Assembly (NCBI GenBank): GCA_963718915.1
Contig: CAVRAI010000015.1
Location: 240,001-272,000 of the forward strand
DNA: 32,000 bases
Origin: an uncultured Chloroflexia bacterium
GTDB taxonomy: Bacteria > Chloroflexota > Ktedonobacteria > Ktedonobacterales > JADMIN01
Reading direction: 5' to 3'
Shown here: positions 1-32,000 of the stretch, in pieces
Layout of the letters: every line of letters begins with the position of its first letter
Numbering within the stretch: position 1 is the first letter of the stretch
Translations under genes and position numbers: made by a program
The notes under the pieces: model-generated
Seen by the model: only the letters and a program-made list of their open reading frames with translations
Told to the model about the DNA's origin: nothing
Database searches by the model: none

Positions 1-20
1 AGAAGACGCTCGATACGCTC

Positions 21-1064
21 ATGGGCGCCTGGGACGGCGAAGAGATTATTGTCCGCCGCGACCAGCCGACCGGCGCCACCATCATCATTGCGGTGCATTC
101 GACGCGGCTGGGGCCAGCATGTGGTGGCACGCGCATGAAAACCTATCCCACCCTCGAAGAGGCTGTCCTCGATGCCCAGCGGCTGGCCGAGGGGATGACC
201 TTCAAGTTCGCCGCCGCTGGTCAGCAACGGGGCGGCGGTAAAGCGGTGATCGCGATTCCCGCGGGTCTGGATGCCGCCGCGCGTGATGATTTGTTGCGGC
301 GTTATGGCGCGCTCATCCACCAGCTGGGCGGGATCTTCGCCTGCGGCGCCGATGTTGGCACCACGGCGCATGATATGGATACTATCGCCGAGACCGGCGC
401 ACCCTATGTCTTTGGCCGGACGTCCGAGCACGGCGGGTCCGGCGATCCCAGTCCAGCGACGGCGATTGGGGTATTCTCAGGCATCAAGACCACATGCGCC
501 CGGCTCTTTGGAAGCGATGCGCTCGCTGGTCGGCGTATCGTCGTGCAGGGCGCGGGCAAGGTTGGCTATTCCCTGATGCGTCTGCTGCGCGATGAAGGCG
601 CCGAGGTAGCCTGCGGCGATGTGGACGCTACCATCGTCGAGCGGGCGCGGGCGGAACTGGGTGTATCGGTCGTGGCTGCCGATGCGGTCTACGACGCCGA
701 ATGCGACATCTTCAGCCCCTGCGCGCTCGGAGCCGTTCTGAATACCGAGACGATCCCCCGGCTACGTTGTCGTGCGGCGGTGGGCGCGGCCAATAATCAG
801 TTGGCCACTTCAGCGGACGCGGAACGCTTGCGCGAGCGCGGTATCCTCTATGCGCCGGACTTTGTCGTCAACAGCGGCGGAGCAATCTATCTGATTGGGC
901 GCGAGGTGTTGGGCTGGTCTGAGCAAGAGACGCTGGATCGCGTCAGAACCGGCGTCCGTGATGGGCTGACCCAGGTCTATGCGCTGGCCGATGAGCAGGG
1001 CATAACAACCGGCGCGGCGGCCGAACAGGTGGCGCGGCGGCGTATCGCTGGCGGCCAGGGTTAG
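21..1064 (+). CDS. Glu/Leu/Phe/Val dehydrogenase family protein (leucine/phenylalanine dehydrogenase-like)
   Basis: 347-aa ORF with LGPACGGTRM, catalytic-Lys GGGKAVI and Rossmann VVQGAGKVG motifs, collinear with Bacillus LeuDH as I recall it. The frame is open back to nt 3 with no start codon there, so the true start is nt 21 or lies upstream of the window. Confidence 0.85.
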   Translation: MGAWDGEEIIVRRDQPTGATIIIAVHSTRLGPACGGTRMKTYPTLEEAVLDAQRLAEGMTFKFAAAGQQRGGGKAVIAIPAGLDAAARDDLLRRYGALIHQLGGIFACGADVGTTAHDMDTIAETGAPYVFGRTSEHGGSGDPSPATAIGVFSGIKTTCARLFGSDALAGRRIVVQGAGKVGYSLMRLLRDEGAEVACGDVDATIVERARAELGVSVVAADAVYDAECDIFSPCALGAVLNTETIPRLRCRAAVGAANNQLATSADAERLRERGILYAPDFVVNSGGAIYLIGREVLGWSEQETLDRVRTGVRDGLTQVYALADEQGITTGAAAEQVARRRIAGGQG

Positions 1065-1184
1065 CGCGCGACATACACCATAGCATAGGACAACATGGCT
1101 GGCATGTCTTTAGCGTCCACATCGGCGCTAGAGCGCGTGCCAGCTTTATGTTATGCTTATAGGGAAGAGACAACGCACTCGCAT

Positions 1185-1215
1185 GTGTCCTCCACGTGTC
1201 CTCCACGTGTCCTCG
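1185..1215. repeat. 11-bp tandem repeat (GTGTCCTCCAC x2.8) in the leader of the acyltransferase gene
   Basis: Direct reading: gtgtcctccac gtgtcctccac gtgtcctcg, 30-60 nt upstream of the ATG at 1245. Confidence 0.9.
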
Positions 1216-1244
1216 TTGCTGGTCCATCTCCCGGAGGCGTGCGC

Positions 1245-2546
1245 ATGAAACGACATGTATCGGCGCTCGGCAGATTCGCGCTGGCAGGCCTGTTCGCCAC
1301 TGTTCCCCGTCTAACCCTCTCCGTCAAAATCCATGGCCTCGCGAACGACATCCGCGCGCCGCGTACCTTCTACGTCATCACCCATAAGCGCGACTTCGAC
1401 GCCTTCGTGCCAGTTCCCCTGCTGCTCGCGCACCGCGGCAGGCGTGCCTTCACCAGCGAACTCCATTTCGCCATGCGCGGCGATGGATTCCAGATGGGAT
1501 TCCTCTCGCGCATCGTCCGGCGGCCCGCGTGGTTCTCGCACATGCTGCGCCCGATCAATGTCGGGCCGATTCTGCGTGGAGTCGGCGTCCATCCGCTCGA
1601 TAGCCTGCATCTGCGGCCCATGGAGATCTGGATCCGCGAGGCGCTCCGTGTCGATGGGGATACGACCATCGGCGAACTGCTGGCGCCCGCAACCATCGAA
1701 ATGCTCGCCGCGCGGACTGGAACGCGCGTCGCGAAACTGGCGGCGCGGCCGGCCTCCTCGCTGCTCAAGTGGCGCTATTTCCCGTTCCTGCAGGAGGAGA
1801 CTGGGCCAGAAATCTTCACGCCAGCGGCTCATCGGCGCGCGGAGCTACGGGCGCTGGCGACGGCGAAAGAGCAACTGGCCGACTGTGTGGACTGGCTGCG
1901 CGCTGGTGGATCGCTCTATACCTCGCCCGAAGGCCTCCTTTCCACCGATGGCCGCCTGAGTCCCCTGCGTGCCGGGCTGACGCGAGTGCTGCGCGCGGCG
2001 CCCCGGGATACGCGCGTGCAGCCTATCGCAATCATCTATGATTTCATGGTTACAGGCCGCCTGCGCATGTGGATTGACCTTGCGCCTGCCATCGAGGGAG
2101 GGGCGGTCCTGACAAATCACGAGCTGGAACGACAGGTACGGGCCGCCTGGCTGGATGTCGCGCGCTTCACGTGTACGCAACTCGCATCGGGTCTGCTGAT
2201 GTATCGTTGTGAGCAGGGGCAGCGCGCAACGAGAATCACCAGCCTGGAGGCAGGGGTGCTGGCGTGGGCGCGCGAGCTGGCCGCGGCAGGACGACAGGTG
2301 GATCCGGCGCTGCTCTCAGAGGAGGGCGTACATCGTTGTGTGGCAGGCTATCTGACGTACGCCGAACTGCACGGTATCATCCGTCACTACGGCGACAGTA
2401 TTGTGCTGGCGCCGGGTAGCCCGGCTGAGATAACGGCCACACCTGGCGATGTGGGCTACCGTCACTCGCCGCTCCGCTATGCGGCCAATGAGGTGCGCGA
2501 GATGGCGGGCGCGGCGCCCGTGCAATTCGACACGCTGGCGATGTGA
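1245..2546 (+). CDS. Glycerol-3-phosphate/lysophospholipid acyltransferase family protein (PlsB/PlsC-like)
   Basis: Acyltransferase blocks in order: HX4D (THKRDFD), YTSPEGLLSTDG (block III-like), VQPIAIIYD (block IV-like). Start moved to the ATG at 1245 (MKRHVSALG), which has GGAGG 10 nt upstream. The longer ORF from 1095 crosses the tandem repeat. Confidence 0.7.
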   Translation: MKRHVSALGRFALAGLFATVPRLTLSVKIHGLANDIRAPRTFYVITHKRDFDAFVPVPLLLAHRGRRAFTSELHFAMRGDGFQMGFLSRIVRRPAWFSHMLRPINVGPILRGVGVHPLDSLHLRPMEIWIREALRVDGDTTIGELLAPATIEMLAARTGTRVAKLAARPASSLLKWRYFPFLQEETGPEIFTPAAHRRAELRALATAKEQLADCVDWLRAGGSLYTSPEGLLSTDGRLSPLRAGLTRVLRAAPRDTRVQPIAIIYDFMVTGRLRMWIDLAPAIEGGAVLTNHELERQVRAAWLDVARFTCTQLASGLLMYRCEQGQRATRITSLEAGVLAWARELAAAGRQVDPALLSEEGVHRCVAGYLTYAELHGIIRHYGDSIVLAPGSPAEITATPGDVGYRHSPLRYAANEVREMAGAAPVQFDTLAM

Positions 2547-2557
2547 TGTGATCTGGT

Positions 2558-3091
2558 TTATTCCGGCCTGGTGGTGCGGTACGCCTCAAACTCCTCCTCG
2601 ACCTCGAAGCCGAGTTTCTGGTAAACGTGCTGCGCCGCGCTATTGCCGACGGTGACGAAGAGCACCAGCTCGCTCTCGCCCCGCGCCAGCAACGCATTGA
2701 TGCTCGTACTGAGCAGAAACGTCCCCAGCCCCTGCCCGCTTGCGTCGGGATGTGTCATGAGGAAGGCCAGCAGTGGCTGTTTCTGGCCAATACGCTCGTC
2801 GGTCCAGTCGGTGATGATGGTGGCGCCGAGCGCGCGCCCCTCTTCCTCAACTAGCAGGGAGCAGGTATCCAGCAGCGGGCCGTACTTGCCGTTGAAGACG
2901 CCTTCGATCTCTGCAACCGTCTCCTCTGACGTCTCGCCCTCATCGTCAATGGTGTCGTGGTAGGCGTCGTACATCAGCGCGCCGAGGAGTGTGGCGTCGC
3001 GCCCGGTGATGGCGCGCGCGTTCCACGGTCCATTGATGGGCTGCTGGGTGAGGCGATTGCGCATCATCCAGCGCTTGTATGTCTCAGCCAT
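2558..3091 (-). CDS. GNAT family N-acetyltransferase
   Basis: 177 aa with acetyl-CoA motif A (HPDASGQGLGTFLL) and a typical GNAT C-terminal beta-strand region. AAGGA lies 7 nt upstream of the ATG. Confidence 0.8.
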   Translation of the reverse strand: MAETYKRWMMRNRLTQQPINGPWNARAITGRDATLLGALMYDAYHDTIDDEGETSEETVAEIEGVFNGKYGPLLDTCSLLVEEEGRALGATIITDWTDERIGQKQPLLAFLMTHPDASGQGLGTFLLSTSINALLARGESELVLFVTVGNSAAQHVYQKLGFEVEEEFEAYRTTRPE

Positions 3092-3117
3092 GCATTATTC
3101 CTTCTGACCGTCAGACG

Positions 3118-4005
3118 CTATAGTCGCGCCTCGATCCAGTCCAGCAGTGTCTGCGTGTAGAGTGGGCTGATCGCGGCCATATCGCGACCACCATGAAGCG
3201 TAGGATGATGACTCGCGCCGGGCAGGCGCTTGATTGTGACGTCGCCAGTTGCAGCGCGTCGCCACACCTGGATGCTCTCGTCCGCTGGCGTCCACTCGTC
3301 ATCCTCGCCATAGAAGAGCAGTGTCGGACAGCGCACGCCTGCGAAAATCGGCTCTGGGTCGAAGTCCATGTCCTCCCACGAGCCTGGTTCTGGCAACTCA
3401 CGTGGAACGTACGTGAGCGAGAACCAGGGCTGGCCTGCCATACGATCAATCAGCGCCTGCGTTCGCGCCCGTTCAGCGTGGCCGCGTAGATAATCTTCGT
3501 AGGTGGCGCGGAGGTCGGTTAGCATGGTGAGCGCCTCGTCTCCATATCCTGCGCGACGCAGTTGTTTGGCGATCCCATAGCGCATCTGGCGGGCGGGGCT
3601 GACACCGGTAGATGCGATCAGTGTCAGGAAGGCCACCGCGTCCGGCGCTATGCTCGCAGCCAGTGGAGCTGCCCACGCGCCCTGGCTGAAGCCCCACAAC
3701 CCTAATGGCGCATTGCTCACCCCTGGAACCTGCCGTAGTTCATGGAGCATGACGAGCGCATCCTTCGCCTGGAGCGCCAGTGGCACATCGCTATCGTCTC
3801 TATATGCCCGCCGGTCGAAGCGCAACACGGCGACGCCACGAGGTGGCAGGATCTCCGCAAGATGGCGAAAGAGGAACTGATCGCGCGACGGCTCGCTCGC
3901 GGGGTGAAGCGGGACCAGCCCTCCTCGAACTGGCCCTGTCGGCATGGTCAGGGTCGCGGTGAGTGTGACATAGTCACTGGCGATCCGCACCTGATGCTCG
4001 TCCAT
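3118..4005 (-). CDS. Alpha/beta hydrolase fold protein
   Basis: Nucleophile elbow GFSQGAW, C-terminal GEDDEW (acid) and GASHH (His) motifs. Start chosen at MDEHQV (4005; GGAG 6 nt upstream). Alternatives are 4017 and 4065, but 4065 abuts the tRNA-operon terminator. Confidence 0.7.
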   Translation of the reverse strand: MDEHQVRIASDYVTLTATLTMPTGPVRGGLVPLHPASEPSRDQFLFRHLAEILPPRGVAVLRFDRRAYRDDSDVPLALQAKDALVMLHELRQVPGVSNAPLGLWGFSQGAWAAPLAASIAPDAVAFLTLIASTGVSPARQMRYGIAKQLRRAGYGDEALTMLTDLRATYEDYLRGHAERARTQALIDRMAGQPWFSLTYVPRELPEPGSWEDMDFDPEPIFAGVRCPTLLFYGEDDEWTPADESIQVWRRAATGDVTIKRLPGASHHPTLHGGRDMAAISPLYTQTLLDWIEARL

Positions 4006-4066
4006 GCGCTTCTCCATTCTCTCCCTTTTTGCATCGGAGACGCCAGTAGCAATGCAGAAATGCACG

Positions 4067-4094
4067 AAAAAAGCCTCCCGCGTATGAGGAGGCT
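4067..4094 (-). terminator. Rho-independent terminator of the tRNA operon
   Basis: The minus strand reads AGCCUCC-ucauacgcg-GGAGGCU followed by UUUUUU, 23 nt after the CCA end of the downstream tRNA. Confidence 0.8.
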
Positions 4095-4116
4095 CGTGAT
4101 GGCTGGTGAGGTGGTG

Positions 4117-4191
4117 TGGTGGCGAGGGTGGGATTTGAACCCACGACCGACGGCTTATGAGTCCGCTGCTCTACCGCTGAGCTACCTCGCC
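4117..4191 (-). tRNA. tRNA with CAU anticodon (elongator tRNA-Met, or tRNA-Ile2 if lysidinylated), CCA encoded
   Basis: Minus strand: GGCGAGG UA GCUC AGCGGUA GAGC A GCGGA CUCAUAA GCCGU CGGUC GUGGG UUCAAAU CCCAC CCUCGCC ACCA. Complete cloverleaf, with one A31xG39 mismatch in the anticodon stem. Confidence 0.85.
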
Positions 4192-4230
4192 ATATCAACC
4201 GCCCCCAAGCCGAAGCCGGGGGGCGAGATT

Positions 4231-4612
4231 TGGTAGCGGGGGGCGGATTCGAACCGCCGACCTCCGGGTTATGCTTGCTACTACAGCTTTCGCTGCCCGG
4301 CGAACCGGTTTGTAGTCTGGACTTTCCCTTCACCCTCGGCGTTACCCGTTAGGGGCCTCACATCAAGTCTCTACACGTTCTCCTGCGGATTCATCATCCT
4401 CAAGAGCTTCGCTCGGGATTACCCTGCCAACGGCTTCCCCGAATTTGTGAGGTGTTCGCACATCAGTTTCCCGGTGTGCAGCCCATTGTGAAATGAGTTC
4501 CCACGCACAGCGATAATCGGCAGATTTTGGTCTTCGCTGGCGCTGGCCGACTGAACGACCGCCTCACTTCACGGAATTGAGCCCGACGAGCTAACCACTG
4601 CTCTACCCCGCG
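4231..4612 (-). tRNA. Initiator tRNA-fMet(CAU) gene interrupted by a group I intron (exon 1 4612-4580, exon 2 4273-4231)
   Basis: Exon 1 is CGCGGGGUAGAGCAGUGGUUAGCUCGUCGGGCU and exon 2 is CAUAACCCGGAGGUCGGCGGUUCGAAUCCGCCCCCCGCUACCA. Joined, they give a 76-nt cloverleaf nearly identical in layout to E. coli tRNA-fMet: 1x72 mismatch (C/U), three G-C pairs closing the anticodon stem, anticodon CAU, encoded CCA. Confidence 0.9.
4274..4579 (-). ncRNA. Group I intron (IC3-like, no ORF) in the anticodon loop of tRNA-fMet
   Basis: The 5' exon ends in U and the intron ends in G; this is the only one of three sequence-compatible junctions with both. Complementary pairs occur in canonical order: P2-like GCACA/UGUGC around CCGGGAAACUGA, P3 CCUCACA/UGUGAGG, P4 UUCGGGG/UCCCGAG, P6 CUCUUG/CAGGAG, P7 GACU/AGUC, P8 CCCU..AGGG, P9 ACUAC/GUAGU enclosing UUCG and GAAA tetraloop hairpins. 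Core strings GUAGAGACU, CCCUAACG, GAGGGU, AAAGUCCA and AGCGAAAGCUG resemble cyanobacterial/Azoarcus tRNA introns as I recall them. Confidence 0.85.
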
Positions 4613-4623
4613 TCGCAAAAGAG

Positions 4624-4653
4624 AGTATATCTCAGTGGGCCATCTCCTGTCAA
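4624..4653 (-). promoter_or_regulatory. Sigma-70-type promoter of the tRNA operon (TTGACA-N18-TATACT)
   Basis: The minus strand reads TTGACA ggagatggcccactgaga TATACT ctcttttgcga CGCGGGG (tRNA 5' end). The -35 box overlaps the stop codon of the sigma factor gene. Confidence 0.65.
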
Positions 4654-5591
4654 GCTGGATGCGATGGGTCGGCGGAGCTACTTTGTCTTGTGGTGCTGGA
4701 GAGCTGTTCTTTCAGAAAGGCCAGTTTCTCTGGGTTCAGTTGCGCATAGATCTCCTGGATGCCCGCGGCACTCACGGTGAGGCTGAGGACTCCGACCAGG
4801 CTGCCCTCATCCCAGAACAGGATGGCTGGGCTGCCATTGATCTCAGCCAGCGTAGTGGTCAGTGGCAGCGGATTTTCGCGCTGCAGGTCCAGCCAGAGGC
4901 TCCAGACACGCGCCACGGCTTGCTGGCCGTAGATAGGCTTGAGATTCGCCTGCACTTTGCCGCCACCATCTCCCCAGGAGACGGCATCCTCAGCCAGCAG
5001 ACTGGTCAGCCCCACCATGTCTCCGGCCTGACTGGCGGAAAGAAAACGGAGCAGAAGCTGGCGCTGGCGTTGCGGCTCTGGCTCGAAACGCACGCGCTCA
5101 TCCTGCAATGCCCGCCTGGCCCGATGAAAGATCTGGCGGCAACTAGCGGGGCTTTTCTCCAGCATGCCGCCGATCTCGTTAAATGGGTAATCAAACACCT
5201 CATGCAGGAGAAAAACGGCGCGCTCGGGCGGGCTGAGAGTCTCCAGCAGGCGCAAAAAGGCCAGTGAGAGCGCTTCTTGTTGCTCAAGATGTGCTCCGCC
5301 ATCCCCCGACGTGAGGATCGGCTCAGGTAACCAGGTACCAATATACTGCTCGCGAGTGACATGAGCCGATTTCAGATAATCCAGCGCCAGACGGGTAATG
5401 ATTGTGCTGAGATACGCCTTCAAAGAGTCGATTTCCTGGTCAGCGCTCGCCTGATAGCGCAGATAGGTCTCCTGTACAAGGTCTTCCGCGTCACTCGCGC
5501 TACCGGTCATCCGATAGGCGATGGAAAAGAGCAGCACGCGATACTGCTCGAACGCTTCTCCCTGGTTCTCCTTGCGCATAGATGCATCCAT
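4650..5591 (-). CDS. ECF sigma factor, ECF41/SigJ-type with fused C-terminal SnoaL-like domain
   Basis: 313 aa. Sigma-70 region 2 (FEQYRVLLFSIAYRMTGSASDAEDLVQETYLRY), region 4 (LSPPERAVFLLHEVFDYPFNEIGGMLEKSPASCRQIFHRARRAL), then a ~110-aa extension (VSWGDGGGKV..INGSPAILFW..NPEKLAFL) typical of SigJ-like proteins. No adjacent anti-sigma factor. Confidence 0.85.
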   Translation of the reverse strand: MDASMRKENQGEAFEQYRVLLFSIAYRMTGSASDAEDLVQETYLRYQASADQEIDSLKAYLSTIITRLALDYLKSAHVTREQYIGTWLPEPILTSGDGGAHLEQQEALSLAFLRLLETLSPPERAVFLLHEVFDYPFNEIGGMLEKSPASCRQIFHRARRALQDERVRFEPEPQRQRQLLLRFLSASQAGDMVGLTSLLAEDAVSWGDGGGKVQANLKPIYGQQAVARVWSLWLDLQRENPLPLTTTLAEINGSPAILFWDEGSLVGVLSLTVSAAGIQEIYAQLNPEKLAFLKEQLSSTTRQSSSADPSHPA

Positions 5592-5606
5592 TGCTTACAT
5601 GTCCCC

Positions 5607-5642
5607 TTCTCGGCGTTTCTCGGCGTTTCTCGGCGTTTCTCG
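5607..5642. repeat. 10-bp tandem repeat (CGGCGTTTCT x3.5) in the sigma factor leader
   Basis: Direct reading; lies 16-50 nt upstream of the sigma factor ATG on the minus strand. Confidence 0.9.
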
Positions 5643-5676
5643 CTCTCTACCTAATTGTAGGCCCTGGTAGGGCGGA

Positions 5677-5703
5677 TGTCACATCTGCCGGTGCTGACTC
5701 GTC
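5677..5703 (+). promoter_or_regulatory. ECF41-type target promoter TGTCACA-N16-CGTC
   Basis: TGTCACA (5677-5683), a 16-nt spacer, then CGTC (5700-5703), 57 nt upstream of the ATG of the divergent NAD(P)-binding gene. It matches the ECF41 consensus as I recall it from the literature. Confidence 0.65.
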
Positions 5704-5760
5704 TCCTGTGCGCTCCTCTGGGAGTCACGCAAAGCACAGAGAAACGAGAGAGGAATCACC

Positions 5761-6570
5761 ATGCAACATACTATTCTGGTTACTGGCGGCACAGGCACGC
5801 TCGGACGCCACGTCGTCCAGCGGCTGCGGAATGCAGACCGCAACGTACGGGTGCTCAGCAGGCACAGCCGCGAGGCTGATGAGGGAATCGAGTTCGTGGC
5901 AGGCGACCTGACCACGGGTACGGGGATCGAAGTCGCAGTGGAGGGGGCCGAGATCATCGTACATTGCGCGGGTACCAGCAAGGGCGACGGGGAGAAAGCC
6001 CTGCACCTGGTCGAGGCGGCGTCGCGAACTGGGACGCGACACCTGGTATACATCTCGGTTGTCGGCGCCGACCGGGTTCCGGTCGTCAGCGGCATTGACC
6101 GCGCTATGTTCGGCTACTTCGCGTCCAAGCTGGCCGCCGAGCGCGTAGTAGCCGACTCCGGCATTCCGTGGACAACGCTGCGCGCTACCCAGTTCCAGGA
6201 GTCATTCCTGATGTTAGCGCGGCAGATGGCAAAGCTGCCGGTGATGCCGGTTGCGGCCGGAATGCGGTTCCAGCCGATCGCCGTCGACGAGGTGGCGGCC
6301 CAGCTCGTCGACCTTGCGCTTGGCACACCAATAGGGTTGGCGCCCGCTATGGCTGGACCGAGGGTGTACACCATGGCGGGACTGCTGCGCGAATACTTAC
6401 AGGCCAGTCACCGGCACCGACCGATCATTCCGCTCTGGGTACCAGGCAAGGCTGCCCGGGCGATTCGGGATGGCGCCAATCTCGCACCCGAGCGAGCGGT
6501 GGGTCGGCGGACCTGGGAGGAGTTTCTGGCCGACCAAGTGCGCTCGTCAAGCGACAACAAGCAAAACTAG
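5761..6570 (+). CDS. NAD(P)H-binding atypical SDR / NmrA-like epimerase-oxidoreductase (ECF41 COE partner)
   Basis: The N-terminus ILVTGGTGTLGRHVV is a Rossmann GxxGxxG motif. 269 aa. GAGAGGA RBS. Divergent from the ECF41 sigma factor gene. Confidence 0.8.
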   Translation: MQHTILVTGGTGTLGRHVVQRLRNADRNVRVLSRHSREADEGIEFVAGDLTTGTGIEVAVEGAEIIVHCAGTSKGDGEKALHLVEAASRTGTRHLVYISVVGADRVPVVSGIDRAMFGYFASKLAAERVVADSGIPWTTLRATQFQESFLMLARQMAKLPVMPVAAGMRFQPIAVDEVAAQLVDLALGTPIGLAPAMAGPRVYTMAGLLREYLQASHRHRPIIPLWVPGKAARAIRDGANLAPERAVGRRTWEEFLADQVRSSSDNKQN

Positions 6571-6677
6571 CCTGCCATAGTGGCCCGCAAGACACCAGCG
6601 CTGTGGTTGTGCTATGCTGGGTGAGCGGGGTGGGTCATCCGCGACGGGCCAGCGAATGGAAAGCAGGAGAGCAAGGT

Positions 6678-7382
6678 ATGTCGCTTCCTTCATCGTCAGA
6701 CGCATCAGGCGCATCATCGCGGGACGCCGGAAACGATGCCCTTGCGGCGCCGAGCGACTATAAACCCGACCCGTACATGACACCCGCCGAGGCGCGCGCG
6801 CTGCTGACCTCGTCTCGCCGCAACCGTCTCGCACGCTTCTCACCTTACTTTGAGCGCGTGCTGGGCTTCGTCCATGACCACTGGTTGGCGATCATCAACA
6901 CGGTGCTGGCCGTCTTCATTGGCATCGCACTGGTGGCGCCGCTGGCATTTGCCGCGGGGCTTACCGGCCCGGCATCTGGTGTCTTCGATGTCTACCGCGT
7001 CTTCTGCGCCCAGACGCCCTCGCACTCCTTCTTCATCGCGGGCTACCAGACCTGTCTCTGCTCGCGCTGCCTGGCCATCTACACCTCGATACTGCTCGCG
7101 GGCGTGGCAATCGTCTTCCTCCGCAAGAACCGCCGCTTACGCGCTATTCCGTGGTACGTCTGGCTGCTGGGCATGATACCGATGGCGCTCGACGGCTTCA
7201 CGCAGCTCTTTGGCCTGCGCGAAAGCAACCTGGCGCTGCGCCTGCTGACTGGCGCTATCTTTGGAGTCACCACCGCATGGTTCCTGCTGCCGCAGATCGA
7301 AGAGGCGGCGAACCAGGAACAGCCCGCGCCCAACCCCGCCGCATACGCCGCCTATGCCCAGGCTACGCGGGCCGACGACTGA
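6678..7382 (+). CDS. DUF2085-like integral membrane protein
   Basis: Cys-containing TM core CAQTPSHSFFIAGYQTCLCSRCLAIY and ALDGFTQLFGLRESN motifs typical of DUF2085. Start set at the ATG at 6678 (GGAGAG RBS). The 404-aa ORF from 6168 overlaps the upstream gene out of frame. Confidence 0.7.
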   Translation: MSLPSSSDASGASSRDAGNDALAAPSDYKPDPYMTPAEARALLTSSRRNRLARFSPYFERVLGFVHDHWLAIINTVLAVFIGIALVAPLAFAAGLTGPASGVFDVYRVFCAQTPSHSFFIAGYQTCLCSRCLAIYTSILLAGVAIVFLRKNRRLRAIPWYVWLLGMIPMALDGFTQLFGLRESNLALRLLTGAIFGVTTAWFLLPQIEEAANQEQPAPNPAAYAAYAQATRADD

Positions 7383-7416
7383 GGCGTGTCCGGCATGGAG
7401 TGACGTTCTCTGAAGA

Positions 7417-8778
7417 TCAGGCGGCTGGCTGGCTGACGGGCCAGATCGAGATCATTCCGGCCTTCTGGTCGCAGACCAGCACCCGATCACCCGAGGGCGA
7501 CCAGAGCAGCGTCATCGGCTGCGCGGGATAGGCCGACGCGCCGCTTGAGAGGTTGCGACAGCCCGTGTCATCCTTTGCCAGCGAGAGCGCCGCCGACCCC
7601 TGGATAACCGCCGAGTCGGTCGCGCGTATGTCCAGCATTTCATCACCGGGTGTGTTGCAGTTGATGCTGGCCAGCAGATTGCCCGCGGGATTCCACGCCA
7701 CCAGCGCCCAGCCATGCGTGCCAGCGCGGCGCTGCACCGCCACCAGCGCATTGTCACGAGCAGGCGCCGAGGGCATTGCCGAGGGCGTCGGATAGGCTAT
7801 CGCGCCGCCTCCCGAAGCTGGCGCGCTTTGTGGCGTGGGAGAAGGAGCCAGCGGCAGTAGCGCGCCAGCGGCTATCAGCGTCACGTATTTTCCGTCGGGC
7901 GACCATGATGGGAAGACCGTCGTGAAGATCCCCGCGCTGATGTTTGCTCCCGATCCGAGCACTACGCCTGGCTGCCAGATCGTAAATGTCGAATTGCTGC
8001 CGGGGTTGCCGACCGGATAGCGAGGCCCGGCGGTAATGGGCAACTGGGTGATCGGGCCATGTGTTTTCACGATGGGGTAGGGCATGCCCTGCTTATTCCA
8101 TGCGTAGGCCAGGCCCGGATCAGGCAGGTATGTGGGCACGGAGGCTCCCGCCGCGACGTTCCAGATGGGGAATCCGCCGCCATTCGTTCCCGGTAGCGCG
8201 AAATACCCCGAATCGCCGTATATGACGCGCGCCGTGCCGTGTTCCGCGTCCATGACAATCAGCCCGGTGTCGCGCTCAGTGGCGGGCGTTTGACTCTCTG
8301 CTGAATCGAAGGCCGTAAAGATGATGGCGATGCGGCTACCATCTGGCGACCAGCCAAGACTGAAATAGTGTATCGCGCGAATCGGTTGCTGGTCGATGGG
8401 AATGTCGGTTCTGATGCCTAACAGCTTTTCGAGCTGGACATAGAGTGTCATAACGCCAGAATGCGTATCGTAAATCGCGGCAACGTGTGGCGTCAGAGTA
8501 GCTGTGGTTGGCGCGCACGTACTCTGGCTTCCGATGATGGACACATGCGCGCCATCAGGCGAGAAAGCCGCGCCGTACGGGCAATTGATGGCGCCCTGCT
8601 CGATAGTCGAGATGCGCAGCGGCGCGCCCAGCGAACCGCGCGTGCCCGTGCCCGTGCTGCCGACCCGATTGGTTCGGCCCACGGAGATCATCGTGCCGAT
8701 TGCGGCTACGATCAGGAGTACGCCCAGTAATACCGTTCCTAAATTCAGGAGCGGGCGCTGCCGCCGCTCACGGGCCAT
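7417..8778 (-). CDS. Membrane-anchored PD40/WD40-like beta-propeller repeat protein
   Basis: N-terminal TM helix, then repeated FSPDG/WSPDG/WSPSG/WNPAG blade motifs (TolB/PD40-like). Start at MARERRQ (8778) with GGGAGG RBS. Confidence 0.7.
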   Translation of the reverse strand: MARERRQRPLLNLGTVLLGVLLIVAAIGTMISVGRTNRVGSTGTGTRGSLGAPLRISTIEQGAINCPYGAAFSPDGAHVSIIGSQSTCAPTTATLTPHVAAIYDTHSGVMTLYVQLEKLLGIRTDIPIDQQPIRAIHYFSLGWSPDGSRIAIIFTAFDSAESQTPATERDTGLIVMDAEHGTARVIYGDSGYFALPGTNGGGFPIWNVAAGASVPTYLPDPGLAYAWNKQGMPYPIVKTHGPITQLPITAGPRYPVGNPGSNSTFTIWQPGVVLGSGANISAGIFTTVFPSWSPDGKYVTLIAAGALLPLAPSPTPQSAPASGGGAIAYPTPSAMPSAPARDNALVAVQRRAGTHGWALVAWNPAGNLLASINCNTPGDEMLDIRATDSAVIQGSAALSLAKDDTGCRNLSSGASAYPAQPMTLLWSPSGDRVLVCDQKAGMISIWPVSQPAA

Positions 8779-9062
8779 CCTCGCCTCCCACGCAAACTGG
8801 TACACTCTTCCATTACGGAACTACGTTTCACAGTGCCCAATTCTTTCATATTGAGGAAGCAATCACTACAGGCTTAAGGCGCACAAACTGGTAATTTGTG
8901 GATGGCCGTCCCTTTAATTGTTCTTCAGGCGTATGATACACTGATTGAGCATGTATTGCACGCTGGTATTGCAAAAGGGGCAGTCACCGATTTTTTTGGC
9001 AGGAGACGTTGCTCTGGCGATGTCAGCCCTGTCCAGAACAAAAGAGCGAGCAAAGAACACCT

Positions 9063-9767
9063 ATGTCCGACATTACGCCGCGCTCCACCGTTCGCACCTT
9101 CCAGTGCGCGTGTGGCGCATCAATTGATATAACCACCTATGCCACCGTCAATATTACGATGGAGCCGGAGCTGCTCTATCGACTGCTGGCCGGTACGCTG
9201 AATGTGGCGGTCTGCGCCAACTGCGGGCGGAAGGCGGTCAGCGCGCAGGCGTTCATCTATCACGACATGGCGCGCGGACTCTTCGCCTATGTCCATCCAG
9301 ACGCCAATCTGCCCGAGGATGAGCGCGAGGAGCTCCTCGAACACCTGCGGGATGTCTACGATCAGGCGGTCGCCGAGTCCGAGCGACTGGAGCAGCCTTC
9401 CGCGGGTGGACGACATGGTTCGGTTGAGCCGCGTATCCGCCGCCGCGTGCCGTATGATGACGCCCTCAAACGTATCTCCCCCGATGCGCCTCCGATGCAG
9501 GTGATTTTCGGGATCGAAGACTTGATGGCGCTCGTCGAATCGTTGCTGGATCCCGAGGAAAAGCTGGGCCGTATCGTCCTGAGCACGCAGACCAGCGGAG
9601 CGCGGGAGCGGACTCGTCTGGAGTCGGTGGCCAGGCGTCTGGCGGAGCAGGCCCATTGTCTCGTCGAGATCGAAGACCTGCCCGCGGAGTACACAGTCAT
9701 CATCTATGGTTCGCGCGCGCGCATCCGCCAGATCAACGCCGCGCTGAAGCTGATCGGCCAGCGGTAG
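9063..9767 (+). CDS. CpXC domain-containing protein
   Basis: Two Cys pairs (FQCACGAS ... VCANCGRKA) with spacing and flanks (YATVN, LLAGTLN) typical of the CpXC zinc-ribbon family. Start set at MSDITPR (9063). Confidence 0.6.
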   Translation: MSDITPRSTVRTFQCACGASIDITTYATVNITMEPELLYRLLAGTLNVAVCANCGRKAVSAQAFIYHDMARGLFAYVHPDANLPEDEREELLEHLRDVYDQAVAESERLEQPSAGGRHGSVEPRIRRRVPYDDALKRISPDAPPMQVIFGIEDLMALVESLLDPEEKLGRIVLSTQTSGARERTRLESVARRLAEQAHCLVEIEDLPAEYTVIIYGSRARIRQINAALKLIGQR

Positions 9768-9790
9768 CGGCAAGCTGCCTCCTGCCTGCC

Positions 9791-9814
9791 TGGCAATGGC
9801 AATGGCAATGGCTA
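9791..9814. repeat. 6-bp tandem repeat (TGGCAA x3.7) between convergent genes
   Basis: Direct reading; abuts the stop codon of the kinase gene. Confidence 0.85.
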
Positions 9815-11329
9815 CGACGCGCCTGCTGACATGCCTGCGGCGGGAACCTGTAGCAGCACGCTGGCTATCTGGCGAAAGGCCTGATAACGGGCAAGATAGT
9901 CACTGCTCCCGGCTGATGGCTGAATGATCGCGGCGCTCCGTCCGCTCTGCCGTGAAATCGCCTCATCCCAACGCCACTGGTTGGTCGCGATATTCGCCAG
10001 CGTTGCGGCGCCCGTTGCGGAGGCGTCTGCCCCACCAGGGAAGCGCACCGGCAGCCCGAAGATATCCGCCGCGAGTTGCCGAATCCAGTCCACCTCCAGC
10101 ACCTTACCTGAGACGATGAGTTCGGTCGGCGTGCCCAGCAGCTCGAAGAGCCGCTCCGACATCCAGCGCGCGTGGAAGAGGATGCCCTCGACGGCGGCGC
10201 GTAGCACATGGGCAGCGGTATGCTCTAACCGCAGGCCGATGATGCTCCCACTGGCGTCAGCATTCCAGAATGGCGCGCGCTCGCCCGCGACATAGGGAAG
10301 AAAGATCAGGTGCTCATCGTGCGCCGTGGCCGCCGCATCGAGTAGTGAGACGAGGGTTTGCGCGCCCGCGGACGGCTGATCGACGGCGAGCGCATGCGCC
10401 AGCCATTCGAGCACCACACCGCCGCTGTTGCCCGGCGCGCCAGCGATGAAGCGGCCATCGTCGAGGACATAGCAGAAAATGCGCGAGGCTGAATCGGTGA
10501 GCGGCGCTGCGCTACCCATCCTCACGGCGCAACTGGTGCCAATCGTCAGCACCAGCCGTGTCGCGTCCACCGCGCCAACGCCCAGGTTGGCCAGCGGGCC
10601 ATCCGCCGCGCCGATGACGAAAGCCGCATCATCCGGCAAACCCACCGCCTGTAATATCCTGGACTGGCCCGCCGTACGCATCGATGTTGGCGCTACCAGC
10701 GTTGAGAGCTTTTCCGGCGTGATGCCAGCAAGCCCGAGCGCGCCATCATCCCACGTCTGATTCCGCAGATTGTAAAGCCCGGTCGCGCTGGCAATCGAAG
10801 CATCTACCTCCCAGACGCCGAACCAGTGATGCCAGAGCCATTCCTTGAGCGAGACGAACCGCGCCGCCTGGTGGTACATGTCTGGGTGCGCGCGCCGCAG
10901 CCAGCGCAACTTGACCAGCGGTGACATCGCCGAGACTGGAGTGCCCGTTCGCTCGTAGGTCGCCCGCCCTTCAGGGGTTTGCCAGAGCGCGTCGGCATCG
11001 GCCTCGGGGCGGGTATCCATCCAGAGCAGCGCTGGCCCCAGTGGAGAATTGTCTGCCGCGACGGGTATCAGACTATGCATGGCCGCGCTTAGCCCCACGC
11101 CGCCGACTATATAGCCCTGGCGCTTCGCGTCCGCGACAACACTGGCCAGCGCATCGGTTGCCGCCGTCGCCACTGCGCGCGGATCTTCCTCCGCCGCGCC
11201 AGCCTCGCTGGAGGTGCGCTCGACCTCACGGCCCGCGCGCGCGATTTCCTGTCCATCGAAGGCGAAGGCCACCGCCTTGAGCGATGTGGTGCCGAGATCC
11301 ATCCCCACAGTACAGCGGCGAACCTCCAT
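9812..11329 (-). CDS. FGGY-family carbohydrate kinase (gluconokinase-like)
   Basis: N-terminal GMDLGTTSLKAV phosphate-1 motif, SAAMHSLIP, YERTGTPVSAMSPLVKLRWL and GITPEKLSTLV, collinear with B. subtilis GntK as recalled. C-terminal FGGY domain (GGxxS, SGK). Start uncertain: ATG at 11329 (MEVRR) preferred. A TTG at 11368 overlaps the purD stop (TTGA). Confidence 0.75.
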   Translation of the reverse strand: MEVRRCTVGMDLGTTSLKAVAFAFDGQEIARAGREVERTSSEAGAAEEDPRAVATAATDALASVVADAKRQGYIVGGVGLSAAMHSLIPVAADNSPLGPALLWMDTRPEADADALWQTPEGRATYERTGTPVSAMSPLVKLRWLRRAHPDMYHQAARFVSLKEWLWHHWFGVWEVDASIASATGLYNLRNQTWDDGALGLAGITPEKLSTLVAPTSMRTAGQSRILQAVGLPDDAAFVIGAADGPLANLGVGAVDATRLVLTIGTSCAVRMGSAAPLTDSASRIFCYVLDDGRFIAGAPGNSGGVVLEWLAHALAVDQPSAGAQTLVSLLDAAATAHDEHLIFLPYVAGERAPFWNADASGSIIGLRLEHTAAHVLRAAVEGILFHARWMSERLFELLGTPTELIVSGKVLEVDWIRQLAADIFGLPVRFPGGADASATGAATLANIATNQWRWDEAISRQSGRSAAIIQPSAGSSDYLARYQAFRQIASVLLQVPAAGMSAGAS

Positions 11330-11364
11330 CCAGCGCCTCTCTTCCGTGTTTGCGTTCAGCCAGC

Positions 11365-12646
11365 TCAACGCTCGCGCGCGCCGATATCGCTACGCCAGCG
11401 CGCTCCCTCAAAGTATACCCGGTCGATGTTAGCGTAGACGCGCGCCCGCGCCTCCGCGACGGTGGCTCCCCGCGCGACCAGCGTCAGCACCCGTCCTCCG
11501 GTCGTCACAAGCGGACCATCCGGCTCGCGGGCGGCGCCAGCGTGAAACGCGATGATATCCGGGTCGAGGGCATCCAGCCCGGTGATCGGTAAACCTTTGG
11601 CATAGGGGCCAGGGTAGCCATGCGCGGCAATGACGACGCCACAGGCCGCCTCATCGCTCCAGACTGGCGGAGGCGCCTGGTCGAGCGCGCCATCGGCGAC
11701 GGCGGCGCATAGCCCCAGCAGATCACTCTCCAGGCGTGGCAGCACCACCTGTGTCTCGGGATCGCCGAAGCGCGCGTTGAACTCGATGACCTGCGGATCA
11801 CCGCCGCGTACCATCAGGCCAGCGTAGAGCAAGCCGCGAAAGGGCGCGCCCTGCTTTGCCAGCGCCGCGACGACCGGGCGTACAATCGTCGCCTCGATGC
11901 GCGCCAGCAGTTCCGACATGGCGAAGGCGGGCGGTGAATACGCGCCCATGCCGCCGGTGTTGTCGCCCTTATCATCGTCGAGCGCGCGCTTGTAGTCGCA
12001 GGCAGGCGCGAGCGGATAGATGCGCTGCCCGTCGCAGAGGACGAAGAGCGAGAGTTCCGTGCCGGTGACGCACTCCTCGATCAGCACCGTCGCGCCCGCA
12101 GCGCCCAGCGTGCGTCGCACCATGAAATCGTCGAGCGTCGCGCGCGCCTCGTCTCCGTTTTCCGCTTTGACGACGCCCTTGCCCGCCGCCAGCCCATCCG
12201 CCTTGATGATGAGCGGATAGCTGTTGCCCGCCGCCTCGTAGCGATCAAGGTACTGGATGGCCTCGTCATAGCTGTCGAAGATCTCGGCGTACGGCGTCGG
12301 CACGTTCTCCGCCACCATCAGCCGCTTGGCGAAGGCTTTGCTGCTCTCGATGCGTGTGGCGGCGGCGCTCGGCCCGAAGACACGCAGCCCGCGCGCCGTG
12401 AAGACATCGGCGATAGCCACCCGCCAGATAGTTCTCCGGCCCGATGATCGTCAGGTCAATCGCGTTGGCCGCCGCCCAGTCGGCGCAGGCGGTGGAGTCC
12501 GCCGGGTCGAGTGTGACGTTTTCGGCGACGGTTGACGTGCCGCCATTGCCCGGCGCGCAATAGAGCTTCGTCAACGCTGGCGAGCGGTTGACCGCCCAGC
12601 AGAGGGCGTGCTCGCGGGCGCCGCTACCAATCACCAGTACACGCAT
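11365..12646 (-). pseudogene. purD: Phosphoribosylamine--glycine ligase (purD) interrupted by a 1-nt frameshift near 12415
   Basis: The N-domain (MRVLVIGSGAREHAL...IIGPENYLAGG) is in the frame of ORF 12266..12664. The rest (IADVFTARGLRVFGP...ATP-grasp...C-domain, ~350 codons) is in ORF 11365..12420. The minus strand reads CTG GCG GGT GGC T ATC GCC GAT GTC. Deleting the T (plus-strand A at 12415) restores LAGGIADVF, matching the PurD pattern GPExxLxxGxxDxF. Confidence 0.85.
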
Positions 12647-12660
12647 AGTCGTCCTCGCCT

Positions 12661-13398
12661 TCACCAGTTCGGGTGTCGCAACAACTCCGGCGGGCGCATC
12701 ATCGGCAGATAGTGGAACGCCTCGGCGTACTCGACGCCGATCTCAGCCCCGGCGGCGCGGGCACGCGCCCGTACGAACTCGCCGATGTCGCGTGAGCCAA
12801 TCTGGCTGGTATGGCAGAGCAGCGCCGCGATCTTCTGCTCGATGGTCTCGGTGATATCCACGTAGTAGTTGGGTACGTCGGTGGCGAAGAAGTAGACGTT
12901 GTGGACGCGATGCTCCGTCAGGCTGCCGGTCAGTTGCTCTGGATAGTAGAGGCGGTCGCGCGCGGCGGCGACGGCATCGAGCGTGGTCTGGCCGATGGCG
13001 CGGTGGTCAGGATGAATCTGGTAGCGCTGCCAGGGATCGAAGGTCAGCACGACATCAGGCTTACCTTTGCGCAGGACATGGGCAATCTCGCGCCGGAAGG
13101 CAACGCTGACCTCAAGCTCGCCGTCCATGTGGCGCAGGAAGGTCACTTCTTCGATGCCCAGCACATCCGCCGCCGCCCGCTGCTCGGCCTCGCGGGTCGC
13201 GATAAGCTGTTCTGGTGTCGCGTCGGGATCATTGCTGCCCTTGTCGCCGCTGGTCGCCAGCACATACTGCGCGCGGTAGCCGTGACGTGTGAAGCGCGCG
13301 ACCGTGCCGGAGCAGATAAACTCGGCGTCGTCGGGGTGTGCGAAAATGACCATGACGCGCGGGCGCATATCGCCCCTGGTAGTGTTGATGTCTTCCAC
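12661..13398 (-). CDS. PIG-L/LmbE family N-acetylglucosaminyl deacetylase
   Basis: VMVIFAHPDDAEF and HPDHRAIG zinc-binding motifs, 245 aa. GTG start with AGAGGA RBS (alternative ATG at 13368). Its stop overlaps the longest purD ORF (start at 12664); the preferred purD ATG is 12646. Confidence 0.8.
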   Translation of the reverse strand: MEDINTTRGDMRPRVMVIFAHPDDAEFICSGTVARFTRHGYRAQYVLATSGDKGSNDPDATPEQLIATREAEQRAAADVLGIEEVTFLRHMDGELEVSVAFRREIAHVLRKGKPDVVLTFDPWQRYQIHPDHRAIGQTTLDAVAAARDRLYYPEQLTGSLTEHRVHNVYFFATDVPNYYVDITETIEQKIAALLCHTSQIGSRDIGEFVRARARAAGAEIGVEYAEAFHYLPMMRPPELLRHPNW

Positions 13399-13658
13399 GT
13401 GTTCTCTATCCTCTGGATCCGCTGGCTCTTTCTCAGGCGTAAATATGCTTGCCGTTGTCCAGCATACCAGCCCGCGAAAGGATGCGGCAAGCGCCAGAGA
13501 TAGCCAGACTCACGACAATGCTCGCACGGATGAGACAAAACGGGCATGCGCGCGTATACAATACACGACAGGCACGCGCTATGCGTCTACTGCTGCGCGC
13601 GGATTCCCGGAGATACTTCATCGCTGTATCATAGCAGCCATTCGAGGAGATCGTTTGT

Positions 13659-15041
13659 ATGCGTGGTGGCCATCGTTCCTGGCGTTCGCTTGCTATCATT
13701 CCGATGCTGCTGTTGGCGCTGGGGCTTTCCGCGTGCAACCTGAGCATCAGCGCTGGAAGTCCCGGCAGCGCCATCTTACCGGACAAGGCTCCGACGACAG
13801 CCGCCGGGACGCCGACGGCGGGCGCGCAGGGAAGCTGCGAGCCGCAAACAAAGCACGACAACGGCTCCAACGATGGCTTCAATACCTACCTCTCGCCGAA
13901 GCAACTCTGGACGCTCTACGGCGTCGAGCCGCTGCTGAAGCAATGCTACACCGGCAAGGGTCAGACGGTGGTGGTGATTGACTCATTTGGCAGCCCGACA
14001 CTGCAAGAGGATATTGATAATTTCAGCGATTACTATGGCCTGCCCCGCGTCAAGCTCCAGATTCTCGCGCCGCGGGGCACGAAGACGTTCGACCCGTCGG
14101 ACCAGCAGATGATCGGCTGGGCCATCGAGACGACCGAGGATGTGCAGATCATCCATGCGATTGCGCCCGACGCGAATATCACCGTGCTGACGAGTCCGGT
14201 GGACGAGACGGAGGGGGTCGCTGGCCTGCCGGAGTTCCTGCAACTGGAGCAATACGCGGTGCAGCATCAGCTCGGCACGGTTGTCTCGCAGAGCTGGGCC
14301 GCCTCGGAGGTCTCGCTGGCGAATAGCGCGGGCCAGGCGGAGATCGCGCAGTGGGATACGTTCTTCCACACGGCGACCACGCAGCAGGGCATGACCTTCT
14401 TCGCGGGATCCGGCGACAATGGCGCGACCGATTACATTGACACGAACATCACGCAACTCTCGGCGACGCCCACCACCAGCTTCCCGACCAGCGATCCCTG
14501 GGTGACGTCGGTGGGTGGTACGACGATTCAGCAGAATGGCGGGCAACTGAGCGAGGTTGCCTGGGATGCCAGTGGCGGTGGCTTCAGCCGGTTCTATCCA
14601 GAGCCAAATTTCCAGCAGAACCTCTCGCCTGATGTGCAGCAGCAGCTCAATCACCGGCGCGGCGTGCCCGACGTCTCCTCGACGGCTGACCCAAATATCG
14701 GGCTGGGCTGCTTCTTTGGTGGGCTGCTCCAGGAGGAGTTTGTCGGCAACGGCACCAGCGCTGGCTCGCCACTCTGGGCGGGGCTGACGGCTATCGCGAA
14801 CCAGATGGCGGGGCATTCGCTCGGGTATCTCAACCCGGCGCTTTACGCGGTGGCCGCGGGCGCCAACTATGCGCGCGACTTCCACGACATCACCGTCGGC
14901 AATAACAGCACGAATGATAAAGGCGTGGATGTCACGGGCTATGACGCCGTGGCGGGCTGGGATCCGATCACCGGGCTGGGCACGCCCAACGCGCAATACC
15001 TGCTGCCCGATCTCATCGCCGCCGCCAACGCGGGTACGTAG
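13659..15041 (+). CDS. Kumamolisin/sedolisin-like S53 serine peptidase, lipoprotein, no prodomain
   Basis: Lipobox LGLSAC. Catalytic E-x3-D (IETTEDVQ), oxyanion Asp (SGDNG), nucleophile GGLLQEEFVGNGTSAGSPLWAG, plus GYLNPALY, FHDITVGNN and GWDPITGLGTP, collinear with kumamolisin as recalled. Confidence 0.85.
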   Translation: MRGGHRSWRSLAIIPMLLLALGLSACNLSISAGSPGSAILPDKAPTTAAGTPTAGAQGSCEPQTKHDNGSNDGFNTYLSPKQLWTLYGVEPLLKQCYTGKGQTVVVIDSFGSPTLQEDIDNFSDYYGLPRVKLQILAPRGTKTFDPSDQQMIGWAIETTEDVQIIHAIAPDANITVLTSPVDETEGVAGLPEFLQLEQYAVQHQLGTVVSQSWAASEVSLANSAGQAEIAQWDTFFHTATTQQGMTFFAGSGDNGATDYIDTNITQLSATPTTSFPTSDPWVTSVGGTTIQQNGGQLSEVAWDASGGGFSRFYPEPNFQQNLSPDVQQQLNHRRGVPDVSSTADPNIGLGCFFGGLLQEEFVGNGTSAGSPLWAGLTAIANQMAGHSLGYLNPALYAVAAGANYARDFHDITVGNNSTNDKGVDVTGYDAVAGWDPITGLGTPNAQYLLPDLIAAANAGT

Positions 15042-15057
15042 AGATAAGCGCGGCGAA

Positions 15058-15236
15058 GAGCGCGGGCGGTTGAAACCGCGCCTTGAGGGCCTGCGGCCAC
15101 GAAGTCCGCCTACGCGGACTCACCAGATCGTGTCCCAACGCGGCACCCACTGGCGAGCGGTTGCTACAACCCGCGCAGGCGGGTTTTGTGGCGGAGCGTC
15201 AGCGAGGCCCTTCAGGCGCGGTTTCAACCGCCCGCG
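15058..15236 (+). repeat. MITE-like element, copy A (~175 bp, ~31-bp terminal inverted repeats)
   Basis: Left end GAGCGCGGGCGGTTGAAACCGCGCCTTGAGGGCCT, right end AGGCCCTTCAGGCGCGGTTTCAACCGCCCGCG (reverse complement of the left end). The interior is collinear with the reverse complement of 24941-25120. Confidence 0.75.
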
Positions 15237-15239
15237 TGT

Positions 15240-15335
15240 GGCTGCGGCGGGCCAACCGCAGCCTGAAGGCTGCGGCGAATGGGCGGGAAATTAGCCGTAG
15301 CGTGAACGCTACGGTCTGCCCCGCCCGCCACCACG
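15240..15335. repeat. Chain of GC-rich hairpin modules (CGCAGCC-TGAA-GGCTGCG; CCGTAGCGT-GA-ACGCTACGG)
   Basis: Palindromic modules read directly. The second module plus the GGGGCAGACC/GTGGCGGGCGGGG flank recurs at 19299-19410. Confidence 0.7.
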
Positions 15336-15521
15336 CGGTGTTCGGAGGTAATGCTGATCGTTCACAATGCCGCGCACCCCGCCCGCGTGTCGTCGCTCGC
15401 CACTTCCATCGCCGCGCGCATCCGCGCCAGCAGAGCGCCCCTAGCGCCCGTCGTAGATATGGTCGGCGGGAGAGATGTGTCGCTCGCCGCGTAGTGCCTG
15501 ACAGGAGTAGCAAATATCCGC

Positions 15522-15570
15522 TGGCTCATCTGGCGGTGTCATCGGTGTCATCGGTGTCATCGGCGTCATC
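15522..15570. repeat. 9-bp tandem repeat (GGTGTCATC x4-5) upstream of the tandem-GNAT gene
   Basis: Direct reading: ggtgtcatc ggtgtcatc ggtgtcatc ggcgtcatc, with a degenerate copy before them. Confidence 0.9.
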
Positions 15571-15652
15571 CGGAAATACCTTCCCAAGTGCGCAGTCGCG
15601 AACAACACCAGCAGGATACCATCTGAGTGTTCCTGGGAGGAAGAGAGTTACC

Positions 15653-16558
15653 ATGACTGACGAACAGAACTATGCGGTGGTAGGTGTCCACCAGCTGACC
15701 GAGGAGCAGGCGGAGCAGGCGCGGACACTACGCGACCTCTGCAACAGCGCCGATGGGCTGGACCTCAAGCTGGGCATCTCGGTGGGTTTCGCGACGCAAT
15801 CGGCGGAGCCATACGCCTTCCTCTGCACGCTGGATGGCGCATTGGTCGGCTTCTGCACGCTGGTTGGCGATGACGATCCCGAACTGGAACTCTGCGGCAT
15901 GGTGCATCCGGCGTATCGCCGACGCGGCATCGGGCGCGCGTTGCTCGGCGCCGCGCTTGATTCGGCCAGGCGACGGCTGGCGGCCTTGCGCGTGCTGATG
16001 ATCTGTGAAGACGCCTCGGTGGCTGGCCGCGCGTTCGTCGCGGTGGCGGGCGGAAGTCACAGTTTCAGTGAGAATCGGATGGAGACAGCTGCCATGCCGC
16101 CAGCGCACGCCTCGGACGCCACGGCGCGCAACCTCGATCTGCGTGAGGCTGGCCCGGATGAGGCCCATGACCTCGCCCGTGTCATCGCCGACTCATTCGG
16201 GCAGTCGGACGACCACATGGCCGAGGAGATTGTCCGCGACATGACGGTGGAGGGCGAGCGGTACTTTCTGGCGCGCCTGGGCAATGAAGGCAATGAGCCT
16301 GTGGGGGCATTCAAGGTCTTCGTCGATAAGCCCAAGGCCTATATTTATGCGTTCGGCGTCCTGCCAGAATACCGGCGGCGTGGCTTTGGCCGCGAGATCC
16401 TCGAAGATATTCTGCTACGCCTCTTCGCCGAAGGCTGGATCGCGGTTGGCCTGGAGGTTGACGCCGACAATATCCCGGCGCAAGCGCTCTATCGCAGTGT
16501 TGGCTTCCACGATGTCACCGTCTATGGCTACTACATGCTCGACATAACCACACGGTGA
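15653..16558 (+). CDS. Tandem-GNAT N-acetyltransferase (MshD-like two-domain architecture)
   Basis: 301 aa with two acetyl-CoA motif-A copies (HPAYRRRGIGRALL and VLPEYRRRGFGREIL). Start at the ATG at 15653 with GGGAGG RBS. The 491-aa ORF from 15083 reads through the repeat elements. Confidence 0.8.
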   Translation: MTDEQNYAVVGVHQLTEEQAEQARTLRDLCNSADGLDLKLGISVGFATQSAEPYAFLCTLDGALVGFCTLVGDDDPELELCGMVHPAYRRRGIGRALLGAALDSARRRLAALRVLMICEDASVAGRAFVAVAGGSHSFSENRMETAAMPPAHASDATARNLDLREAGPDEAHDLARVIADSFGQSDDHMAEEIVRDMTVEGERYFLARLGNEGNEPVGAFKVFVDKPKAYIYAFGVLPEYRRRGFGREILEDILLRLFAEGWIAVGLEVDADNIPAQALYRSVGFHDVTVYGYYMLDITTR

Positions 16559-16697
16559 CGCGCGCCACGCTATGGCCCGGCTCTCCCATTGGGTATACCT
16601 CGCAATACTCTGACGACGCTTGTTCGTCATCACACCATGAGGGGCGTAGTGCGTCCTCTCGCCTGCGAATACTCCATGGTATAGGAATAATCGCCCG

Positions 16698-16726
16698 TTG
16701 ACAGGTATCACCGCCAATGATACACT
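16698..16726 (+). promoter_or_regulatory. Sigma-70-type promoter TTGACA-N17-TACACT (extended -10 TGATACACT)
   Basis: ttgaca ggtatcaccgccaatga tacact. It would give a ~177-nt leader before the ATG at 16910. Confidence 0.5.
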
Positions 16727-16909
16727 CGTCCGGCATGTATCCCTGCTCTGGGAAGCGAACAGAAATGCTTGCCCAGGGCGGAAAGTATTCGCCCGGTATC
16801 ATCTCGTTCGTCGTACGCATGTTTTTCGCATGTTTTGTGAAGACGGCGGGCAACGCGCTCAGGGTTTGGTGGGCCTGGTGGGAGAAGTCTAAAGGAGGCG
16901 CCGCTGGTC

Positions 16910-18091
<1,182 letters not shown>

Positions 18092-18156
18092 GAACCATAG
18101 AAGCCTGGGAGCCATAGGCTGACCACGCTGGCGCACGATAGCCCTGAGCATACATG

Positions 18157-18191
18157 CAGCCCCGGTTGGGAGTCACTCCCCGCCGGGGCTG
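18157..18191. terminator. Bidirectional hairpin between convergent genes
   Basis: CAGCCCCGG tt GGGAG tca CTCCC cg CCGGGGCTG, a nested 9-bp + 5-bp stem with a short T-rich run after it on the + strand. Confidence 0.6.
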
Positions 18192-18215
18192 GTGCTATTT
18201 CCTGGCTGGCTAGCT

Positions 18216-18258
18216 TCCGGGTAGTTTCCGGGTAGTTTCCGGGTAGTTTCCGGGTAGC
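18216..18258. repeat. 11-bp tandem repeat (TTCCGGGTAGT x3.9)
   Basis: Direct reading. The array is flanked by the direct repeat GCTGGCT(G)GTTAGCTTCCG and abuts the stop of the lipoprotein gene. Confidence 0.9.
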
Positions 18259-18265
18259 TGGCTGG

Positions 18266-18937
18266 TTAGCTTCCGCAGGGGTTGCGTGGATTCACGAATG
18301 CGCCGGGGGTGAATGAGGTGAGGATGTGTCGCCAGATTGCCCCATAGCGCTGCATAAAGGTGTCGTCCGGCGGTATACCGTCGAGACGGATTGCGACGAA
18401 GAGTCCGTTCACGACCACCGTCGCTAGGACGCTCGAAGTAACAGCGCCTGAATTGGGCTGAGGCACAGGCGTTGGTTGCGCAAAAATATCCTGCTCGTAT
18501 CCCGGTAGTCCCGACCCTATAGTGATCGGCGTCCCGGCGTTGCAACTCGCTGCTGGGAGGCCGGTCGTCGCGGTGCTAATCTGGAGTACCAGCGCATCTT
18601 GCGCCGTGGGATAGGTTCCATTGAAGGCGGTAATGCCGCCACCATCAGATGGGTCTGGCTGCGAGCCGTTCACGACCATAGTGGCGGGTATATCGAGATG
18701 GAATCCGAAGGTGGGATCCGCATACGTCTTGAATGGCGTCCCATCCACCAGAATCACTGTCGCGGTGGCGCTGGCGACTGCGGCGGGCGTCTGCGTAGGC
18801 TGCTGGGGCTGTGTGTTTTGTGTCTGGACGGGGCCACAGGCTGTGACACCAGCCAGGAGCAGTGTGAGCGATACCGTGAGTAGCGCCAGGCGACGATGGC
18901 TACCGAGCCGCCTCATGCATGTCATGATCCGTGGCAT
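18266..18937 (-). CDS. Hypothetical lipoprotein
   Basis: Signal peptide with lipobox (LLLAGVTAC). Start at MPRIMTCMRRLG (18937) with GGAGG 5 nt upstream, downstream of the predicted promoter. No recognisable domain. Confidence 0.65.
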   Translation of the reverse strand: MPRIMTCMRRLGSHRRLALLTVSLTLLLAGVTACGPVQTQNTQPQQPTQTPAAVASATATVILVDGTPFKTYADPTFGFHLDIPATMVVNGSQPDPSDGGGITAFNGTYPTAQDALVLQISTATTGLPAASCNAGTPITIGSGLPGYEQDIFAQPTPVPQPNSGAVTSSVLATVVVNGLFVAIRLDGIPPDDTFMQRYGAIWRHILTSFTPGAFVNPRNPCGS

Positions 18938-18974
18938 GTGAGCCTCCAAAACATCGCAACGCTCTAGTACGGAC

Positions 18975-19003
18975 ATTGTGAGCCAGACGGTATGTGGTGT
19001 CAA
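18975..19003 (-). promoter_or_regulatory. Sigma-70-type promoter TTGACA-N17-CACAAT
   Basis: The minus strand reads TTGACA ccacataccgtctggct CACAAT, ~38 nt upstream of the ATG at 18937. Confidence 0.55.
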
Positions 19004-19029
19004 TTGATGAGGTGGCGCGGCCACTCAGG

Positions 19030-19160
19030 GGCGGACCTCTCCCCCTACCCCCTCCCCTGCGAGGGGAGGGGCCGCAATCGAAGAGTGCGACGGTGGGGCA
19101 AGGTCTGGCTCTGGCTCCTCTCCTTTTAGGGGAGAGGGTGGTGGGGCGCCTCCGCTCTCG
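19030..19160. repeat. GGGGAGAGG-type hairpin repeats (CCTCCCC-tgcga-GGGGAGG; CCTCTCC-ttttagg-GGAGAGG)
   Basis: Two hairpins. The second, with flanks GCTCTGGCTCC...TGGGG, is a copy of the unit at 21775-21825. Confidence 0.75.
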
Positions 19161-19298
19161 AAGGGGACCATATATTTGAGGATGAACCCCTTGGGCGGAT
19201 GCGAGCCTTGTGACGCTCCATCCCCTCCTCCACCCGTCGCTTGAGCCTTCCTGCTATACTGATGTCAAGCAGCCGCTGCCAGGACTGCATTCCAGCGC

Positions 19299-19465
19299 GG
19301 GGAGCAGACCGTAGCGTTTACGCTACGGCGAATTTCCTCCACCAACACTACGGCGAATGGAGCGTGTTGTGGCGGGCGGGGCAGATCGTAGCGTAAACGC
19401 TACGGCGAATGGGGCAGATGAGCCGGTGGAGCGCGGAAATTCGCCGTGGCCTTCAGGCTACGACG
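19299..19465. repeat. Hairpin-module repeat cluster (CGTAGCGT-nn-ACGCTACG modules, inverted ACGGCGAATTTCC ends)
   Basis: gcagaccgtagcgtttacgctacggcgaatttcc ... gtggcgggcggggcagatcgtagcgtaaacgctacggcgaatgg ... ggaaattcgccgtggccttcaggctacg. Related to 15290-15335. Confidence 0.7.
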
Positions 19466-19725
19466 CGCTCGCCTCAGGGCAACCAGGCCGCGTCTGGATC
19501 AACGCCACCCAATATTTCGAGGGCGTGACGCCGGGGGTGTGGGAGTTCCACGTCGGCGGCTATCAGGTCTGCGAGAAGTGGCTGAAAGACCGCAAAGGCC
19601 GCACCCTCACCTACGACGACCTCACCCACTACCAGCAGACCGTCGCTGCCCTCGCCGAGACCATCCGCCTGATGGCCGCGATAGATGAGACCATCGAGGA
19701 CCATGGTGGCTGGCCACTGGAGTAG
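19357..19725 (+). pseudogene. Relic of the C-terminal domain of a Type ISP / Type IIG restriction-modification enzyme
   Basis: The last ~85 codons (RVWINATQYFEGVTPGVWEFHVGGYQVCEKWLKDRKGRTLTYDDLTHYQQTVAALAETIRLMAAIDETI) match the conserved C-terminal tail of ~1000-aa Type ISP/N6-methylase fusion enzymes as recalled. The first ~35 codons of the ORF are translated repeat sequence. No helicase or methylase part is present. Confidence 0.65.
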
Positions 19726-19844
19726 TCCGCGTATAGCCACACACCGAAGATGGCCAACTCGCACGAAGGTTGCCAACCATTGGATATGGCCGCCTTCCCA
19801 TTATTTGGCCGCCTTCGCGAGAACCCGGTTGTCATAGGAGGCGT

Positions 19845-20030
19845 GCCGTAGCGTAATGCAGCCACGGCGGCTGGCGGCTGAAGCCGCGCCTAGGGGCTAC
19901 GCCGCAAAGGCCGCCTGCGCGGCCTGCAGAGCGCGCGTCTGCCGCGTCGCTCTCTTGCTCTGGAGCCTGCGGAGGCAGGCTTTGCGGCGCAGCGCAGCGT
20001 AGCCCTTAGCCGCGCGTTTACGCGCCAAGG
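19845..20030. repeat. MITE-like hairpin-mosaic element related to the 15058 family
   Basis: Internal inverted repeat: ccgcgcctaggggctacgccgcaaaggccgcctgcg vs the reverse complement of caggctttgcggcgcagcgcagcgtagcccttagccgcgcg. Same module grammar as copy A. Confidence 0.6.
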
Positions 20031-20033
20031 CTA

Positions 20034-21740
20034 TTACTCCCTCGGAATGATCGGCAGGATCACCGCCGACGGATGCTCCGCGTCGTGGTAGATGAGCTGC
20101 TCCGCCACCACCATCTCGCTCGTCTGCCCCAGCGGCGCGCCGGTGTTCAGGTTGCGCGCGAACTTGGGGAACGCGCTCGACGAGAGCATCAGGCCGATGC
20201 GATGGCCCGCCTTGAAGACCTGCGCCGTATTCCAGCAGTCGATGGTATAGCGATAGATTTTTCCCGGCTCGATCAGCGTTGGCGACTCCATCCCGTCGCG
20301 GAAGCGCGCCCGCACGATGCCATCGCAGAGCCGCTGCGCAAAGCCCGTCGGCCAGACATCGGTCAGCAGGGCGGTGAAGTCGGTATCAGCCGCCGAAGAC
20401 GCCGCGTAGAGATCCACCGAGATCGACCCAGTGACCTCCACATCCCCCGCCAGCGGCTCCGTCACGTAGACCAGCGTATCGTCGCGCCGCTCGACCGCCG
20501 CGTAGTCGTCGGGGCCGCCGATCTGCGACGAGGTTGGCTCCGTCAGGAAGGGAACCGGGCGCGCGGGATCGTAGCGATAGCCGTCGGTCGGCTCGGCCTC
20601 GGGTAGCGCAGGCGAGAGCGCGCCATCGCCAAAGCGGCTATTCGCGCGCCCGCCGCTATGCAGGTAGTAGCGCGTCCACTGGGTGCGCGCCAGCGGCCAC
20701 TCCCGTTCATCGCGCCACTCGTTCGCGCCCATCACGAAGATGCGTACCGGCGCGTCTGAGCCATCGCCCTCAGCCTGCGCGCTGGCGCTGGCGGCGTCAG
20801 CCTCGCCCTTCAGCCAGCGGTCGAACCAGCGGACGTGCTCGCCGCGCAGGTCGATCAGCGCCTGCGGGCCAAAGTCCACCTCGCCCAGCTTCGCCTTGGT
20901 GTTGATCTGGTGGCCCCATGGCCCCATCAGCAGCCGCTGGCTGGCGCGCGCCTCAGGGGTCGCGCCACGGGTGGTCATGCCGATGAAGTTGAGCGGCGTG
21001 CCAATCTGCTCGTCGTCGTACCAGCCAGAGACATGCAGCGTCGGCACGCTGACGCGCTCGAAGGCGTGCTGGTAGCGGCGCGGCTGCCAGTAGTCGTCGA
21101 GCTGTGGGTGGGCGAGGTCATTGCGCCAGTGCTCGTTGGCCCGCCCGGCGCGCTCGTCCATCGTCAGCAGCGGCAGGTGGGTGTAGACTTCTTCCCAGTT
21201 GACGGCGGCCATCGGCTGAAGCGTCCGCCCGCTGACGAAATGCAGCCAGCAGAGATCCATCGGGCTGTGCTCGCCCGTCGGATTCTCGACGAAGGGGTCG
21301 GAGGGCGAGACGGAGACGATCATCGCGCGCAGGTGCGGCGGCTGCTCCAGCGCCGTTAGCCACTGAATGCAGCCGGGATACGAGCCGCCAATCGTGCCAA
21401 TCGCGCCGGTTGCCCAGGGCTGCGCGGCCAGCCACTCGATGGCGTCGTAGCCGTCAGGCCCGTCGTTGACGTACGGCACGAATAATCCATCGGAGTCGCC
21501 GCGCCCGCGCACATCCATCGCGACCAGCGCATAGCCCTGGCCCGTGTAGTAGCGGGCAGTCTCCAGGAACGCCTCATTGGATTTGAGATAGGGCGTGCGG
21601 TTCAGGATGATGGGCCAGCGATCGCTCGCATTCGCGGCCAGCGGCGGCAGATAGACATCGGCGGCGAGGGTGACGCCGTCGCGCATGGGGACACGTAGCC
21701 CAAAGGCAATGCGTGGCGTATCGATTGTCGTAATCATCAT
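20034..21740 (-). CDS. CocE/NonD family hydrolase (S15 X-Pro dipeptidyl-peptidase-like)
   Basis: VPMRDGVTLAADVYLP N-terminus, nucleophile GGSYPG, and a C-terminal jelly-roll region (YRYDPARPVP...SSSAFPKFARNLNTG). Start at MMITTID (21740). The longer ORF to 21854 translates the hairpin repeat. Confidence 0.85.
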   Translation of the reverse strand: MMITTIDTPRIAFGLRVPMRDGVTLAADVYLPPLAANASDRWPIILNRTPYLKSNEAFLETARYYTGQGYALVAMDVRGRGDSDGLFVPYVNDGPDGYDAIEWLAAQPWATGAIGTIGGSYPGCIQWLTALEQPPHLRAMIVSVSPSDPFVENPTGEHSPMDLCWLHFVSGRTLQPMAAVNWEEVYTHLPLLTMDERAGRANEHWRNDLAHPQLDDYWQPRRYQHAFERVSVPTLHVSGWYDDEQIGTPLNFIGMTTRGATPEARASQRLLMGPWGHQINTKAKLGEVDFGPQALIDLRGEHVRWFDRWLKGEADAASASAQAEGDGSDAPVRIFVMGANEWRDEREWPLARTQWTRYYLHSGGRANSRFGDGALSPALPEAEPTDGYRYDPARPVPFLTEPTSSQIGGPDDYAAVERRDDTLVYVTEPLAGDVEVTGSISVDLYAASSAADTDFTALLTDVWPTGFAQRLCDGIVRARFRDGMESPTLIEPGKIYRYTIDCWNTAQVFKAGHRIGLMLSSSAFPKFARNLNTGAPLGQTSEMVVAEQLIYHDAEHPSAVILPIIPRE

Positions 21741-21774
21741 AGGGTGTCCTTCGTCTACATCATCAAAACAATCT

Positions 21775-21825
21775 GCGCTCTGGCTCCCCCTCTCCTGTGG
21801 GAGAGGGGGCTGGGGGGTGAGGTCT
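21775..21825. repeat. GGGGAGAGG-type hairpin repeat (CCCCCTCTCC-tgtg-GGAGAGGGGG)
   Basis: 10-bp stem at 21786-21809 with flanks shared with 19106-19150. Lies in the leader of the CocE/NonD gene. Confidence 0.8.
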
Positions 21826-21958
21826 CGCGGGACGCCCCAGATATCATTGGCCACTCACTGAGACAGCCGAGCCTGGAGTTCCAGTGTAAGCCGTGGTGCG
21901 TGGCGCCGTCAATGCTTCCCATGCTGAAGAATAACCGGGAATAACCGGCGCACCCTTG

Positions 21959-21987
21959 TTGACGCGCTGCCTGCTGCGGCATACAAT
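21959..21987 (+). promoter_or_regulatory. Near-consensus sigma-70 promoter TTGACG-N17-TACAAT
   Basis: ttgacg cgctgcctgctgcggca tacaat, preceded by the direct repeat AATAACCGG x2 (21930-21948), ~165 nt upstream of the ATG at 22157. Confidence 0.65.
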
Positions 21988-22156
21988 GCCGCCCAAACTC
22001 AGTAGTGAAGTATCCGCTCAAACGCTCATCCATATCCGTAGCGTGACGCCGTGTGTAACACACCAGCAGGTGCGACGATTCGCGTATCCACCGTCAACGC
22101 ATCGAGGCGTATCTGTCCCGCAGTGGCGCGGGCCAGCACTTCCGGGAGGTTGGCCC

Positions 22157-22867
22157 ATGAGCCAGATTCTTCTGCCGCCCTCATCGCGGGAGCCACAGCC
22201 ACCAGCTGAGGTCGCTCCCCCGCACGACGCGCCCCCGCCGCCGAGCTACAACCCCGAGCCGCTGAAGAAGCCGTCCCGCTTCTGGCGTATCGTCAAGTGG
22301 CCGATTCACCAGCTGCTCAAAGGCGTTTATCTGGTTGCGTCATTAATCAACCGTCACCGCATCATCAGCCTGATTGCGCTGCTCGCGGTCGCGGCGATGG
22401 TGACCGGCGGCGTGCTGACCTATCGCGCGCTCAACCCCGACCATGCGCAGGGAACCAGCGGCAATACGTCTGGCGCGGGCGCGGCCAACATCCCTGATAC
22501 GCCCTTCACGGTCGTCAACGGCGCGCAGATACCGCTCTCCAACGGCGTCGTGCTCTGGCTCCACGGGACGAAGACCTATAACGCGCAGGAACTCTGGAAC
22601 GGCATGAGCGTGCAACTCAAGTCAGCCTTTCAACTGCAAGGCAGCACCCAGGCCGACCTTCAGCAGACGCTCGATAACTTTCGCACGCAGGGGCTGAAGT
22701 TCGACGAGTACGTTGTTTCCGGCAGCTTCCAGTTCCCCGATGGCTCCGCGACCTATACCGTCGAGGCCATTGCCCATGACAATACACAGCGCTACATCCT
22801 CACCTGGTTTTTCAAGACCGATCCGACGGGCCAGATCAACTCGTTTCAGGATCTTTCCCAGAGCTGA
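22157..22867 (+). CDS. Hypothetical single-pass membrane protein (Pro-rich N-terminus)
   Basis: GGGAGG RBS. Pro-rich cytoplasmic head, one TM helix (IISLIALLAVAAMVTGGVLTY), and a ~130-aa extracytoplasmic domain with no motif I recognise. Confidence 0.6.
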   Translation: MSQILLPPSSREPQPPAEVAPPHDAPPPPSYNPEPLKKPSRFWRIVKWPIHQLLKGVYLVASLINRHRIISLIALLAVAAMVTGGVLTYRALNPDHAQGTSGNTSGAGAANIPDTPFTVVNGAQIPLSNGVVLWLHGTKTYNAQELWNGMSVQLKSAFQLQGSTQADLQQTLDNFRTQGLKFDEYVVSGSFQFPDGSATYTVEAIAHDNTQRYILTWFFKTDPTGQINSFQDLSQS

Positions 22868-22925
22868 GGCGCGCGAGCCGCATTCCCCCTGACACGGCGT
22901 CGAAAGAACGCGGAGGGTATTCCCA

Positions 22926-24776
22926 ATGGCTGCCAACAAAGACCTCGATAAATCGATAGACCGCTCGCTGGACGATTTTGGCCGATTCCTGCGCCACAAG
23001 TGGTGGCTGGTGCTGCTGCTCATCCTGATCGGCTGGTATGCCGTCGTCAACATCCTGCCGACCATCTCCGCGCCCCAGCCCGGCACGATTCTGGGGTTTG
23101 TCCTGCAGACCGGGCTGCTGATCTTCTTCATCCTGATCCAGTTCATCGCGCTCTTCTGGTTCCTGGGCCGCCCGCGTATCTACTGGGTGATGCCCGGCGA
23201 GAGCGGCGTCAGTTTCGCCGACTACAAGGGCAATCCCGAGGTGCTCGAAGCGGCGCGGCGGATCGTCATTCTGATGCGCGGCGTCAAGGGCTTCAAGGAG
23301 ATGGGCGGCGAGATCAGTCGCGGGCTGTTGCTGGTTGGCCCTCCCGGCACCGGCAAGAGCTATCTGGCGCAGTGCATCAGCACCGAGTCGGGCGTGCCCT
23401 TCGCCTACGCCAGCGCCGCCAGCTTCCGGGCGATGTTCATCGGCATGGACGTGCTGATGATTAAGAACCTCTATCGCAAGGCGCGGCGCTATGCCCGCGA
23501 GTATGGCGGCTGCATCCTCTTCATGGACGAGTTCGACGCGATAGGGATGGCGCGTGGCGGTGCGGGGCAGGGCGGCTTCGCGATGGGCGGCGGCATGATG
23601 GGTATGATGGGCGGCAGCGGCGGCCTGAACGAGCTGCTGATGCAGATGGATCCGCCGCCGATGGATCACTCGTGGTGGAAGAAGCTGCTGCGCATGGCGG
23701 GACTCTATCACGGGCGCAACCAGCGTGAGCCAGTGCTGACCATCGGCGCGACCAATATCCCCGATTCGCTGGACGCGGCGCTGCTCCGGCCGGGGCGTTT
23801 CGACCGCAAGATCATCGTGACGGCGCCGAGCGACGCCAACCGCGCCGAGGTCATCGAATACTATCTGGAGAAGGTGCGCCACGACGATATCTCGATACAG
23901 AAGCTCGTGACCGATATGGTGGGCTATACGCCGGTAGCCATCAAGCATGTCATCAACGAGGCGGTGGTTCTTGCCCACTTCGCGGGCCGCCAGAGCATCA
24001 CCTATCAGGATATCTGCGAGGCGCGCGAGACCCACGAGCACGGCATCCGCTATCCACGCACGCTCTCGATGCTGGAAAAGCGCCGCCTCTCGTACCACGA
24101 GGCCGGGCATGCGGTGGCGCAGGTGAAGCTGGTGCCGCGCTATCGGGTGACGCACGCGACGATTGCCAAGCGCCTGGGTTCCAGTGGTGAGGCGTTCGTC
24201 GCCTATAAGCCCTTGGAAGAGATCGTCACGCAGTCGGCGGATGAGGTCTTCGCCGAGATGGAGACGCTGCTGGCGAGTCGCGCCTCGGAGGAGCTATTCC
24301 TGCATACGCGGCTCAACGGCGTCGGCGGCGATCTGCACCGGGCGACAGAGCTTGCCTTCCACTACATAACGCACTGGGGCATGGGTGACGAGTTCTTCTC
24401 CGCATCGGCCACAATGGCGCCTGAGCGCATCTATACCGACCCAATCACGCGGCGCGAGGTTGAGGCGTTGTTGCGCCAGGCGTATACCGAGGTGCGGGTG
24501 CTGCTGGAACGACACAGCGCGGCGGTCATCGCCGTGGCGGAGGCGCTGCTCGAACGCGAGGAACTGGAGAGCGACGAGATTCTGGCGCTCATCAACCAGG
24601 CGGAGGCGCCCGCGCTGGCCGAGATTGCCACCGCCGCGCTCGGCTCCGTGCCGGTGGTGACGCCGGGTGAGTCGCCCGCCCCTGTCGCGCGGAATGGCCA
24701 CGCGCCGCTGCCCGGTCGCGTCGTCGAGGGCGAGGTGGTTCGTAACGACCAGGGAAGCAACGGCGCGGGGGAGTAG
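22926..24776 (+). CDS. Divergent FtsH-like membrane AAA+ zinc metalloprotease
   Basis: Two N-terminal TM helices, Walker A GPPGTGKS, pore loop MFIGM, Walker B ILFMDEFD, SRH ATNIPDSLDAALLRPGRFDRK, HEXXH (YHEAGHAV). Carries an unusual Gly/Met-rich insertion after Walker B. GGAGGG RBS. Confidence 0.85.
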   Translation: MAANKDLDKSIDRSLDDFGRFLRHKWWLVLLLILIGWYAVVNILPTISAPQPGTILGFVLQTGLLIFFILIQFIALFWFLGRPRIYWVMPGESGVSFADYKGNPEVLEAARRIVILMRGVKGFKEMGGEISRGLLLVGPPGTGKSYLAQCISTESGVPFAYASAASFRAMFIGMDVLMIKNLYRKARRYAREYGGCILFMDEFDAIGMARGGAGQGGFAMGGGMMGMMGGSGGLNELLMQMDPPPMDHSWWKKLLRMAGLYHGRNQREPVLTIGATNIPDSLDAALLRPGRFDRKIIVTAPSDANRAEVIEYYLEKVRHDDISIQKLVTDMVGYTPVAIKHVINEAVVLAHFAGRQSITYQDICEARETHEHGIRYPRTLSMLEKRRLSYHEAGHAVAQVKLVPRYRVTHATIAKRLGSSGEAFVAYKPLEEIVTQSADEVFAEMETLLASRASEELFLHTRLNGVGGDLHRATELAFHYITHWGMGDEFFSASATMAPERIYTDPITRREVEALLRQAYTEVRVLLERHSAAVIAVAEALLEREELESDEILALINQAEAPALAEIATAALGSVPVVTPGESPAPVARNGHAPLPGRVVEGEVVRNDQGSNGAGE

Positions 24777-24940
24777 CATACGCGCTTTCAGACGCTATAG
24801 TAGACTGGCGGCGCTGGTGATAATGCGGCGTCGCGGCATACATGCGGTTTAAGCAATTGTGGTGGACAGCGCCTGGCGCGTCAGAGCGCGGGCGGTTGAT
24901 GTCGTTTTACAAATTACCGGGAACACCGCGCGGCGGCTCT

Positions 24941-25120
24941 GCGCGGGCGGTTAAAACCGCGCCTGAAGGGCCTCGCTTGCTGCGCTCGCTCCGCCACAAA
25001 ACCCGCCTGCGCGGGTTTCACAGAACCGCTCGCCAGTGGGTATCCCGCTGAGATGGAGTCTGGGGAGTCCGCGTAGGCGGACTTGGTGGCCGCAGGCCCT
25101 TCAGGCGCGACTTCAGTCGC
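24941..25120 (-). repeat. MITE-like element, copy B (inverted relative to copy A), with an extra truncated end at 24884-24899
   Basis: Its reverse complement aligns end to end with 15061-15236 (GCGGCCAC[C/G]AAGTCCGCCTACGCGGACT, CCCACTGGCGAGCGGTT, AACCCGCGCAGGCGGGTTTTGTGGCGGAGCG, GAGGCCCTTCAGGCGCGGTTT). One terminal hairpin diverges (GCGACTTCAGTCGC). Confidence 0.75.
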
Positions 25121-25203
25121 CAGCCGCAGCCATTCATTCGCCCTACCACCTATCCTGCCGACCCGTCCAGGCGTATACTACTCAGGCTGTGGATGCGAGA
25201 GAT

Positions 25204-27159
25204 ATGTGGCGTGTTGGGGGCGTTATCATGATTATTTTCTGGTTGGCCGTGCTGGGCGCGACTATCGTAGCCGCTATCATGGTGGGGCTGGCGCTGCTGT
25301 TTGGCCGCCGGGCGAAGGCGTCGCCGCGCGCGCTGGCGTTCTGGGCGCTGCGGCTGTGGATCTTCGCCTTCATCCTCAATCTGGCGATTCTCTACCTGGC
25401 CGAGCCTGCCATCACCGGGCCGTACTGGGGCGGTCAGTGGCTGATCTGGCCGCTGCTGCTCACAGGCGTCTTCGCGCTCTTCGGGGGCGGCGTGGACCGG
25501 GCGCGCGCGGCCATCAATGATTTCACCCATCGTATCAATACCGGGACATTCTCCAGTACATTCACGCCTCGCGGCTCGCAACAGGGACGGCGGTCGTCCT
25601 TCCGCGTGGTGGACGAGAATCCCCCTGTCGCCACAACCAGCGTTCCGGCGAGTCCGCTGGCTGGGTCCGCGGCGATTGCTATTGCGCTGATCGTCGTCAT
25701 CGTGGTGAATAGCCTGATTACCATCGGTACCACCTGGTTCGATGGCAACGCCAAAGCGCTCGCCGCGATTCCCCATGTCGTGAAGGAGCCATCTTCCACG
25801 CCGCTGCCGCCGACCGACGTGAACCATATCGTGCTGGTGACGCAGGGTGTCGCCTCGTATCTTGGGCAGCAAGTGCTGGCGGGCAACGGCCAGAACCTTG
25901 GCTCGGTCTATCACACCAACCAGGAGGAGTACACTCTCCAGTCGGTGAAGGGCCATCTCTACTGGATCGCGCCGCTGGTCTACAACAACGTCTGGGCGAA
26001 CATCGGACGCTGGGAAACGCCCGGCTATGTGCAGGTGGACGCCGAGGATCCCAATACGCCGCCGCAGCTCAAAACCGGCTATCATCTGCGCTACCTGCCC
26101 GATGCCATCCTCAATCAGGATCTGATTCGCCATGTCTATCTCAGCGGCTATACCAACGGCGACCTGGCCGACCCCACGCTGGAGGTGAACGACGACGGCA
26201 CGCCCTACTTCACGATCTCGCTGATGCAGCCGACGCGCGGCTTCTCCGGTGAGATGGTGAAGCAGGTGCTACTGGTGGACCCTCAGAGCGGCGCCATCAC
26301 ACCCTATGCGCCGGATAAGGCGCCCTCGTGGATCGATCGCATCATCCCGGCAACGGCCGTGGACGACTATCTGACGTGGTGGGGCAAGTACGAGAGCGCG
26401 CCGTGGTTCAATCCGTCGGGCGCGGGCCAGCAGGTTCCCGCCACCGATACGCCGGAGCTGGTCTACAACCAGGTGGATCAGCCAGTCTGGCTGGAGCCGA
26501 TGACCTCGAACAACGGCAGCGACAACTCCAGCACAGGCGTCATGCTCTTCGACACCAAAGACATGACGGGCCGCTTCTATCCGCTCAGCGGGCTTGGCGC
26601 GACCAACAACGTCGAGTCCACCTTCCAGTCGAATCCGAACAATATCCGCAACTACGACGTCGGCGCGGTCCAGCTCTACCAGATTTACAATGAGCCGACG
26701 TGGGTGGCGACCTTCGTGCAAAAGAACGACTACGGTGGCAGCTTCCAGGCGGTCGGCATCGTCGATGCGCGGCACCTCAACGGCGCGAACGTCATCATGG
26801 CGTCCACCAAGTCGGAGGCGCTGGCGCAGTATGCGCAGTGGCTGGCCGACAACAACGTGCAGGGGAGCGCGCCGACGCCAACCGGCAAGCCGGTGACGAT
26901 CACCGGGCGCGTCACGCGCATCAACGCGGCGACCGAGCGCGGCACGACGGTCTACTCGATGCTGCTGGATGGCCAGACGCGCATCTTCAAGGCGGGCCTC
27001 GCGCTCAGCCCGGAGCTACCGCTGGTACAGCCCGGCGACACGGTGACGGTGACCTATCTCGACACGCAGGAGACGGTGGTGACATTGACCGCCTTCAACG
27101 ACACGAGCATTCACGTTGGTGGGACGCAGGCGACGCCTGGGGCAACTGCCACGCCATAG
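25204..27159 (+). CDS. Hypothetical polytopic membrane protein with a large extracytoplasmic domain
   Basis: ~650 aa. Four N-terminal TM helices, a linker, a fifth TM, then ~440 aa of soluble sequence with no motif I can assign. Start at 25204 (alternative 25228). The ORF from 25036 translates the MITE. Confidence 0.6.
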   Translation: MWRVGGVIMIIFWLAVLGATIVAAIMVGLALLFGRRAKASPRALAFWALRLWIFAFILNLAILYLAEPAITGPYWGGQWLIWPLLLTGVFALFGGGVDRARAAINDFTHRINTGTFSSTFTPRGSQQGRRSSFRVVDENPPVATTSVPASPLAGSAAIAIALIVVIVVNSLITIGTTWFDGNAKALAAIPHVVKEPSSTPLPPTDVNHIVLVTQGVASYLGQQVLAGNGQNLGSVYHTNQEEYTLQSVKGHLYWIAPLVYNNVWANIGRWETPGYVQVDAEDPNTPPQLKTGYHLRYLPDAILNQDLIRHVYLSGYTNGDLADPTLEVNDDGTPYFTISLMQPTRGFSGEMVKQVLLVDPQSGAITPYAPDKAPSWIDRIIPATAVDDYLTWWGKYESAPWFNPSGAGQQVPATDTPELVYNQVDQPVWLEPMTSNNGSDNSSTGVMLFDTKDMTGRFYPLSGLGATNNVESTFQSNPNNIRNYDVGAVQLYQIYNEPTWVATFVQKNDYGGSFQAVGIVDARHLNGANVIMASTKSEALAQYAQWLADNNVQGSAPTPTGKPVTITGRVTRINAATERGTTVYSMLLDGQTRIFKAGLALSPELPLVQPGDTVTVTYLDTQETVVTLTAFNDTSIHVGGTQATPGATATP

Positions 27160-27163
27160 CTCA

Positions 27164-27209
27164 GGCGCGGGCATGAGTGAGGCCGTTGGTATTCGCTCAC
27201 ACCCGCGCC
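27164..27209 (+). terminator. Long GC-rich hairpin terminator
   Basis: GGCGCGGG ... GTGAG ... CTCAC ... CCCGCGCC, 5 nt after the stop codon, followed by gctgtttggg. Confidence 0.55.
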
Positions 27210-27364
27210 GCTGTTTGGGCTACCCTTTCTTGACCGTCGTTCGTTTACACTGGTAGGCTTAGGAATCTGAGCAGTGAGCAGGCGGTTGCCGCATGGTCAG
27301 GATGGTTGAGCGGGTGGTGAGCATGCACGGATGGCGGGTGAAGGATAGAGCGTCGGGTGGATGG

Positions 27365-28345
27365 ATGTCGCGACTCAGCGCGCCAGTGCTGTTGGCGCTT
27401 ATGCTGGCGCTTGTGCTGGCCAGTTGCGCCCCCTCGTCGAGCGCCAGCAATAAGCCGACGGGGAACGCTGCGTCCCTTGCCATCGCCACCTGGCAATCGA
27501 GCAAGCCATTCGATCCCGCCGATGGCGCGCCACTACCAACCAACAGGATCGTCGCGGTGTATGGCATCGTCGGCGGCGTCACCTTCAACGGGCCAGCCTC
27601 CAATCTTGACCTGCTCAATAGCTACCTGCCGCAATTGCAGGCCCTCGGCCAGCAGTATGCCAAGCTCGATCCCACCCATCCCGTCAAACTGGGGCTCGAT
27701 CTGGTGGTCAATGTCATCCAGCCGTGCTATTCATTCCCCAAGTTCTGCGCGTCGTGGGCCGATGATGCCACGCTCCAGGCGTATGTCGACTATTGCCAGA
27801 AGCACAATCTGCTACTCTTCTTCGATCTTCAGCTTGGCGTCCAGCCGGTGGCCGACGCGGTGAATAGCAATCTGATGAAGTATCTGTCCAAGTATCCCTT
27901 CGTCGAACTGGCGCTGGATACCGAGTTCCACTTCCCGAACACGCCCCAGGGCTACGCGATGGCGCAGGGCTATCCCTGCTGCCTGGGCTGGATGGACGCG
28001 ACGGAGATCAACTGGACGATTGATACGCTGGCCAATATCTCGCTGCAAAATCACCTGCCCCGCAAGGTGCTGGTGATTCACCAGTGGAACTATGCGGTGC
28101 TTACCAACAAGAACAAGATCAAGCTCAATCCCGATGTTTCCATCGTCTTGCAGTCGGATGGCTTCGGAGCAACGTCGGATAAACTGTTTGACTATCAGGT
28201 GTTTGTGCAGAAAGCCATGATTCAGTATGGCGGCTACAAGCTCTTCTTCCAGTACCCCGGCGCGGGCGCGGGTGATAATCCATTGCAGACACCCGCGCAG
28301 GTGATGCAGGTCTACCCGCAGCCGCTCTTCATTTCATATGAGTAG
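27365..28345 (+). CDS. Hypothetical lipoprotein
   Basis: Signal peptide with lipobox (LVLASC). 326 aa with alternating beta/alpha character, possibly a TIM-barrel/glycosidase-like fold, but no diagnostic motif. Start uncertain (27293/27323/27365). Confidence 0.55.
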   Translation: MSRLSAPVLLALMLALVLASCAPSSSASNKPTGNAASLAIATWQSSKPFDPADGAPLPTNRIVAVYGIVGGVTFNGPASNLDLLNSYLPQLQALGQQYAKLDPTHPVKLGLDLVVNVIQPCYSFPKFCASWADDATLQAYVDYCQKHNLLLFFDLQLGVQPVADAVNSNLMKYLSKYPFVELALDTEFHFPNTPQGYAMAQGYPCCLGWMDATEINWTIDTLANISLQNHLPRKVLVIHQWNYAVLTNKNKIKLNPDVSIVLQSDGFGATSDKLFDYQVFVQKAMIQYGGYKLFFQYPGAGAGDNPLQTPAQVMQVYPQPLFISYE

Positions 28346-28445
28346 CCTGTGAGAAACCGCTTAACTTGTTCCGTAGTAGCTGACGTAGCCCATGATGAGC
28401 TTGCCCGCGGAGAGGGCGGCGCGGACGACCGAGATATCGGACACG

Positions 28446-28472
28446 ACCGACATAACTGACATAACCGACATA
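28446..28472. repeat. 9-bp tandem repeat (ACYGACATA x3) immediately upstream of the RBS of the SBP gene
   Basis: accgacata actgacata accgacata followed by aaggag. Confidence 0.9.
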
Positions 28473-28488
28473 AAGGAGCGTATCCCCG

Positions 28489-29736
28489 GTGACTGTTGCG
28501 CCTCGCCGCCTGCGGCATCTCGCCCCACAGCTGCTTTTGCTGCTCTGTCTCAGCCTTTGCCTCCCCGCGTGCAGTCTCGGCAGCAGTGAAGATAAAACCC
28601 TTGCGCTGGTGACGATCTTCCCCACCAGCGGGCCAGACGCCGCCGTTGGGCAGGCGTTGCAGCAGGCGGTAGACCTGGCGGTTAAGCAGAATGGCTCCCT
28701 CAGCAATGGCTATTCGCTGATCGTCCAGCATATCGACGAGGCCAGTGCGCTCCGCGAAAGCCAGCTTGCGACGGCGCTCGCCAACCCCGAGGTGGTCGGC
28801 ATCGTCGGCCCGTATAGCAGCGAGACGGCGGTGGCCTATCTGCCGGAAATCGCGGCGGCGGGCGTCGCGACCGTCAGTCCGACCACCACCCTGCCGGGTC
28901 TCACGCAGTCCGCCGCTGCCACTGCCGAGGGCGTGCCGTTTGCCACGATTCATCCTTCGGGCAAGCCGCTCAGCTTCTTCCGGCTGGCGCCCACTGATGA
29001 TGTGTTGGGCAAATCGGCGGCTGATCTGGCGGTTGCGCCGACCGCGTCACATGGGCTGGCGGCCCATTCCATCTTCCTCGTCGATGACGCGACGGCCTCT
29101 GGCAAGGCGGCGACGGCAGCCTTCGCCAAAGAGCTGAAGGCGAAGGGCGGAACGGTCGCGGGCCAGCAATCACTGACGACGGGTGTGAATGATAACGGGC
29201 AACTGGTGGTCAATGCTATCGTCGAGGCGTTTCCCGATCTGGTCTTCTATGCGGGCGGGCTGGCGGCTGGCGCCGAATTGCGCGGCACGCTCTCACTCTC
29301 TGGCGCGCCGCAGACGCCGGTACTGGCCGCTGGCCCGGTGGCCGATAACCCTGGGTGGAGCGCGGCGGTAGGGCAGGCGTTGATCTCAACCCATACGACG
29401 GGCGTGCTCCCCGCGAGTGACCTCGATCATCTCGACTCAGCCAAAACGTTCGTCGCGGCATGGCAGGCGGCATACTCTGACAAGGCGGCGCTTCCGCAGA
29501 CCGCGCTGGCCTACGACGCGGCGCTGGCTGAAATCGCGGCGATCAAGACGGCCACTGGCAAAACGGTGACGCGCGCCGCGGTTGCCACCGCGCTGGCCGC
29601 GACAAAAGTCGATGGCGCGACAGGCGCGATTGCCTTTGATCAGAACGGCGACAGCACAGCGTCCCCTTCTTTCTCCGTCTATGTATGTGACACCAAAGGC
29701 GCGTGGAGCTATAAGGCGACTCTGCCGAATAGCTAG
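28489..29736 (+). CDS. Type I periplasmic solute-binding lipoprotein (branched-chain amino acid LivJ/Peripla_BP_6-like), orphan
   Basis: Lipobox LPAC. LALVTIFPTSGPDAAVGQALQQAVDLAV and VVGIVGPYSSETAVAYLP are typical of the family. GTG start with AAGGAG 10 nt upstream. No permease or ATPase genes adjacent. Confidence 0.8.
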   Translation: MTVAPRRLRHLAPQLLLLLCLSLCLPACSLGSSEDKTLALVTIFPTSGPDAAVGQALQQAVDLAVKQNGSLSNGYSLIVQHIDEASALRESQLATALANPEVVGIVGPYSSETAVAYLPEIAAAGVATVSPTTTLPGLTQSAAATAEGVPFATIHPSGKPLSFFRLAPTDDVLGKSAADLAVAPTASHGLAAHSIFLVDDATASGKAATAAFAKELKAKGGTVAGQQSLTTGVNDNGQLVVNAIVEAFPDLVFYAGGLAAGAELRGTLSLSGAPQTPVLAAGPVADNPGWSAAVGQALISTHTTGVLPASDLDHLDSAKTFVAAWQAAYSDKAALPQTALAYDAALAEIAAIKTATGKTVTRAAVATALAATKVDGATGAIAFDQNGDSTASPSFSVYVCDTKGAWSYKATLPNS

Positions 29737-29790
29737 CGCGCGTATAGGGGCCACTGACAGGCGTCCGCGAATGAAGGGAATTCCCCAACC

Positions 29791-31008
29791 GTGCATGATG
29801 AGCCGCGCCACGCGATGGCGATGGACGAGAGCGATCCGTATCAGCCATATCAGCCATATCAGCCATATCAACCGTACCCGTCAGGCCAATCCGCCAGAGT
29901 GGCAGCGGCGCCATCGCGATCAATGCGAGGCAAGGCGCTGCTCAACTCACCGATAGCGCTGGGGTTGGCGCGCGTATTGTCGCTCATAGGCGCGCTGATG
30001 CTGGTTGTCGCGACATGGCTTCCCTGGGAGACGCTTCGTATCGTGTTTGGGCCGGAGGCGCAAATCACCGCCGACTCCTCGATCAGCGGCTTGGCCGGTT
30101 TCCAAATGCTGCTCGGCCAATCCGGCCTTTCTTCGGCTCATCCTTCCGTGAGGTGGCTGGGGTTGCTCTGGATTTTCCTGCCACTTTTCGGTCTGCTCAT
30201 CAGCCTGTTTCACCTGCGCATGCGACGAGGATCGCGAGCGCTGACCGCCCTCTACGGCGTCTGGCTCGTGCTCGCGACAGCAAGCGTGGCGCCCGTGGTG
30301 TATGGGCTGCTGACCACCCTTGCGCCGCTCACATGTGTGCAGACATGTGGCCCCGTGCCGGTCACAAGCCGCCATCCAGAGCTGGGCATCTGGCTGGCAA
30401 TTGGGGGACTTGCGCTCGGCTGGATTGCCCTTGCTGGGTTGCTGCTGGCGCGCCGTTCGCCTCTGGCGACTGTCCGCTCTGAGACGCCCGCGCGCTTCTC
30501 ACGGCTTCACCTGCTGGGGGCGGGAGTCCTGATCGTTGGCGTGGCTATCTGGGCGCTGGGGTTATTTGCGATACCCTGGGCAACCTCCGGCTGCACCGGG
30601 CTGCACCTTTCGTTGAATCACTTTGTGCGTGGCGCATGCAGCGGAGTCGATGGTTGGGATGCGTTTACCGCTGGAATCGGATCGAACACCTGGCTGGCCC
30701 TGCTCTTCCTGGAGGTCGTGCCGGTTATGGGCCTGTATGTCGCCATTGATATCTGGCTGCCACGCCTGGCGCGCTCGACATGGGTGCTGGCGGCTAGCTG
30801 GAGCCTGTTGCTTACCGTGCTCTTTATGTGCGGCGTGAATGGTGTCCAGTTTACCATCGCGCATCCACCGCGCTTCACCTATGAGATGCAGGGCGCATGG
30901 GATCCCAGCTTCGGCGTCGCGGTCTGCGCGCTCGGCATCGTGATCTGCCTGGCCGGTGTTGCGCTGCTTGCCCGCGAAGAGATAGGTCGCGCCAGACAGG
31001 TCAGATGA
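29791..31008 (+). CDS. Hypothetical multi-pass membrane protein with N-terminal (PYQ)4 repeat
   Basis: About 9-10 hydrophobic helices. GTG start with GAAGGGA upstream (start uncertain). No recognised family. Confidence 0.55.
   Translation: MHDEPRHAMAMDESDPYQPYQPYQPYQPYPSGQSARVAAAPSRSMRGKALLNSPIALGLARVLSLIGALMLVVATWLPWETLRIVFGPEAQITADSSISGLAGFQMLLGQSGLSSAHPSVRWLGLLWIFLPLFGLLISLFHLRMRRGSRALTALYGVWLVLATASVAPVVYGLLTTLAPLTCVQTCGPVPVTSRHPELGIWLAIGGLALGWIALAGLLLARRSPLATVRSETPARFSRLHLLGAGVLIVGVAIWALGLFAIPWATSGCTGLHLSLNHFVRGACSGVDGWDAFTAGIGSNTWLALLFLEVVPVMGLYVAIDIWLPRLARSTWVLAASWSLLLTVLFMCGVNGVQFTIAHPPRFTYEMQGAWDPSFGVAVCALGIVICLAGVALLAREEIGRARQVR
29836..29880 (+). repeat. 9-bp tandem repeat (CCATATCAG x4-5) encoding PYQPYQPYQPYQPYP
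   Basis: ccgtatcag ccatatcag ccatatcag ccatatcaa ccgtacccg, within the CDS. Confidence 0.9.
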
Positions 31009-31061
31009 TCCTGGCCATAGGCCGTTCAGCGCCCCTGAGACGCTGTGGTGAAAGCCAAAAG

Positions 31062-31091
31062 TTGCCAACATGCCCCTCGCCGCGATACACT
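31062..31091 (+). promoter_or_regulatory. Sigma-70-type promoter TTGCCA-N18-TACACT
   Basis: ttgcca acatgcccctcgccgcga tacact, ~54 nt upstream of the ATG at 31145. Confidence 0.5.
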
Positions 31092-31144
31092 GGCCGCACG
31101 CATCAGGTGATGCGCTTCACGGTGAGCGAGCGGGGAGTGATGCC

Positions 31145-31783
31145 ATGAGCAAACGCGACATTCTCATCGTTGGGCGGCTGTTCTTTGGCCTGCTGACGCT
31201 GGTGGCGATCATCGCCCAGTTTGCCATCCACCTTCAGCACGGCTTCGATGTAGGCAACTTTTTCGGCTACTTCACCAATCTCTCCAACATCTTCGCGTCG
31301 GTCGTCTTCATCATCGGCGCCGTCTACCTGATGCAAAATCGCGAGCCAACCGTGACCGAGGACCTTGTTCGCGGCGCCTCAGTCGTCGCGATGGCAATCG
31401 TCGGCATCGTCTTCAGCGTCTTGCTCAGGGACACCGATCTGGGCACGCTGGCGCCGTGGGTCAATACCGTCGTCCATTACATTATGCCCATCGTAGTCGT
31501 AGCCGACTGGCTCTATCAGCCACCGAAGACGAGACTGACCATGCGCCAGGCGCTCTACTGGCTCATCTATCCGCTGCTCTATCTGGTCTATACGCTCATT
31601 CGCGGCGCGATCACCGGCTTCTATCCTTACCCGTTCCTGAACCCTAACACAATCCCTGGCCATGCCACCGCGGGCAGCTACGGCGCTGTGGTGTTGTACT
31701 GCATTGCCATCTTCGTCGCGTTTCTGGTCGTCGGGGCGATTCTCGTCTGGTTGGGCAACAGGCTGAAGCGCAACGTCGCGTAG
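31145..31783 (+). CDS. Pr6Pr family (FAR-17a/AIG1-like) membrane protein
   Basis: 212 aa, six TM helices, YFTNLSNI motif after TM2. Start at MSKRDIL with GGGGAG RBS, downstream of the predicted promoter. Confidence 0.65.
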   Translation: MSKRDILIVGRLFFGLLTLVAIIAQFAIHLQHGFDVGNFFGYFTNLSNIFASVVFIIGAVYLMQNREPTVTEDLVRGASVVAMAIVGIVFSVLLRDTDLGTLAPWVNTVVHYIMPIVVVADWLYQPPKTRLTMRQALYWLIYPLLYLVYTLIRGAITGFYPYPFLNPNTIPGHATAGSYGAVVLYCIAIFVAFLVVGAILVWLGNRLKRNVA

Positions 31784-31786
31784 GGT

Positions 31787-32000
31787 TCAATTCTTCTTCG
31801 CCTTCGTAGAGTTGTTGTCGTTGCGTTCGGGGATGTGCGCCTCCTGCAACTCACGCAGCCGCTGCTTGCCCAGGTCGGCCAGCGTGCGTTCCCAGGCGCG
31901 TTCATATGGCTCCATCTGCTCGACGATGGTGCGCGCGACCACATAATCGCGATACCATTTCGTATCGGCTGGCACGATATACCACGGCGCCCAGGATGCG
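31787..32000 (-). CDS. ppk2: Polyphosphate kinase 2 family protein (C-terminal part; 5' end beyond the window)
   Basis: The frame is open to the window edge. ASWAPWYIVPADTKWYRDYVVARTIV matches the PPK2 C-terminal motif (PW..IPADDKW.R). Confidence 0.7.
   Translation of the reverse strand, partial: ASWAPWYIVPADTKWYRDYVVARTIVEQMEPYERAWERTLADLGKQRLRELQEAHIPERNDNNSTKAKKN

Follow-up and report, generated by a model that had tools for sequence, protein, structure and literature searches.

A group I intron carrying the remnant of a homing-endonuclease gene in the initiator tRNA gene of a Ktedonobacterales bacterium

The initiator tRNA gene in a 32-kb stretch of DNA from a Ktedonobacterales bacterium (the whole stretch analysed is hereafter referred to as the window) is interrupted between nucleotides 33 and 34 by a group I intron of 306 nt. 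This identification, in a genome that is non-cyanobacterial and belongs to the Chloroflexota, is supported by an Rfam match, by covariation in the predicted helices, by homology to cyanobacterial introns and by orthologous genes in which exactly the inserted segment is absent. We consider it very probable that the locus is a two-gene tRNA unit whose tRNA-fMet gene contains a spliceable IC3-type intron, and that this intron was derived from an I-Ssp6803I-type element by deletion of its open reading frame (ORF). The features of the locus are listed in Table 1.

The split tRNA-fMet gene and its tandem unit

With its intron option switched on, ARAGORN called a split tRNA-fMet gene in the genomic sequence (first letters CGCGGGGUAGAGCAGUGGUUAGCUCGUCGGGCU, last letters CAUAACCCGGAGGUCGGCGGUUCGAAUCCGCCCCCCGCUACCA) and placed a 306-nt intron at 33/34 (gggct-intron-cataa). 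When the 306 nt were removed and the exons joined, the same program folded the product into a 76-nt cloverleaf and identified it as tRNA-Met(CAU). The established determinants of initiator tRNAs include a 1:72 mismatch, three G:C pairs at 29-31:39-41 and a purine11:pyrimidine24 pair (for example PMC3017606, PMC5389676). The spliced tRNA has all of these (C1xU72, G29G30G31:C39C40C41 and A11:U24) together with the CAU anticodon, and CCA is encoded in the gene. CA opens both the intron and the 3′ exon, so that three cut positions give the same product; we chose 33/34 over the two sequence-equivalent cuts because there alone the exon ends in U and the intron in G (4274). It is also the classical position.

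A sequence-only reading of the window had proposed an initiator tRNA on the minus strand, a 306-nt insert between U33 and C34, and the U before and the G at the end of the insert, and all of these proposals were borne out. Its statement that no ORF explains the stretch requires a qualification, as mechanically called ORFs do overlap it, although none of them is a gene. It had also foreseen that intron-unaware annotation would miss the initiator tRNA: default ARAGORN and Rfam at gathering thresholds called no tRNA-fMet at this locus and reported only the neighbouring tRNA-Met (4191..4117).

Table 1. Features of the split tRNA-fMet locus, in window coordinates (slashes in sequences mark the splice site)
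Feature	Position	Strand	Basis
Sigma-70-type promoter-like site, TTGACA-18 nt-TATACT, ending 12 nt upstream of the tRNA 5′ end	4624..4653	minus	11/12 consensus
Split tRNA-fMet gene	4612..4231	minus	ARAGORN with intron option
tRNA-fMet 5′ exon, nt 1-33 (acceptor 5′ strand, D arm with A11:U24, anticodon stem 5′ strand, C32, U33)	4580..4612	minus	ARAGORN -i
Group I intron, 306 nt, IC3-type, fMet.2Ug; 5′ splice site after U33, omega-G at 4274	4274..4579	minus	
P1 (GCU/CA with UGGGC at 4485..4481, U.G splice-site pair) and 10-bp P1 extension	4481..4582	minus	
P1 extension strands, GUGAAGUGAG with CUCAUUUCAC	4572..4563 with 4497..4488	minus	MFE fold
I-Ssp6803I-type homing-endonuclease ORF remnant, 3′ end, translating as ..QRQRRPKSADYRCAWELISQWA..	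4480..4552	minus	Alignment with L057 and L113 introns
Ribozyme core	4277..4479	minus	RF00028 alignment, pair counts
P2	4479..4458	minus	
P3	4452..4447 / 4361..4356	minus	
P4	4442..4437 / 4418..4413	minus	
P5	4433..4422	minus	
P6/P6a	4412..4371	minus	
P7	4369..4365 / 4324..4320	minus	
P8	4355..4331	minus	
P9/9a/9b	4316..4277	minus	
tRNA-fMet 3′ exon, C34 to encoded CCA	4231..4273	minus	ARAGORN -i
GC-rich hairpin CGCCCCCCGGCUUCGGCUUGGGGGCG between the two tRNA genes	4200..4225	minus	
Second tRNA(CAU), called tRNA-Met, in tandem with tRNA-fMet	4117..4191	minus	72.3 bits (Rfam), ARAGORN
Intrinsic-terminator-like hairpin and T run, closing the two-tRNA unit	4067..4095	minus	

The order of the predicted unit would be promoter, tRNA-fMet, tRNA-Met(CAU) and terminator, on the chromosome of a Ktedonobacterales bacterium. 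Two promoter-like sites were found, against 0.3 expected from shuffled sequences. The site upstream of the split gene is conserved in an uninterrupted ortholog described below (L209), and the terminator-like hairpin is conserved in this and a second such ortholog (L187). The hairpin between the two tRNA genes may act as a processing signal or a weak termination signal; hairpins are found at the same inter-tRNA place in relatives, several of them followed by T runs. The fMet/Met tandem itself recurs at each of the five Ktedonobacterales-type loci with an intron, and the intron-less orthologs have it too. Some relatives (L137 and L149) have two tRNA-fMet genes in tandem, and further copies are therefore possible in the genome of the host as well.

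The host was assigned from two lines of evidence. A gluconokinase encoded in the window has a fully identical database protein on a 1.04-Mb contig (NCBI/ENA), and all its named homologues, at 71–74% identity, were from Ktedonobacterales. The 5′ exon, with the D-loop AGUGGUUA, is identical to those of the Ktedonobacterales loci L023, L057, L081, L086 and L113, and the 3′ exon is identical to that of L086 and to the uninterrupted genes of L209 and L187. The gluconokinase homologues and the exon identities place the host in the Chloroflexota, class Ktedonobacteria, in agreement with the non-cyanobacterial, Chloroflexi-type host that the sequence-only reading had suggested.

Helices and covariation of the ribozyme core

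The RF00028 (Intron_gpI) model aligned over its full length (model positions 1–253) with 4501..4299(-), with a score of 42.2 bits and an E value of 2.5e-9 (751 nt searched). The match is significant, although the score lies below the gathering score of 50. The RF00028 seed contains no bacterial introns, and lower cut-offs, of 18–20 bits, were applied in the one large survey of tRNA introns in bacteria (doi 10.1101/2020.01.27.920355). We thus regard the sub-gathering score as a sensitivity limit of the model and not as evidence against membership.

The helices were examined in 49 non-redundant introns without an endonuclease gene, aligned with MAFFT, against a P1–P9 model, including the P3/P7 pseudoknot, that was drawn from the window sequence; the P8 pairs were read from the L023 row because MAFFT misplaced a 1-nt P8 deletion of the window. 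Over the 61 pairs of the model, 95.1% of the cells were paired, as compared with 34–44% in the slid-partner controls, and compensatory double changes occurred in 39 of the 61 pairs; none of 500 shuffles reached the observed values. P3, P4, P7 and the outer part of P5 were 100% paired, and P8 and P6 98.6% paired, while the two inner P5 pairs were poorly supported (50% paired). The U33.G splice-site pair was invariant (49 of 49 sequences). The omega-G of the relatives is no independent evidence, as a G at this position was required by the search pattern, so that only the window's own G counts.

Of the 82 columns with a conservation of 95% or more across 46 introns from outside Ktedonobacterales, the window intron keeps 78. 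The four deviating columns make up two compensated pairs, with U.G changed to A-U in P3 and C-G changed to G-C in P6. The distal pair of P9 is A.C in the window. A single-sequence minimum free energy (MFE) fold recovered P2, P3, P4, P6a, P8, P9a and P9b and, of the four arms of the tRNA, the acceptor, D and T arms. P2 and P9b are closed by GAAA loops and P9a by a UUCG loop, the tetraloops named in the sequence-only reading. The pairings that it had predicted for the core were upheld by the alignment, and its account of P2–P9 in canonical order was right for the core; it had, however, overlooked that intron nucleotides 8–92 (~85 nt), in the 5′ third of the insert, are no P2-type element of the core but form an extended P1 stem-loop with a remnant of an endonuclease gene. 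Homology to introns that, according to the survey (doi 10.1101/2020.01.27.920355), are marked IC3 in GISSD would place the intron in subgroup IC3, and the assignment rests on this homology.

Empty sites and the endonuclease remnant

When metagenomes were scanned for an intron-less copy of the window tRNA-fMet gene, contig L209 was recovered. L209 (Ga0105239_10215082, 2155 bp) is 93.5% identical to the window at its positions 1–1509 (window 2767–4273) and 97.5% identical at positions 1508–2155 (window 4578–5225), and the proteins encoded in the flanks of both, an ECF sigma factor and a hydrolase, are 98% and 94% identical, respectively. The same promoter, identical exons and the same inter-tRNA hairpin are present in L209, and exactly 306 nt are missing from it. 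L187 (Ga0182008_10128885) is a second empty site, from which exactly the same 306 nt are absent. Both contigs read ..GGGCT/CATAACCC.. at the insertion site, and the uninterrupted Ktedonobacterales target in L209 is TCGTCGGGCTCATAACCCGGAGG. Since these empty-site orthologs differ by precisely 306 nt, the boundaries of the intron are exact, and the ligated-exon junction CU/CAUAA that had been predicted is confirmed at the DNA level. These results also show that the presence of the intron varies among close relatives, the window being occupied and L209 and L187 empty. A second orthologous pair that differs by the intron consists of L057, which has an intron with an endonuclease gene, and L154, which is empty; their flanks are 86% and 98% identical and they share the same upstream tRNA-Pro.

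The introns of L057 and L113 are 652 nt long and contain an intact ORF of ~150 aa beginning with MDTKLKGDIAEQAA, whose start lies in the P1 loop and whose end spans the P1 3′ strand and P2. The L057 ORF matched the I-Ssp6803I structure (PDB 2OST; E value of 1.9e-62) and the Pfam family PF11645, PDDEXK_5 (E value of 3.8e-50). The window intron is 91.8–92.2% identical to that of L057 over the 280 nt that they share. Alignment with the two endonuclease-bearing introns indicated that it keeps the first ~25 nt of the element and resumes at ..AGTCGGCCAGCGCCAGCGAAGACC..; the start codon of the ORF and ~350 nt are deleted, and the last ~22 codons (~70 nt) remain. A Pfam search with the ORF remnant of the window gave no match. 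With only the 3′ ~70 nt of the endonuclease ORF left and no start codon, the window intron is a derivative and not a mobile member of the family. These comparisons identify it as the endonuclease-bearing element after deletion of the ORF.

The P1 extension closes the loop that was once occupied by the endonuclease gene, and equivalent stems covary between lineages (as read by eye in the alignment of 49 introns). The retained stretch of the ORF is not free to decay: the 3′ strand of the P1 extension is CUCAUUUCAC, and UGGGC serves as the internal guide. The endpoints of the endonuclease deletion differ between the window, L023 and the pair L081 and L086, whose two members have one endpoint in common. 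Other introns without an endonuclease gene, from Nitrospirota (L038), a proteobacterium (L006) and Eremiobacterota (L116), also show remnants of this ORF.

Distribution, history and predicted splicing

To collect related genes for an independent test of the intron, we scanned 185,579 species genomes for 3′ halves of tRNA-fMet genes with a G in place of U33 before them, and verified at least 100 split genes by the presence of a tRNA-fMet 5′ half 201–695 nt upstream. Among the pattern matches listed, 18 of 121 were left out because they had no paired 5′ exon (chunk edge or unusual 5′ half), and three more (L109, L115) because they were partial 3′-half repeats beside intact genes. By the labels of the metagenome-assembled genomes (MAGs), which can be wrong, the verified split genes comprise at least 49 from cyanobacteria and at least 51 from at least 15 non-cyanobacterial phyla. 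The non-cyanobacterial hosts among the matches listed are Rhodothermales, Nitrospirota, Pseudomonadota, Omnitrophota, Patescibacteria, Planctomycetota, Chloroflexota, Bdellovibrionota, Actinomycetota, Desulfobacterota, Elusimicrobiota, Chlamydiota, Eremiobacterota, Auribacterota, Bacteroidia and Melainabacteria; one locus, L044, looks misbinned. At least four or five of the verified genes are from Ktedonobacterales. Introns of a size to hold an endonuclease gene numbered at least 18, and 17 of 18 among the matches listed were outside photosynthetic cyanobacteria. The sequence-only reading had taken tRNA-fMet introns to be mainly cyanobacterial, a premise that is not supported by this distribution or by the 2020 survey, which reports 5292 split tRNA genes across bacterial phyla and lists fMet.2Ug as one of four classical bacterial tRNA intron types, all of subgroup IC3 (doi 10.1101/2020.01.27.920355).

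In BLASTN searches the window intron matched more than 90 inserts of split tRNA-fMet genes, nearly all of those listed, with E values down to 1e-112; the cyanobacterial matches included Oscillatoria (L004; 6e-43) and Trichodesmium erythraeum (L015; 6e-17). The closest among the matches listed were the introns of the five Ktedonobacterales-type loci (86–92% identical), and the nearest of these was the 652-nt intron of L057 (92%), which encodes an I-Ssp6803I-type endonuclease. Outside the tRNAs, the flanks of the window had no nucleotide or protein similarity to the 120 listed genome loci, and the intron-bearing MAGs are therefore not close relatives at the level of the flanks. A scan of viral contigs for the split-gene pattern gave no matches, and thus no evidence for a phage vector. 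[quoted passage not shown] A rough neighbour-joining (NJ) tree (188 core columns, no bootstrap, indicative only) clustered the Ktedonobacterales introns together, next to one Nitrospirota and one Actinomycetota sequence, and placed the other Chloroflexota introns (L054, L078 and L095) elsewhere.

The clustering in this tree would also be expected if the intron were ancestral to the Ktedonobacterales group and had been lost precisely from L209, L187 and L154. The location of all the intron loci in the same fMet/Met tandem, an intron identity close to that of the neighbouring tRNA-Met in four of five relatives, and the three different deletion endpoints, which suggest long residence, agree with such a vertical history. 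We nevertheless consider it unlikely, if clearly the strongest of the alternatives, as precise loss would have been needed independently in at least two pairs (window/L209 and L187; L057/L154), intact endonuclease genes exist within the clade, and the other Chloroflexota introns lie elsewhere in the tree. Furthermore, the identity between the introns of the window and L057 is 92%, whereas that between the adjacent tRNA-Met genes is only 83% and the intergenic spacers cannot be aligned. This difference leans toward lateral movement of the intron within Ktedonobacterales.

I-Ssp6803I cleaves tRNA-fMet genes that have no intron in their anticodon region, and the intron is copied into them during repair of the break. 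The homing cycle, reportedly set out by Goddard and Burt in 1999, consists of invasion, decay of the endonuclease and loss. The two occupied/empty pairs and the independent endonuclease deletions fit this pattern, which suggests that the intron was gained by homing. The window copy descends from an endonuclease-bearing intron, from which an internal deletion of ~350 nt has taken all of the gene but its last ~22 codons; these also serve as the 3′ strands of P1 and its extension. As the endonuclease gene has been deleted and the parts of the ribozyme kept, the copy is predicted to be still able to splice but unable to home on its own.

The conservation of the intron suggests that it splices, and the established group I pathway, from which we take the mechanism, would proceed at this locus as follows. 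GCU/CA, the end of the exon and the beginning of the intron, would pair with the internal guide UGGGC in P1, the splice site being marked by a U.G wobble. An exogenous guanosine bound in P7 would attack after U33, and the terminal G (4274) would then take the place of the guanosine in the G-binding site. Finally, the freed 3′-OH of U33 would attack after G4274, so that CU and CAUAA are joined and a normal 76-nt initiator tRNA is produced.

Conversely, the gene could be dead, the intron being non-catalytic or the locus silent, with initiation supported by another, uninterrupted tRNA-fMet. Our inspection covered the 32-kb window, part of a contig of at least 1.04 Mb, the two-copy relatives L137 and L149 make extra copies plausible, and the endonuclease part has clearly decayed. 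This decay, however, is limited to the dispensable ORF, while no highly conserved position of the core has changed without compensation, all the helices are intact, the near-consensus promoter is retained and close relatives have functional-looking uninterrupted genes with the same exon sequences; we judge a dead gene to be quite improbable. An unrelated insertion into the anticodon loop (an IS fragment, the scar of an integrative element or an assembly chimera), to which the missed Rfam gathering threshold and the fact that integrative elements duplicate the 3′ half of tRNA-fMet in certain genomes (L109, L115) might lend some credence, is effectively refuted by the full-length RF00028 alignment, the strong helix covariation, the presence of homologous introns at the same site in at least 100 or so other genomes, the lack of direct repeats flanking the insert and the exact excision point in the empty-site orthologs.

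The group I intron in the window resembles the cyanobacterial fMet.2Ug introns in its host gene, insertion after U33, U-1/omega-G rule, P1–P9 architecture and core strings, with a BLAST identity of 72–78% over ~200 nt. The Tpc1.fMet.2Ug seed sequence has the same layout, an almost identical P9 region and the P9b hairpin GCAGCGAAAGCUGU. The tRNA-fMet intron of Synechocystis PCC 6803 is 655 nt long with a 150-aa ORF that encodes the homing endonuclease I-Ssp6803I (PMC1995217). Unlike the cyanobacterial introns, that of the window is in a Ktedonobacterales host, has its endonuclease gene reduced to a ~70-nt remnant, contains one lineage-specific compensated pair each in P3 and P6, and has a P8 shorter by one base. 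The I-Ssp6803I family (PD-(D/E)XK, PF11645, PDB 2OST) is represented by intact members in L057 and L113, whereas the window has no functional member. The introns of Azoarcus tRNA-Ile(CAU) and Anabaena/Nostoc tRNA-Leu(UAA) are of the same IC3 subgroup with the same compact core, and have in common with the window the strings AAA in J3/4, UCGGGG in P4, GUAGAGACU in J6/7-P7 and AAGGGA-AGUCC in J8/7. They differ in the tRNA and in the anticodon-loop position (Ile2.5Ug and Leu.3Ug versus fMet.2Ug), and, unlike the window intron, have no endonuclease gene or remnant in P1.

The intron is thus real, a mobile element of a kind known before whose endonuclease gene has been lost, in a family known to be widespread, and the locus leaves the knowledge of group I introns and initiator tRNAs unchanged. 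New are the host order and the endonuclease-deleted form; the analysis adds an empty site that fixes the boundaries exactly, the scar of the endonuclease gene and the series of alleles. For annotation, a gene missed in this way results in a genome reported as having no initiator tRNA and distorts the scoring of MAG completeness. For the biology of the element, the empty sites, the endonuclease-bearing sister and the three deletion derivatives are natural controls from which the homing cycle can be read directly, and they argue for lateral spread outside cyanobacteria and against ancient vertical inheritance. If the split gene were the only initiator tRNA gene of the host, all translation initiation would depend on ribozyme activity. 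Tentatively, and as a broader reading that is somewhat less likely than not, the window could represent one stage of an ongoing homing cycle in soil Ktedonobacterales, in which empty, endonuclease-bearing and independently endonuclease-deleted alleles are found at one locus in close relatives. The element, together with its endonuclease, would then occur in at least 15 phyla, with the intact endonuclease genes among the matches listed mostly outside Cyanobacteria, and would be among the bacterial homing elements of broadest host range, directed at the near-universal anticodon arm of tRNA-fMet and with a reading frame co-constrained with P1 and P2.

An open frame extending into the ribozyme core

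In many of the introns that bear an endonuclease (those of loci L057, L113, L014, L021, L074, L076, L088 and L093), the reading frame remains open beyond the endonuclease of about 150 amino acids and continues across P2-P6, the first stop being a UGA or UAG within or adjoining P7. Translation of this extension gives ..V(R/K)xPxKFGEAVGxVxPSxA... The frame of the endonuclease remnant in the window intron is likewise open as far as the same TGA. The open extension is probably a side effect of the conserved ribozyme sequence. Less probably, the catalytic core may encode a C-terminal extension of the endonuclease.

Coordinates of features at the window locus and of tandem initiator genes in relatives
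Feature	Sequence	Position	Strand	Remark
Endonuclease remnant frame	window	4365-4552	-	
Second tRNA(CAU)	window	4117-4191	-	
GC-rich hairpin	window	4200-4225	-	between tRNA-fMet and second tRNA(CAU)
ECF-type sigma factor (Sigma70_r2 + r4_2)	window	4650-5591	-	long C-terminal extension; directly upstream of tRNA-fMet, same strand
Two tRNA-fMet genes, then tRNA-Met	L137	5904-6136		
Two tRNA-fMet genes, then tRNA-Met	L149	11253-11484		

Reading the scan results

The split-gene pattern gave false positives at L109, L115, L064, L065 and L112, all from Actinomycetota/Gaiellaceae MAGs, and at L145, which has three tandem matches. Each has an intact tRNA-fMet followed, hundreds of bases downstream, by at least one partial copy of its 3′ half, and these copies resemble the repeated attachment sites of elements that have inserted into tRNA-fMet. 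In L044, from a MAG titled Acetobacteraceae, the split tRNA-fMet and its intron look Nostoc-type, the exons being identical to those of Nostoc loci and the intron of equal length. This contig probably comes from a cyanobiont and was binned in error, so that counts by phylum should be read with caution.

Among the metagenome loci (L121-L240), most uninterrupted tRNA-fMet genes with the shared 39-nt central sequence come from another soil lineage, a very abundant one, whose tRNA-fMet has a CGCGGGA.. acceptor and does not encode the CCA. On its own, the D-arm/anticodon-arm sequence therefore does not identify a locus as Ktedonobacterales.

Neighbours of the initiator gene

The upstream ECF-type sigma factor is 98% identical between the window and its intron-less ortholog (metagenome contig L209); it has no evident connection with the intron.

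In the window and the related Ktedonobacterales-type loci (L023, L057, L081, L086 and L113), tRNA-fMet always has a second tRNA(CAU) immediately downstream. The base of its anticodon stem carries an A31.G39 mismatch in the window, L057, L086 and L113, replaced by C31-G39 in L023 and L081. ARAGORN calls this tRNA Met; it could be either elongator tRNA-Met or tRNA-Ile2 (lysidine). The hairpin equivalent to that separating the two tRNAs is followed by a terminator-like T run in L023, L081, L113 and L086, and the T run is missing in the window and L209. Lineages may differ in read-through into the second tRNA. In some relatives, on metagenome contigs L137 and L149, two uninterrupted tRNA-fMet genes stand in tandem ahead of tRNA-Met, so the locus varies in how many initiator genes it carries.
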